A stretch of DNA of 63,944 nt, the filler included, from an uncultured bacterium (GTDB lineage Bacteria > CAYJOG01), in NCBI GenBank assembly GCA_964371695.1. It is 5 parts of 5 records of this genome, joined end to end, with 100 filler letters (N's around TTAATTAATTAA, not from the genome) between each part and the next. Parts side by side here need not be neighbours in the genome. Positions count along the whole stretch, not along the records: positions 27,179 to 40,642 come from CAYJOG010000031.1; 4 more parts are not named here. The stretch is one strand, 5' to 3'. Below the pieces are notes generated by a model. That model searched no databases, had not been told where the DNA came from, and was given only the letters and a program-made list of their open reading frames with translations. The position numbers and the translations under genes were made by a program. Below are positions 1 to 63,944 of this stretch, in pieces (position 1 is the first letter of the stretch; every line of letters begins with the position of its first letter).

Positions 1-1581
1 CTCTATGCCCTTGGGCTGCTCTATATATTGGGCCTCATCAACTACGTAGACCGGGCGGCGGTCTCTGGCGTGGGCAGCCATCTCATCCGCGAATTCGGCC
101 TGAGCGACACGCTCTATGGCCTCATTCCGCTGAGCTTCATGCTGGTCTACAGTCTGGTGGCTTATCCTGCGGCGCGTTTCACCGAAACACGGGGCCGCAC
201 ACGGGTGATGGGCATCGGCGTGGGCATCTGGAGCGTGGCCACGCTTTTCACCGGCTGGGCCAAAACCATTCCCACGCTGTTTGTGAGCCGCGGGGTGCTG
301 GGCATTGGCGAGGCCAGTTACGCCGCCGCCAGCAGTCCCCTGGTGAGTGACTATTTCCCCAGCAAACACCGGGCCAAGGTGGTGAGCATCATCAACAGCG
401 CCGTGGGGCTTGGCTCTGCCGTGGGCCTGTTGATGGGGGCGCTGGTGGCCACCACCGTGGCCGAGAAAATGGTCTATTGCCACCAGAGCGGCCAGCCCAC
501 CACCCTCTGCATGATGGCCGCAAAAACCGGCGCAAAAGTGCTGAGCCAGGAGGAAGCCAACCGGGTGCTTCCCCCGTTGCCCAAGGCCAGCAAGTCTGCC
601 GAACATGCCTCTGAAGAACACGTGACCGAGACCGAAAAAAAGGCCGGTGTGGATGTGCTGGGCGAGTGGCGGCTGGTGTTCATGATTGTGGGTTTGCCGG
701 GGCTGGCGCTGGCCATCTTCAGCTTTTTTCTGAGAGAGCCTGCCCTGGGGTATTTCGACAAACTGGAGCAGGGGGTGCCGCTGGACACAAAAGCGGAAAA
801 GCGCCCCGCCCTGCTGCCCAACGAGATTGAAGAAACCGTAAAGGGCATGGGGCCGGTGGCGCGGTTTTTCCACAAACTTTTTCCCAAGTCAGAGTTTGTG
901 CTCATCAACAGCCGCCTGTTGCAGATTCCATCCGTGCGGGTGCTGTATCTCAACGGCATTCTCATCACCGGGGCCATGGGCACCATCGCCCACTACCTGC
1001 AACCCTATCTCACGCAGAACCTGGGCTTTGGCAGCAAGGAGTTCCAGATCATCGGTGGCAGCAGCATTGTGGGGGGGCTGTTTGGCCTCATTGCCAGCGG
1101 CATGCTCACCGACTGGCTCAACCGGCGGATACCGGCGGGCACCATGTGGGTGGTGGGCATCGGCTCGCTGCTGGGGGCGCCGGTGATTTTTGCGTTCATG
1201 AAGGGGGGCATCGCGCCCAGCGCCGCCACGGTGCCGATTTTTGCCTTGCTGGTGGCTGTGGCCAGCTTTTTTCTCATGGGCGTGGCGGGGCCAACGCAGT
1301 CGGCCTGTATTGACGTGGTGCCGCCCCACCTGCGCACCACCATGGCGGGGGCCTACATGTTCCTCATCCACATTTTTGGCGACGGCCCGCTGCCTTTTGT
1401 GGTGGGCGCGGTGAGCGATCAGATTGGCCGGGCCAACGCCCTGGCTGTTTTGTCGGGCCTGTGTTTCCTCAGCGGGGGTGTGGCGCTCACGGGCATCAAG
1501 CATTATTCCCGCGACAAACAAAAAGTGCTGGATGACCTGAAAGCGGAATACGCCACACTGAAGATGCAGACCAGCAGTTAG
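1..1581 (+). CDS. MFS transporter (spinster-like), 5'-truncated
   Basis: Frame open from base 1; NYVDRAAVS, GIGEASY..LVSDYFP..RA motifs; about 12 hydrophobic segments. Confidence 0.9.
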   Translation, partial: LYALGLLYILGLINYVDRAAVSGVGSHLIREFGLSDTLYGLIPLSFMLVYSLVAYPAARFTETRGRTRVMGIGVGIWSVATLFTGWAKTIPTLFVSRGVLGIGEASYAAASSPLVSDYFPSKHRAKVVSIINSAVGLGSAVGLLMGALVATTVAEKMVYCHQSGQPTTLCMMAAKTGAKVLSQEEANRVLPPLPKASKSAEHASEEHVTETEKKAGVDVLGEWRLVFMIVGLPGLALAIFSFFLREPALGYFDKLEQGVPLDTKAEKRPALLPNEIEETVKGMGPVARFFHKLFPKSEFVLINSRLLQIPSVRVLYLNGILITGAMGTIAHYLQPYLTQNLGFGSKEFQIIGGSSIVGGLFGLIASGMLTDWLNRRIPAGTMWVVGIGSLLGAPVIFAFMKGGIAPSAATVPIFALLVAVASFFLMGVAGPTQSACIDVVPPHLRTTMAGAYMFLIHIFGDGPLPFVVGAVSDQIGRANALAVLSGLCFLSGGVALTGIKHYSRDKQKVLDDLKAEYATLKMQTSS

Positions 1582-1722
1582 CGCATTTAAAAATATGAAG
1601 CAGGCGCGGTTTCCCCGCCGCGCTTGAACCCAACGGCGATGAGGACATCGCCGCGATGCAAAGTTCACCAACATCTTGAAATCCCTCTGAATTTTTCCTT
1701 CGGCAATTGCAAGGAGCACCCC

Positions 1723-3132
1723 ATGGCCACACCCACACCCAAAACCAATTCCCTCAACAAGGCGCCTGCCTCGGCGCAGGAGGTGCTCAACCAGCTCAAA
1801 AAACACAACGTGCGGCGCGTGAAGGTGGCCGGGTTTGACATAGACGGCGTGCTGCGGGGCAAGTATCTGGCCTTCAACAAGTTCGAGGGCGCGCTCACCG
1901 ATGGTTTTGGTTTTTGCGACGTGGTGTATGGCTGGGACTGCGGCGACGTGCTTTATGACAACACTCAGTACACCGGCTGGCACACGGGTTACCCCGACAT
2001 GCCCTGCGTGATTGACCCGGCCTCCATGCGGCTGATTCCGTGGGAGGAAGGCACCGCGTTTTTTCTGTTCGACTTCTTGAAAAAAGACAACACACCGGCG
2101 TTGTTCAGCCCGCGCCAAGCGCTCAAGTGGGTGGTGTCCCGCGCTGAGGCCATGGGGTTTTCGCCACGGGTGGCAGCGGAATACGAGTTTTTCTTTTTCA
2201 AGGAAACCCCCGGCAGTCTGGCCGAAAAAGGTTACCGGGCCGACACCTTTACCCCCCTCACCCCCCAGATGATGGGTTACAGCGTGCTCAGGGCCAGTCA
2301 GTGTCAGGACCTTGTGCTGGCGATCTGGGACGAACTGCCGCGTTTTGGCATCGAACTGGAAGGTTTCCACACCGAAACCGGCCCCGGTGTGTATGAAGCG
2401 GCCATTCGTTATGGCCTGCCGGTGGAATCTGCCGATCAGGCGGCGCTGTTCAAGACAGCGGTCAAAGAGGTGGCCCACCGCTTTGGCGTGCTGCCCACGT
2501 TCATGTCGAAATGGAACAAGAACCTGCCCGGTTCCAGCGGCCATCTGCACCAGAGCCTGTGGGACAAAAAAGGAACCAAAAACCTCTTCCACGATCCCAA
2601 AGACCCCGATGGCATGAGCAAAATCATGCGCCATTACATTGCCGGGCAAATGGAATTTATGCGCGCCCTGAGCGCGTTCACCAACCCCACCATCAACAGC
2701 TACAAACGCACGGTGCCCGGCACCTGGGCGCCCGACAGCGTGAGTTGGGGTTTTGACAACCGCACCTGCACGCTACGGGTCATCCGCGCGCCGGGGCCGA
2801 AATCCACGCGGGTGGAATATCGCCTCACGGGGGGCGACATCAACCCTCACCTCGCCCTGGCCGCCACCATCGCCGCCGGGCTTTATGGCATCACCCACGA
2901 ACTGCCCCTGGCCGAACCGGTGAGCGGCAATGCTTATTCCCACACGCCGCGCATTCCGCTGCCCCGCAGCCTGGAAAGCGCCGTGGACACCGCCCGCGCC
3001 GAGCAGCGCCTGAAGGAAATTTTGCCCGAAGAACTGGTGGAACATTTTCTGGCCACCCGCGAGTGGGAAGTGCGGCAATATCAGGACGTGGTGACGGACT
3101 GGGAAATCGCTCGATATTTTGAGGTGATCTGA
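1723..3132 (+). CDS. Glutamine synthetase family protein (probable gamma-glutamyl-amine ligase)
   Basis: DIDGVLRGK, EYEFF, HTETGPGVYE, GSSGHLHQS, DNRT, RVEYRL motifs; AAGGAG RBS before ATG 1723. Confidence 0.9.
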   Translation: MATPTPKTNSLNKAPASAQEVLNQLKKHNVRRVKVAGFDIDGVLRGKYLAFNKFEGALTDGFGFCDVVYGWDCGDVLYDNTQYTGWHTGYPDMPCVIDPASMRLIPWEEGTAFFLFDFLKKDNTPALFSPRQALKWVVSRAEAMGFSPRVAAEYEFFFFKETPGSLAEKGYRADTFTPLTPQMMGYSVLRASQCQDLVLAIWDELPRFGIELEGFHTETGPGVYEAAIRYGLPVESADQAALFKTAVKEVAHRFGVLPTFMSKWNKNLPGSSGHLHQSLWDKKGTKNLFHDPKDPDGMSKIMRHYIAGQMEFMRALSAFTNPTINSYKRTVPGTWAPDSVSWGFDNRTCTLRVIRAPGPKSTRVEYRLTGGDINPHLALAATIAAGLYGITHELPLAEPVSGNAYSHTPRIPLPRSLESAVDTARAEQRLKEILPEELVEHFLATREWEVRQYQDVVTDWEIARYFEVI

Positions 3133-3268
3133 GGCGGGGGGGGGGGCCCCCCCCCCCAACCACCCAAAAAATTTAAAACCCCAAATTTTTTTTCCAGGGC
3201 CCCCCCAATTTTTCGGGGGGGGGGGGCCCCCCCCCCCGCCAAAAAAGCCAAGCCTTTTCCTGCTTTTT

Positions 3269-3775
3269 TCACCCGCAGTCGGACAGCCCTTTGGCCCAGA
3301 CCCAAGGATAATCAGGCCAGTCTGGCCAGCGCTTTAATGGATTGTTCAAAATATATTGGGCTTTTTTAAAATACTCCGTGTCGTTGCGGATGACACGATC
3401 AAAATATTCGTCTTGCCAGAACGGACTCTTTCTCCCGAAAGCATTCACCAGTTTATGGGCGGTGTAGGACTTCCATGCCTGGATCAATTTTTCCAGCGGC
3501 CACTCATCAAAGGTTTTCACCAGAACATGCACATGATCGTCCATGATGACCCAAGCATGAAGTTCATAACGTTGTCCATTGAAATGAGTCAATGCGTTCT
3601 GAACAAGCGATCGTTCTTCTGGAGCAATTTTTGGCTGTTGGGGATGAAGTCTCCATGTGAGGGAATAGGTTGCTCCGTCATAAGTGACGTGGGGGAGTCT
3701 TCTTCGTCGGATTTGGACCCGGGAAGGAGGCTTAAGGTTTTTGTCTGAAGGCGGAACCCCACCTTGGCTATCCAT
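3269..3775 (-). mobile_element. REP-associated tyrosine transposase (RAYT, IS200-like HUH Y1)
   Basis: RRRLPH...YSLTWRL, WVIMDDHVHVL (HUH), WKSYTA, FWQDEYFDRVIR, YILNNP (catalytic Tyr); flanked by REP-like hairpins. Confidence 0.92.
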
Positions 3776-3800
3776 TGGGAAGAAAGAATTTTACATTTTT

Positions 3801-3885
3801 GTGGCGGGCGAGGACGCCCGCCCCACTAAAGGACACCCGCCCCACTAAAGGACACTCGCCCCACTAAAGAAAGCCCGCCCACTCT
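3801..3885 (-). repeat. GTGG-footed REP hairpin plus tandem 19-bp half-REP array upstream of RAYT
   Basis: Minus strand GTGG-GGCGGGCG-TCCT-CGCCCGCC; unit AGGAC(A/G)C(C/T)CGCCCCACTAA at 3811, 3830, 3849 and a degenerate copy at 3868. Confidence 0.85.
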
Positions 3886-3923
3886 GAAACACCCCCGGTT
3901 CAAACACCCCCTACAATCCTTTC

Positions 3924-5501
3924 GTGCTCAATATCCTCACGCCCCAGGCCACCCGCGAAATGGACCGGCAATGCGAACCCCGCACCGGTTTGCCCAGCCT
4001 CATCCTGATGGAAAACGCCGCCACGGCCGTGGCGCGGGCCGCTCGCGAGATGGCCCAGGGCAGGCCCATCTGGGTGGTGTGCGGCGCGGGCAACAACGGT
4101 GGTGATGGATGGGCCGCCGCCCGGCGCTTGTGGGGCTGGGGGCTGAACGTGAATCTATGGGCGCTGAAAAATCCGGCACAGCTCAAGGGCGACGCCGCCG
4201 TCATGGCCAGGGCCGCCCTGGGGGCCGGTGTGCCGGTGCATCAAAAAAACACGCCCCCCCGCCTCACCGGCCCAACCCTGCTGGTTGACGCCGTGTTTGG
4301 CACCGGCCTGAGGGACAAACCCACCGGCCCCCTGGCCGCCGCTGTGGCCTGGCTGGCTCGTCAGGCGGCGGCGGGGCATCCGCTGCTGGCGGTGGATGTG
4401 CCGAGCGGCCTCTGTGGCCTCACCGGAAAAACCTTGGCCTCTAAAGTGCCCGTGGCCACGCAAACCCTCACCTTTGGGTTTCTCAAAACCGGTCTGCTGA
4501 GCGGCCAGGGGCCAGCCCACACCGGCGAGATGTGTGTGGTGGAGATTGGTTATCCCCCCGCGCTTGCGCCCGCTCCGGCGGCGCTGATGCCCCAGTGGGC
4601 CGACATCGCCAGCCTGCTGCCCCAGCGCACTGCCACCGCCCACAAACGCCAGACCGGCACGGTGCTGGTGATCGGCGGCAGCGGACAATATCCGGGTGCG
4701 CCGCTGCTGTGCGCCAGCGCGGCCATGGCGGCCGGTGTGGGGCTGGTGACGCTGGCGGTTCCCCAGGCGGCCCACGCCCTGGTGGCACAACAGTGCCGCG
4801 AAGTGATTCCCGTGGCCCTGCCGGAGACAGAGAAGGGCACCTTTGGCGCGGCGGCTTTGCCGGGGCTGCTGGAACTGGCCCGGCGGCACGACGCCGTGGC
4901 CCTTGGTCCGGGCCTTGACCGGCACCCTGAAACCACGGCTCTGGTGACCGCCCTGTTGAAGGGCCTCAAGACCCCCATGGTGGTGGACGCCGACGCCCTG
5001 AACGCCCTGGCCGAAGCGGCTCAGAAGGGGCCGGTGGACTTGCCCCAAAATGCCGTGTTCACGCCCCACCATGGCGAGTGGCAACGCCTGAGCCTGGCGC
5101 TCATGGGCCAGCCGGTGAAACCCCTGGCGGCGGAACTGAGTGCCTTCACACAGGCGCACGGGGGCGCGTGGCTTATCAAGCAGCCCCGCACGCTGGTGGC
5201 GCAGGGGGGGCGGGTGTGGTTCAACCCCACCGGCTCACCGGCGCTGGCCACAGCGGGTTCGGGCGACGTGTTGTGTGGCGTGATTGCAGCGCTGCTGAGC
5301 CGAGGCCTGCCACCGGCCCAGGCCGCCATGGCTGGGGCCTTCTGGCACGGCCTGACAGGCAATCTGCTGAGCGAATCGGGACTGGGCGAAAACGCCACCG
5401 CCAGCCAGTTGTCGCCCCTGCTGGCGCAGTCCCGTCAGCGGATTATTGAATCTGCGGTAAAGCTGGATGCGCCGTTGCCAGCGGTGGATTTTATGGACTG
5501 A
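3924..5501 (+). CDS. nnr: Bifunctional NAD(P)H-hydrate epimerase/dehydratase (YjeF)
   Basis: LMENAA, CGAGNNGGDG, VDAVFGTG, DVPSG, VVDADAL, TPHHGE, ATAGSGDVL. Confidence 0.95.
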   Translation: MLNILTPQATREMDRQCEPRTGLPSLILMENAATAVARAAREMAQGRPIWVVCGAGNNGGDGWAAARRLWGWGLNVNLWALKNPAQLKGDAAVMARAALGAGVPVHQKNTPPRLTGPTLLVDAVFGTGLRDKPTGPLAAAVAWLARQAAAGHPLLAVDVPSGLCGLTGKTLASKVPVATQTLTFGFLKTGLLSGQGPAHTGEMCVVEIGYPPALAPAPAALMPQWADIASLLPQRTATAHKRQTGTVLVIGGSGQYPGAPLLCASAAMAAGVGLVTLAVPQAAHALVAQQCREVIPVALPETEKGTFGAAALPGLLELARRHDAVALGPGLDRHPETTALVTALLKGLKTPMVVDADALNALAEAAQKGPVDLPQNAVFTPHHGEWQRLSLALMGQPVKPLAAELSAFTQAHGGAWLIKQPRTLVAQGGRVWFNPTGSPALATAGSGDVLCGVIAALLSRGLPPAQAAMAGAFWHGLTGNLLSESGLGENATASQLSPLLAQSRQRIIESAVKLDAPLPAVDFMD

Positions 5502-5545
5502 CCCCTCTTGTTTTTCGCCGCCTCTGCCGCCAAGGTGAATCGGCC

Positions 5546-6433
5546 ATGTCCGGCACGCCTTCTCACACGCCCCAGCAGGAACAGTGGGCTTTCATCACCC
5601 ACTGGCTCAAGATGCTGGCCATCTGGACGTTGCTGGGCCACGCAGTTTTGGGGCTGGTGCTGGTGGTGGGGGTGGTGCTGGTCAATCGCCTGCCCGGTTT
5701 GTTTTACAGCGCTTCGCCCCGGTTCTTCCCCGCCGGAAACGCCAGCCGCGTGATCACCCAACTGGCTCCCCGCTGGGGCCTGGTCAAGACCACCCCCGGC
5801 GCGCCAACGTCGCTCAAAAACCGCCTGACCGAAAAAGAGCTGAACCGCCTGCTCAGCGCCTGGGCCGACGAGGCCATGAGCGGTGTGCTGAGGGTGGGCG
5901 TCTCCCCCAGCCCCCTGTGGCAGCACCGGCCCACGGGCCTGCCGCAAAAAATCGGCTGGCTCGCCCCTTTTGACAAACGCGACACCCGCACGGCCCTGCT
6001 CAGGGCCTTTCAGCAGGCGGGCCTGGGTGAGGAACGCCCGGCGGATTGCCAGCGCCTGAAACAGTCGGCTAACCTGCTTTCGCACACCGCGCAGGAAGAC
6101 GCTGCTGCGACCTATTCCTGGTGGTGGCACAACGGCGCCGGCAAGGAGCTGGCCGCCGTGGTGCTGGAAGAAGGCAACCGCCTTTGCCGCCTGCTCAAAA
6201 AACACATGGCAGCAGAGCGCCTGACCCTGCTGGCAAACCACGCCGCCGGGCAAACCTGCCCGGCGCTCATCGCCGGTTGGCCCCAGGACCATCCGCAGGA
6301 AAAAGACCTGCTGCAGGACCCCTTCGGCGGCCGGTTCCGCTGCCAGGGAGACCACTTGCTTTATGGTCTTGGCCCCAACCAGAAAGACAATCAGGCCCAC
6401 CCCCGCAAAGATCAGCGGGCTGTGTTGCCGTAG
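5546..6433 (+). CDS. Hypothetical membrane-anchored protein
   Basis: N-terminal TM helix; C-terminal DPFGGRF...LYGLGPNQKD resembles a GspG-like tail motif. Confidence 0.6.
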   Translation: MSGTPSHTPQQEQWAFITHWLKMLAIWTLLGHAVLGLVLVVGVVLVNRLPGLFYSASPRFFPAGNASRVITQLAPRWGLVKTTPGAPTSLKNRLTEKELNRLLSAWADEAMSGVLRVGVSPSPLWQHRPTGLPQKIGWLAPFDKRDTRTALLRAFQQAGLGEERPADCQRLKQSANLLSHTAQEDAAATYSWWWHNGAGKELAAVVLEEGNRLCRLLKKHMAAERLTLLANHAAGQTCPALIAGWPQDHPQEKDLLQDPFGGRFRCQGDHLLYGLGPNQKDNQAHPRKDQRAVLP

Positions 6434-6540
6434 TGGTTCGTTCGCTTTAAATCAAGGAGTAGGTGCGGTGTCCCCACCGCACCAATACAGCAGCGATGGG
6501 AACATCGCTGCTACTCATTTCAAATCGGATGATCCAGTAG
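6431..6540. repeat. MITE-like element with an internal inverted GAGTAG REP doublet (family B)
   Basis: Ends TAGTGGTTCGTTCG / CGGATGATCCAGTAG; internal GAGTAGGTGCGGTG-TCCC-CACCGCACC and GCAGCGATG-GGAA-CATCGCTGCTACTC; second copy at 11583-11750. Confidence 0.8.
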
Positions 6541-6543
6541 TGC

Positions 6544-7470
6544 CTATTGCAGCAACTGCAGGATGGCCTGGGGATTGGCGTTGGCCTGGGCCAGCGCCGC
6601 AGTGGCCGACTGGGCGAAAATCTGGTTTTTGGTGATGTCTGCGATTTTTGAGGCGAAATCCGTGTCGAGAATTCGGCTGCGGCTCTGGCTGATGTTGGTG
6701 TGGTCCAGCCAGGTTTCATTGATCACGTGGCGCATGCGGTTGTGCAGCACCCCCAGGTTGGTGCGCACATTGCTCTGAAAGGTCATCACCGACTGGCTCC
6801 ATTCCACCAGCCCCTGAAACACCGAGGTCTGCTGGGCGGAGTTGAGGATGCTAAAACCCAGGGGGTCCGAACTCCCGCCGGTAAGGGGGTCATAAAAAGT
6901 GCTCAGCGCCAGCGGGTTGCCATTCATGCTGAAGGACTGCACCGCCATCACGGGAACAGACACCCCCACGCGCATCTGGTTGTTGTTGTCCGGCCCTATC
7001 TGGGCGGCATATTGTGTGGAACTGGGCGGGTTGGCCACGGCGTCCAGCGCGCCGTTGAAAATTTCCTTGGTGTTGAACGTGACCGCGTCATATTTGCGGT
7101 TCAGTTCGGCGGCCAGTGTGTTGTATTCGTTGTAAAGCTTTTGCCGGTCGCTGTTGGTGAGCACGGCTTCGTTGGCGCCGCGCACGGCCAGGTCCCTCAT
7201 GCGCTGGGCGATGGCCTGGCTTTCATGAATCGCCCCATCGGCGGTGCCGATCAGGCTGGTGAGGTCCTCCACGTTCTGGATGGCCTGCTCGAACCCCCGT
7301 ATCTGGATGGTCATGATGGTCGCAAGCGCCATGCCAGAGGGGTCGTCCGCCGACTTGTTGATCTTCAGGCCGGTGGTGAGCTTCTCGAGGTTGGAGGCCA
7401 AGTTCAGGTTGTTCATCCTGAGCATGTTGATGCCCACCAAAGCGTTATAGTTTGTGTTGACAACAGACAT
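6544..7470 (-). CDS. Flagellin family protein (divergent, orphan)
   Basis: VNTN, LEKLTTGLKINKSADDPSG, QRMRDLAVRGAN, SRILDTDFA, AALAQAN..PQAILQLL. Confidence 0.93.
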   Translation of the reverse strand: MSVVNTNYNALVGINMLRMNNLNLASNLEKLTTGLKINKSADDPSGMALATIMTIQIRGFEQAIQNVEDLTSLIGTADGAIHESQAIAQRMRDLAVRGANEAVLTNSDRQKLYNEYNTLAAELNRKYDAVTFNTKEIFNGALDAVANPPSSTQYAAQIGPDNNNQMRVGVSVPVMAVQSFSMNGNPLALSTFYDPLTGGSSDPLGFSILNSAQQTSVFQGLVEWSQSVMTFQSNVRTNLGVLHNRMRHVINETWLDHTNISQSRSRILDTDFASKIADITKNQIFAQSATAALAQANANPQAILQLLQ

Positions 7471-7509
7471 GGCTGACTCCGTTAGCCTTTCTGAACCTTC
7501 CCTGGTTCA
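7471..7509 (-). promoter_or_regulatory. Two CsrA/RsmA-type ANGGA hairpins in the flagellin leader
   Basis: TGAACC-AGGGAA-GGTTCA and GGCTA-ACGGAG-TCAGCC; the second covers the RBS and abuts the ATG. Confidence 0.7.
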
Positions 7510-7534
7510 TGGATAAGTCTGATTATTACCCTTC

Positions 7535-7564
7535 AAGGTAACACGAGTTTGTTGACCAGTCAAC
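7535..7564 (-). promoter_or_regulatory. Candidate sigma70-like promoter for flagellin with a palindrome over the -35
   Basis: TTGACT-N17-TACCTT with TG extension; GTTGAC-N2-GTCAAC at 7551-7564. Confidence 0.4.
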
Positions 7565-7595
7565 CCAAAAATTCAGCCGGCCTGGACAAGGTGTT

Positions 7596-8417
7596 TCACG
7601 CCGGTTCGGGCAGCGCCCCGCCCTTTGCCCCCAACAGAGACAACAACCCCTCATTCACCGGGCCAAGCAGGTCCAGCACCGGCTTGCCAGTTTTCAGCAG
7701 CCACTCAATGCCGGTGGCGGGATAAAAACGCAGCCAGTGATTTTCGGCGATGGCTTGCAGGGTGCGCTGCATGCCCAGGGCCAGCGCCAGCAGGTTCTGG
7801 CCTTCGTGGCTGTCGTCCCAGGCCTGCTGAAAGGCCTCAAAAAACTGAATATGCGCCACCTTGATGACCCCCAGGGCCGGTTTGCCAATCGCCTCGTCGC
7901 CTGCGGCCCACACCCGCGCCACTTCATAGGCTTCATCCAGGCGGTTTGCCGCCAACAGGGCTTCCACCTCTTTGGCCCAGGGCTCGTGCAGACGGGGGGT
8001 GAGCGGTTCCACCCTGGGATACACTCCGCCGGTCTCTTCTTCGATGCACGACCAGATCAGCCGCTTGCCCGTTTCATCCAGCACCAGCGTGAGCATGGTG
8101 CCATTGGGCCGCACAAACAGTTTCACGCCCCCGGCTTTCATGAAAAACCGCGCCAGACGGGCGTCCAGCTTGAAGGGCAGGAAAAACGTGTCGATGGCGA
8201 GTTCTTCTCTGGAGAGGTCCTCTCCCCGTTCCAGCGCGCCCTGGGCCGCCACCAGATTGAACCAAGGCTCCTTGAACGCCTTGCTGGCAAACGACATGGC
8301 GCTTTGTTCGCGGGGGTTCAGGTGAGGCGCTTTGGGTTTGGGCGCGGGCTTGTGACCGGCTGCGGGTTTGGCCTTCTTTTTGGCAGCGGTGGGGGTGGAT
8401 TTTGTTTTTTGGCTCAT
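7596..8417 (-). CDS. Hypothetical protein with a Lys/Ala/Pro-rich N-terminus
   Basis: 273-aa ORF with host-like codon usage filling the gap; no family recognised. Confidence 0.7.
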   Translation of the reverse strand: MSQKTKSTPTAAKKKAKPAAGHKPAPKPKAPHLNPREQSAMSFASKAFKEPWFNLVAAQGALERGEDLSREELAIDTFFLPFKLDARLARFFMKAGGVKLFVRPNGTMLTLVLDETGKRLIWSCIEEETGGVYPRVEPLTPRLHEPWAKEVEALLAANRLDEAYEVARVWAAGDEAIGKPALGVIKVAHIQFFEAFQQAWDDSHEGQNLLALALGMQRTLQAIAENHWLRFYPATGIEWLLKTGKPVLDLLGPVNEGLLSLLGAKGGALPEPA

Positions 8418-8462
8418 GTCGAAACACTCTCCCGGAAAATATTGGTCAAGTGTCTAAATCGC

Positions 8463-8491
8463 TTGACCGTGTTTGATATTAACGATATAAA
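8463..8491 (+). promoter_or_regulatory. sigma70-like promoter for the GMC oxidoreductase
   Basis: TTGACC-N17-TATAAA; inverted repeat GGTCAAG-N11-CTTGACC overlaps the -35. Confidence 0.55.
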
Positions 8492-8577
8492 AAAAGAAGG
8501 CAACTGTCTTGCCCCATACAGCATGAATCCATTTTGAACTTCAGGAAACAAACTCTTTATTCAGAAAGGCCCTGACC

Positions 8578-10560
8578 ATGTCCCTGACTCCTTCCCAACG
8601 CCAAACCCTGCTTGTCCTGGCCCAGGCCATGATTCCGGCGGGGGTACACGTGAAGCCCTTTGGCCAGGAGAGCCTGGACAGGCTGGAGCAGCAGTTGGGC
8701 GTTTTGCCCGAAGTGGAAAGCAATGCCTTTGGCGTGATGCTGCAAATTGTAGAGAAAGCCGCCATTCCCGTGCTGGGGCGGTCGCTTTCTGGCGCGAGCA
8801 CCGAGCAGGCGGGCAAACTGCTGGATTTCATTTTTGACAACAACGCCGCGCTGCGCGCCCTGCTGCGCATGTTGGCCGCGCCCATCAAGCTGGCGCACTT
8901 CGACAACAAAGAAGCCTTTGACGCCTACGGCGCGGGTTATCGCTGCGCCAGCGTAAAAGACGAACCCGCCCCCTGGCTGGCCAGTGTGTACACCCCCGAA
9001 AGCTGGAGCGAAGAGGAACTGGAATGCGACGTGGTGGTGGTGGGCAGCGGCGCGGGGGGCGCGGTGATGGCCAAGGAACTGGCCGAGCGCGGCCTGGCGG
9101 TGTTGATTGTAGAAAGCGGCCCCCTGCACCGGCGCGAGCAGTTCAACGGCCCCATCGTGAACACCCTCAAAGACCTTTTCGTGAACGCGGGCACCAACAC
9201 CACACTGGGGCTGCCGGTGGTGGCGCTGCCGGTGGGCCGCTCGGTGGGGGGCAGCACCACCATCAATTCCGGCACCTGTCTGGTGCCCCCCGAAAGCCTG
9301 TTCGCCGAGTGGCGCAAAGATCTTGGCCTGCCTTTTACCCGCGACATGCTGGACCCTTTTTATGACCGTGTGTCGGGCGTGATGCAGGTGGAGCCAGCGA
9401 AGCAGCCGTGGATTGGCCGGGTGGGGGACATTATTGCCCAGGGCTGCGACGCGCTGGGGTTTGAACACCATGGCCCGCTGCCCCGCAACGCGCCCTCCTG
9501 CGATGGTCAGGGCACCTGCTGTTTTGGTTGCCCCACCGACGCCAAACGCAGCACCAACGTCAGCTACATTCCCATGGCGCTCAGGGCCGGGGCCACGCTG
9601 TTGTCCGGCTTTGAAGTGAAACACCTGCACACCCGCAAGGGCCGGGCCACGGGCCTCACGGCCCATGGCCGCACGCAAGACGGCCACACCCGCAAGGTGC
9701 GGGTGCATGCGCGCTCGGTGGTGGTGAGCGGCGGCACACTGTTCACGCCGCTGCTGCTGGATAAAAACGGCATGGGGCGCGAAAGCGGCTGGCTGGGGCG
9801 CAACCTGTCCATTCACCCGGCGGTGTCGGCCATCGCCATCATGCAGGATGAAGTGCGGGGATATAACGGCATTCCCCAGGGTTATGGCGTGGATGAGTTC
9901 AAGGACGAAGGCATCATGCTGGAGGGCGGCTTCATGCCCCTGCAACTCATGGCGCTCACCCTCAGCCCCTATGGCCCGCGCTACACCAGCCTCATGGACC
10001 GCTACAACCACATGGCCATTTTCGCGGGCATGATCAAGGACACCTGCCGCGGGCGCGTGGTGGCCGACCCGGCGGGACAGCCCCGTGCGTTCTATCAGCT
10101 CAACCAGCGCGACCTGAAATCCCTCACCAAAGTGTTGCACCACCTGGTGGACATCTTTCACGCGGCGGGGGCCATTGAGGTGTATCCGCAGATTGGCCGC
10201 TGGCCCCGTCTGCAAACCGCCAGGGACATCGTGCGGTTCAAGACCTATCAACCGGCGCGCCTGGATTTTGAAGTCAACGCCTTTCACCCCCTGGGCACGG
10301 CGCGCCTGGGGGCAGACCCTAAAAACAGCGTGGTGGGGCCAAATCACGAACTGCACCACGTCAAACATCTCTATGTGGCCGATGGCTCCTGTGTGCCGTC
10401 GTCGTTGGGGGTGAATCCGCAGATGACCATCATGGCCCTGGCCACGCGGGCGGCGGGTCTGCTGGCCGACCGTCTGGAAGACGAAGACCGTTTCAAGTTG
10501 TCGGGCAACCAGACCCAACACGGCCACAACGGCTCGGTGGGTTCCAAACTGGCGGTGTAA
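8578..10560 (+). CDS. GMC family FAD oxidoreductase
   Basis: DVVVVGSGAGG, VGGSTTINSG, CxGxGxCCFGC, HPLGTARLG, LYVADGS..P..LGVNPQMTIMALA. Confidence 0.93.
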   Translation: MSLTPSQRQTLLVLAQAMIPAGVHVKPFGQESLDRLEQQLGVLPEVESNAFGVMLQIVEKAAIPVLGRSLSGASTEQAGKLLDFIFDNNAALRALLRMLAAPIKLAHFDNKEAFDAYGAGYRCASVKDEPAPWLASVYTPESWSEEELECDVVVVGSGAGGAVMAKELAERGLAVLIVESGPLHRREQFNGPIVNTLKDLFVNAGTNTTLGLPVVALPVGRSVGGSTTINSGTCLVPPESLFAEWRKDLGLPFTRDMLDPFYDRVSGVMQVEPAKQPWIGRVGDIIAQGCDALGFEHHGPLPRNAPSCDGQGTCCFGCPTDAKRSTNVSYIPMALRAGATLLSGFEVKHLHTRKGRATGLTAHGRTQDGHTRKVRVHARSVVVSGGTLFTPLLLDKNGMGRESGWLGRNLSIHPAVSAIAIMQDEVRGYNGIPQGYGVDEFKDEGIMLEGGFMPLQLMALTLSPYGPRYTSLMDRYNHMAIFAGMIKDTCRGRVVADPAGQPRAFYQLNQRDLKSLTKVLHHLVDIFHAAGAIEVYPQIGRWPRLQTARDIVRFKTYQPARLDFEVNAFHPLGTARLGADPKNSVVGPNHELHHVKHLYVADGSCVPSSLGVNPQMTIMALATRAAGLLADRLEDEDRFKLSGNQTQHGHNGSVGSKLAV

Positions 10561-10565
10561 AAAAT

Positions 10566-10676
10566 GAAAGCAGAAAGTTGGAGGTTGGTGGTTGGAAGCA
10601 AGAAGTTGGAGGCTGGAAGCAAGAAGTTGGAGCTGGAAGCAAGAAGTTGGAGCTGGAAGCAAGAAGTTGGAGCTGG
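10566..10676 (+). repeat. Short tandem repeat (20-bp unit GGAAGCAAGAAGTTGGAGCT, about 4 copies, heptamer-based)
   Basis: Directly visible with no spacers; related NNNTTGG heptamers at 20097-20150. Confidence 0.9.
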
Positions 10677-10690
10677 TTAAAGAAAAGCCC

Positions 10691-10865
10691 CATCGTTCCC
10701 TCTCCTCTTTGGGGAGAGGGTGGTCCGTAGGACCGGGTGAGGGGTCAAACAAAAAAACCTCACCGGAGTAGCGGCGGTGTCCTCACCAAAGAAAACTGGT
10801 AGAAGAGGCATCCTGCCTGTGGGCGTGCCCAGCGGCGCGACAGCGCCGGGGTTCAAACAAAAAGC
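10691..10865. repeat. Repeat mosaic: CCCTCTCC/GGGAGAGGG element (family C), GAGTAG REP, and a module shared in inverted orientation with 25432-25473
   Basis: CATCGTTCCCTCTCC..GGGGAGAGGGTGGTCCG..GGACCGGGTGAGGGG also at 17689 and 25293. Confidence 0.8.
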
Positions 10866-10892
10866 CCCACCAAACCACGCTACCCTTCCACC

Positions 10893-11552
10893 GTGTTTTC
10901 TCGTCCCCGCATTCAGGCCGTGGCTTTTGATCTGGACGGCACGCTGGTGGATTCCGTGGCGGCCATCACGGCGTCGGTGAACTGGCTTTTTGCGCGCCTC
11001 AAGAAAAAACCGCTCACGCAGGCCCAGGTGGCCCAGGCGGTGGGGGAGGGAGCACGCACGCTTTTCAACCGACTGATGGTGGGCGACCCCCGGCAGCACG
11101 ACGACCGGCTTTTTGAAACGTTCATCAACCACTACACCCGCACCAGCCCAGGCCGCACGCCATTTTTCCCCCACGCCAAAACCACGCTGGGGGAAATCCG
11201 GCGGCGCGTGCCCGTGGTGCTCTTGACCAACAAACCCCGCGCCGCCACACACGGCCTGCTGCGGGTGCTGGGGGTGACGGACTGGTTCACCCTGGTGCTT
11301 TGTCCCGAAGACGTGCGCCACCGCAAACCGCACCCCGAAAGCCTGCTGGTGGCCGCCGCCACTTTGGGTGTGCCGGTGCAAAACCTGCTCATGACCGGCG
11401 ATGGCAGGCCCGACGCGCTTTGCGCCTTCATGGCGGGCACACCGCTTTTGGCCTGCACCTTTGGTTATGGCGGCAAGGGATTTCACCAACCCATGCCCGC
11501 GCTGGCCGAACTGAACAACTGGCGGGATTTTCCGTTGGGGTGGTTGGGGTAA
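10893..11552 (+). CDS. HAD-IA hydrolase, phosphoglycolate phosphatase-like
   Basis: FDLDGTLVDS, LTNKP, RKPHPE, GDG..D. Confidence 0.88.
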   Translation: MFSRPRIQAVAFDLDGTLVDSVAAITASVNWLFARLKKKPLTQAQVAQAVGEGARTLFNRLMVGDPRQHDDRLFETFINHYTRTSPGRTPFFPHAKTTLGEIRRRVPVVLLTNKPRAATHGLLRVLGVTDWFTLVLCPEDVRHRKPHPESLLVAAATLGVPVQNLLMTGDGRPDALCAFMAGTPLLACTFGYGGKGFHQPMPALAELNNWRDFPLGWLG

Positions 11553-11557
11553 TCGCC

Positions 11558-11750
11558 CCCTCTCCCCTTTATGGGGAGAGGATAGTGGTTCGTCTGGTTA
11601 ACAATGAGGAGTAGGTGCGGTGTCACCACNNNNNNNNNNTTTTCTCTTCGTTGTTTATTTTCCTGGCGGGTCGCCCCGCCCCCCCCCCCCCCCCACGACA
11701 GCAGCGATGGGGACATCGCGGCTACGCCCTTCAACTCGGATGAACCAGCA
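11558..11750. repeat. Family C hairpin plus second family B element (contains a 10-N gap)
   Basis: TAGTGGTTCGTCTG..GAGTAGGTGCGGTG..GCAGCGATGGGGACATCGCGGCTAC..CGGATGAACCAG. Confidence 0.75.
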
Positions 11751-11755
11751 GACCC

Positions 11756-13468
11756 TCACAAAAAATCGAAATCGCAGCCCAGGTGGGGGGGCAGCACGTG
11801 TTCGGTGAACAGTTTTTTGTAGCCCCGTGAAAAATGGGCCACGGTGGAAGGCTGGGTGGCGAGAGCCTTGCGCCGCCGGGCCAGTTCCTTTCCGCTCACG
11901 TGTAGTGTGAGTGCGCGGCCCTTCACGTCCACCTCGATTTCGTCGCCATCCTGCACCAGCGCCAGGGGGCCGCCCACGGCGGCTTCCGGGTCGATGTGCA
12001 GCACGGTGGCCCCAAAGGCCGTGCCGCTCATGCGGGCGTCGCTCACGCGCACCATGTCCTTCACGCCCGCCTGGGCCAGTTTTTTGGGAATGGGAATGTA
12101 ACCCGCCTCTGGCATGCCCGGCGCGCCCACAGAGCCGGCGTTTTTGAGCACCAGCACCGCGTTTTCGCTGACGTTGAGTTTGGGGTCGTCCACGCGCCGG
12201 GCCAAGTCGTCGAGGTTTTCAAACACACAGGCGGGGCCACGGTGTTGATGCAGATGGGGGCTGGCGGCGCTCACCTTGAGGATGGCTCCATCCGGCGCGA
12301 GATTGCCCCGCAGCACCACCAGCGTGGGGGCGGGCTTGAGCGGTTTGTCCAAAGGCCGCACCACCGAAGAAGGATGCCCCACGGTGGACACATTTTTCAG
12401 CACGTCGGCCCAGGTCTGGCCGGTGAGCAGGCGCGCGCCGGTGTGCAGGTGTTTTTCGATCTGTTTGAGCAGGGCGGGCAGGCCGCCGCTGGCTTCGAAA
12501 TCTTCCATATATCCCGCGCCGGAGGGCTTGAGGTCCAGCAGCAGGGGAATCTTGCGCCCCAGTCGGTCGTAGTCGTCCAGGCTCAGCTTGACGCCCGCCC
12601 GCCGCGCCACCGCCAGCAGATGAATCACACCATTGGTACTGCCCCCCAGTGCCAGTTGTGTCATCACGGCGTTCTCAAACGATTTTTTGGTGAGCAGGCG
12701 GCTGGGGCGCAGGTCAGCGGCCACCATGCGCACAATCTCCTTGCCGGTTTCCTCGGCGGTGCGCAGGCGGTTTGCGGTGACGGCGGGGGGCGTGGATCCG
12801 CCCGGCAGCATCAGCCCCAATGCCTCGGTGAGGCAGGCCATGGTGCTGGCGGTGCCCATCACCATGCAGGTGCCGCTGGTGGGCACCAGATTGTCTTCCA
12901 CTTCCTGAATCTCCTGGGCGCTCAACTCGCCCGCCCGGTGGCTGGCCCAGAACCGCCGGCAATCGGTGCAGGCCCCCAGGCGCTCGCCCCGCCAGCGGCC
13001 CGTCATCATGCTGCCCGCCGCCACAAAGGCCGCCGGAATATCCGCCGAGGCCGCCGCCATGAGCATGGCGGGCAGGGTTTTGTCGCAGCCCCCCAGCATC
13101 ACCACGCCATCCATGGGCTGGGCGGTGATCAGCTCTTCGGTGGCCATGGCCATGAGGTTGCGGTAGATCATGCTGGTGGGGTTGAGGAACATCTCCCCCA
13201 GCGAAAGGGTGGGGAACTCCAGGGGCAGACCCCCCGCCTGCCACACGCCGCGCTTCACGGCGGCCACGAGTTCCGGGAAATGCCGGTGGCAGTTGTTGAA
13301 CTCGCTGAAGGTGTTGCAGATGCCGATGACGGGCTTGCCCAGGGCCTCGCCAGAGAACCCCATGCTCTTGGCGAAGGCCCGGCGCATATAGGCCGAAAAC
13401 GCTTCGTCGCCATAACTGGTGAGGCCCCGCTCAAGGCCGGTTTTTACAGAGGTTTTCTTTTTGCGCAT
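11756..13468 (-). CDS. IlvD/Edd family dehydratase (dihydroxy-acid or sugar-acid)
   Basis: NNCH, GGCDKT, GTCMVMGTASTM, GGSTN, GNLAPDGAILK, SDARMSGT. Confidence 0.93.
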   Translation of the reverse strand: MRKKKTSVKTGLERGLTSYGDEAFSAYMRRAFAKSMGFSGEALGKPVIGICNTFSEFNNCHRHFPELVAAVKRGVWQAGGLPLEFPTLSLGEMFLNPTSMIYRNLMAMATEELITAQPMDGVVMLGGCDKTLPAMLMAAASADIPAAFVAAGSMMTGRWRGERLGACTDCRRFWASHRAGELSAQEIQEVEDNLVPTSGTCMVMGTASTMACLTEALGLMLPGGSTPPAVTANRLRTAEETGKEIVRMVAADLRPSRLLTKKSFENAVMTQLALGGSTNGVIHLLAVARRAGVKLSLDDYDRLGRKIPLLLDLKPSGAGYMEDFEASGGLPALLKQIEKHLHTGARLLTGQTWADVLKNVSTVGHPSSVVRPLDKPLKPAPTLVVLRGNLAPDGAILKVSAASPHLHQHRGPACVFENLDDLARRVDDPKLNVSENAVLVLKNAGSVGAPGMPEAGYIPIPKKLAQAGVKDMVRVSDARMSGTAFGATVLHIDPEAAVGGPLALVQDGDEIEVDVKGRALTLHVSGKELARRRKALATQPSTVAHFSRGYKKLFTEHVLPPHLGCDFDFL

Positions 13469-13505
13469 CGGGGGAACTTTACCGGAACCCGTCTCAAAAT
13501 ACTTT

Positions 13506-13605
13506 NNNNNNNNNNNNNNNNNNNNNNNNNNNNNNNNNNNNNNNNNNNNTTAATTAATTAANNNNNNNNNNNNNNNNNNNNNNNNNNNNNNNNNNNNNNN
13601 NNNNN
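13506..13605. other. Artificial contig linker (N-TTAATTAATTAA-N)
   Basis: All-frame stop linker flanked by Ns. Confidence 0.98.
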
Positions 13606-13635
13606 GTCTACATCTATTCTAAAAATGCTCCAGGT

Positions 13636-15042
13636 TCAGTTATACCGGAACAGCCCCGCCACCAGATAATCCTGCCACTGGCGGATGGCTGCGCCGTTTT
13701 CGTGGCCGTTCTGGATGCTCACCACCAGCAGGTGTTTTCCCTTAGCGGTGGTGAGCACGCCACTCAGGCTGCTCACGCCCCGCATGGCCCCGGTTTTGCC
13801 CTTGAAGCGCCCCCGTGCAATGGACGTGTCCCGCGCCGAAAACCGCCGCGCGAGTGTGCCTGATTGCCCCGCGATGGCCAGGGTGTCCACCAGCATGTGT
13901 AAGCCGGGGTCCTGCCACGCCACCAGCCAAGCCCGCCCCAGTTCGCGGGCGCTCATGCGGTTCTGGCGCGACAGGCCGCTGCCATCCATCCACTGCACCG
14001 TCGAAAGCCCCTTGCGGGACAACCACAGGGCCATGCCCCGCCGTGCGCCCGCCAGCCCCGGTGTGCCGCTCAGGCGTGTGCCCAGCAAATGAAAGAGCGT
14101 TTCGGCGGTGAAGTTGTCGCTCTTGTTCATCATGAAGGTGAGGATGGCGCTGAGGGGGGCCGAGCGGAGGCGGGCTACCTCGGCCGCGTCGCCGGGCACG
14201 GCGCTCTTGGTGACCATGGCCCCGGACTCAAATGTGAAACCGGCCTTGGACAGCGCCATCACCAGGGCGTCGGCCAGATACACCGCCGGGTCATCCACGC
14301 TGTAGCGGTCCTTCATCACGCGCCCGGCGCGCCAGCTGCCGGTCACTTTATAAGCGTTGCGTCCCGTCTTGCTCACCGTGGCGGTGCTGCCGCCGCCGCA
14401 GGTCATGAGGTTTTGCAGACTCACCACCCGCTGGGCCGGATAAACCGTGAACTGGGGTTTGCCCCCCGCACATTTGGGGCCAATCTGAAGCTCAAACGAA
14501 TTGGCCTCCAGCGTGGCGGCGCTGGCGACGGGGGCGTAGAACCACACCAGGTCCTCGGCCTCCCACTCCGGCGGGCGTCCGTCGCTGGGCAAAAGGGCGT
14601 CGTTCACCACCACGCGGGACAGGCGGCTGACGCCTTGTTTGCGCAGGGCCGAGAACACGGGGGCCAGCAGGTCCATCACGCTGGGGGTGAACTCACGCCG
14701 CCAGGTGGGGTCTGCCCCCAGGGCCACAAACAACGTGGGGGGACCCCCGGCGGGGCCGGGCACGAGATAAAACGGCGTTTCAAACCGAAAGTTCGGCCCC
14801 AGCATGTCCAGCGCCGCCAGGGCCGTGAGCACCTTGGTGTTGCTGGCAGGGATGAGCTGCTCGGTGTCGGCCACCGCCGTGAGGGGCAGGCCCCTGTCCA
14901 GGTCATAGACCAGAATGCTGTGGCGCACACCTCTCACAGTGGGGCGGGCGGCCATTTCCTGCACGTTGAATGCCTGGGCTGTGGCGGCAGAAAAAAGGCT
15001 CAGAAGGCAACACAGAAAAATAATTGGCGACGAACGGGGCAT
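13636..15042 (-). CDS. dacB: D-Ala-D-Ala carboxypeptidase/endopeptidase (PBP4, peptidase S13)
   Basis: PASNTK (SxxK), SDN, DGSGLSR, KTG; signal peptide; start uncertain. Confidence 0.92.
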   Translation of the reverse strand: MPRSSPIIFLCCLLSLFSAATAQAFNVQEMAARPTVRGVRHSILVYDLDRGLPLTAVADTEQLIPASNTKVLTALAALDMLGPNFRFETPFYLVPGPAGGPPTLFVALGADPTWRREFTPSVMDLLAPVFSALRKQGVSRLSRVVVNDALLPSDGRPPEWEAEDLVWFYAPVASAATLEANSFELQIGPKCAGGKPQFTVYPAQRVVSLQNLMTCGGGSTATVSKTGRNAYKVTGSWRAGRVMKDRYSVDDPAVYLADALVMALSKAGFTFESGAMVTKSAVPGDAAEVARLRSAPLSAILTFMMNKSDNFTAETLFHLLGTRLSGTPGLAGARRGMALWLSRKGLSTVQWMDGSGLSRQNRMSARELGRAWLVAWQDPGLHMLVDTLAIAGQSGTLARRFSARDTSIARGRFKGKTGAMRGVSSLSGVLTTAKGKHLLVVSIQNGHENGAAIRQWQDYLVAGLFRYN

Positions 15043-15101
15043 GGGCACGGAATACCGCCCGGCCATGGTAACAAAAAGTGGTGTAGCCGTTGCGCGCTCT
15101 C

Positions 15102-15516
15102 TCAATCCATCAGTTCGGTGTCGTCGTGGGAATAGGCGGGGGCGCAGCAGCAGAGAAAACGCAGGTCTTCCGGGCCAGTGTTGGTGATGGTGTGGCGCGT
15201 GCCGGGCAGGATGATGACCGTGTCGCCCACGGCCACGTCAAACGATTCTTCGCCCAGTGTCATGCGGCCCTGGCCGTGGGTGATGTGATGCAGCTCTTCG
15301 GTGACATGGTGCCGGTGGGGCTGTGTGCTCAGGGTCGGCGGGACATGGATGTCCCGCCATAAAACCGAAGTGTTGAAAACACGCAGGTTTTTGGGTGCGG
15401 GCATCCATGCCCGCAAGAGCCTGTTTTTCGTGCGCCTGCTCAACATGGCGCACTGTATAAAACAGGCTCCTGGTGACAAACGGCTCGGCCTGGGCATAGG
15501 TGGTTCGGGATACCAT
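15102..15516 (-). pseudogene. Cupin protein disrupted by a repeat/MITE insertion
   Basis: N-terminus MVSRTTYAQAEPFVT and cupin core HRHHVTEE...PGTRHTITNTG...CCCAPAYSHDDT lie in different frames, separated by 15337-15469. Confidence 0.8.
15337..15469. mobile_element. Family E MITE-derived insertion
   Basis: GAGCCTGTTTT..AAAACAGGCTC (15417-15469) plus CATGGATG hairpins around AAAACCGAAGTGTTGAAAACAC, shared with 44290-44462. Confidence 0.8.
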
Positions 15517-15521
15517 CTCGG

Positions 15522-16451
15522 TCACTCGTTGGGGATGTTCTCGCCGACCCTTTTCTGTTCCAGGCTGTTCCAGACTTCAAACTCGCCAGACCACGGGGCC
15601 ACGCCGGGTGTTTTTTCCATGGCGGCCTCCCTGGCTTTGCATTTTTTGTCGGTGGCGTCGTCATAGGGCGCAAACACAAGCCCCACCGACTTGATGGTGG
15701 CCCAGTAACGGGCCAGGGATTTTTCCTGCCGCACGTTGGTCATGAACTTCATGAAACTGGTGCGTGTTGCAGGCGGCACCCTGGGGCTGGCCATGACATA
15801 AGACGGACACACAAAGTTGCACTCCAGCCGCCGCAGTTTTTTCACTGGGCCGGGGTTGGTGAGGGTCATCAGGCCCACCGCCCACACGTTGATCAACGCC
15901 CCATCAGCTTCTCCCAGCGAAAGCATATAGGCCAGCGAGCCGTCGTTTTTGGCCCCCTTGAGGGGCTTGAAAAACGCCCCGGGGTTGGCTCTTAGCATCA
16001 GGCCCAGGCGGGTATACCGCACCCCGGAGTCGCGCCGCGTGGCAAAGGGTTTTCCCTTCAGAGACCGCAGCGAGTCATAGGCGCTGCCCTTGTTGACGTA
16101 CACACACTCCCTGGGAGTAGGCTCGTTGAACAGGCCATAGGCGGCAAAAGGTTTGAATCCTTTTTCGCGGGCGACGCTGGAATTGTTCAGCATGATGTCC
16201 ACCTCACCCCGCATCACGGCGGCCTCGGCGGCGTCTTTGTTGGGGAACATTTTCACGGCCACGGGGGTGTTGCGGGTGCTGGAAAAAGCCTGGGCAACGA
16301 TGCGCAGCATGTTCTGCAACTGGGCGAATTCCTGCTTGCTCACGGACTGGTCGTGCCAGATCGCCAGCACATGGGGCCGGGTCTGGGCCGGGGCCGCGCC
16401 ATGCCCCAATAACCCAACAAGCAGAGCCGCCAGCAGGCTTCGGCGCAACAT
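15522..16451 (-). CDS. Periplasmic substrate-binding protein, PhnD/SsuA-like
   Basis: Signal peptide; VYVNKGSAYDSLRSLKGKPFA; GEADGA. Confidence 0.65.
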   Translation of the reverse strand: MLRRSLLAALLVGLLGHGAAPAQTRPHVLAIWHDQSVSKQEFAQLQNMLRIVAQAFSSTRNTPVAVKMFPNKDAAEAAVMRGEVDIMLNNSSVAREKGFKPFAAYGLFNEPTPRECVYVNKGSAYDSLRSLKGKPFATRRDSGVRYTRLGLMLRANPGAFFKPLKGAKNDGSLAYMLSLGEADGALINVWAVGLMTLTNPGPVKKLRRLECNFVCPSYVMASPRVPPATRTSFMKFMTNVRQEKSLARYWATIKSVGLVFAPYDDATDKKCKAREAAMEKTPGVAPWSGEFEVWNSLEQKRVGENIPNE

Positions 16452-16514
16452 GGCGTTACGTTAACACAAGCCCCGAAACCGGTGCAGCCGAATTGATACA
16501 ATCAGGACGATTTT

Positions 16515-16988
16515 TTGAGGGGGATTGGCGTGGCCATCAAAAGGATAGTGATATGGACTCTGTTGCTGACCTGTCTGGGCTTTTCCGGATTGTCACTCCA
16601 TGCCGCCACCGAAAAAATGCCCAAAGCCGAGACCCGCAAGGTCATTCAACTGGTTGCGGCAGACAGGGCTTTTGTGCTGAGCGAGATGCGGGGCATGTTG
16701 GGGGCCGTGCAGAACATTCTGCTGGCGGCGGACAAGGGCGACGCGGCGGCGGTGGCGGCGGCGGCCAAACCCTTTGGCCTGATGGGCGCGCGGGTGGCCG
16801 ACAAAAAGCTGAAGGGTCGCCTGCCCATGGATTTCATGCGCATGGGTCTGGGCATGCACCAGTTGTTCGACAAACTGGCCGCCGACGCCAAAACAAAAAA
16901 AGACCCCCGCCATACCACCCGTCAGGTGGCCGAGTTGCTGGGCCACTGCACCGCCTGCCACGCGGTGTTCGCCCTGCAAGAGAAGTAA
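16515..16988 (+). CDS. Cytochrome c (class II / c'-like)
   Basis: Signal peptide, helical body, C-terminal CTACH. Confidence 0.8.
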   Translation: MRGIGVAIKRIVIWTLLLTCLGFSGLSLHAATEKMPKAETRKVIQLVAADRAFVLSEMRGMLGAVQNILLAADKGDAAAVAAAAKPFGLMGARVADKKLKGRLPMDFMRMGLGMHQLFDKLAADAKTKKDPRHTTRQVAELLGHCTACHAVFALQEK

Positions 16989-17036
16989 ACCCCTCTCCTT
17001 GCCACAGCCCGCTGGCGGGCCTACCATTGTTCCCCC

Positions 17037-17570
17037 ATGGCCGAAGAAGAAACGCGAAACAAGACCTTCGCCGAAACCCAGCTGGTGACATTCACCCTGG
17101 GCGAAGAGGAATACGGCGTACACATCATGCAGGTGCAGGAGATCATCAAGTTCAAGGAAATGACCAAGGTGCCCCGCAGCCCCGACTTTGTGAAGGGCGT
17201 GATTGACCTGCGTGGCACGGTGATCGCCGTGATCGACCTGCGCGAAAAGTTTGGCCTGTTGCAGCGCCCGGTAGACAAACACACCCGCATCATCATTGTG
17301 GAGAGCACGTCTCCCGAAGGGCAAAAATCGGTGCTGGGGCTGATTGTGGACCGCGTGAACGAAGTGCGCCGTGTACACAACAGCCAGATTGATCCGCCGC
17401 CGGGCATTGTGGCGGGCATCAGCAGCGAGTTTCTCAAGGGCGTGGCCCGGCTGGACGAATCGGGCAAACACCTGCTCATCATCATTGACCTGGACAAGGT
17501 GCTGAGCACCCACGAGGTGATCCGCCTGCAGAACTTCCAGGGCCAGGGCGAGCCGGTGGCGGCGGGCTGA
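17037..17570 (+). CDS. cheW: Chemotaxis coupling protein CheW
   Basis: QLVTFTLGEEEYG..VQEII..VKGVIDLRG..GLIVDRVNEV. Confidence 0.93.
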   Translation: MAEEETRNKTFAETQLVTFTLGEEEYGVHIMQVQEIIKFKEMTKVPRSPDFVKGVIDLRGTVIAVIDLREKFGLLQRPVDKHTRIIIVESTSPEGQKSVLGLIVDRVNEVRRVHNSQIDPPPGIVAGISSEFLKGVARLDESGKHLLIIIDLDKVLSTHEVIRLQNFQGQGEPVAAG

Positions 17571-17688
17571 GAAGAAGCCTGTTGCGGATTTGTATTTGAG
17601 CAGATCAAACCGAACAGCCAGTGATTTTTTGCAAGTCGGGCGGGCAGGAGCGGCTTTACGTTTTCATGTTCCTGAGAAAAACAGGAAA

Positions 17689-17848
17689 CATCGTTCCCTC
17701 TCCCCTTTGGGGAGAGGGTGGTGCGAAGCACCGGGTGAGGGGCGAAATGTGGACAAAAAATCCAAAAAGAAATTTGGTTTTTTTGCCTTTTGTTGAACCC
17801 CTCACCCGTCCCTTCGGGCCACCCTCTCCCCGTAAAGGGGAGAGGGGA
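17689..17848. repeat. Inverted pair of family C elements
   Basis: CCCTCTCCCC..GGGGAGAGGG..GGTGAGGGG and reverse copy CCCCTCACCCG..CCCTCTCCCC..GGGGAGAGGGG. Confidence 0.85.
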
Positions 17849-19333
17849 ATAAGGCTTTTGGCCTCTCTGTTTCTGCTGCCGCTGTTCGGCGTCATGACCT
17901 GGCGGCTTTATGACCAGCACGAGCGCCGCGTGACCCGCAGCGAACAGCGCCTGCTGGACATCGAACTCACCGAGCGCACCGGCACCCGGTTTTATGGCCT
18001 GTTTTATGGCGAAAAACAGACGCCGTTGGGTTACAGCATGAAAACCACGCTGCCAGAGCAGGACGGCGGCACGCGCCAGGACAGCCTGATGGTGGTGAAG
18101 CTCAAGGTGCTGGGCCGCCCCCAGGATGTCGAGACCGTGGGCAGTGTCTACACCAACAGCAAGGGGCAGTTCACCAGGTTTGATTTTCGCCTGAACAGCC
18201 CCGCCGGAGGGTTTTATGCCGAGGGCCGGGTGGACCGCCCCGAAGGCCCCCGCCGCCGGATGTCGCTCAAGGTGAGCAGCACACAGGGCATGGACCGCCG
18301 CCTGACCCTGAACCTGCCGCCGGACATGATTTTTTACGACGAAATCCCCCGGTACATTCTCAGCCGCAGCCCCAAAGGGGGCGAGGTGTTCACCTTCACG
18401 GTGCTGGACCCGGCGAACCTGGCCATGGCCACCCTGCGGGCCGAAGTGAAAGGCTGGCGCAAAACCCCCAAGGGCCAGCGGGTGCTGCGGGTGCGTTACA
18501 TTTATAAAGGCGTGCCGCTGGACATGACGCTGGACCGCTACGGCGACGTGCTGAGCGAGCAGAGCACCCTGGGGTTTTTCAGCAAACGCATCAGTTTTGA
18601 AGAGGTTCAGGCCCTGGCCCGCAATCGCAAGCAGTTGCCGGACATCGCTCAGCTCACCGCCATTCACCCCACGGGCAAAGCCATCCGCGACTCTTTCCGC
18701 GTGGTCACGGCCCATTACCGCGTGAGCGGTGTGCCCCTGTCGCGCTTCAACGCCATGGCGGGCCGGGGGCAGGAACTGGTGGGCGGCGAACTGTGGGTGC
18801 ATCCGGCCATTCCCCGGTCTGACCAGGGCCTCACTGCTCAGGAGCGCCGCCACTGGCTGGCCCCCACCGTGCTGGTTCAGTCGCGGGACCCCGCCATCAC
18901 CACGCTGGCCCGGCGACTCACCCGTGGCGCGGCGGGTGAGCCTGCCGTGCGGCGCATACTTTCTTATGTTTATCAGGGGCTTGAGAAAATGCCGGTGGTG
19001 AGTCTGCCCAGCGCTGTGGATATCCTGCGGGACCGCAAAGGCGACTGCAACGAACACGCCACGCTGTTTGCGGCGCTGACGCGGGCGGCGGGGGTGCCCA
19101 CCCGCGTGGTGGGGGGCGTGGTGATGCTGCGGGGCGTGTTTCTGTTCCACGCCTGGAACGAAGTGTTTGTGAACGGCCACTGGCTGAGCGCCGACGCCAC
19201 GCTGGGCCAGATGCCCACCGACGCCACCCACCTGCGTTTCATGGAGGGCCGCGACGTGCGGGCGCTTTCGCCGCTCATGAACCTTGTGGGTCAGGGGCGC
19301 ATCGAGATTCTCTACACTGAGGAAAAACCATGA
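17747..19333 (+). CDS. Membrane-anchored transglutaminase-like domain protein (start uncertain)
   Basis: GDCNEHA, RAAGVPTR, FHAWNEV, W..ADAT (Cys-His-Asp triad). Confidence 0.85.
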   Translation: MWTKNPKRNLVFLPFVEPLTRPFGPPSPRKGERGIRLLASLFLLPLFGVMTWRLYDQHERRVTRSEQRLLDIELTERTGTRFYGLFYGEKQTPLGYSMKTTLPEQDGGTRQDSLMVVKLKVLGRPQDVETVGSVYTNSKGQFTRFDFRLNSPAGGFYAEGRVDRPEGPRRRMSLKVSSTQGMDRRLTLNLPPDMIFYDEIPRYILSRSPKGGEVFTFTVLDPANLAMATLRAEVKGWRKTPKGQRVLRVRYIYKGVPLDMTLDRYGDVLSEQSTLGFFSKRISFEEVQALARNRKQLPDIAQLTAIHPTGKAIRDSFRVVTAHYRVSGVPLSRFNAMAGRGQELVGGELWVHPAIPRSDQGLTAQERRHWLAPTVLVQSRDPAITTLARRLTRGAAGEPAVRRILSYVYQGLEKMPVVSLPSAVDILRDRKGDCNEHATLFAALTRAAGVPTRVVGGVVMLRGVFLFHAWNEVFVNGHWLSADATLGQMPTDATHLRFMEGRDVRALSPLMNLVGQGRIEILYTEEKP

Positions 19334-20097
19334 ACGCCCCGCTCCCCGCCATACAGTTCGACGGCCTGTATAAAAAATACGGCGATTTCATGGCGCTGCA
19401 TCCGCTGAGTCTGCGGGTGGAGCAAGGCGAGATTTTTGGTTTTCTCGGCCCCAACGGCGCGGGCAAAACCACCACCATGCGGGTGCTGAGCGGCATGTTG
19501 CTGCCCACCGGCGGCACCGTGCGCCTGAACGGCCACGACGTGGTGAAAGACGCGCTGGCGGCCAAAAGCAGCATGGGTTACATCCCCGACCGGCCCTATC
19601 TTTATGAAGCCCTCAGCATCACCGAGTTTCTTTCGTTCACCGCCACGCTGCACGGCGTGCCCCAGGCCGAGCAGGAACAACGCATGGCCCGCTGGCTGGG
19701 GGAGTTTCAGTTGTGGGAGTGGCGGCACGAACTGATCCGCCACCTGAGCCACGGCATGCGCCAGAAGGTGGTGATCACCTCGGCGCTGCTGCACGACCCG
19801 CCGGTGCTGGTGGTGGACGAACCCATGGTGGGGCTGGACGCCGCCGGGGTGAAAAAGCTCAAAGACATTTTCCGCGAGCACGCCGCCTTGGGCCGCTGCG
19901 TGTTTTTCTCCACCCACAGCATGGCCCTGGCCGAGGAGCTGTGCGGACGCATCGCCATTCTGCACCACGGCCAGTTGCTGGCGGTGGGCACGCAGCAGGA
20001 GCTGCACGCCCTGGCGAACCAGCGGGTGCAGGACCACACACTGGAGGAGCTGTTTTTGAAGTTGACGGAAGAGGAAGGGGACAGCCAGACGGCGTAG
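19330..20097 (+). CDS. ABC transporter ATP-binding protein (ABC-2 type)
   Basis: GPNGAGKTT, LSHGMRQK, VVDEP, STH; ATGA overlap with upstream gene. Confidence 0.95.
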   Translation: MNAPLPAIQFDGLYKKYGDFMALHPLSLRVEQGEIFGFLGPNGAGKTTTMRVLSGMLLPTGGTVRLNGHDVVKDALAAKSSMGYIPDRPYLYEALSITEFLSFTATLHGVPQAEQEQRMARWLGEFQLWEWRHELIRHLSHGMRQKVVITSALLHDPPVLVVDEPMVGLDAAGVKKLKDIFREHAALGRCVFFSTHSMALAEELCGRIAILHHGQLLAVGTQQELHALANQRVQDHTLEELFLKLTEEEGDSQTA

Positions 20098-20173
20098 AGG
20101 TTGGAAGATGGCGGCTTGGGGTTGGTGGTTGGTGTTTGGCGGCTGGAGGTCGAAAAAAACAAAAGCCATCGTC

Positions 20174-20211
20174 CCCGCCGTCATTCCCGCTTTCGCGGGG
20201 ATGACGGCGGG
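20174..20211. repeat. GTCATTCCCGC..GCGGGAATGAC palindrome (family D; also 40242-40270, 40759-40792, 45264-45297)
   Basis: Four near-identical copies visible. Confidence 0.85.
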
Positions 20212-20725
20212 AGAATAAAAACCGCCGCATGCAGCGTCAAAGAAGGGCGCATAATTCTTTGGCAGGGTGTTCGTCAAAACTCTGCCGCCCCCCTTGTGCG
20301 GCTTTTCACTTTCCTTGATAACAGGCTTCCTCAAACCTTAAAATAGGCGGTCCAAAAACCCGCCGCATGGCGGGAGTGGCCCTCTTGGAGCGTTTTTATG
20401 GAACCCTTATATATCAACCGTTTGGCGGCATCCACGGCCAGAGGCCATGGATGGCCGTTCCCGCCGCCGCCCCAAGGCGGACGGCGCTTGTCAAAAATGG
20501 GCCCTGGGAGTAAAAAGCCATGACAATCATGTCCTTATTCGGGTTGGGCTGGGGCGTGCGGCGTTGTTTGCAAGGTTTCACGGATGAAACCGGCAAACCA
20601 GAAAACATAAACCGGGCAGGTCTTTTTACCCAGCGAATCAGTCATGCCCGTTGTGCGTAAACATAGCGAATAAGCTCCAGCCCCTTAATCCCAAGGGGGG
20701 TTCATTCTACGAAAGGGGGGGCGAC

Positions 20726-25243
<4,518 letters not shown>

Positions 25244-25292
25244 AAAGCCATGGTGACCAACAATTCCGCAATGGGGGGCCATCAAAATGCGC

Positions 25293-25567
25293 CATCGTTC
25301 CCTCCCCCCTTTGGGGGGAGGGTGGTCCGAAGGACCGGGCGAGGGGCAAAATATGAACAAAAAACCAGTTTTTGGTGGGGCAGGCATCCTGCCTGCCTGA
25401 AAAAAAGAACAAAAACTTCATTTGGTTTTTTTGCTTTTGAATACCCCGGCACTGTCGTGCCGCTAGACGCGCCCGGCAGCATCAATATGCTGCCGCAATC
25501 CCAAAAAACCTCCCGCATCCATTACCCGGCGCTGTGCGCCACCCTCTCCCCATAAAGGGGAGAGGGG
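25293..25567. repeat. Repeat mosaic between gltB and gltD (family C ends with internal shared modules)
   Basis: Family C at 25293-25346 and 25539-25567; GCAGGCATCCTGCCTGC and GCAGCATCAATATGCTGC hairpins. Confidence 0.8.
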
Positions 25568-25636
25568 ACAATGCCTCCTTATTCAACATCCAGCCAACAA
25601 TTTCCAAATTCCAACTTCAAAGAAGTGAGCCGCAAA

Positions 25637-27034
25637 ATGGGAAAAGTCACCGGATTCATCGAATACACCCGTCAGGAAGCCCCCCGCCGTGCCGTGGCGG
25701 AACGCCTGAAGGACTACCGCGAAATCGAGCAGCGTTTTGCCGAAGACGACCTGAAAACCCAGGCCGCCCGCTGCATGGACTGTGGCGTGCCCTTTTGCCA
25801 CACCGGCTGCCCGCTCGGCAACATCATTCCCGACTGGAACGATCTGGTGTATGCGGGTCGGTGGAAAGACGCGGTGGACCGCCTTCACAAAACCAACAAC
25901 TTCCCCGAAGTCACGGGCCGCGTGTGCCCCGCCCCCTGCGAAACCGAATGTATTCTGGGCATCACCGACCCACCCGTGGCCATCAAGCAGGTGGAGCGCG
26001 AAATCGCCGACCGGGGTTGGGACAACGGCTGGATCACCCCCCAGCCGCCCGAAGAACTCACCGGCAAAAAGGTGGCTGTGATTGGCGGCGGCCCGGCGGG
26101 TCTGGCGGGGGCGCAGCAGCTCACCCGCGCCGGCCACAGCGTGACGGTGTTCGAGCGCGACGACCGCGTGGGGGGCCTGCTCACCTACGGCATTCCCGAT
26201 TTCAAGATGGAGAAAAACCTCGTGGCCCGCCGGGTGGAGCAGATGGAGGCCGAGGGCACGGTGTTTCGCACCGGTGTGAACGTGGGCACGGACATCACCA
26301 TGGAGGAACTGCAAAAAAACTTCGACGCCGTGTTGCTGGCGGCGGGGGCGGGTTTTGCCCGGCCCCTTTCGGTGCCCGGCGCAGATCTGAAAGGCGTGGT
26401 GAAGGCCATGACCTTTTTGCCCCAGCAGAACAAACGTCTGGCGGGCGTGCTGGTGCCCAAGGATGAAAGCATCACCGCCACGGGCAAACGGGTGGCGATT
26501 CTGGGCGGCGGCGACACGGGGGCCGACTGCCTGGGCACCAGTCACCGCCAGGGCGCGGCGGCCATTTACCAGCTCGAAATTTTGCCCCAGCCCGAAAAAC
26601 TGAAATCCAGCACCAGCCACGAAGAAGGCGGCGAACGCCTGTGGGGGGTGCTCACCAAAAAGCTGGAGGGCGACGCCCAGGGCAATGTCACGCACCTGCA
26701 CGGCGTGAAGGTGACGTGGTCACTGGGGGCAGATGGCCGCCACGAAATGCAGGAGGTCCCCGGCAGCGAATTTGTGCTGGCGGTGGACTTGGTGATTCTG
26801 GCCATGGGTTTTCTGGGGCCAGAGCAACACGGCGTCATCGAACAGGCGGGCCTGAACACGGACCCCCGCAGCAACGTGGCGGTGGACGTCAACTTCATGA
26901 CCAGCGTGCCCGGCGTGTTTGCCGCAGGCGACATGAAACGCGGCGCGAGTCTGGTGGTTCACGCCATCTACGAAGGCCGCCAAGCCGCCAAAGCCATTGA
27001 CCAGTACCTGATGGGCAAGACCCGGCTGGAGTAA
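25637..27034 (+). CDS. gltD: Glutamate synthase small subunit
   Basis: MGKVTGF, RCMDCGVPFC, GRVCPAPCE, GGGPAG, GGGDTGADC, FAAGD. Confidence 0.97.
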   Translation: MGKVTGFIEYTRQEAPRRAVAERLKDYREIEQRFAEDDLKTQAARCMDCGVPFCHTGCPLGNIIPDWNDLVYAGRWKDAVDRLHKTNNFPEVTGRVCPAPCETECILGITDPPVAIKQVEREIADRGWDNGWITPQPPEELTGKKVAVIGGGPAGLAGAQQLTRAGHSVTVFERDDRVGGLLTYGIPDFKMEKNLVARRVEQMEAEGTVFRTGVNVGTDITMEELQKNFDAVLLAAGAGFARPLSVPGADLKGVVKAMTFLPQQNKRLAGVLVPKDESITATGKRVAILGGGDTGADCLGTSHRQGAAAIYQLEILPQPEKLKSSTSHEEGGERLWGVLTKKLEGDAQGNVTHLHGVKVTWSLGADGRHEMQEVPGSEFVLAVDLVILAMGFLGPEQHGVIEQAGLNTDPRSNVAVDVNFMTSVPGVFAAGDMKRGASLVVHAIYEGRQAAKAIDQYLMGKTRLE

Positions 27035-27078
27035 CGGGGCGGGAGAATTGGGCGAAATGGCTCCGGCCTGATTGACGC

Positions 27079-27178
27079 NNNNNNNNNNNNNNNNNNNNNN
27101 NNNNNNNNNNNNNNNNNNNNNNTTAATTAATTAANNNNNNNNNNNNNNNNNNNNNNNNNNNNNNNNNNNNNNNNNNNN
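27079..27178. other. Artificial contig linker
   Basis: N-TTAATTAATTAA-N. Confidence 0.98.
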
Positions 27179-28164
27179 TTAGCCACTGCGCCGGGCATGC
27201 CCCACACCACACTGCTGATCTCGTCCTGCACCATCACCTGCGCTCCCTTGGCCCGCAGGGCCTGCGCGCCTTTCAGGCCGTCGCAGCCCATGCCGGTGAG
27301 CACCATCGCCAATGCTTCTGGGCCATAGGTTTCTGCCATGGATTCAAAAAGCACGTCCACCGACGGGCGGCAGAAATTTACCGGATTCTCTTGATTGAGC
27401 AGCACGCGCACTGTTTGGCCCTGGCGTTTGACCACCATGTGTTCCGCGCCGGGGGCCAGCAGCACCATGCCGGGTTCCAGCACCATTTCGTGGCAGGCTA
27501 GGACGGGTTTCAGCGGTGTGCGTCGCCCCAGTTGCTCTGCCAGCGAGGCGGCAAATCCCCTGGGAATGTGTTGCACGATGAGCACCGGCGAACGGGGGGG
27601 CTGGGTGAAACTCGAAAAAAAAGTTTCCAGCGCCTGGGGGCCGCCGGACTCGTCGACCCCCCCCCCCACCCCGGGCCGGGGCGGGTTGGGGAATGTTGGG
27701 GGGCGGTGTTGGGGCAGGCGGGCGCGCCGGATGATGGCGTCGGCGAGCAGGCCAGCCAGATGCTCCAACGTTTTTTCGGGGCTGCCCTTGCTGGCGGGTT
27801 TGAGCAAAAAATCCTCCGCCCCCAGTCGCAGGGCTTCAAAGGTATACCGGGCGCTCCAGTGACTGGGGCCAGACAGCAGAATCACCCGCGTGGCAGGTCT
27901 CTCCTGCTTGATGATTTTCAAAACCTCCAGGCCGTCCAGGCCGGGCATCTGGCGGTCCAGCAGCACCACACCGGGGTGAAGTTCCCGAAAGATTTTGATT
28001 CCCTCTTCGCCGCAATCGGCTTCTCCCGCCAGCTTCACGCCGGGCACCTGTTGCAGAGCGGTTTTGAGGATGCGCCGGAAGGTGAGGCTGTCCTCAATGA
28101 TCAGCACCTGCTGATGGGTGACGGGGGAGGGCGCGGGGACGTTGGCAAGGGCGGTGGGGGGCAT
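27179..28164 (-). CDS. cheB: Chemotaxis methylesterase CheB (REC + methylesterase), 3'-truncated
   Basis: REC (IIEDS, LLDRQMP, FLLKP); VQHIP, RPSVDVLF, LTGMGCDG, VVWGMP; GxSTGG motif degenerate. Confidence 0.9.
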
Positions 28165-28179
28165 GGGTTTTTCCGGTTT

Positions 28180-30352
28180 TTATAACCTGAAGCCCTCAAA
28201 CCAGGACTGAAGCGGTTTGGAGAGATCCAGCAACTGGCGGGCGCTCATCTGGGTGCTGGCTGCGCCCTCGGCGGTGTTGCGGGCAGCCTGATTCACCGCG
28301 CCGATGTTCTGCACAATGCTGGCCACGCCCCGGGCGGCCTCACCCACGTTGCGGGTGATGTCGTTGGTGACAGTGGTTTGCTCGTCCACGCTGATGGCGA
28401 TGGCGTTGGAGATGGCGTCAATCTCCTGGATGATGCTCTCGATATTGGCGATGGCGTCCACTGCGCTGCTGGTATCGCGCTGAATGTCCTCGATGCGCTG
28501 GGTGATGTNNNNNNNNNNCGGTGGCCCCGGCGGTCTGTTTGGCCAGTTCCTTCACCTCGTTGGCCACCACCGCGAAGCCCTTGCCCGCCTCGCCGGCGCG
28601 GGCGGCCTCGATGGTGGCGTTGAGCGCCAGCAGGTTGGTTTGCTGGGCGATGGCGGTGATGGTTTTGATGACCTTGCCGATTTCGTTGCTGCTGTTGCCC
28701 AGCTTGGCGATGGTGCCATTGGTGGCGCTGGCGGCCTGCACGGCGCGGGCGGCCACCTTGGCCGCTTCGGCAGCATTGCGGGCGATTTCCTTGATGGAGG
28801 CGGACATTTCTTCGGTGCCAGCGGCCACGGTTTCAGTGCTGCGGCCCACCTGTTCGCTGGCGGCGCTGGCGGCAGAGGACTGGGCGCTGGTTTCTTCTGC
28901 TGCGCCCGCCATGGTGTTGGAAATACTGTTCAGTTCCTCACTGCTCTGCATCAGGTTGTGGACAATCTGGCCGACCTTTTTCAGGTTGTCCCGCAGGTCA
29001 CCCAGAAAAAGCCCCAGGCCCTGGGCCATCTGCCCGGCGGCGTCGTCGCCGCTGATTTCAAGCGTGGTGGTGAGGTCGCCTGATTTGGCGGCGTTCACCA
29101 CATTCAGCATGGCGTCCACCTTTTGCTGAAGGGCCTCGCGGTCGCTACGCACCTGTTCCTGCATTTCCTTTTCGCGGGCTTTCAGGGCCAGGTCTTCGGT
29201 GATCACCCGCCACGTCACCATGGGGCCGATGTATTCCCCTTTGGCGTTGTAGGTGGGGTTGACCAGCAGGTTGAGCACTTCTTCCCCCAGCTTGATGTTC
29301 GCGTCGTGGGGCAGGTTTTTGGGGTTTTTGATGATGTTGCGCACGGCTTCGGGGTTTTTGTGAAAGATGTCAATGGAGCGGCCCAGCAGGTTTTCCACCT
29401 TGTCGGGCAGCAGGTGCTCCAGCGATTTCAGCGTGCGCTCGCTGGCGGGGTTCATGTAAATGAAATTGAAATCCAGGTCAGCCAAAAGCACATTGATGGG
29501 CATGTTCTGCATCATGTTTTTCAGCCGCGCCGCGTCGTCTTCGGCGCGCTTGAGTTGGGAGATTTCCTCCCAGTTCACAATCACGCCGCCATAGGTTCCG
29601 TCATCCAGCACGATGGCGTTCACGTTCAGGTCCAGCCACAACTGACCCACCCGAATCGCGGCCCGGTGGGGCAGGTTGTGAATGTCCTTGAGCAGGGCGC
29701 GGATGCGCTCTGCCGCAGGCCCCTTGTGAAACCGGTCAATGCTGCCGCCCTCAACCTGCGTGGCCTTCACGCCAAACTCGGCCATGAGGGTTTCTTCCAT
29801 CTTCGCCAGGGTTTCCCCTGCTTTTTTGTTGGCGAAAACGATGTTGCCCTTGCGGTCGGCCACAAACACGTTGGTGCCCAGGTTGTCCAGCGCGTTGCGC
29901 AGGCCGTCCAGGCGATCCAGCACAGTGGTGTGGCCGTTGCCATTGGATGAAGGCGCGGGGCGTTGCAGGGTGGCGGATGGTTTCATGGTGACGATTTCCT
30001 CCTTGAGGGGACTGACCAAAGCAGCGACTTCATCAATCAGGTTCGGGGCCACGCCCAGTTCCTGAAGGGTGTTCACCAGATGCCCCGCCACCGCGCCAAA
30101 GTGGCGCTCGGTGAGGCCCATGTTGTGGTGGGCGCTCGTCATGTCCTGGCCCTGATACACATCGGGCCCCCCCAGCGCGGTGGTGAGAAAATCCACCTGC
30201 TGCTGGCGCTGGTGGGCCATGTCAGTGTGTTTGAAAAATCCCTTGAGGGATTTGTCCCGCAGCACTTTCTGATAAAAAAGGTCCACGGCCGCCGCTATGG
30301 CGGCTGCACCGCCAAGGCGTTCATAGAGCGAGGTTCGGGTGGCGACAGACAT
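28180..30352 (-). CDS. Soluble chemoreceptor: group I truncated haemoglobin + 2 PAS + MCP signalling domain (apparent frameshift at the N-gap)
   Basis: [35 protein letters not shown]; two D.FHK.P PAS motifs; [37 protein letters not shown]; a 3-nt true gap at 28509-28518 would restore the frame. Confidence 0.9.
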
Positions 30353-30374
30353 TTATCCTCCTTGGATGGACGGC

Positions 30375-30803
30375 TCAGACTTGCAGGGTTTTCTGACTCA
30401 CGAGGGTTTCCAGATTCAGCCAGGGCACGACGCCCAGTTCGGTGTCAAACACACCATTGAAATAATCCGCCCCGCCAGTGCGCAAAGCGGGTGGCGTGGG
30501 GCTTAAGTGGTCTTCATGCCATTCATACACGTCGCCGGGCATGTCCACCGCCACTGCGGCCACACCGTGCTCCACAAAAGCCACCATGTAATAAGGGCCT
30601 TCTTCGAGGCGGCGGGGCTGGGCGCCCAGGCGCGGGGCCACTTCATAAGCGGTGATGATGTCTCCGCGCAGATTCAGAATGCCCATGACAGGCTCTGGGG
30701 CCAGGGGCACGGCGGTGGGGAACTGTGGCGGCAAAAATTCCCGCACCTTCTCCAGTTCAACGGCGAAATGATGCACGCCGATGCGTATGGTGGCGAGTCT
30801 CAC
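30375..30803 (-). CDS. cheW: CheW
   Basis: VPLAPEPVMGILNLRGDII; AVAVD. Confidence 0.85.
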   Translation of the reverse strand: MRLATIRIGVHHFAVELEKVREFLPPQFPTAVPLAPEPVMGILNLRGDIITAYEVAPRLGAQPRRLEEGPYYMVAFVEHGVAAVAVDMPGDVYEWHEDHLSPTPPALRTGGADYFNGVFDTELGVVPWLNLETLVSQKTLQV

Positions 30804-33427
30804 GGCGCGCTCTCTTCCAGCATCTGGCGAAAACGGGCTTCGAGGGTGTGGATGACTTCGTCCATGTTCAGCTTGAACAGATAGTTGTCAAAACCGGCCT
30901 CGATGCCCAGGCGCACAGTGTCTTCGTCCCGTTCGTTGGTGACGGCTATGACGGTCAGGTGATCACCGGGTTTTTCCTGCTGGCGGATCTGATTGACAAA
31001 AGCGATGCCGTCCATGTTGGGCATGTTCACGTCACTGATAACCAGATCAGGCTGCCCGGTCTCGAGTTTTTCCAGGCCGGTCACGCCGTCCTCTGCGAGG
31101 TCCACCGCATAGCCTTCTGACTCCAACCGTGTCTTGAGCAGGCTGCGGATGGTTTTGCTGTCATCCACCACCAGAATGCGTTTTTTCTGAACGTCTGAGA
31201 CAGGGGCGGCCTGTTTTTCCTTTTTTATTTTTTGGGGTGCTGCGTGGTCTGGAGTCTTGACTGAAACGGCTCTTTTGCCCCCCCATTCGCTGAGTTTTTC
31301 ACTGGACAGTAACCTCTCCGCCATGCCGTTGACCAGCACCTCGGTTTCCACGCCTTCCACCGGCGTGTCTGTGCTTTTTATCCTGGGCACGGCGACGGCG
31401 TCGAGAATTTCCTGCACACACAGGCCCATGGGGGGCGACTGGTTCATCACCACCACGGGCCACTGATCTGGGTTTACCACCGGAGCCAGGGGCAGCCAGT
31501 CCTGGGCCATCACCAGATTCATGAGTTGACCCCGGTAGGTCATCAGCCGCCTCCCCGCACCCTGCTGGATGGCGCTGGCTTCCACGTTTTCCAGACGCGC
31601 TACATCGCTCAGGCGCACCGCCAGTGTGACGCTTCCCTGCCGCAGCAGCAGCAGGGCTTCTGTTTCTTCGGGGATGGTTTCCGCTTCGTCCTTTTCGTTT
31701 TCAAGCGTTGTTTCTTCGTGCAGGTTGGCCCGTTTGGTCAGGCCCGCCGGGTCCAGAATCAGCGCCGCTTCGCCTCCCCCGCGAATGGTGCCGCCGGAAT
31801 AAACCCCCAGTGCGCCCAGTTCGCGGCTCAGGGGTTTCACCACGATTTCCTCGGTGTCCATCACCCGGTCCACCGCCACCACCAGCACCCGTCCGGCGGT
31901 GTCCAGCACCAAGCCATACATGCCGGGTGTGAGCAATTCCGCACCCCCCAGCAATCCTTGCAGTGTATAAAGCGGCAACAGGCGGCCCCGCAGCCGCAGC
32001 ATGTGGCCGCCGCTCACCTGACGCACCATGGACTGAAAATTGGCCTCGGTGAAATGCACCACTTCCTTCACCGAAGCCTGGGGAATGGCCATGACCTCGT
32101 TCCCGTTCTGAATCATCACCGCAGGCAGAATCGCCAGGGTGAGCGGCAGGGTGAGATGCGCCGAAAGGCCCTTTTCGGGAACCGACACCAGCGTGACCGT
32201 GCCCCCCAGCGATTCAATGCGCGCCTTCACCACGTCCATGCCCACGCCCCGGCCACTGATGTTGCTGGTTTGTTCGCGCGTGCTGAAGCCGGGGTGAAAA
32301 ATCAATTCCATCAACTGGTTGTGATCCATGCGGCTCAACTGGGCTTCACTCAACAGGTTTTGCCGCAGGGCCTGGGCCTTGAGGGTTTCCAGATGAATGC
32401 CGCTGCCGTCATCCTGCACCAGCAGATGCACCCGGCCGCCCTCGTGATAGGCCCGCAGACAAAGCGTGCCCCGCGCAGGCTTCCCTTTGGCTTCACGCTC
32501 GGCGGGCGACTCAATGCCGTGATCCAGCGCGTTGCGCACCAAGTGGGTGAGGGCGTCTTTCAGACCCTCCAGAAGGGTGCGGTCCAGCTCTGTTTCGCCG
32601 CCCTGAAAATCTACCCGGCATTCCTTGCCCAGAGCCAGGCACAGCTCCCTCACCTGTCTGGGAATGGTGGAAAACACCTGTGCAACAGGCTGCATGCGGG
32701 TTTTGAGGATGTTCTCCTGCAAGGCGGTGGTGATGGCGTTGAGCCGCTGGATGTAATCGTTGCTGAAACTGCCGGGCTGTGTCTGGCTCTGTTGCAGCAA
32801 CTGGTTGCGCGTGAGCACCAGTTCACCCACCAGATTCATGAGGTTGTCCAGCAAAGGGGTGCTCACACGAATGGTGTTATCCCGCGCCCCGGCTGCGCCA
32901 AAGCCCGTTTCGGCCAGAATGGGACCAGGGATTTCGGTGAGGCCCGGAATGGCCCCTGCAACCGGTTCTGGTTCAATCGTTTCAGAGCATGTTTCCGGTG
33001 TTGGTGTTTCTGCGGGGATTTGCGAAGGGGAGGGGAGGGCGCCCTGCCCCGCAAGGGTGTTGATGAGTCCTTCTACCTGGGCGGTAAAGGCTCCGTTTTC
33101 CCTGAGTTCCCCCAGCAGGCCCCCCAGCGTATCGTTGCAACGCAAAAGCACGCTGGCCAGACTGGTGGTGAGCATGCTGGCATCGTTGCGGATGACGCTG
33201 AGGGGTTCTTCCATCGCATGGCACAGCCGCTCAATGGCAGAAAAACCAAAAAATGCGGCATTGCCCTTGATGGTGTGTACCACACGGAAAAGGTTCTTGG
33301 CGGCGGTGTGATCGTGGGGGCTTCCCTCCAGCGTCATCAGGGCGGCGCTGATGGTGACCATGCCCTCGCGCACCTCGGCCAGGAACTCTTCACGGGCCTG
33401 TTGCAGTTCATCAATTTCGTTGGACAT
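30800..33427 (-). CDS. cheA: Hybrid CheA (HPt, dimerisation, HATPase, two CheW-like domains, REC)
   Basis: FRVVHTIKG, LMNLVGELVLTRNQ, HLVRNALDHGIE, DDGSG, SGRGVGMDVV, C-terminal REC (VVDDS, ISDVNMP). Confidence 0.95.
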   Translation of the reverse strand: MSNEIDELQQAREEFLAEVREGMVTISAALMTLEGSPHDHTAAKNLFRVVHTIKGNAAFFGFSAIERLCHAMEEPLSVIRNDASMLTTSLASVLLRCNDTLGGLLGELRENGAFTAQVEGLINTLAGQGALPSPSQIPAETPTPETCSETIEPEPVAGAIPGLTEIPGPILAETGFGAAGARDNTIRVSTPLLDNLMNLVGELVLTRNQLLQQSQTQPGSFSNDYIQRLNAITTALQENILKTRMQPVAQVFSTIPRQVRELCLALGKECRVDFQGGETELDRTLLEGLKDALTHLVRNALDHGIESPAEREAKGKPARGTLCLRAYHEGGRVHLLVQDDGSGIHLETLKAQALRQNLLSEAQLSRMDHNQLMELIFHPGFSTREQTSNISGRGVGMDVVKARIESLGGTVTLVSVPEKGLSAHLTLPLTLAILPAVMIQNGNEVMAIPQASVKEVVHFTEANFQSMVRQVSGGHMLRLRGRLLPLYTLQGLLGGAELLTPGMYGLVLDTAGRVLVVAVDRVMDTEEIVVKPLSRELGALGVYSGGTIRGGGEAALILDPAGLTKRANLHEETTLENEKDEAETIPEETEALLLLRQGSVTLAVRLSDVARLENVEASAIQQGAGRRLMTYRGQLMNLVMAQDWLPLAPVVNPDQWPVVVMNQSPPMGLCVQEILDAVAVPRIKSTDTPVEGVETEVLVNGMAERLLSSEKLSEWGGKRAVSVKTPDHAAPQKIKKEKQAAPVSDVQKKRILVVDDSKTIRSLLKTRLESEGYAVDLAEDGVTGLEKLETGQPDLVISDVNMPNMDGIAFVNQIRQQEKPGDHLTVIAVTNERDEDTVRLGIEAGFDNYLFKLNMDEVIHTLEARFRQMLEESAP

Positions 33428-33474
33428 GGTTTTTGGGTTCTCGTGCAGGGGGTGTTGGGGTGCAGGAGGGCCTT

Positions 33475-33491
33475 GGCAATCAACAGGCCAA
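33475..33491 (-). promoter_or_regulatory. sigma54 (-24/-12) promoter upstream of cheA
   Basis: TTGGC-CTGTTGA-TTGCC about 50 nt before the cheA ATG, in AT-rich DNA. Confidence 0.6.
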
Positions 33492-33553
33492 TTTGCAAAA
33501 CGAAAAGGTGAAAAACTACTGAATCAAAAATTGTTTGAAGTAGAAAACTGGCA

Positions 33554-34042
33554 TCACGAGGCGGTGGCGCAGGCCGACATGGGTTGCAGATGACTTCTCA
33601 CCACATCCCGGAAACTGCTCTGATTGGCCGCGTGAAAATAAAAAGTTTTGTTGAGTACGGCGTTGGCCCCGGCGGCCTTCACCTGATCCATCAAGACGGG
33701 ATCGTTTTCAGAAGTCAGCACCAGAATGGGTATCAGTCGGCCCGCTTGGGGAAACAGGGACGAAATCATGCTCAAGGCCGGGTCCAGCACATTGCCCCGC
33801 ACAATCTGCACCAGTTGAAATCCTCCAAGCGCAGCTGTGACCGGAGCAATGGGCAATCCCTTGCAACGCAGGCCCGTGAGCACCAGGTCCACCGGGCGAC
33901 CGGTCTGCTGTCGATGGCTGAGGGTCTGAAGGGCGTCTTGCAGGTTGTCCTGGGCAATCAGTTCTGGCGCGCCCAATGGTTTGAGCAGAAGCGAAAGGAT
34001 GCTCTTGACGACTTTTGAATCATCCACTGACAACACGGTCAT
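33554..34042 (-). CDS. Atypical single-domain response regulator (pseudo-receiver)
   Basis: VLSVDDS, DLVLTG (Gly at the phospho-Asp site), ILVLTS, GANAVLNK; TAATG-coupled to the upstream gene. Confidence 0.75.
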   Translation of the reverse strand: MTVLSVDDSKVVKSILSLLLKPLGAPELIAQDNLQDALQTLSHRQQTGRPVDLVLTGLRCKGLPIAPVTAALGGFQLVQIVRGNVLDPALSMISSLFPQAGRLIPILVLTSENDPVLMDQVKAAGANAVLNKTFYFHAANQSSFRDVVRSHLQPMSACATAS

Positions 34043-34311
34043 TAAGAGCCTCCTCGAGAAAGTGTCATTTCCCTGCCAAGGCTTGCCTTGAGCATGGCTT
34101 GGCAAAGGGCGTCGGCCTTGGGGCCATGCCACTGGCCCAGCAGGGCCTTGCGGGCGTTTTGCCGTTTGATGCCGTGGTGATCACACCAGCGGTTAAAGGA
34201 AGTTCCCTGGGCCACAAAACCACCCCGAACACGCTGATACAGGCTGATGGAGGGACCTTCTGAGCCTTGTCCATTGTCAGCGGAAGAGATGTCAAGGATG
34301 AAATAACTCAT
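34042..34311 (-). CDS. Small phage-type (Ner/Cro-like) DNA-binding protein
   Basis: LYQRVRGGFVAQGTSFNRWCDHHGIKRQNARKALLGQWHGPKA resembles HTH proteins I recall from Mu-like prophage immunity regions; divergent from an XRE gene. Confidence 0.6.
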   Translation of the reverse strand: MSYFILDISSADNGQGSEGPSISLYQRVRGGFVAQGTSFNRWCDHHGIKRQNARKALLGQWHGPKADALCQAMLKASLGREMTLSRGGS

Positions 34312-34321
34312 GAATGTTGCT

Positions 34322-34349
34322 ATTGTGCAAACGAAATAGGAAATGTCAA
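34322..34349 (-). promoter_or_regulatory. sigma70-like promoter for the Ner-like/REC unit
   Basis: TTGACA-N16-CACAAT. Confidence 0.45.
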
Positions 34350-34379
34350 ACACAAAAATATAAAAATTAACTTCAATTG

Positions 34380-34395
34380 TGTGATGCCGCTCACA
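34380..34395. promoter_or_regulatory. CRP-family binding site
   Basis: Perfect TGTGA-TGCCGC-TCACA with AT-rich flanks. Confidence 0.7.
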
Positions 34396-34644
34396 ATCAG
34401 TTACGAAGATAATAAAACCCCTTTATCCTTTATATGGGCGCAGGAGAGAAACAATGATGATGCAAGAACGCATGGAACGAACGCTTGGCCAAAAAAGGTC
34501 CATAAAAGCACGCTTTTTTTGGTACGAACTCGTTTTTGTTCCTCCTACCATCGGTTCGTGTCCGAAGCAAAAAAATAGAAATGGATTGGTAGACAAAAGG
34601 CGTCTTGGTCGTGTTTCTTCATTTTTGAATCAAAGTTTGCCAAA

Positions 34645-35160
34645 ATGCATTTATTCCTTTTGAATACCAACCCTCCAGAAGATATTGCATTGTCAAAGGC
34701 TGATACATGTCAGGACGGGGCAGTGGCGGAGCGTTTGCGCCGGGTGCGGGAGACACTGGGTTTGACGCAAGACGAGTTTTCCTCCCGCCTGCTGCTTTCC
34801 ATGACGGGTTACCAGAACTACGAAAACGGCAAGCGCAAGGCCCCCAAGGAGCTGGTGATCCAGATGTACCTCCAGTTTGGTGTTTCCCCCACCTGGCTTC
34901 TCACCGGTTTGCCGCCCGTGTTTGTCCAGCACACGACTGTGGACTCTTCTCTGAGTGAATTGCTTCATTTGAGTGGAGCGCCACAAGACGTGGTGGATTT
35001 TTCTCACAATGGCGACGGCAAAGAGGCCATCAAGGCGTGGCTGGATGACTTTTGGAAAACGGCCAGCGTGCGCGAAAAAGTGTGGTTGGAAGTGCAGTTT
35101 GAACAGAGTTTTCCGGCGTTCATGCAGTGGCTGTCCCGCAGGGGGCCCAGCGGAGGTTGA
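34645..35160 (+). CDS. XRE-family HTH regulator (phage-repressor-like; true start probably 34690 or 34723)
   Basis: ERLRRVRETLGLTQDEFS..YQNYENGKR..GVSPTWLLTG; Trp-rich C-terminal domain. Confidence 0.85.
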   Translation: MHLFLLNTNPPEDIALSKADTCQDGAVAERLRRVRETLGLTQDEFSSRLLLSMTGYQNYENGKRKAPKELVIQMYLQFGVSPTWLLTGLPPVFVQHTTVDSSLSELLHLSGAPQDVVDFSHNGDGKEAIKAWLDDFWKTASVREKVWLEVQFEQSFPAFMQWLSRRGPSGG

Positions 35161-35637
35161 CCGTCATTCCCACGGCAAACGCCGGGGGACAAATCCCAGG
35201 CGGGCCAAAAGTGGGTTTGGCTTGGGCGATGGCGGCGGGCTGGGTTGGCGCAGGGCCGTGGCCATCTCCCGTCGTTTACCTGCCAAAAGAGCCACCCCCT
35301 GGCCGGTGGAAAAAACCCACAGGTCTTCGCCCAGCCCCTGGCGGTGTTCTGGGGCAGATAGACAAAAGGAATGCAGGGCAGGGGGTGACATGGATAAGGA
35401 GGTGACGGTTTTTTTCTGAACATTCCATTTTTCGGTCAATGGCATGGTGTGGGGCTGGAAATTAAGGAGTACCTGAATGAAACATCACGGAAAAATCTTG
35501 ATTTTTGATAAAAAACAGAAAAGTTTAATGCTATTTTTCTGCCAAGCATTGCTATTTCATTATAAGGCTACCCACTCAGGTTCACGCTTTGCCGTTTGCG
35601 GTGGAAGCTAGCCTGACTGCCCAAGGAAGACCTTTTT

Positions 35638-36465
35638 ATGGCCCACCAGCACATTCACCCCACCGCCAGCATTCACCCCAGCGCTCAATTGGGCGAGGGG
35701 GTCACGATTGGCCCCGGCGTGTCCATCGCGGCGGGTGTCGTCATCGGCGAAGGCTGCGCCATCCACCACGGTGCGTTTATTGATGAAAACACCGTGATGG
35801 GCAAACACAATCAGGTGTTTCCCTACGCCGTCATCGGCACCCCGCCACAGGACATCAAGTTCCGGGGTGAAAAATCGGGCGTGGTGCTGGGCGATCGCAA
35901 CGTGGTGCGGGAGTTCTGCACCATCAACCGCGCCAGCGGTGAAGGCGAAAACACTACCGTGGGCAACGGCTGTTTTCTGCTCATCACCAGCCACATCGGC
36001 CACAACAGCCACCTGGGCAACGGCGTGGTGCTCACCAATCAGGTGTCTTTGGGCGGCCACATGGAAATCAGTGACAACGTGACTTTTGGCGGCATGAGCG
36101 GCGCGCACCAGTTTGTAAGGGTGGGGCGGCTGGCCATGATTGGCGGTTACAGCGCGCTTTTGAACGACGTGCCCCCCTTCATGCTGGTGAAGGGCGGCTA
36201 CCGAGCGGGCATTTTTCGCATCAACAGCGTGGGTCTGCAACGCAGCGGCGTGAGCGACGACACCATCCATCTGCTGCAACAGGCCCTGGATGGCCCCATG
36301 CACCAACTCAACGAAAAAAACCCTGATTACGCAAAAGTCTCTGCCGAGGTGGCCGCCCTGGGGCCTGCCCCCGAAGTGCAGGAACTCGCCGACTTTTTGA
36401 AACAGCCCACCAAAAGGGGATACTGCACAGTGATAGACCGCGCCAAACGGGGGGATGAAGAATGA
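35638..36465 (+). CDS. lpxA: Acyl-ACP--UDP-N-acetylglucosamine O-acyltransferase
   Basis: IHPTASIHP hexapeptide repeats, GTPPQD, REFCTINR, HIGHNS, HQFVRVG, DVPPF. Confidence 0.93.
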   Translation: MAHQHIHPTASIHPSAQLGEGVTIGPGVSIAAGVVIGEGCAIHHGAFIDENTVMGKHNQVFPYAVIGTPPQDIKFRGEKSGVVLGDRNVVREFCTINRASGEGENTTVGNGCFLLITSHIGHNSHLGNGVVLTNQVSLGGHMEISDNVTFGGMSGAHQFVRVGRLAMIGGYSALLNDVPPFMLVKGGYRAGIFRINSVGLQRSGVSDDTIHLLQQALDGPMHQLNEKNPDYAKVSAEVAALGPAPEVQELADFLKQPTKRGYCTVIDRAKRGDEE

Positions 36466-37439
36466 AAAAAGTGCGAGTGGGGGTTATCGGTGCTGGCAAA
36501 ATGGGCCAGCATCACATTCGCATTTGGGAGCAGTTCCCCGGCGTGGAACTCATCGGGTTTGCCGACCCCAACGAACTGGCCAGGGCCGAGGTGGCCAAAA
36601 AGTTTTCCGTCACCGGCTTTGCCGACTATCACGAACTGCTGGATCAGAATCTGGACGCCGTGAGCGTGGTGGTGCCCACCACCATTCACAAAGAAGTCGC
36701 CCTGGCGGCCATTGAGGCCGGTTGTCACCTGTTGGTGGAAAAACCCCTCGCCGACACCGTGGCCAATGGCCGCGACATCATCAGCCACGCCAAAAAATAT
36801 GACCGCCGCCTGATGGTGGGGCACATCGAGCGTTTCAACCCCGCCGTGCAGATGCTGCGGGAGATCATCTCAGACGGCATTCTGGGCGAAGTGGTCACCA
36901 TCTCCAGCAAGCGGGTGGGGCCTTATCCGGGGCGCATTCAAGACAGCGGCATCATTCTGGACCTCGCCCCCCACGACGTGGATATCTTCTGTTATCTCAT
37001 GAACTCGGCCATCACCCAGGCGTTCACCATCGCGGGCAGCCGGGTACACACCCACGAAGACCACGCCAGCATCATGCTCAAGTTCGCCAGCGGTCAGGCC
37101 GGGCACATCGACCTGAGCTGGCTCACCCCCCACAAGGTGCGTGAACTGAATGTGGTGGGGCTGAACGGCGTGGCCAGCCTGGATTTTGTGGCCCAGAGCA
37201 TTGTGGTGTACGACAAGTCCTGGGCCCGTGAGGCGAAGGTGCAAAAAAAAGAACCTTTGCTGAATGAACTGGAATTTTTCCTGGACATCGTGAAGGGCAA
37301 GCGCGAACCCCTGGTGACCGGCGAAGACAGCCTCTATGCCCTGCACGTGGCGCTGAACTGCATCGCCAGTTACCAAACCAACACCATCCGCCCCATCTAT
37401 CTGGCTGAGGAACCCCAGGCCAAAGAAATGAGCAGTTAA
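36462..37439 (+). CDS. Gfo/Idh/MocA oxidoreductase, GnnA/WbpB-like UDP-sugar 3-dehydrogenase
   Basis: GVIGAGKMG, VEKP, VGHIERFNPA, DLAPHDVD; overlaps the lpxA stop. Confidence 0.85.
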   Translation: MKKVRVGVIGAGKMGQHHIRIWEQFPGVELIGFADPNELARAEVAKKFSVTGFADYHELLDQNLDAVSVVVPTTIHKEVALAAIEAGCHLLVEKPLADTVANGRDIISHAKKYDRRLMVGHIERFNPAVQMLREIISDGILGEVVTISSKRVGPYPGRIQDSGIILDLAPHDVDIFCYLMNSAITQAFTIAGSRVHTHEDHASIMLKFASGQAGHIDLSWLTPHKVRELNVVGLNGVASLDFVAQSIVVYDKSWAREAKVQKKEPLLNELEFFLDIVKGKREPLVTGEDSLYALHVALNCIASYQTNTIRPIYLAEEPQAKEMSS

Positions 37440-37479
37440 GACTCCTCAAGGTTTGTGTGGGTGATTTTGGTTGTTCACG

Positions 37480-37692
37480 CGGGGGCGCGTTGCCCCCGCA
37501 CCCCCACCGGGGGAACAAATGAAGATGAAAGCCATTGACCCTCCATGGCGGATGGTCCCAGGGCATCCCCGCTATCGCCTTCTCGCGGCTGGGTGCCCCA
37601 ATGGGCACCCAGAAAGACTCCGCTCGAACTCGTAGATGCCCGTTCGGCGGGCCAGAGCATCAATATGCTCTGGCAGAACCCCGCCTCACCCC
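37480..37692. repeat. Structured repeat (family F), second copy at 44925-45084
   Basis: Shared GAAAGCC..TCCATGGCGG..CCAGGGCATCC[variable]GATGCCCGTTCGGCGGGC..GCATCAATATGCTCTGGCA..ACCCCGCCTCACCCC. Confidence 0.8.
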
Positions 37693-37732
37693 TCATTCAC
37701 AGGCACACAAAAATCCATCGGCCTGATTCCCG

Positions 37733-38833
37733 TTATCCCCACAACCCCTCAAAAATTTCTTTTTCCATGGGTGACGTGGCGGCGACATTCAGGGCTTCCA
37801 CCACGTGAGGAGCTGATTTCAAACCCACCAGCGCGGCGCCCATTCCCGGTGTGCTGCGGGTGAACTGGATGGCCGCCGAGGCGTCGGTGGGGCTCCCCAG
37901 TTTTTCCTTCAGGCCGGGGGCCAAGCCACGGCTGAGTTGTCCCTGAAACAACGAGGCGCTGGCAAAAACGAACAGGTTCAGATCCTGCGCCAGTTGCAGT
38001 GTGCTGAGGGTGTCCTCACCCCTGGGCTGGTTGGGGAAACGATACCCTTCGGTCATGGCCAGATTCACCGGCAACTGAATGGCGCCGAAGTGGTGATGCT
38101 CTCCGCCCACGGCGCGGGCGGTGTCCCACACCTTTTGCAGGCCGTGAAAGTTGGGTTCGTCCGGCGCGACACGAAAACCGTTCCAGGTGGCCAGGCCATA
38201 CACACCAATGCGCCCGGCTGCGGCCTCTGTCTCCAGTGCTTCAAAAGCCAGGGCCAGCGCGGCGAAAAATTCTTCTTCGCCCAGGTGTTCGATTTGCATT
38301 TCAATGTTGTGCAGGTGATATACGTCCAGAGTCTCCACCTGCATGTTGGACAGGCTTTTTTGAATCTGGTGACGCAGATAGGCCGGTGTCATCACGTGGC
38401 AACCGGCCACGATGTCATCGGTTTTCACCACGCCGGTCTGAATCAGTTCTTCGTGCAGATACACCCGTGCGGGGCGGGGGTCGCGGGCGTCGGGGCTGAG
38501 GAAACCGCCTTTGGTGGCCAGCAGCACGGCGCTGCGGGGGATGCCCTCTTGGTCCAGCAGCGCCAGCGCCTGGGCCACGCAACCCTCTGAGCGCTGGTTG
38601 CGATAATTGATGGCGGTGTCCAGCATGTTCAGGCCACCCCTCACGGCGGCTGCCATGGCGGCGACATAAAGCTGGTCGGTGGCTTCGTCGGGCTCACCCA
38701 GATAACTGCCCGCGCCGATGCTGGAAACGGGCCTGCCCCAGAAGTCCCGCCAGTGTCGCGCCGCCAGTTCGGGGAAGTTTTGGGCCTAGCTGGCGGCGGC
38801 CTTGCCGTCAAAAGAGCCGAGGTGGTTTTTCAT
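37733..38833 (-). pseudogene. Aldo/keto reductase with an in-frame TAG at codon 16
   Basis: MKNHLGSFDGKAAAS*AQNFPEL..VSSIGAGSYLG..DTAINYRNQRSE..TKGG..LHN; TAG at 38786-38788. Confidence 0.75.
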
Positions 38834-38932
38834 AACGCCAAGATAACCGGGGACGTTGGGGTTTTGGAAAGCCCAAGCAGATTTGCGCATTACCGGAGCC
38901 GCGAATCCGCCGCCTTTGTTAAACTGCGCGCC

Positions 38933-40231
38933 ATGTCAAAGACCAGCAAAAACAAACCCCGCAAAATTGGTGTAGCGCTTTATGGCGCAGGCACGGTGGG
39001 TGGTGCGGTGCTCGCGGCGCTGAAGCAGAACCACCAGCATTATGCCGAAAGCTCTGGTGTGGTGTTTGACGTGCGCCACGTGGTGACCCGCAAAAAACGC
39101 ACCGGCCCCTGGCCCTATACCACCAGCCTGCAAAAACCCCTGCAGGACCCCGCCGTGGAGATGGTGGTGGAGGTGATGGGGGGTGAAACCGACGCGCTCG
39201 ACGTAATTCGTCAGGGGCTGGCCACTGGCCGCGCGGTGGTGACCGCCAACAAGGCCGTGCTGGCCAAACACGCCGAGGAGCTTTTCACCACACCCGGCTG
39301 TCACAACGCCCAGGGCCAGACACCGCTTTATTTCGAAGCCAGTGTGGCAGGGGGCATTCCCGTCATCGGCCCGGTCACCAGCAGCCTGCGCTCCAGCCGC
39401 ATCCACCGACTCATGGGCATTCTCAACGGCACCACCAATTACATCCTCACGCGCATGCAGAACGAAGGCGCACCTTTGGAAGACGCGCTGAAACAGGCCC
39501 AGGCGCTGGGTTATGCCGAGGCCGACGCCAGTTTTGACGTGGATGGCCACGATGCCCTGCACAAACTCACCATTCTGGCCATGCTGGTCAGCGGGCGATT
39601 TGTGGACTGGCGCAAGCTGCACCGCGAGGGCATTGGCGGTGTGGCGGCCCGTGACATCACGTATGCCTGCGAACTGGGATATCGCATCAAGCTGCTGGCC
39701 ATGGTGCAGCAGTTGCCGGGCGGAAAGTTGGACGCCCGTGTGCATCCGGCGCTGCTGCCGCTGGCCCACCCGCTGGCCCATGTGGATGGCGTGCTCAACG
39801 GCATTTATCTGCAAGCCGAGCCCCTTGGGCCCCTCATGCTGGTGGGGCGTGGCGCGGGGGGCGGCCCCACCGCCGCCAGCGTCATCGCCGACATGCTCGC
39901 AGCAGCCACCAGTCCGCCGCCGCCGTTGCATTGGCACGGCCACGCCAGTCTTCTGCCCGCCGCCGAAATCACCAGCCGGTTTTATCTGCGCCTGACCGTG
40001 AAGGACAAAACCGGCGTGCTGGCGGCCACCAGCCAGGTGTTTTCGGCCCATGCCGTGGGCATCCACTCCCTCATTCAAAAAGGGGTGGACGCAGGCGAAG
40101 CCGAGATGGTGTGGATCACCCACGCCGTGACGGAGAAAAACCTGCGGGCGGCGCTCAGGGAAATCCGCCAGCAGAAAATCATCAAAAACGTGGCGTCGGT
40201 GATCCGTGTGGAAGACGCCCCAGCGGGGTGA
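38933..40231 (+). CDS. hom: Homoserine dehydrogenase with ACT domain
   Basis: GAGTVG, VVTANKA, FEASVAGGIP, GILNGTTNYIL, GYAEAD..DVDG.D..K. Confidence 0.96.
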   Translation: MSKTSKNKPRKIGVALYGAGTVGGAVLAALKQNHQHYAESSGVVFDVRHVVTRKKRTGPWPYTTSLQKPLQDPAVEMVVEVMGGETDALDVIRQGLATGRAVVTANKAVLAKHAEELFTTPGCHNAQGQTPLYFEASVAGGIPVIGPVTSSLRSSRIHRLMGILNGTTNYILTRMQNEGAPLEDALKQAQALGYAEADASFDVDGHDALHKLTILAMLVSGRFVDWRKLHREGIGGVAARDITYACELGYRIKLLAMVQQLPGGKLDARVHPALLPLAHPLAHVDGVLNGIYLQAEPLGPLMLVGRGAGGGPTAASVIADMLAAATSPPPPLHWHGHASLLPAAEITSRFYLRLTVKDKTGVLAATSQVFSAHAVGIHSLIQKGVDAGEAEMVWITHAVTEKNLRAALREIRQQKIIKNVASVIRVEDAPAG

Positions 40232-40306
40232 GTTCAATCTTCGGCGTCATTCCCGCGAAAGCGGCAGTCCGGTGAAACATAAGCATCACACCTTTCTGTT
40301 CTCTTT

Positions 40307-40337
40307 CAGTGGGGCGGGCGGGACCCCCGCCCCACTG
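40307..40337. repeat. GTGG REP hairpin related to the RAYT-flanking REP
   Basis: CAGTGGGGCGGG-CGGGACC-CCCGCCCCACTG. Confidence 0.7.
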
Positions 40338-40452
40338 CAGTGAGATTTNNNNNNNNNNACCCCTTTTTGTGTGGGGGGCCGGGGGGGGGGGCCCCCCCCC
40401 CCCCCCACTGCTGTCAGATTTTCCTGTAGCCAGACAGCAATGGTGTCAGATG

Positions 40453-40642
40453 TCAGAACGTAAACGGCGTGAAGGGATGCAGGTTGGGGCGTCCACCGCA
40501 GGCGTGGATGGTGTGGCTGCCCACGTCGGCCACCAGGGCGTTGCATGTGACGTAGTAATCCCCCTCGCGGCAAAGGGTATTGTCGTTGGGTGTGGCCTCG
40601 CCTGAAGTGTCCCGCAAAACAGTTTTCAGGTCTTCCACGTCC
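40453..40642 (-). CDS. 3' fragment of a hypothetical protein at the contig end
   Basis: Open frame running into the linker with coding-like composition. Confidence 0.4.
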
Positions 40643-40742
40643 NNNNNNNNNNNNNNNNNNNNNNNNNNNNNNNNNNNNNNNNNNNNTTAATTAATTAANN
40701 NNNNNNNNNNNNNNNNNNNNNNNNNNNNNNNNNNNNNNNNNN
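40643..40742. other. Artificial contig linker
   Basis: N-TTAATTAATTAA-N. Confidence 0.98.
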
Positions 40743-40849
40743 TTGTTTTTTATATTTGACTGGATTCCCTCTTTCGCGGGAATGACGGCGGGCAAGAGGC
40801 TTGTGCTGCCTAAAACAAAAACACCTGCAGCCTGACGCCTGCCTGCGGT

Positions 40850-41227
40850 TTATTCCTCCACCAGCGCAAAAGACTGCGTGAGCACTTCCACACCGTCCTG
40901 GTTTTTGGCGCTGATGCCGATGTGCTTCAGGCCCCCTTCGCCGTCGGTCACTTCGCCCTCCAGGCTGATTTTGTCTTTGGGCCGCACCGGTGCGTTAAAG
41001 CGCACGCTCAGTTTTTTGAGCTTGCCGGGGTCCTGATCCCCCACCGTGTCGGTGGCCAGCCTTTGGGCAAAGGCCATCGTGCACAGGCCCTGCAGAATCT
41101 TGCTGCCCAGGCCCACGGCCTTGGCGAACTGGTCATCGATGTGAATGGCGTTGAAGTCGCCGCTCGCACCGGCGTAATAGATGGGCATGTAAGGCCCGAC
41201 AATTTGTGTGAAGTTTTTGGGTTCCAT
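40850..41227 (-). CDS. MaoC-family (R)-hydratase/dehydratase, HadB-like
   Basis: YAGASGDFNAIHIDDQFA..G; VRFNAPV; AGGAGG RBS. Confidence 0.88.
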   Translation of the reverse strand: MEPKNFTQIVGPYMPIYYAGASGDFNAIHIDDQFAKAVGLGSKILQGLCTMAFAQRLATDTVGDQDPGKLKKLSVRFNAPVRPKDKISLEGEVTDGEGGLKHIGISAKNQDGVEVLTQSFALVEE

Positions 41228-41241
41228 GATTGCCTCCTGGG

Positions 41242-41697
41242 TTATCCGCGGACCACAAAGGTCCACTTGCCTTCGCTCACCAGTTCGCCGTTCTGGTTAT
41301 GACTTTCGGTGGCCATCACCACAATGGTGTTGCCGGGTTTGCCGTCGGGTTTGGTCTTGTTTTCGACATGGGCGATTTTGCCGGTGGTGGTGATTTCGTC
41401 CTCGGCCAGCACCACTTTATGAAAGGTAAACTCCTGGCCACCGTGCACCAGCATGGGCAAGTTCAGCTTCAGTTCGTTGTCAAACAGCACTTTCTCCAAC
41501 ATGCCCTTGGCATAGACCACCGCCATCATCGGCGGGGCCACCAGGTTGCCATAGGGAGTGGACCGGGCGAAGTCCAGGTCCAGGTAGTGTTTGTTCTTGT
41601 CGTTCACCGCCAGGGCGTATTCCCTGATTTTTTCCCGGCCCACTTTGTAGACCACGGGATCGTAGATTTTTCCGATAAATTTGGGGTCCACTGGCAT
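41242..41697 (-). CDS. MaoC-like N-terminal hotdog protein, HadA-like
   Basis: VGREKIREYALAV.D.N..YLD..A..GNLVAPP, LVHGGQEF; GGAGG RBS. Confidence 0.85.
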   Translation of the reverse strand: MPVDPKFIGKIYDPVVYKVGREKIREYALAVNDKNKHYLDLDFARSTPYGNLVAPPMMAVVYAKGMLEKVLFDNELKLNLPMLVHGGQEFTFHKVVLAEDEITTTGKIAHVENKTKPDGKPGNTIVVMATESHNQNGELVSEGKWTFVVRG

Positions 41698-41842
41698 GTG
41701 GCGACACCTCCAGAATGTAGTGGCCGCAGTGTGCCATTTTGAATATTCAAATTCAACTATTCCCCCGCTGGTTAGCCCCACCATGCCGGAATGGGGCAAC
41801 AGACATGGAACAGGCGCTGGCGCTTTGCCGCCGGATCAGGTT

Positions 41843-41859
41843 TTGGCATGGGTTTTGCC
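41843..41859 (+). promoter_or_regulatory. sigma54-like promoter
   Basis: TTGGC-ATGGGTT-TTGCC just upstream of ATG 41874. Confidence 0.45.
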
Positions 41860-41873
41860 ATGTCTGATGAATT

Positions 41874-42242
41874 ATGGACCAGACAACTCTCTCAACAGAC
41901 AAAACCCTGGCTGTTCATGCGGTGGACTTTTTGCCAGCCGATGTGGCGCTGCTGGTGCCCATGACAAATTTTGGCCTGCACCAATCCGCCTGTGATGGCG
42001 GCGCCTTCCTGCGGTTTGCCCGCACCTTCCCCAGAATGGTGCTGGATTTTTCCCGGATGGGGCCACCCACCCACGAAGCAGTTTCACTGTTCACCGTCCT
42101 GATGCGCATTGCCATCCACCAGGGGGGATGGTTAAGGGTGTGGCGGCCCGATGACGCCTGGCACGCACTCCTTTCCAAAATCTGGATCGCCGACGACGAT
42201 CAGGTGAACAGCCTGTATGAAAATCTGGCTGCGACGGCCTGA
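41874..42242 (+). CDS. Hypothetical, degenerate STAS-like protein
   Basis: MVLDFSRM..AVSLF..GGWLRVWRP..LL pattern; lacks DSSG. Confidence 0.5.
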   Translation: MDQTTLSTDKTLAVHAVDFLPADVALLVPMTNFGLHQSACDGGAFLRFARTFPRMVLDFSRMGPPTHEAVSLFTVLMRIAIHQGGWLRVWRPDDAWHALLSKIWIADDDQVNSLYENLAATA

Positions 42243-42290
42243 CCTTTGTCGATCTTTCCTTCCCGAATCCTCCCGAGCCACTGGTTTCGA

Positions 42291-42692
42291 TCAGGTCAGA
42301 TCCATGAAAGGGTTAAAGGCCACTTCCCACAAAAAACCGTCGGGATCAGCAAAATAGCCTGAATATCCACCCCAAAACACTTTTTGCCCGGGTTTTTGAA
42401 GCGTGGCCCCGGCCCTCACCGCCTCCTGCAACGTTTCATCCACAGCGTTTTCAGAGGCCACGTTGTGGGCCAGCGTGAAACCCCGGGAACCGCTTCCCTC
42501 GCTGGACACCTCCGCGTCTTCGGCCAGTTTTTCGCGGGGATACAACGACAGCACCAGGCCGCCCTGCAAATCCAGAAACACCACGTCCCCAACGCTTTCG
42601 GCCCGCACCGGAAACCCCAGGTTTTCATAAAACCGGCGGGAGACCGTCAAGTCCCCCACACCCAGTGTGATGAGGCTGATGCGGGGTCTCAT
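42291..42692 (-). CDS. VOC/glyoxalase family protein
   Basis: RISLITLGV.DL..SRRFY, FWGGYSGYFADPDG.LWEVA. Confidence 0.93.
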   Translation of the reverse strand: MRPRISLITLGVGDLTVSRRFYENLGFPVRAESVGDVVFLDLQGGLVLSLYPREKLAEDAEVSSEGSGSRGFTLAHNVASENAVDETLQEAVRAGATLQKPGQKVFWGGYSGYFADPDGFLWEVAFNPFMDLT

Positions 42693-44260
42693 GGCAGGCG
42701 CAACCCCAGTTGCTCACCCAGTTGCGCGGCGGTGGCTGCATCCACCCGCGCCAGTTTCTGGAAAAGCTTGGATGCTTTGACCGACCGCCCGGCCTGGAGC
42801 GCCATCAGGATTGCCCCCCGCAGGGCCAGCGTGGAGTTGGGGTTTTGGCGAAGCGCCTCGGCCAAATGACCGTGTGCTTCGGCGGGCCTGTCCGCACGTA
42901 GGTCGCCCATGGCCTGAAGACCGTGGGCTGTGGCCCAGAAATCCAGTTCCGGCGGCAAGTGGTCCATCCGGGCCTGTTGATACCACAAAAACCACAACTC
43001 GGCATTGGGCGGCGCACGCCACAGGGCGGATTCATCGGGCGGAAAACGCTGGCTGAACAAAGCGAGATTTTCCCAGGGGGCAGGCCAGTCGGGATGAGAA
43101 CGGGTCTGCGCCAGCAGCGTCTCTTTGGCGGCCTGGGAGTTCTGGCTGGTGTCCAGGCCGCTCAGCACGGCCAGCGCGGCATAAAGCGCGCCCTCCTCTG
43201 GCCCCTGGGACTCATCGGCCAGGGCAGCCGACTGGCGTTGCAGGGCAGGTTGCAGGGTTTCATACACCGCCAGCCGCCGTTCCATTTCCACGTGCCAGTT
43301 CCGCTCTTCGTTCACATGCCGCTGGGCGGCCCGCCGCAGCCTGTCCCATTCGGCGGGTTGTTTCAAAAGCGCCTCTACGATGGCGTCCAGTTCGTTCAGA
43401 TTCTCATAAAAAAGGCCGGTCTGGTTTTCGCGCACCGTGAGAGAAAAAGGTGTCTGGCGGGGAACCACACCCACGGCTCCGGCGCGGGCGGCATCCAGCC
43501 ACTTGCCGTCGCTGCGGCACAGGTTGAAGGGGTCGGTGGTGGAAGGAATCACCGTGACGTGCCAGGTTTTGAGGTGCTCCTGATATTCCCGGTAAGGCAG
43601 CGGCGGCTGATGCACCACCCCCGGCCCAAGGGCCTGAAAAGGTGCAAACAGCGCCGGGTCGCACATCAGTTCCACCCACACGTCCTTGCGCCGGTTGACA
43701 AGACGCCAGATGGCGGGCACGGCGTGGGCGGCGTCTTCGGCGTGACCGGCGCTGAAAGCCAGCCCCACCACCCAGGGTGCATCCGGCGAGGGGCCAATCG
43801 GCCCGCTGTCCCCGGGGCCAGCCAGGGGCATGGCGGGCTCCACGGCGTTTTGCGCCAGCAGGGTCTGGGCGGCGAACTCACCAAAACGGGCCAGCAGGCC
43901 GGGGCTGGAAAACTGCACCATGTCCGCCGCCGCCATCTGGCACAGAAAAGCGTCCTGCACCCAGGCCTGACTGTAATAAGCCCTGAGGGGATTGCCTGCC
44001 TGAAACGCCATGAAGTGGTCACTGATTTCCACCACCGTGGGCAAGCCGCGCTTTTTTCTTTCAGCCAACAACTGATGCACATTGGGGCTGCCGGTCATCA
44101 GCAGAATGGCCAGGGGGGCCGCCAGGGTGGTTTCATACCACCGGGGCTGGTGGGTCATCACCACGCGGGTGCTCACCCCCAGGGCCGCCAGCGTGCGGGC
44201 CGGAAACCCCGCTCGGTTTTCGTAATCTCCCGTGCCCACAGGCTGGGGCGAGTTGAGCAT
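42689..44260 (-). CDS. GT-B glycosyltransferase-like protein with a C-terminal TPR-like region (native start probably separated by the MITE)
   Basis: VVEISDH, DMVQFSSPGL, FNLCRSDGKWLD, VRENQTGLF; helical C-terminus. Confidence 0.75.
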   Translation of the reverse strand: MLNSPQPVGTGDYENRAGFPARTLAALGVSTRVVMTHQPRWYETTLAAPLAILLMTGSPNVHQLLAERKKRGLPTVVEISDHFMAFQAGNPLRAYYSQAWVQDAFLCQMAAADMVQFSSPGLLARFGEFAAQTLLAQNAVEPAMPLAGPGDSGPIGPSPDAPWVVGLAFSAGHAEDAAHAVPAIWRLVNRRKDVWVELMCDPALFAPFQALGPGVVHQPPLPYREYQEHLKTWHVTVIPSTTDPFNLCRSDGKWLDAARAGAVGVVPRQTPFSLTVRENQTGLFYENLNELDAIVEALLKQPAEWDRLRRAAQRHVNEERNWHVEMERRLAVYETLQPALQRQSAALADESQGPEEGALYAALAVLSGLDTSQNSQAAKETLLAQTRSHPDWPAPWENLALFSQRFPPDESALWRAPPNAELWFLWYQQARMDHLPPELDFWATAHGLQAMGDLRADRPAEAHGHLAEALRQNPNSTLALRGAILMALQAGRSVKASKLFQKLARVDAATAAQLGEQLGLRLP

Positions 44261-44289
44261 GACGATTTGGGGTGATGAGGTGTTATTCA

Positions 44290-44462
44290 GAGCCTGTTTA
44301 TAAACGAATGAAGGTTCGTTTGCAACCAAGCTCGGCGGGCCATGGATGGCCCGCTCCAAAAACCGAAGTGTTGAAAACACAGAGGTTTTTGCCCGCCAAG
44401 GGGGCTTTGCCCCCGATGGCGTTGGGTTTTAAAAGTCCACGACGGACTTTTAAAACAGGCTC
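44290..44462. mobile_element. MITE (family E) with GAGCCTGTTT terminal inverted repeats and a TCA target duplication
   Basis: TCA-GAGCCTGTTT...AAACAGGCTC-TCA; 173 bp, non-coding. Confidence 0.88.
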
Positions 44463-44870
44463 TCAGGGTGGCCATCCGTGGTGCATCATAAATTGTTTGA
44501 AGTCCGCCGGGGACCACACCGCCAGCGCTTTTTTGTGGTTGCCGGAAATCACCTTTTTATCAGCGCTCACCACCACCACCGCCTGATGGGCCAAGTCACG
44601 ATGCACCAGCCGCCAGATGGCCCGGTCGGCAGAGTGTTTGCGACCCTTTTCTGTAAAGTGCAGCGCCACCCGGTGGCGGCGTTCTTCGGATTTCACCGTG
44701 CCGTCGAACACCACCTGCACATCGGCGCAGCGCCGCGCCAGTAAAGACACCCAGCGGAGAAGTTTTTCGCGCCCCGCCGCCAGACTGCCCTCACGGCCAA
44801 AACCCTGGCCCCGCAGCGTGCCGATCACGTTGTAACCGTCCAGCACAAAGGTGATCTGCTGAAGCGGCAC
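44463..44870 (-). CDS. NYN/YacP-like (PIN-fold) domain protein
   Basis: VLDGYNVI, REKL, VVFDG, SADRAI, VVSAD; start uncertain. Confidence 0.82.
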   Translation of the reverse strand: MPLQQITFVLDGYNVIGTLRGQGFGREGSLAAGREKLLRWVSLLARRCADVQVVFDGTVKSEERRHRVALHFTEKGRKHSADRAIWRLVHRDLAHQAVVVVSADKKVISGNHKKALAVWSPADFKQFMMHHGWPP

Positions 44871-44924
44871 AACGGATTCGGTGGCCCATTTGGTTTCATG
44901 CGTTATCTCCACGTTTTTGTTCAG

Positions 44925-45396
44925 CGGGGACTCCGTCCCCGCCCCCGCCTCCCTGCCGGGGGAAGAACGAAAAACAGGAAAGCCCCTGGCCATCCATGGC
45001 GGCTGCCTCCAGGGCATCCATCCCTGGATGCCCGTTCGGCGGGCAAGCGCATCAATATGCTCTGGCAATACCCCGCCTCACCCCCGGACCCCCAGCTTAT
45101 GGCGGTTCCTGACAGGTTGAGCCACCACGGCGGGCTTTGTCGGCCATGGGTGGTCCAACCTGAGGGAACCGCAGGGCGACAAGCCAATCTGACATTCTCC
45201 GTAGTAGCCACGGGCGTCTCGCCTGTGGCATAAAAACAAAGGTCAAAAAACCTTTTGGTTTCAACTGGATTCCCGCTTTCGCGGGAATGACGGCGGGAGG
45301 GAGTGCTTTGGTTCTTCAACGCGTAGCGCCAAATTCGGTGGGTCTGGGAGGCCCGGCGGCCTCCCAGTGGGGGGTTTGGGGGGCAAAGCCCCCCAA
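44925..45396. repeat. Repeat mosaic (family F copy, GTAG REP at 45204-45228, family D, GGGGCAAAGCCCC hairpin)
   Basis: Several hairpins shared with other intergenic regions. Confidence 0.75.
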
Positions 45397-45455
45397 TCTC
45401 AATTTCAAACAACGCACTTCTCCTGGCCTTTTGCGGGTGCTCAAAAAACATCGCC

Positions 45456-47363
45456 TCACCCACGTTTGCCAAGCACCTCGAAAATCTCGATGGGGCGGGT
45501 TTTGCCTTTCACAATCACGAGGTCCAGTGAGCGCAGGTGATATTTGTCCGCCAGACCCTCCACGATGTTTTCGCTCACCAGCAGTTGCACACCATATTGT
45601 TTGGTGAGGCTCTCCAGACGGCTGGCGAGGTTCACGGCGTCGCCAATCACGGTGTAATCCAGCTTGTTTTTGCTGCCGATGTTTCCCAGCGTGACCATGC
45701 CGCTGTTCAGGCCCACGCCAACGGCAAAAGGCTGGCCAGCGTGCCGCTCAATTTCGGGGTTCAGCTCCTTCAGTGCCGCCACCATGCCCAGGGCGGCGTC
45801 CAGGGCTTTTTCGCGGTCTTGCGGCCCGGCGGTGGGTGCGCCCCACACCGCCATGATGGCGTCGCCGATGAACTTGTCCACCATGCCCTGGTGCTCAAAA
45901 ATGATTTCGGTCATGCGGGTGAGGTAGATGTTCAGCGCCGTGACCAGCTCGGCGGGGTCCAGCTTTTCGCTCAGCGTGGTGAAGCCCCGCACGTCTGAAA
46001 ACAGCACCGTGACCTCGCTCTTTTTGCCGCTCAGGCCCAGGTCGTCGGGGTTTTTCATCAGTTCGTGCAACACGTGCGGGGCCACGTAACTTTTGAACAG
46101 ATTGGCTGTCTGGCGTTTTTCCCTGTCCACAATCAGCAGGCGATAAACCAGCCCCATGGCCCCCGACAGCATCAGCGTCACGGCGGGCGTCACCATGGGC
46201 ATCACCAGCGCCAGCGACACAAACCGCTGTTGCGCCAGCACCAGCACGCCCATGGTCAAAAGGGGTACGCTCAACAGCACCGCAAAAAAGGCGGGGGCCA
46301 GAAAAAGCACCGTGAGCCACACGGGCTGATCACGCAGAAACGCCCCGTCCAGCAGGGTCTGCATGGCCTGCTGATGCACCCGCACGCCGCCAATGTTGGC
46401 CCAGCCCGGCGAGAGGTCCGGATTCAGCGCATAGGGCGTGTTGAACATGTCCTTTTCTTCCGGGTCCGTCAGGCCGATGAACACCGCCTTGCCCTGCACC
46501 AAAAAGGCCGACACCATGGCGATCATGTCCGGCTCGGTTTCTTCGAGCAGGGTTTTGGCCGAAATCACACCCACCGGCTCGCCGGTTTCTTTTTGCGGCG
46601 GTGCGGCGGTCCAGTTGATCCACATCTCGCCGTTGCGGTCCAGGGGCACGGTGATTTTGCCCACACGCAACCGGTCACCCGCCAGTGAAACGTCTTTTTC
46701 GCCCAGGCGTTGGTGGTGCAGATAGGCCCGCAGGGCAAACGCCATTTTGAGATGGCCGGTTTTTTCGTCTTTCCACACGGGCCGCCACTTGCGCACCCTT
46801 TGGTCCAGCGCGTTCTGGGGCAGGTTCACAAACCCCACCGAGGCTTCCTTGATCTGAAACGGCCGGGCCGGGCCAAGGGTCTGCTGCCTGCCGCCTTCGA
46901 ACTTGTAAAGCTCTGCCAGCACCGGCGCGGGGCACGATCGCAGGGCGTGGTTCAACATGTTGTCCTGTGCCCTGGGGTCAAAGGAACTGTCCCGGCGATA
47001 AAACCAGGGGGCGTAATCGGTGCTTTCGCGGTCCAGCAGCACGTCGAGCGCCACGGTGCTGGGTTCACCCCGGCACACGTGGTGCAGCAGGCGGGCGATC
47101 ACCCCACGGGGCCAGGGCCAGCGGCCCACTTTTTTGAGCGTGGCCGGGTCCAGCGCCACCACCACGGCGTCGGGTGTTTCCTGGGATTTTTTTGGCGTGG
47201 CTTTCCGTTCTCCCCTCAGGAAAAACAGATAGTCCACCGCCATGTTTTCGTATTTCTCCAGAGGCCGGAACGACACCCCAAGCCACAACACACCACAACA
47301 CACGGCGCTCAGCAACAACCACACCACCATGTGCCGGGACCATGAAAAATGTTTGCCCGTCAT
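45456..47363 (-). CDS. CHASE2-domain adenylate/guanylate cyclase
   Basis: GRWPWPR (CHASE2), TVLFSDVRGFT, DKFIGDAIM, DYTVIGDAVNLASRLE (Lys/Asp indicate ATP specificity). Confidence 0.93.
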   Translation of the reverse strand: MTGKHFSWSRHMVVWLLLSAVCCGVLWLGVSFRPLEKYENMAVDYLFFLRGERKATPKKSQETPDAVVVALDPATLKKVGRWPWPRGVIARLLHHVCRGEPSTVALDVLLDRESTDYAPWFYRRDSSFDPRAQDNMLNHALRSCPAPVLAELYKFEGGRQQTLGPARPFQIKEASVGFVNLPQNALDQRVRKWRPVWKDEKTGHLKMAFALRAYLHHQRLGEKDVSLAGDRLRVGKITVPLDRNGEMWINWTAAPPQKETGEPVGVISAKTLLEETEPDMIAMVSAFLVQGKAVFIGLTDPEEKDMFNTPYALNPDLSPGWANIGGVRVHQQAMQTLLDGAFLRDQPVWLTVLFLAPAFFAVLLSVPLLTMGVLVLAQQRFVSLALVMPMVTPAVTLMLSGAMGLVYRLLIVDREKRQTANLFKSYVAPHVLHELMKNPDDLGLSGKKSEVTVLFSDVRGFTTLSEKLDPAELVTALNIYLTRMTEIIFEHQGMVDKFIGDAIMAVWGAPTAGPQDREKALDAALGMVAALKELNPEIERHAGQPFAVGVGLNSGMVTLGNIGSKNKLDYTVIGDAVNLASRLESLTKQYGVQLLVSENIVEGLADKYHLRSLDLVIVKGKTRPIEIFEVLGKRG

Positions 47364-47368
47364 GGTGT

Positions 47369-48292
47369 TCAGCGCGGGGCGTCCAGCAATGTGTGGGTCT
47401 GTGTCGCCCCTGCGGTGTCGCCCATTTTTTCCTGTAGCTGAAGTTTCTGTATCAGCGCGACGATGTCTTTGGGGTTGCGTTTCAGCAACTCGTTCTGCAA
47501 CTGCACGGCTTCGTGATAAAGCCCCCCCGCCTCCAGCAAAGCCGCCTGAAGCGTCAGCTTTGCTTCCGGCTCACTGGCGAATTCTTTCTCCAGCTCCGCC
47601 AACTGACGGTCCAGTTCGGCCAGTTCCTGTTCTTCGGGCAACCAGAAGGTGCTGGTCTGCCGCGTGCTCGCACCCTGGGCGGGGCCTTCCACCGAGAGCG
47701 TATACATGCCCCCCGGTTTCATGGGATGCAACGAGTCGGGGTAATGCAACACGTTTTCGGGGGTCTCCAGATTGAACCACTCCATGCCCGTGTCGTCGGC
47801 AAGCGTCACCTTGTAATCCCCCTTGTCTCCCAGCCAGGTGATGCTGATGCGGTCTTCGCGGATGGCGCTGTTGAGGGGATAGGTGAGCACCAGTGAGCCT
47901 GTGGCCGGGCCGCTGCGCTTGACGCCCCCCACCCCACCCTGGCTTTTGAAATCGCGGTTTTTGTCCACCATGTTGGACATGCCCTTGCTGAGCAGCGACA
48001 TGGCCTTGGCGGCCGCGCCGGGCGAGCCCGCCGTCGCGCCCCCGCCGCTCACGGCGTGGGTGACCGGGCCTTTTACCAGCACCTTTTGACCGGCGGGTGT
48101 GAGGTAGAGCACCATGGCTCCGGCGGCGGCGGTGATTTTTTCACCCTTGTTCAAGGGCATTTTGGGTTTGAGAGGTTTGCCTCCCACCTTGGCGTCGCCC
48201 TTCACCATCATCACCAGGCCAGCAGGCGCGGCCATGGCCTGCGCCGAAAAAAGCAACCCGAAGACCAGCAGAAAAGTAAGCAGTCGTTTCAT
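47369..48292 (-). CDS. Secreted FecR/DUF928-like partner of the CHASE2 cyclase
   Basis: Signal peptide, VKGDAKV, GGVKR, YPLNSAI..ITW, MKPGGMY, helical C-terminus. Confidence 0.6.
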   Translation of the reverse strand: MKRLLTFLLVFGLLFSAQAMAAPAGLVMMVKGDAKVGGKPLKPKMPLNKGEKITAAAGAMVLYLTPAGQKVLVKGPVTHAVSGGGATAGSPGAAAKAMSLLSKGMSNMVDKNRDFKSQGGVGGVKRSGPATGSLVLTYPLNSAIREDRISITWLGDKGDYKVTLADDTGMEWFNLETPENVLHYPDSLHPMKPGGMYTLSVEGPAQGASTRQTSTFWLPEEQELAELDRQLAELEKEFASEPEAKLTLQAALLEAGGLYHEAVQLQNELLKRNPKDIVALIQKLQLQEKMGDTAGATQTHTLLDAPR

Positions 48293-48346
48293 GCCTCCAG
48301 AATATCAGTTTGTTCATTTCCGTGTTTTCTGGTGAAGAAGTGCAAT

Positions 48347-49688
48347 ATGCCTACAATCCGGCCCGTGGCGAACTGCGACAACAAGATTGTGGCCCGCGCC
48401 GCCGTGGCCCCCGCCATGGCCCTGCCCGCCCTGACCGTGGCCGCCCTTTACAGCGCCTGGCTGTTCATGGCCTCGGCCATGCCGCTGCTGGTGCCCCGCG
48501 CCAAACTGGTAGAGGTGCTGAACCTCACGGCCTGGGCGGTGGTGCTGCCGGGCCTGCTGCTCACCGGCGGCCTGTGGACCGTGGCCCACACCCCCCCTGG
48601 CCCCCGCCACCCCCGCCCCTGCGCAAACCGCCAAATGACACAGCAAACNNNNNNNNNNGATGCCGCAAATCATCTTCCGCCTCGGCGGGCGGGCGGTGAC
48701 GCTCTATGCCGCCGTGGTGGCGCTGAGCGTGGGTTATGGCCTTTTCAGTGGCGAGGTGGTGATGGTGGCGGGTCTGGTCATGTCCCTCACGGCCCTGGCG
48801 GCGCTGTGGGGGGCGCTGCCCTCGATCAAACGGATGCCCGCTCACGCCCCTGCCCTGCTGGCGGCGGCGCTGGCCATGGTGCTGCACGGCATTTTCCTGG
48901 CCCGGTTTGGCCCCGACTGGCGGGTGAGTTCCTTCACCGTGGCGGGCTGGCAGATCAGCCCCGTGGTGGTGAGCCACCTGCTGTTGATTGGCGGCGTATT
49001 GGTGCTGCTGGACCCGGTGAGCGTGAAAAAATGGAACGGCTGGGCCGTGGGCGCGGCGGGGGTTGTGATGGCCACGCTGGTTTTGCTCAACAGCTCCCTG
49101 GGGCCAGAGGCAAAGACCAGCACCGGCTGGCTCAGGGGCCTGCACCCCATCGGTGGTTTTGTGGGCCTTCTCATCATGCACCGCTTTTTTCCGGCCCACG
49201 AAAAACGCAAGGAGCAGCAACCCCCGGCCTATCAGAAACCCATGCGTTTTTTGCGCTGGGGGGCCTTTGTGTTTCTGGCCTTCAGCGTGGTGCTGGCCTT
49301 CAAAACCATGTCCGGCGACTGGCAGCAATATCCCCTCATGCGTCAGGCCCATTTTCACGCCAACACGCTGGGTTTCGCCTCGGCCTGGATATTCGCCCAC
49401 ATGGCTGACGAACTGGAAGCCCTCCTGGCCAGCGACCACACCGTTTATCTGGTGCTGGATTCTCAGAAAAACTTTCTCTGGGCGGCAGCGGTGCTCACAC
49501 TGCTGGGGGCGTTGGGCCTGACGGGGGCTTTTCTGCTGCCGGGTAAACCCCACGCGGTAAGCGGCATTGGCGGCCTGTGTACCATGGCCGCGAGCCTGTT
49601 GTGGCTGCGCCTGTTTCTCATGGGCCGCGTCATGGTCAAAAAACAACTCAACTCCCCCTCACCCTCATCCCCAGGAGTCACCCCATGA
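48347..49688 (+). CDS. Polytopic membrane protein with a HxH motif (NnrS / heme-copper-oxidase-I-like?), split by an N-gap
   Basis: Many TM segments; AHFHANTLGF; frame break at gap 48649-48658. Confidence 0.5.
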
Positions 49689-50296
49689 TCCAGCTCTATC
49701 AATTCCCCCAAAGCGGCAACTCCCGCGCCGTGCGTCTGGTGCTCCTCGAAAAAAACATCCCCTTCGAGCGCGTCAACATCAACTTCGCCAAGGGCGAGCA
49801 CAAAACCCCGGAGTTCCTCCAACTCAACCCCAAGGGGCAGGTGCCCGTGCTGGTGGATGGCGAAACGGTGCTCACCGACAGCCTCGAAATCAACGATTAT
49901 CTGGAGCACACCCACCCCAGCCCGGCCCTGATGCCCACTGGCGCGGCAGAGCAGGCCAAGGCCCGTGAGCGCATGGCCTTTTTTCAGCAGCGCTTCACCG
50001 CCGCCATCGGCCCGGTCATTCTGGAAACCCTGCTCAAACCCCCGCCCGCCCGCAATCAGGAACTGCTGGCGAAAAAGAAACAGGAAACCCTGGACCGCAT
50101 GGCGGAGATGGACGGTTTTCTGGCCGAAGACCCGTTTTTTACCGGCCCCATCTTTGGTCTGGCCGACGTGTTGTTCATTCCGCCTCTGGCGGCACTGCCC
50201 GACCTGGACATGGAAATCCCTGCGTCGCTGGAACACCTCAGCCGCTGGTGGCAGACCGTCAGCACCCGACCCTCATTCGACGAATCCGCGAGATGA
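49685..50296 (+). CDS. Glutathione S-transferase
   Basis: IQLY..SGNS, LNPKGQVPVL.DG..LTDS.EI..YL, LAD. Confidence 0.92.
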   Translation: MIQLYQFPQSGNSRAVRLVLLEKNIPFERVNINFAKGEHKTPEFLQLNPKGQVPVLVDGETVLTDSLEINDYLEHTHPSPALMPTGAAEQAKARERMAFFQQRFTAAIGPVILETLLKPPPARNQELLAKKKQETLDRMAEMDGFLAEDPFFTGPIFGLADVLFIPPLAALPDLDMEIPASLEHLSRWWQTVSTRPSFDESAR

Positions 50297-50775
50297 TTCA
50301 AGGAAAAATCATGCCCCTTTTGACCGTACTTGGCCCACAACACACCCCCAAACTGGTGTTTGACCCAGAGAAGGAAAGTTATGTCGCAGACCGCGCCGGC
50401 CTGATGTATCAGCAGGAACCCTATGGCGACGAAATGCCCGGCGTGAAGGGCCACGGCGTACACATTTTCGCCGCCGCCGCCGAGGGCGACGCGTTTCTCA
50501 CCGTGAAGGAAGACAACACGGTGCTCAAAGACCTGCGCCCGGCGGACTATGGCATTGACGGCGTGAACACGCTGGACGCCATTCTCATCAAGGCGGGGAC
50601 GGAACGGTGCACCATGCTGACGCCAACACCCGACATCATGGTGCTGGCCGGGCGCATCCGCGAGTTGGGGTTTGAGCCGGTGGCGCACATCAAGGGGATT
50701 TTTCAACCCGGTGGCCCGCAGAAAAATTACACCTTCAACCCCGACGCCACTGTGGAAACCCTTGGCGGGGCTTAA
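50293..50775 (+). CDS. Hypothetical protein
   Basis: ATGA overlap with GST; host-like codon usage. Confidence 0.7.
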   Translation: MIQGKIMPLLTVLGPQHTPKLVFDPEKESYVADRAGLMYQQEPYGDEMPGVKGHGVHIFAAAAEGDAFLTVKEDNTVLKDLRPADYGIDGVNTLDAILIKAGTERCTMLTPTPDIMVLAGRIRELGFEPVAHIKGIFQPGGPQKNYTFNPDATVETLGGA

Positions 50776-50780
50776 GCCCC

Positions 50781-51095
50781 GTGTTCCGGCTGATTCACCA
50801 CGTTCGCCCCCTCGACCAGCCCATGCGGGGTTTCATGGATGAACGGGGCGGGGCCTGTTATGGCTACACGCTGGCCGGAACACGTTACGACGTCTCCCGC
50901 CTGCTGCCCCTTCAAAATCCCATTCAGAACGACCGGGATTTTTTCACTTACCTGCTCATGGAGGCCCGAAGCCGGTTTTTCTGGCTGGATCAGCACATGC
51001 AGGAGGGCCTGGGTCAGGGCTGGGTGCTGCGGTGTGAGTTGCTGCCCCACTACGCCCCCACATTGTTTCTGGAGTTCCCCCGCCTGTTTGGATAG
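50781..51095 (+). CDS. Hypothetical protein
   Basis: 104-aa ORF continuing the operon. Confidence 0.6.
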   Translation: MFRLIHHVRPLDQPMRGFMDERGGACYGYTLAGTRYDVSRLLPLQNPIQNDRDFFTYLLMEARSRFFWLDQHMQEGLGQGWVLRCELLPHYAPTLFLEFPRLFG

Positions 51096-51121
51096 TTTGA
51101 AAGGTCATGCAGGGTTGATTG

Positions 51122-51180
51122 GTTTAGTTTGAAACTAAACAAATAATCTTTTTGACCTTTTGAGACGCCCCTGCTATATT
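51122..51180 (+). promoter_or_regulatory. ilvBN promoter with an upstream perfect palindrome
   Basis: GTTTAGTTT-G-AAACTAAAC (51122-51140); TTGACC-N17-TATATT. Confidence 0.6.
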
Positions 51181-51246
51181 TCTCATCAGGAACAGTCACG
51201 GGCCATGGGCAAAACACCCTGAAAATGGCCCACCAGGAGGCGTTTC

Positions 51247-52923
51247 ATGAAGATGTCCGGCGCAAAAGCCTTTGTCCGTTGCCTTGAAGAAGAAGGCGTG
51301 GATGTATTCTTTGGCCTGCCCGGCGGCGTGGTGCTGGGGCTTTATGACGCCCTTTATGACGCCAAGGTGCGCCATATTCTGGTGCGGCACGAGCAGGCCG
51401 GGGGGTTCATGGCTGAGGGTTACGCCAAAGCCAGCGGCAAGGTGGGTGTGTGCATGGGCACCAGCGGCCCCGGCGCCACCAACCTGCTCACCCCCCTGTG
51501 CGATGCCCACATGGACAGCGTGCCCACCGTGTTCCTCACCGGTCAGGTCAGCACCGGGGCCATCGGCACCGACGCCTTTCAGGAGGCCGACATCACCGGC
51601 ATGAGCCACCCATGCACCAAACACAACTATTTGGTGCGCCGGGTAGAGGAACTGCCCCGTGTGATGAAAGAGGCTTTTCACCTGGCCCGCACAGGCCGCC
51701 CCGGCCCCGTGCTGGTGGACCTGCCCAAAGACCTGAGTTTTCAGGACATCAATTTTGAATACCCCGACTCGGTGAACATTCCCAGCTACGAACCCCACCC
51801 CCCCGTGGACACCACCGCCATCAAAGAGGCCATGGACCTGTTTTTGAGCGCCCGGCGGCCTCTGATTTATGCGGGCGGCGGCGTGGTTTATTCCTTTGCC
51901 TCCGAGGAACTTTTTCAACTGGCCACCACCACCGGCGCGCCGGTGCTCAACACCCTCATGGGGCGGGGCAATTTTCCCGACGAACACCCCCAGTGCCTGG
52001 GCATGACCGGCATGCACGGCACCTATGCCGCCAACATGGCCATGGGCCACGCCGATGTGATTCTGGCCGTCGGCACCCGCTTTGACGACCGCGTGACCGG
52101 CGCGCTCGCAAAGTTCGCCCCCCAGGCCCAGTTCATTCATGTGGACATCGACCCCTCGGAAATCGGCAAAAACCGCATTCCCATCATGGGCATTCACGGC
52201 GACGCCAAACACGTGCTGGCCGAAATGAACCGCCACGCCAAAAGCATCGAATGCGAAGAGTGGATCAACACGGTGTTCCAGTGGCGGCTGGACCACCCCA
52301 CCACCTACAACAAAAAATCCAAAGCCCTGCTGAGCCAGTATGTGGTGGACAAAACCTGGGAGATCACCAAAGGCGACGCGGTGATTGCCACCGACGTGGG
52401 CCAGCACCAGATGTGGGCCAGCCTGTATTACAAGTTCAAGCGGCCCTTTCAGTGGGTGAGCAGCGGCGGCCTGGGCAGCATGGGGTTCGGGTTCCCTGCC
52501 GCTGTGGGGGCGCAACTCGCCAACCCCGGCACCCCCACCATCGCCATTTGCGGCGACGGCTCGGTCATCATGAACTGCCAGGATTTCATCACCGCCGTCA
52601 CCCACAAGATTCCGGTGAAGATTTTTGTCATCAACAACTTCTTTTTGGGCATGGTGCGCCAGTGGCAGGAGTTTTTCTTTGACCGCCGCTATAGCCACAG
52701 CGTGCTTTATGACAACCCCGATTTCGTCAAGGTGGCCCGCGCCTTTGGCATGGAGGGCGCGACGGTGAAAAACGCGTCGCAGGTGGAAGACGCCATCGAA
52801 AAAGCCCTCAAACACGACGGCCCCTATCTGATTGATTTCCATGTCGAGAAAGAAGGCAACGTGTTTCCCATGATTCCCGCAGGCGGCAGCCTGGAGGAAA
52901 TCATGGTGGAAACCAGGAGCTGA
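51247..52923 (+). CDS. ilvB: Acetolactate synthase large subunit
   Basis: FGLPGG, RHEQ, TSGPGATN, FQEAD, RFDDRVTG, GQHQMW, GDGS..N..LGMVRQWQ. Confidence 0.97.
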   Translation: MKMSGAKAFVRCLEEEGVDVFFGLPGGVVLGLYDALYDAKVRHILVRHEQAGGFMAEGYAKASGKVGVCMGTSGPGATNLLTPLCDAHMDSVPTVFLTGQVSTGAIGTDAFQEADITGMSHPCTKHNYLVRRVEELPRVMKEAFHLARTGRPGPVLVDLPKDLSFQDINFEYPDSVNIPSYEPHPPVDTTAIKEAMDLFLSARRPLIYAGGGVVYSFASEELFQLATTTGAPVLNTLMGRGNFPDEHPQCLGMTGMHGTYAANMAMGHADVILAVGTRFDDRVTGALAKFAPQAQFIHVDIDPSEIGKNRIPIMGIHGDAKHVLAEMNRHAKSIECEEWINTVFQWRLDHPTTYNKKSKALLSQYVVDKTWEITKGDAVIATDVGQHQMWASLYYKFKRPFQWVSSGGLGSMGFGFPAAVGAQLANPGTPTIAICGDGSVIMNCQDFITAVTHKIPVKIFVINNFFLGMVRQWQEFFFDRRYSHSVLYDNPDFVKVARAFGMEGATVKNASQVEDAIEKALKHDGPYLIDFHVEKEGNVFPMIPAGGSLEEIMVETRS

Positions 52924-52925
52924 TC

Positions 52926-53507
52926 ATGAGCAAAAAACTCCCCTACACCCAACCCCATCTGGGCACCGGCCTGAGCACCCCCCACCCCAATGGCCACTCT
53001 GCCAGCAGCCGCCGCAGCCGCAAACACACCCTGAGCGCCCTGGTGAACAACAAACCCGGCGTGCTCACCAAAATCGCGGGCCTCTACGCCCGGCGGGGAT
53101 ACAACATCGAGAGCCTCGCTGTCAGCCCCACCGAAAACGCCCAGCGCAGCCGCATGACCATTGTGGTGAACGCCGAAGACGAAACCGTCATCAGCCAGAT
53201 CACCCAGCAGATGGCCAAGCTCATTGACGTGCTGCACGTGACCGACCTCACCGAAGAAGCCATCGTGGAGCGGGAACTGGCCCTGCTGAAGGTGAAAGCC
53301 GACAGCGACAACCGGGCCGAAGTGGTGCAGATCTGCGATATTTTCCGCGCCAACATTGTGGACGTGAGCGAAAACAGCCTGATGGTGAGTGTGGTGGGCA
53401 CCGAAGACAAGGTGAACGCTCTGGAGAAGAATCTGGAGCGTTTCAGCCTGATTGAAGTGGTGCGCACCGGCAAAGTGGTTCTGCGGCGGGGCAGCGGGGA
53501 CACATAA
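52926..53507 (+). CDS. ilvN: Acetolactate synthase small subunit
   Basis: LVNNKPGVL..RRGYNIESL, ERELALLKV, EVVRTG. Confidence 0.95.
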   Translation: MSKKLPYTQPHLGTGLSTPHPNGHSASSRRSRKHTLSALVNNKPGVLTKIAGLYARRGYNIESLAVSPTENAQRSRMTIVVNAEDETVISQITQQMAKLIDVLHVTDLTEEAIVERELALLKVKADSDNRAEVVQICDIFRANIVDVSENSLMVSVVGTEDKVNALEKNLERFSLIEVVRTGKVVLRRGSGDT

Positions 53508-53567
53508 TCCGCCCAGACATGCCCAGGCCAGGGGTGTCACACACAAGAGCATTTTCTAGATTTGTGC

Positions 53568-53655
53568 GAGTAGGCGCGGTGTCCTCACCGCGCTAAAAAC
53601 GAAGCAAAATCAGGCATTTTTGCCCTTTGAAGCACTGGCGACACCGCCGCTACTC
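53568..53655. repeat. Inverted GAGTAG REP pair
   Basis: GAGTAGGCGCGGTG-TCCT-CACCGCGC ... GACACCGCCGCTACTC. Confidence 0.75.
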
Positions 53656-53698
53656 CCCGTCCATTTTCAGGCACGTCACAAAAAGTGAGACAAATCGC

Positions 53699-53754
53699 TT
53701 GACATGGCCGAAAAACGTGATACATTGCTTGTGTGACGCCAAAACGTCACACAA
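53699..53754 (+). promoter_or_regulatory. Promoter with a downstream 10-6-10 inverted repeat
   Basis: TTGACA-N16-TACATT; TTGTGTGACG-CCAAAA-CGTCACACAA. Confidence 0.55.
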
Positions 53755-53775
53755 ACCCAAAGGAGGCAATCAGCC

Positions 53776-54060
53776 ATGAGCATCATCTCAACCCTCTCCA
53801 AAACCGTGAACGACGTGGTGGACACCGTGACCGACGTTCAGAACACCATCCGCACCTCGGTGGGCGACAACGTGAAGAACCTGCTGGGCGAAGACAAAGT
53901 GGGCGACGTGGTGGACAACCTGGTGGAAATGGGCAACAGCATCAGCAGCAACGTGGGCGAAACCATCAAGAAGGTCTCCAGCCTCGTGGGCGAACAGGGT
54001 GACACCCTCATCAGCAAAGCCACCGGCGAGATCGAAAGCCACGACGACAACGAGGAATAA
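53776..54060 (+). CDS. Small acidic amphipathic-helix protein
   Basis: Strong AAGGAGG RBS, highly biased codons, no aromatic, Pro or Cys residues. Confidence 0.8.
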   Translation: MSIISTLSKTVNDVVDTVTDVQNTIRTSVGDNVKNLLGEDKVGDVVDNLVEMGNSISSNVGETIKKVSSLVGEQGDTLISKATGEIESHDDNEE

Positions 54061-54068
54061 TGCCATCA

Positions 54069-54151
54069 GAACCTGTTTTAAAAGTCCGTCTTGGACTTTT
54101 AAAACCCAACGCCTTCGGGGGGCAAAGCCCCCTTGGCGTGGCGAAAACCTG
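54069..54151. mobile_element. Family E MITE, truncated by the contig end
   Basis: TCA-GAACCTGTTTTAAAAGTCCGTC.. is a near reverse complement of 44383-44462. Confidence 0.85.
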
Positions 54152-54251
54152 NNNNNNNNNNNNNNNNNNNNNNNNNNNNNNNNNNNNNNNNNNNNTTAAT
54201 TAATTAANNNNNNNNNNNNNNNNNNNNNNNNNNNNNNNNNNNNNNNNNNNN
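54152..54251. other. Artificial contig linker
   Basis: N-TTAATTAATTAA-N. Confidence 0.98.
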
Positions 54252-57200
54252 GCCGCCTCTGTCGCCGTGATCGTCGGCGTCTGCGACGCACTCACCAGGC
54301 GGAAACTGCCAGCCGCCGAAGTGCCGACGCCCGCCACAAACGTAATGGCCTGACTGGCGGGGATGGTGGGGGAGCAACTGGTGGTGGTGGCCGCCGTGCT
54401 GGCGAAACTCACGGTTTTGACCCCGGCGTAGTTGTTGGGGCCGGAGTTGACGGTGTTGTCATATTGATCTCGCGCCGTGAGGGTGAGGGTGAACGTGGTG
54501 TCCACATTTTCGACACTGCCGTTTTGTGTGGCGATGAGAAAATCATTGGCCGCGCCCGGTTGCCACGTGACGGCGGTGGCGCTGCCGCTGGTGGTGGGGG
54601 TGGCGGATTCTGCCAGTTTGATGACCATGTCGGCCTCGCCGGTTTTGGTGTAACCCACCGTGACGGTGGCGATGCCCGCCGCCCACGCGCCAGAGGCCAG
54701 TGTGGCGGTGCAGTTGCCGTTGTCGGTGACGCCGGTGCCGCTGAAGGTGCATGTGCCCGCCGGGCCAACAGGCGCGGTCAGGGTGAGGTCTGCACCCTGG
54801 GCATAAAGGGTGTCGGTGGTTTCGGTGGTGTTCTTGGCCGTGATGGTGTAAATGACGGTGTTATCCACCGTTTCGGTGGCGCTGTCGGGCAGCACGGTGT
54901 AGTGGTCGGCAGATTCCGGTCCCCAGATGATGGTGACCGCGCCGTCCCGGTCGTTGGTTTCGCCGCCGTGCGCGCCGGTCCAACTGCCCATGGTCACGCT
55001 GCCGGTGCCGCTGGAGCCCTGGCTGTCCACGTTGCGTAGCGAGCCGGTGGCGAAATCCAGGCCATTCCACGTGGCGGTGTAGTTGGCGCGGTTCATGGTC
55101 ACGTCGTTGCCCGCCGCGTTGCCGTTGGTGAAGGAAATGTTATCAAACGCCGTGATGGTGCCGGAGTTGAGCAACAGGCCGCTGGCGTTGGCATAGCTGA
55201 AGTTCATGCTGGTGATGTTCAGAGTGGCGCCATTCACGTTGAAACCAAACCCGGCCACGGCAACAGCTTTTTTGGTGACCGTGCCGCCGGTGACGGTGGA
55301 CTGGAACGTGCCGCCCGAAAGCGTGGCCACGCACTGGTTGTGAAAGCGCAGTTGCTTGCCGTTGATATCAAAGGTGCCCGCCGAGAGGGTAAAGGTGCAG
55401 GCCCCGGTGGTGTAACCGATGTTCACGTCTGAAGAAAGCTGGACAATGCCCGCGCCGGATTTGGCGACGCTGAAGAAGTTGTTGCCAGCGGCCTGGGCGA
55501 TGGTTTTGGTGCCGCTTGCGGGGTTGAAGGTGATGGTGCCCGCGTTGGGCTGGAAGGTGCCCCCGGTGTCGTCCCAGTTGCCCGCCACGCTGGGGGAAAA
55601 TCCGCCCAGGCTGAGCGTGCCCGCCGAAACGGTGACATCGCCCGAAAAGGCGGTGGCGCCGCCCAGGATGACCGACCGGCCCGCCGCTGCGGCGTTGAGG
55701 CTGGCCATGGCGACATTGGGCAGGGTGATGTTGGCCCCGGTGTAGTTGATGAGCACGGTGCCCGTGGTGAAGGTGGGGGTGCCCCAGTTGGTGACGGGGC
55801 CGCTGATTTCCAGCGTGCCGGCAGAGGTGTTCATGTTCAGTGTGCCGCCTGCAAAGGTTGTGGTGCCGTTGAGGTCCAGCGTGCCGCCGGTGATGGTGGT
55901 GGTGCGCACCAGATTGGCGACGGGGGTGGTGGAAACCGTGCTGGTTTCCAGTTCGCCCAGCGTGATGAGCAGGGTGCTGGCCGCCGTGGGATTGATGACG
56001 TTGCCCGCCGCGCCCGTGATGGAAACCTTGATGCCTGCGCCGTTTACCTCGCAGGTGCCGCCGCTGATGGTGAGTTGGCGGGTGATGGTGGCGTTGGCGG
56101 TGAAGACGGCCTTGAATCCGACGCCTTTACCGCAGGTGACATTGCCCACATTGGTGAACGTGGGGATGTTGACGTTGGTGTTGCCGTCAAAACGCAACTC
56201 GCCGGTATCGCTGTCCACCTGGGTGAAGGTGCCCAGGCTGGTGATGGTGCTCGACGCGACATAAAGCGCGCCGTCGGCGTTGAAGTTGGTGGTGCCGCCG
56301 GTGAAGTTGGTGGCGTTGATGTCCAGAATGGCGTTTGCGGCATTGACGTTGAGCGTGCCGCCGGTGGCGTTGAACGTGGTGCCCGCAAAGGTGAGGGTGG
56401 AGGCCACGGTGTGGTTGAGTGTGCCCGCCATGGTAAAGGTGGTTCCGTTCAGCGTGAGCACCGTGCCGGTGTTGCCGTTGGTGAGTACGCCAGACGTGGA
56501 CACCGTGACGTCGCCTGTCACTGTGAGGTCGCTGCCGTCGTTCAGCACCAGGGTGCCGTCCAGCAAAAGCTGGTTGTTGAAGGTGTTGGTGTTGGCTCCG
56601 CTGGTGGGGTTGAAAGTGTGTCCCGCCACAATGCGCACGTTGAGCGTGCCCGCCCCGGTGATGCGCGGGCCGGTGGCGTTGGTGGTATAGGGCACGTCGG
56701 TGGCGTCGAGCGTGCCGCCGTTGTGGGCGGTGCGCACGTTGGCGGCGGTGAGCGCGCCGCCGGTGTCGTTGCGCAGCCGCAACTCGCCCGCCGCCAGATT
56801 CAGGTCGGTGGTGTTCACGCCGGTGGTTTTGGAGACGATGACGGCCTTTTGGGCGGAGTTGTCATAATACAGGGCGATCATGGCGTTGGGGGCCAGATCG
56901 GTGGGCTGGATGACCTGCGACCACGTGCCCGCCGCGCAGGGCATGGATGTGTAACCCGCCAGGGGCGCAGCACCGTTGATGGACAGCGAGATGTTGTTGC
57001 CCGTGTCGCATGTGCCGCTGAAGGTGAACGTGAGCGCCCAGTTGATGGTTGAGCCGCCGTCCACGTCCATGCTCTCGCACACCGCCGTGCTGGTGCTGCC
57101 GTTGCAGGTGGCGTCAATCACGTCAATGGTGCCGGTGGTGCCCGCCATGCTGGTGATGTTGGTGGTGGCCCCGGCAAAAGAAATGGTGCGGGCCGACCAC

Positions 57201-60200
57201 GAGCCGTTGCCCGAAATTTTCATATAGGTGGTGGTGCCGTTGGTGAAATTGACGCCGGAAAAGGAGGTGACCGTGCCCGACTGCCAGTTGAAACCATTGG
57301 CGTCGGCGCGGCTGAAGTTGAGGTTGGTCAGCGCCAGTGCGGAGCCATTCACCGTAAAGGCATAGGTGGCCCCCGCGCCGGTGCTGGTCACCGTGCCGCC
57401 GTTCTGCGAATAGAACGTGCCGCCGTTCAACAGCGCCTGCGAGCCGTTGGACATGGTGAGGGTGAAGGTGCTGAGGTTGAACGTGCCATTGGTGAGCGTG
57501 AAGGTGTTGGTGACGCCCACGTTGCCCGCCAGTGAGGCCGTGAAACCGGAGCCTGAAATTTGGAGGTTGCCGTAGCTGGTGGTGGCGTTGGGGGCATAAA
57601 TCACGCCGTCTTTGGTGGTGTAGATGTAACGCACCGTGCCAGTGCCCGCCGTGAAGGAGGTGGCCAGCTGGTTGGTGTTATAGGTGGTCGCGGCCAGTTC
57701 CAGCACACCCGCGCCGGTGAACTGCACCACTGTGCCCGCCGCGTCGGCGTTCCACGTGGTGCCAAAGGCGCGGAAGGTGCCCGCGTTGATCACCAGGGTG
57801 CCGTCCACCCGCACTTCCGAGGCTGAGTCGGTGGTGCCGATCCACCCGTCGGTGACGGTGAGGGTGGTGCCGCCCTGCACGTCGATTTCCTGGTTGCCGC
57901 TGGCGCCCGTGATGGTGAGCACGCCGCCGGTGACGATCTCTGCCGCGCCGGTGCGCAGTTCAAAGTCTTGCGCCACATTGGCGGTGGTGTTGAAAATTAT
58001 TTTGCCTGCGCCGGTTTTGCGGCCCTGGATGCTGGAGACGGTGTTGATGGCGGGGGCTGTGACGGTGCTGGTGCCCGTGAACCACAACTCGCCGCGGCCG
58101 TTGTTGTTGAGGGCGAAGGTGCCGAAGCTGGTGATGGTGTTGCATGAGACACGCACATCCGCGTCGGCGTCGTAGATGATCTGTGCGCCGGTGGCGTCAA
58201 AAGTGCAGGTGTCGCTGGTCATGCGGAAACTGGCGCTGCCCGCCGTCAAACGCAAAATACCCCCCGGCGCGATGGTGATGGTGTTGCCGCTGGTGGTCAT
58301 GAAGGAGTTCGCGCCAATGGAAAGCTCGCCGTCAATATAAAGGTTGGTGGCAAAAGTGCTGTCGTCTGCGTTGCCGGGAATCCACTTGGAGCCTGAAACG
58401 ATGCGCACGTTCAGGTTGCTGCTGGTCATGTTGTTGGCGGCGCTCATGACAAAATCAATGTCGGTGTCGGTGCCGTTGGCGTCGTCGGCGGTTTCCATTT
58501 GGATGTTGCTCCAGCCCACGCCGGTTTTGTCCACAATGCGCAACTCGCCCGCCACCAGGTCAATGCCCGACACGCCGGTGGCGTTGGGTTTGAGCAGTGT
58601 CACGGCCTTGGTGGCCCCGCCGTCATACCACAACGTGATGAGGTCGCCCACCTGCAGGTTGCCGGAGACCATGGAGAAGTAATAGGCGCTGGCGGCGCAC
58701 ACCACTGTGCCGCCGGTTGCCCCGCCGTTCACGGCCCAGGCCACGGTGTTGCCGTTGTCGCACGCGCCGGAAACGAAAGACGTGTCCGCCCAGGTGATGG
58801 TGGCCCCGCCGTCCACGTCCAGCCCCTCGCAGGTGGCGGCAGACTGCACGCCGTTGCAGGTGGCTCCGGAAATGGTGATGGTGCCGGTAGTGCCCCCCAG
58901 GCTCTGCACGTTGGTGGTGGCCCCGGTGAAGATCAGGCTGTCCGCCGCCCAGGTGCCGTTGCCGCTGATGGTCATGTAACGCCCGCCGCCGGGGGCGGTG
59001 TTGAAGGTGACGCCGCTCAGGTTGTCCACGTTGCCGCTTTGCCAGTTAAAGCCGCTGGCGTTGGCGTTGTTGAAGTTCATGCTGGTGATATCGAGGGCTG
59101 CGCCATTCACCAGCCAGCTGAAGTCCACGCCCGTGCCCGTCACGGTGCCGCCGCCATAAGATTTGAACGTGCCCGACGTGAGGCTGCCCGCTGCGCCGTT
59201 GTTCAGGTTCAGCGTGAAGCCCGCCAAGTCAAAAATGCCGTCGGTGAGGCTGAAGGTGCCGCCGTCCACCACAAGGTTGGCCTGGGGGGTGAGAGTGCTG
59301 GAGGCGCCGTCAATCGTGAGGTTGTAATAGGGATTGGCGGCGTCGGCCCGCACCACAATGGCTGCGGCGTCGTTCAGACGGGAAAAGGCCACCGTGCCGG
59401 TGCCCCGCGTGAAGGTGGTGGTGAGAATGTTTCCGGCAAAGGTGCTGGCCCCCACCATGAGGGTGCCGGGGCCGGTGAAGTTGATGGCCGCGCCGCCGCC
59501 GTTGCAGTCCCACGAAGAAAGGAGGGTGGCGTCAAACCGGCCCGTGGCCGCAGCCATATTCAGCGTGCCGTCAATGCGCACCTCTGCCGCTGCGTTGGTG
59601 GTGGTGACCGAGCCGGAGGTGACCTTGAGCGTGGCCCCGGCGGGGACATACACGTCGTCCGTGCCCGTGCCGCCCTGCACAATCACCGAGGCGCTGTTCA
59701 CGTCCATGATGCCGGTGGTGACCACCAGCTTGGTGCTGGCGGTGTAATAACCGGCGAAAGTGGCGGTTTGCCCCCCCGTGATGTTGACGTTGATGGTGCC
59801 CACGCCCAGGTCGCCGGGCACCGCGAAGCTGGCGGTCTGCCTCAGATTGACAATGCCGGTGCCGCCGGTGACCGTGCCCCAACTGGTGAGCGTGCCGCAA
59901 GTGAGTTGCAGTGTGCCGTTGGCGGTGAAGTTGAGCGTGCCGCCCGTGGCGTCGAAAGTGCATCCGGCGGCGGTGGTGACGAGGCTGGCTGTCGCGTTGT
60001 TGATCTCCAGGGTGCCCGAAACACGCACCGTGTTGGCGCCGCCGATGGTAAACACGTTGTTGTTGCCCAGGCGCAGGGTGCCGTCTACATAAAGGTCGCT
60101 GCTGAAAGCGGCGGTGTCGCCGTTTCCCACGTCCCAGATGTGGCCGGTCATCACGCGGATGCGCATGCCTGACGCGGTGATGTTGTTGCCCGCGTCGGAG

Positions 60201-60715
60201 ATGGTCACGTTGATGTCTGCGTCGGCGCCATTCACGTTGTCGGCATCGTCGAGTTGCACGTTGGTGATGCCGATGCCCCGCTCGTCTCGGATGCGGAACT
60301 CGTTGTCGGCGAAGTCCAGGTTGGTGATGTCTGCGCCGTTGGCCACAGTGACAATCACCGCGTCGGTGGCCATGCCGTCGTAATAAAGTGACAACACGTC
60401 ACCCACGGCCACCGTGGCCGCCGCCACAGTCAGACTCCAGACGCCCCCGGCGCAGTTGTTGGTGCCCAGCGAGGTGGTGCCGCCGCCGTCAACGGAATAT
60501 CCCCTCACGGTGTTGGCCCCGCTGCACGCCCCACTTAATGTGGCGGCCTGGGCGGTGGACATCCCCAGAAGACCCGTTATGCCCACCAGCATCAAAATCA
60601 GGGGACGGGACCCGGCCTTGATCTTGATAAGGGGTGGCGAAAAAGAGGTCTTTTTTGTCCTGAACAGGCGAAGAAAGCTGCTGAGGACAGCACGAAAAGG
60701 CAATAAGTAGCGCAT
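54252..60715 (-). CDS. Giant secreted Thr/Gly/Asn-rich beta-repeat surface protein (>2150 aa, 3'-truncated)
   Basis: AQA-A signal cleavage, beta-helix-like repeats, three large internal modules, then Ig-like units (TLTARDQYDN). Confidence 0.85.
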
Positions 60716-60728
60716 GAACGATTGTCTC

Positions 60729-60745
60729 AGCAAAAATGCTGCCAA
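60729..60745 (-). promoter_or_regulatory. sigma54 promoter for the giant protein
   Basis: TTGGC-AGCATTT-TTGCT. Confidence 0.6.
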
Positions 60746-60921
60746 CCTTAACAATTCATGCCCAATTGGCCTTGTGTGTGTTTTTGTGTGAATTCCCAAC
60801 GAACACGCTGGTTTTAGGGCTAAATCGTAGAAAACCAGAAAAAATTGTTATAAGTGAGGTGTAGTGGGTGTGTTAAAAGTATGACGGCGCTGGCAATGGC
60901 TTGCGGGGGGGCTTTGCCCGG

Positions 60922-61389
60922 TCAGCCCGCTTCAATCGTGATGATGGCCTCGTCAGTTTCCACCGTGTCGCCGGTGCTCTTGTGGACTTCCTTGACTGTG
61001 CCGCCCGCCTCGCTCAGCACTTCGTTTTCCATTTTCATGGCTTCGAGCACATAGAGCAGTTGCTGGGGTTCCACCTTGTCGCCGGGTTTCACGGCCACCC
61101 GCAGGATTTTGCCGGGCATGTTGGCCCGCGCCACCGTGCGGCTTTCTTCGCCCTCGGCCCCCTTGGGCCGCTTGATGGGCAGCACGCGGCTCAGCTTCAC
61201 GTCGAACAGCTCGTTGTCGATGTTCACCAGCCGTTTTCCGATGAGGTCATAAAACACGTTGTGGCCGTTGATCACCGCCAGATGGGGCGACAGCACCTGC
61301 ACGTCCACCGGCTCGCCGTTCACCCGCAGGCCGTCGTGGCGCACCTCCACTTCATATTCCGCGCCGCTCACGTTCACCAGATATTTCAT
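60922..61389 (-). CDS. Biotin carboxyl carrier protein
   Basis: MPGKIL.V.VKPGD.V, LEAMKMENE. Confidence 0.93.
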   Translation of the reverse strand: MKYLVNVSGAEYEVEVRHDGLRVNGEPVDVQVLSPHLAVINGHNVFYDLIGKRLVNIDNELFDVKLSRVLPIKRPKGAEGEESRTVARANMPGKILRVAVKPGDKVEPQQLLYVLEAMKMENEVLSEAGGTVKEVHKSTGDTVETDEAIITIEAG

Positions 61390-62858
61390 GAGGGCCTCAC
61401 TTCCAGGCGGCCTTTCCATTTCCAGCCAATGGGCCGGATGATGGGTTCGGGTTTTGGAAAAGGCCCGCGCTCCTGGGCCAGGGCGGCCATCACGGCGGCG
61501 AGTTGTTCCTTGCTGCGGTCGGGGGCGAAGGTGAAATTGTCCAGAAAACCTGTGTTGAGCTGACCCTTCTGGAACCGCTCGTCGTCCATGAGGCGTTTGT
61601 GAAAGGCGATGGTGGTGGCCACGCCGCCGATGCGTATTTCGCCCAGGGCGCGACGCATGCGGTCGGTGGCCTGCTCGCGGGTGTTGCCCCACACACACAG
61701 CTTGGCCACCATGCTGTCGTAGTTCAGGGGAATGTCATAACCGGCGTAAAGGGCGGTGTCGCACCGCACGCCGGGGCCGTCGGGCAGGTGCAGGTGGGTG
61801 ACCTTGCCCATGGCGGGCACAAAACCACGGGTGGGGTCTTCGCAGTTGATGCGGCACTCAAAGGCCCAGCCGTTGAGGTGAATGTCCTCTTGCGCAAAGG
61901 GCAGGGGTTTGCCCGTGACCACTTCAATCTGCGTGCGCACCAGGTCCACGCCACTGATCATTTCGGTGACCGGGTGCTCCACCTGCAGGCGGGCGTTGAC
62001 CTCCATGAAGTAATGCCGCCCCTGGTCATCCAGCAGGAACTCCACCGTGCCCGCGTTTTCATAGTCCAGCGCCGCCATCACCTTCACGGCGTCTGCGCCC
62101 ATGCGGGCGCGCAGCTCTGGCGAGAGGGCCACGCTGGGGGCTTCTTCAAAAAGTTTCTGATGCCGCCGCTGAATGGAGCACTCGCGCTCGCCCAGGTGCA
62201 CGATGTGGCCGTGTTGGTCGGCGATGACCTGAAACTCGATGTGGCGGGGGTTGCGGATGTAGGTTTCGGCGAAAATGTCGCTGCTGCCAAAGGCCTTGAT
62301 GGACTCGTCGCGGGCCGATTCATAAAGCCGTTCCAGGTCGTCCAGGTTTTCCACAATCCTCATGCCGCGTCCGCCGCCGCCCTGGCTGGCTTTGAGCAGC
62401 ACCGGCAGACCCACCTGGGTCACGAGATCATGCACCTGCTTCAGATCACTGATGACGCCGGTGGCGGTGGTGGTGGGCACACCGGCGTCGGTGGCCACTT
62501 TTTTGGCGTAAACCTTGTCTCCCAGGCTGGCGATGGTGCGGGTTTTGGGGCCGATGAAGGCCATGCCCGCCTCGCGCACCATCTGAGCAAAACCGGCGTT
62601 TTCGCTGAGAAATCCATAACCCGGATGCACGGCGCTTGAGTCGTGGGCTTTGGCCACGCGCACCAGCAGATCGGCGTCCAGATAGGGGTTGGCATGGGTG
62701 CCCCCCGCCAGCGGCACGCACAGGTCCGCCTGCCGCAGCCACAGGCCGCCTTTGTCCTGCTCGGTGTAACCCACCACCGAGCGGATACCCAGCTCCTTGC
62801 AGGAACGGATGACCCGAAAGGCGATTTCTCCACGGTTGGCGATGAAAATGGTGTGCAT
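61386..62858 (-). CDS. accC: Biotin carboxylase subunit
   Basis: IANRGEIA, HPGYGFLSEN, GGGGRGM, ECSIQRRHQK, RLQVEH. Confidence 0.93.
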   Translation of the reverse strand: MHTIFIANRGEIAFRVIRSCKELGIRSVVGYTEQDKGGLWLRQADLCVPLAGGTHANPYLDADLLVRVAKAHDSSAVHPGYGFLSENAGFAQMVREAGMAFIGPKTRTIASLGDKVYAKKVATDAGVPTTTATGVISDLKQVHDLVTQVGLPVLLKASQGGGGRGMRIVENLDDLERLYESARDESIKAFGSSDIFAETYIRNPRHIEFQVIADQHGHIVHLGERECSIQRRHQKLFEEAPSVALSPELRARMGADAVKVMAALDYENAGTVEFLLDDQGRHYFMEVNARLQVEHPVTEMISGVDLVRTQIEVVTGKPLPFAQEDIHLNGWAFECRINCEDPTRGFVPAMGKVTHLHLPDGPGVRCDTALYAGYDIPLNYDSMVAKLCVWGNTREQATDRMRRALGEIRIGGVATTIAFHKRLMDDERFQKGQLNTGFLDNFTFAPDRSKEQLAAVMAALAQERGPFPKPEPIIRPIGWKWKGRLEVRPS

Positions 62859-62870
62859 GGGCGGGGCCTG

Positions 62871-63944
62871 TCAGAGCGGCAGATTGTTGTGTTTTTTGGC
62901 GGGCATGGTGTCGTGTTTTGTTTTGAGCAGTTCCAGCGCGGCGATGAGCCGGGGCCGTGTTTCGTGGGGCAGGATCACGGCGTCGATGAACCCCTTGCGG
63001 GCGGCCTCGTAGGGGTTCTGGAACTTTTCGGAATAACTGTCCACGAGTTCCTTGCGTTTGGCTTCAGGGTCTTCGGCGGTGGCGATTTCCTTGCGGAAGA
63101 TGATGCTCACCGCGCCGCTCGCCCCCATCACGGCCAGTTCCGCGCCGGGCCAGGACACGTTGAAATCGCTGCGGATGTGACGTGAGCACATCACCACATA
63201 CGCGCCGCCATAGGCCTTGCGGGTGATGACGGTGAGTTTGGGCACGGTGGCCTCGGCGTAGGCAAAAAGCAGTTTCGCACCGTGGTTGATGATGCCGCCG
63301 TGTTCCTGCGAGGTGCCGGGCAAAAAGCCGGGCACGTCCACAAACGTGATGAGCGGAATGTTGAAGGCGTCGCAGAAACGCACAAACCGTGCGCCCTTGA
63401 TGGCGCTGTTGATGTCCAGCACGCCCGCCAGAATGCGTGGCTGGTTGCCCACCACGCCCACCGTGCGGCCGTTCAGGCGGGCGAAACCCACCACGATGTT
63501 CTGGGCGTAATACTGGTGGACCTCAAAAAAGCTGCCCGTGTCCACCACGCGGCCAATGACTTCTTTCATGTCATAGGGTTTGTTGGCGTCTTCGGGCACC
63601 AGGGTGTCCAGTTCAATGTCGGCCCGGTCGGCAGGGTCTTTGCAGGGATAGACAGGCGGGTCATCCACGTTGTTGGAGGGCAGGTAGGTGAGCAGCTTTT
63701 TCACCATCTCCATGCAGTGGATTTCGTCTTTGGCCAGAAAGTGAGCCACACCGCTTTTCTGGTTGTGTACCATGCCGCCGCCCAGGGCCTCAAAGGTGAC
63801 TTCTTCGTTGGTCACGGTTTTGATCACTTCGGGGCCGGTGATGAACATGTGGCTGGTTTTGTCCACCATGAAGACGAAGTCAGTCAGGGCGGGGGAGTAG
63901 ACCGCGCCGCCCGCGCAGGGGCCCATGATGACGCTGATCTGCGG
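62871..63944 (-). CDS. pccB: Acyl-CoA carboxylase carboxyltransferase subunit (5'-truncated)
   Basis: [52 protein letters not shown]. Confidence 0.9.

What the first reader, a model, noticed from the sequence alone, without database searches (positions are those of the whole stretch)
28180..30352. Chemoreceptor fusing a 2/2 truncated haemoglobin to two Aer2-like PAS domains
Seen: the first ~120 aa carry the group I trHb signature (LYERLGG, B9-B10 FY, CD1 Phe, E7 Gln, LGGP..Y.G, proximal AH). Two PAS domains follow, each with D.FHK.P and a terminal Trp, then an MCP domain with no TM helices. Known: HemAT-type receptors use a 3/3 sensor globin. In Pseudomonas Aer2 the PAS His ligates heme and the Trp stabilises O2. 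Group I trHbs are mostly stand-alone NO dioxygenases. Inference: a soluble receptor with up to three hemes that integrates O2 and NO. I do not recognise this architecture as characterised.
Basis: partly seen in the sequence, partly recalled or inferred. Interest (0 to 1): 0.85.

Follow-up and report, generated by a model that had tools for sequence, protein, structure and literature searches.

The report
Truncated-haemoglobin-tagged Aer2-type oxygen chemoreceptor
This is a soluble bacterial chemotaxis receptor with three likely haem gas-sensor domains (a truncated haemoglobin plus two Aer2-type PAS domains); the design was noticed by computer in 2018 and is common in environmental bacteria, but I found no experimental test of it.

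Summary
Window 28180..30352 (minus strand) encodes one 721-aa soluble receptor. It has a group I truncated haemoglobin (Pfam Bac_globin, E 4.9e-22), a disordered linker, two Aer2-type PAS domains that each keep the haem His and the O2-stabilising Trp, a HAMP-like unit and an MCP signalling domain. It sits in a cheY-like/cheA/cheW/receptor/cheB operon. Per-run contigs from four runs bridge the globin-PAS junction without a mismatch, so the join is not chimeric.

The architecture is not new in print. Sharma et al. 2018 described PAS+Bac_globin+MCPsignal receptors in silico (7 in 8,075 genomes). A 2026 aerotaxis review still calls them predictions.

I found the family to be much larger:
- 63 receptor fusions among 100 hits of one search.
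- 47 of the 120 closest relatives of the receptor body carry the globin.
- The same globin clade is also fused to the receptor C-terminus, to CheW and to CheA, or encoded as a separate neighbouring gene.

A perfect Shine-Dalgarno site plus ATG at Met123 marks the start of the ancestral globin-less receptor and may still give a second isoform.

Most likely this is an O2-sensing Aer2-like receptor with the globin as a tethered extra haem input. Function is untested. New member of a known, uncharacterised kind.

The parts
28180..30352 (-). Whole receptor gene (721 aa with stop), interrupted in the window by a 10-N scaffold gap
   Evidence: ORFs; N run; intact 721-aa database copy P0006
30357..30363 (-). 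Shine-Dalgarno AAGGAGG, 4 nt before the annotated ATG (30350-30352)
29993..30331 (-). Group I truncated haemoglobin domain (residues 8-120)
   Evidence: Pfam PF01152 E 4.9e-22; 3aq5 E 2e-32; AF2 pLDDT about 90
30272..30274 (-). Tyr27, aligned with Tyr25 (B10 by recall) of the solved Tetrahymena trHb
   Evidence: alignment; 73 of 73 fused globin copies keep it; codon
30209..30211 (-). Gln48 (E7 position)
   Evidence: aligned with Q46 of 3aq5; the PDB variant 3aq8 differs exactly there; Q in 38 and L in 34 of 73 copies
30197..30199 (-). Gln52 (E11 position)
   Evidence: aligned with Q50 of 3aq5; variant 3aq9 differs there; Q in 59 and M in 13 of 73 copies
30128..30130 (-). His75, proximal haem ligand position (F8)
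   Evidence: aligned with the His in ..TEAHKG.. of 3aq5; 73 of 73 copies
29924..29992 (-). Low-complexity linker (residues 121-143), predicted disordered
   Evidence: AF2 pLDDT below 50 for residues 126-142; linkers of relatives vary in length and composition
29998..30004 (-). Internal Shine-Dalgarno AAGGAGG inside the last globin helix codons (K117-E118-E119)
   Evidence: 9 copies of this heptamer in the whole window on both strands
29984..29986 (-). In-frame ATG (Met123), 11 nt after the internal SD. Start of the ancestral globin-less receptor and a possible second initiation site
   Evidence: residues 123-165 are co-linear with the N-termini of globin-less relatives; split form in L010
29558..29923 (-). 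PAS1 (residues 144-265), Aer2-type; His209 at 29726-29728, Trp261 at 29570-29572
   Evidence: Pfam PAS_9/PAS; 36% identical to PAS2, E 3e-22; AF2
29198..29536 (-). PAS2 (residues 273-385), Aer2-type; His331 at 29360-29362, Trp381 at 29210-29212
   Evidence: 6ceq 4.6e-15, 3vol 1.3e-14, 4hi4 4.9e-13 with His and Trp aligned
28988..29197 (-). Long helix plus one HAMP-like helix-loop-helix (residues 386-455)
   Evidence: AF2 helix 385-423, low-confidence loop 430-447, helix from 439; Pfam HAMP only E 0.052
28183..28987 (-). MCP kinase-control (signalling) module, residues 456-721, ending ..SWFEGFRL
   Evidence: MCPsignal E 3.1e-25; tip [12 protein letters not shown] at residue 576
28509..28518 (.). 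10-N gap inside contig C31, in the part of the MCP domain shared by many receptors
   Evidence: summed contig depth rises to 86-451 in the four runs just upstream, at 28584-28648; P0006 has two residues (ED) there
30375..30803 (-). cheW, stop 22 nt before the receptor start
   Evidence: Pfam CheW E 7.2e-19
30800..33427 (-). cheA with Hpt, dimerisation, ATPase, two CheW-like stretches and a C-terminal receiver
33554..34132 (-). Divergent CheY-like receiver ORF (probable start MTVLSVDDS..)
   Evidence: weak Response_reg hit, 26.9 bits against cut-off 30.2; sequence
27179..28164 (-). cheB (receiver + methylesterase), cut by the end of contig C31
   Evidence: Pfam; contig map

Best explanation
The gene encodes a soluble, cytoplasmic Aer2-type aerotaxis receptor with an added group I truncated haemoglobin (trHb).

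Shown here:
- The domain order is trHb, a disordered tether of about 25 residues, PAS1, PAS2, a helix plus HAMP-like unit, and the MCP kinase-control module.
- All haem-pocket residues are kept in the globin (Tyr27, Gln48, Gln52, His75). The Aer2 haem His and O2-stabilising Trp are kept in both PAS domains.
- The gene lies in a cheY-like/cheA/cheW/receptor/cheB operon of a genome that also has flagellar export and at least 13 MCP-type genes.
- The protein arose by joining an upstream trHb gene to a complete Aer2-like receptor gene. The receptor's own ribosome-binding site and start codon (Met123) survive inside the fused frame.

Inferred:
- O2 binds the ferrous haem of PAS2, the domain next to the HAMP unit. 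As in V. cholerae and V. vulnificus Aer2, this drives the HAMP and kinase-control module to change CheA activity. PAS1 acts as an upstream modulator.
- The trHb is a third haem input. It is probably of much higher O2 affinity, as Tyr/Gln/Gln group I globins usually are, and is also reactive with NO.
- Because it hangs on a flexible tether, the trHb acts by ligand-dependent contact with the PAS/HAMP end of the receptor dimer or with neighbouring array proteins. It does not signal through a rigid helix as in HemAT. Its role is to tune or widen the receptor's working range in the low-oxygen sediment the DNA came from.
- Initiation at both ATGs would give globin-bearing and globin-less receptors from one gene.
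For: Domains and residues.

Conservation: in 73 trHb copies fused to chemotaxis proteins, His75 and Tyr27 are kept in 73 of 73, Phe40 in 72 of 73, and Gly14, Gly15 and Gly62 in 73 of 73.

Association with Aer2-type PAS: 53 of 63 trHb-MCP fusions carry at least one D-x-F-H-K-x-P motif. Of the 120 best relatives of residues 140-721, all have 1-6 such motifs and 47 carry an N-terminal trHb.

Operon. The same CheA-CheW-[trHb-PAS-MCP]-(REC)-CheB order recurs in L009, L013, L015, L020 and L051 (L014 holds the same genes with the receptor upstream of cheA) from different phyla by record title, and in Corallococcus (PMC6194562, section 8).

Tether: AF2 pLDDT is below 50 for residues 126-142, with the flanking domains near 90. 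Linkers of relatives are variable and low-complexity.

Fusion origin:
- AAGGAGG lies 11 nt before ATG-Met123.
- Residues 123-165 are co-linear with the N-termini of globin-less relatives. For example..PSGNGH..SLDFLRASL..VQANIF in P0326 matches ..[21 protein letters not shown] in the window.
- L010 shows the split state, with a trHb gene whose 3' end holds AGAGGAGG 7 nt before the receptor's ATG in another frame.

The modulatory role of N-terminal domains in Aer2 receptors, and PAS-to-di-HAMP signalling: passages of PMC10107281.

The junction is real: contigs of four runs bridge it with 0 differences.

Motility background: 13 MCPsignal matches, 6 CheR matches and FlhA in the genome.
Against: No experiment exists for any member that I could find, and haem binding is not shown.

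73 of the 120 closest receptor relatives lack the globin, so it is dispensable for core signalling.

The disordered tether and the changing attachment point argue against classical through-helix allostery. They leave the way the globin would influence the receptor undefined.

Characterised group I trHbs are mostly NO dioxygenases rather than sensors (my recall of the field; titles and abstracts).

The region after PAS2 looks like one HAMP, not the di-HAMP of the defined Aer2 core.

The operon lacks cheR and cheD between the receptor and cheB, and the contig ends inside cheB.

The internal start is inferred from sequence only.
Confidence: 0.55

Rival explanations
1. The trHb is an enzyme, not a sensor. 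It is a tethered NO dioxygenase (or peroxidase-like scavenger) held in the chemosensory array. There it keeps NO or oxidants away from the ferrous PAS haems, which NO would otherwise block for long periods. It may also mark NO exposure by becoming ferric.
For: The domain is a typical group I trHb with the Tyr/Gln/Gln distal set, and its best matches are solved trHbN proteins. The same globin works from any attachment point: receptor N-terminus, receptor C-terminus, CheW, CheA, or a separate gene in the operon. That fits a function needing only proximity. Vibrio Aer2 receptors do not respond to NO, so a separate NO-handling module would add something.
Against: No reductase partner is encoded in the part of the operon that is held. 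A freely diffusing gas is hard to exclude locally. My own estimate gives a scavenging length of tens of nm even at mM globin, and this is not from a tool. Among hits that are not tandem-globin proteins, fusion is almost exclusive to signalling proteins of one pathway: 71 of 72 such hits. That looks more like signal input than detoxification.
Confidence: 0.2
2. The globin is a passenger. A frameshift fused two neighbouring operon genes, and the fused form has no property beyond co-expression. The globin acts as it did when separate, or does nothing for the receptor.
For: The internal SD and ATG are retained. Split and fused forms interleave on the globin tree: 40 N-terminal fusions need 17 changes, at least 8 of them forced by well-supported branches. 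There is a split form in L010. Decayed globin remnants occur in some relatives (P0316, P0322).
Against: The fusion recurs in several phyla and in four topologies. The haem-pocket residues are kept in 73 of 73 copies. The C-terminal fusions form nearly one clade of 27 (2 changes), which indicates long retention. Even the separate genes sit inside che operons (L008, L010).
Confidence: 0.12
3. Assembly artefact: a globin gene and a PAS-MCP gene from different organisms were joined in a metagenome bin.
For: The genome is a fragmented bin (672 contigs). The gene holds a 10-N gap. Depth is only 3-5.
Against: The gap lies in the MCP domain, far from the junction. Contigs assembled separately from four runs span 29499-30300, 29678-30460, 29857-30077 and 29872-30033 with 0 differences. 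The identical 721-aa protein is on 9 contigs in the protein collection. Dozens of relatives have the same join, and some share the linker motif SNGNGH.
Confidence: 0.03

Closest known systems
PAS + Bac_globin + MCPsignal receptors described in silico (Corallococcus coralloides Cc_4972; Sharma, Parales and Singer 2018, PMC6194562)
   Same: Same three Pfam families in one soluble MCP. Same kind of cluster (CheA-CheW-MCP-...-CheB). Same proposal of oxygen sensing.
   Different: That paper never uses the word 'truncated' (0 occurrences). In the parts I read it does not assign the PAS domains to the Aer2 haem type. It counted 7 proteins. It does not report C-terminal, CheW or CheA fusions, or the internal start. 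I read the abstract, passages and section 8, but not its supplements or figures, so the domain order of Cc_4972 is unknown to me.
Aer2 receptors (P. aeruginosa Aer2/McpB; V. cholerae dual-PAS Aer2; V. vulnificus tri-PAS Aer2)
   Same: Soluble MCP. PAS-haem domains with the E-eta His and I-beta Trp. N-terminal domains that vary and modulate the last PAS. Encoded inside a che operon.
   Different: Carries an N-terminal truncated haemoglobin. Apparently has one HAMP rather than a di-HAMP. Scores 227 bits against the 1200-bit cut-off of the NCBIfam Vibrio Aer2 model. The cluster order lacks cheR and cheD between the receptor and cheB.
HemAT and other globin-coupled sensors (S family, 3/3 fold)
   Same: A globin joined to an MCP signalling domain for aerotaxis.
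   Different: The globin here is 2/2 group I. Protoglobin scores below its cut-off. It is joined by a disordered tether to a receptor that already has its own sensors, rather than being the sole sensor on a continuous helix.
Stand-alone group I truncated haemoglobins (Tetrahymena trHb 3aq5, cyanobacterial GlbN, M. tuberculosis HbN)
   Same: E-values of 2e-32 to 7e-25. The same distal Tyr/Gln/Gln and proximal His positions.
   Different: Those are single-domain proteins. A 2020 review lists bacterial chimeric T globins only for groups O and P, and T1 chimeras only in eukaryotes (passage of PMC7475203).

Membership tests
Group I truncated haemoglobin (trHbN, Pfam PF01152) | Match to Bac_globin above the curated cut-off, and not to Protoglobin | tested here: met
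   78.8 bits against cut-off 21; Protoglobin 16.1 bits against cut-off 25
Group I truncated haemoglobin (trHbN, Pfam PF01152) | Closer to solved group I than to group II or III globins | tested here: met
   Group 1 entries score 2e-32 to 8e-21; HbO (1ngk) scores 1.7e-4
Group I truncated haemoglobin (trHbN, Pfam PF01152) | Proximal His, B10 Tyr, E7/E11 Gln and the two Gly-Gly hinges | tested here: met
   H75, Y27, Q48, Q52, G14-G15 and G61-G62 align with 3aq5. The helix names are recalled, but the PDB point variants fall on the same columns. Conservation.
Group I truncated haemoglobin (trHbN, Pfam PF01152) | 2-on-2 helical fold | not tested
   AF2 gives confident helices but I ran no fold search. 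The fold is implied by 58% identity to a solved trHb.
Group I truncated haemoglobin (trHbN, Pfam PF01152) | Binds haem b | not testable with these tools
   Needs expression and spectroscopy
Aer2-type PAS-haem chemoreceptor | PAS domain related to solved Aer2 PAS-haem domains, with the haem-ligating His and the O2-stabilising Trp | tested here: met
   PAS2 against 6ceq, 3vol and 4hi4; PAS1 against PAS2, E 3e-22; H209/W261 and H331/W381
Aer2-type PAS-haem chemoreceptor | Soluble, with no membrane helices | tested here: met
   Hydrophobicity scan; AF2 topology
Aer2-type PAS-haem chemoreceptor | Core of last PAS + di-HAMP + kinase-control module (PMC10107281) | tested here: inconclusive
   Only one helix-loop-helix after a long helix, and Pfam HAMP at E 0.052. 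The segment is 85 aa, similar in length to a di-HAMP.
Aer2-type PAS-haem chemoreceptor | C-terminal tether pentapeptide x-[HFYW]-x2-[HFYW] (PMC7184735) | tested here: inconclusive
   WFEGF fits the pattern but is followed by two more residues, RL
Aer2-type PAS-haem chemoreceptor | 36H heptad class and F7-class CheA/CheB/CheR | not tested
   No class models are held. The module length of 266 aa is compatible with 36H.
Aer2-type PAS-haem chemoreceptor | NCBIfam equivalog of Vibrio Aer2 (NF041847) | tested here: not met
   227 bits against cut-off 1200
Globin-coupled sensor (HemAT type) | N-terminal 3/3 sensor globin (Protoglobin family) | tested here: not met
   Protoglobin E 0.012, below its cut-off
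PAS + Bac_globin + MCPsignal receptors (Sharma et al. 2018) | All three Pfam families in one protein, inside a CheA-CheW-MCP-CheB cluster | tested here: met
   compared

The most novel reading that the evidence does not exclude
The truncated haemoglobin is a portable, array-tethered gas module rather than a conventional sensor domain.

One clade of group I trHb is hung by disordered linkers on four different points of chemosensory arrays:
- the receptor N-terminus;
- the receptor C-terminus, where the CheR/CheB-tethering pentapeptide normally sits;
- CheW, in either order;
- CheA, between Hpt and the dimerisation domain, in the place of P2.

It can also be left as a separate gene in the operon. 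It would therefore act in trans on the array, with ligand-dependent docking or local gas chemistry. That would make it a 2/2-globin counterpart of globin-coupled sensors that works by tethering.

The retained internal start would let one gene set the ratio of globin-bearing to globin-less receptors.
Probability: 0.3. Interest if true: 0.8.

Novelty: new member of a known kind. Interest (0 to 1): 0.5.

Why it matters
Aer2 receptors are the best-studied PAS-haem oxygen sensors of chemotaxis, and why their N-terminal regions differ so much is an open question (PMC10107281). This family adds a second, chemically different haem protein to the same receptor, and it does so many times over in sediment and soil bacteria.

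If the globin is a real input, it would be the first signalling role for a bacterial group I truncated haemoglobin. It would also be a globin-coupled sensor that does not use the 3/3 sensor globin.

The fused, split, C-terminal, CheW and CheA versions are natural experiments. They show which contacts matter.

For this window alone the gain is modest. It is one more member of a kind already noted in print and already met three times in this scan.

Tried and rejected
- **Complex prediction.** I predicted a complex of the globin (residues 1-125) with PAS1-PAS2 (140-395), with three haems riding along. The result was no answer (score 0.00, mark 0.32). This is no evidence either way.
- **RNA.** No RNA holder was listed for the gene, so nothing can be said about expression or the internal start.
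- **Relatives by kinship.** All 40 genomes offered were 'same domain' only, so the organism could not be placed.
- **Rfam and tRNA scans of the window.** Both found nothing.
- **Earlier notes on this genome.** None. A sequence look-up found no look-alike windows.
- **Hade et al. 2017 (IUBMB Life, multidomain trHbs).** The paper is not held. I know it only through citing papers, so a mention of trHb-MCP chimeras there cannot be excluded.
- **Literature searches that found no experimental study or further description:**
  - 'truncated hemoglobin' + 'methyl-accepting chemotaxis' + PAS: 6 papers, none on such a fusion in the listing or the passages I read.
  - Aer2 with the trHb terms: 81 papers held at least 2 of the 5 terms; none of the 20 listed held Aer2, and 61 were not listed.
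  - 'truncated hemoglobin' + chemoreceptor + fused: 0 papers.
  - Bac_globin + chemoreceptor: 1 paper, the 2018 one.
  - Papers quoting the 2018 title: 4, none experimental.
- **A wasted search.** One search with min_terms 1 was uninformative.
- **gltB/gltD as neighbours.** Rejected, because they lie on another contig.
Full report
**1. What is in the sequence**

On the minus strand a frame opens at ATG 30350-30352 and runs without a stop to a run of ten N at 28509-28518. The same gene continues from 28506 to the stop at 28180-28182. The ORF table shows two pieces (644 and 93 aa) only because ten N shift the frame.

The protein collection holds the window's own product as one 721-aa protein (P0006). 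It was seen on 9 contigs and reads ..AGAT-ED-ITQR.. across the gap.

The window is a chain of contigs of a fragmented genome: 672 contigs, 3.43 Mb, 83% complete. Contig C31 starts at window 27179. The 44N-12nt-44N blocks are contig joins, and the 10-N runs are gaps inside contigs. Two consequences follow:
- gltB/gltD at 20651-27034 are on another contig and are not shown to be neighbours.
- cheB is cut by the contig end.

**2. Domains**

Pfam results:

| Family | Residues | Score |
|---|---|---|
| Bac_globin | 8-120 | E 4.9e-22, 78.8 bits, cut-off 21 |
| PAS families | 150-270 and 275-385 | several, above cut-off |
| HAMP | 415-454 | E 0.052 (weak) |
| MCPsignal | from 527 | E 3.1e-25 |
| Protoglobin | - | 16.1 bits, below cut-off 25 |

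Against solved structures, the globin is closest to group 1 truncated haemoglobins: Tetrahymena 3aq5 at E 2e-32, then cyanobacterial GlbN, Chlamydomonas THB1 and M. tuberculosis HbN. Group II HbO scores only about 1e-4.

In that alignment Tyr27, Gln48, Gln52 and His75 fall on Tyr25, Gln46, Gln50 and His73 of 3aq5. The deposited point variants 3aq8 and 3aq9 differ from 3aq5 exactly at the two Gln columns. This supports my recalled labels B10, E7, E11 and F8.

PAS2 matches the solved PAS-haem domains of V. cholerae Aer2 (6ceq, 4.6e-15) and P. aeruginosa Aer2 (3vol, 1.3e-14; 4hi4, 4.9e-13). The ..D-I-F-H-K-N-P.. His and the late Trp are aligned. PAS1 is 36% identical to PAS2 (E 3e-22) with the same His and Trp.

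NCBIfam's best model is the Vibrio Aer2 equivalog, at 227 bits, far below its 1200-bit cut-off.

AlphaFold2 with 33 relatives gives the following:
- confident globin and PAS domains (pLDDT about 85-95);
- a disordered stretch at residues 126-142 (pLDDT below 50);
- a long helix at 385-423;
- a low-confidence loop at 430-447;
- then the MCP helices.

No hydrophobic segment suggests a membrane helix.

**3. Surroundings**

The gene sits in a tight minus-strand operon. The order is:
- a divergent CheY-like receiver (33554-34132);
- cheA with a C-terminal receiver (30800-33427);
- cheW (30375-30803);
- the receptor;
- cheB (from 28164, cut at 27179).

Gaps between genes are 22 nt or less. The genome also holds 13 MCPsignal matches, 6 CheR matches and the flagellar export gene flhA. 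So this is one of several chemosensory systems of a flagellated organism.

The DNA is held by four runs of one sediment-metagenome study.

**4. Is the join real?**

Only per-run contigs were available. Contigs from four runs cover 29499-30300, 29678-30460, 29857-30077 and 29872-30033 with no differences. No joints or loose ends occur there.

These runs may include the source sample, so they are not fully independent. They are, however, separate assemblies. The summed contig depth rises from about 5 or less to between 86 and 451 in the four runs at 28584-28648, the MCP tip region shared by many receptors. That explains the nearby scaffold gap.

**5. How common is it?**

*Globin profile search.* A profile of three globin domains, searched among longer proteins, gave 100 hits. 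By my sorting they are:
- 28 tandem multi-globin proteins;
- 63 MCP fusions (36 with the globin at the N-terminus, 27 at the C-terminus);
- 4 CheW fusions;
- 4 CheA fusions;
- 1 globin with an unassigned tail.

Of the 63 MCP fusions, 53 carry at least one Aer2-type D-x-F-H-K-x-P motif: 33 of 36 N-type and 20 of 27 C-type.

*Receptor body search.* Searching with residues 140-721, 47 of the 120 best hits (the window's own included) have an N-terminal trHb and 73 do not. All 120 have 1-6 Aer2-type motifs. Three hits instead carry a classical Globin (PF00042) domain.

*Exhaustive search.* A search of 1.84 billion representatives with the globin alone found 5,102 homologues at E up to 1e-3. I scanned 17 proteins with Pfam: 15 longer hits of that search and two hits (P0078, P0096). 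The result was six MCPs, two globin-PAS pieces, two CheW fusions (one in each order), one glycosidase-like fusion and six globins with no second family. None had a histidine kinase or cyclase output.

*Species-representative genomes.* In the 80 best loci:
- 11 hold N-terminal receptor fusions. One (L034) has a frame break, one (L063) is cut by a contig end, and one (L039) has its MCP part in another ORF.
- 4 hold C-terminal fusions.
- 1 holds CheW-trHb (L024).
- 1 holds a CheA with the globin between Hpt and the dimerisation domain (L055).
- 2 hold a separate trHb gene directly beside cheW or the receptor (L008, L010).
- 4 more have MCP or che genes within 8 kb.
- 57 have none that my queries detected.

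By record title the carriers include Verrucomicrobiota, Planctomycetota, Gemmatimonadales, Bryobacterales, Vicinamibacterales, Nitrospinales, Alcanivoracaceae and Alphaproteobacteria.

**6. Conservation and history**

In 73 fused globin copies, Tyr27 and His75 are invariant, Phe40 is kept in 72, and Gly14, Gly15 and Gly62 are invariant. Gln52 is Q in 59 and M in 13. Gln48 is Q in 38 and L in 34.

I built a tree of 141 globin domains on 121 columns, using the quick method. Only the first unit of every sixth tandem protein was used, so 106 of 127 tandem proteins were left out. The tree is poorly resolved but gives three results:
- The 27 C-terminal fusions need only 2 changes.
- The 40 N-terminal fusions need 17 changes, at least 8 of them forced by well-supported branches.
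- The N-terminal fusions interleave with single-domain globins.

Fusion and fission have therefore happened repeatedly.

The window shows how. AAGGAGG, the same heptamer that precedes the annotated start by 4 nt, lies inside codons 117-119. It is followed 11 nt later by the only in-frame ATG of the linker, Met123. The heptamer occurs 9 times on both strands of the window. By my arithmetic, the chance of one falling in the 11 usable positions before that ATG is about 8e-4.

From Met123 onward the sequence is co-linear with the complete N-termini of globin-less relatives. In L010 the two genes are still separate. There the receptor's SD and ATG lie inside the 3' end of the trHb gene in another frame.

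Of the 11 N-type genes checked, including the window, 4 have an SD-like site of 5 or more bases before an ATG in the linker. Many linkers of metagenomic relatives hold a Met followed by a conserved ..SNGRFK...

**7. Most likely mechanism**

*Shown.* This is an Aer2-like receptor body with intact haem-pocket residues in two PAS domains, inside a che operon. An intact-looking trHb is attached by a flexible tether.

*Inferred by analogy with the Vibrio receptors* (passages of PMC10107281). O2 binding at the last PAS haem drives the HAMP and kinase-control module. The upstream PAS modulates this.

*Inferred.* The trHb is a further haem input that tunes the response. The tether, the four attachment points and the split forms argue that it acts by contact or proximity, not through a continuous helix as in HemAT.

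A Tyr/Gln/Gln group I globin would be expected (recall) to bind O2 far more tightly than Aer2 PAS domains. That would extend sensing into the nanomolar range useful in sediments. This is speculation.

The main rival is that the globin is an NO dioxygenase guarding the PAS haems.

**8. Comparison with what is known**

[quoted passage not shown] A 2026 aerotaxis review still treats it as a prediction and never mentions truncated haemoglobins (PMC13401364, passages). A 2020 globin review lists bacterial chimeric T globins only for groups O and P (PMC7475203, passage). Hade et al. 2017 could not be read.

Relative to defined Aer2 receptors, this protein meets the PAS-haem and solubility features. 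It does not show a clear di-HAMP, a terminal pentapeptide, or the F7 gene order of PMC7184735. It is not a HemAT-type globin-coupled sensor.

**9. Verdict**

The feature is real and was correctly read. It belongs to a published but untested kind, which this scan has met before (e1-3085868, e1-2218079, e1-3570467). Three things are more than the printed description, as far as my searches show:
- the breadth of the family;
- the four fusion topologies;
- the retained internal start.

Interest 0.5.

Noticed in passing
window 13506-13605, 27079-27178, 40643-40742, 54152-54251: Blocks of 44 N + 12 bases + 44 N are joins between separate contigs of a 672-contig genome. Genes on either side (for example gltB/gltD at 20651-27034 and the che operon) are not shown to be adjacent.
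   Followed up: partly
window 28584-28648: Summed contig depth rises from about 5 or less to between 86 and 451 in the four runs over the MCP tip region. Many organisms' receptors share this stretch, which probably caused the 10-N scaffold gap at 28509-28518.
   Followed up: partly
L055:1173-4142 and proteins P0100-P0103: CheA kinases carry a truncated haemoglobin between the Hpt domain and the dimerisation domain, in the place where P2 usually sits.
   Followed up: partly
L024:3069-4229; proteins P0076, P0094, P0097, P0098, P0210, P0238: CheW-truncated haemoglobin fusions occur in both domain orders.
   Followed up: partly
proteins P0269, P0330, P0352: Close relatives of the receptor body carry a classical Globin (PF00042) domain instead of Bac_globin. 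Aer2-like receptors have therefore recruited globins of two different folds.
   Followed up: no
proteins P0009-P0035, P0105-P0212: Tandem multi-unit truncated haemoglobins with 2 to 14 units dominate the top of both searches. At least two come from eukaryotes by their source names: a green alga (Astrephomene, P0012) and a EukProt transcriptome (P0010).
   Followed up: no
proteins P0052, P0060, P0063, P0065, P0074 (about 240 aa): Short proteins consist of only the tip-to-C-terminal half of an MCP signalling domain followed by a truncated haemoglobin. Some sit on long contigs (up to 157 kb), so they may not be truncated calls.
   Followed up: no
proteins P0309, P0316, P0322: Some 'globin-less' relatives start inside a globin or carry a globin remnant with a deletion. 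This indicates decay of the module in some lineages.
   Followed up: no
G000:C10:4867-5250: The same genome has a second, stand-alone truncated haemoglobin ORF (146 aa, 29% identical to the receptor's globin).
   Followed up: no
window 33554-34132 (-) and 34645-35160 (+): The operon begins with a divergent receiver whose Pfam score is below the cut-off and which holds an insertion. A divergently oriented HTH_19 regulator lies across a lower-GC (0.48-0.50) intergenic region.
   Followed up: no
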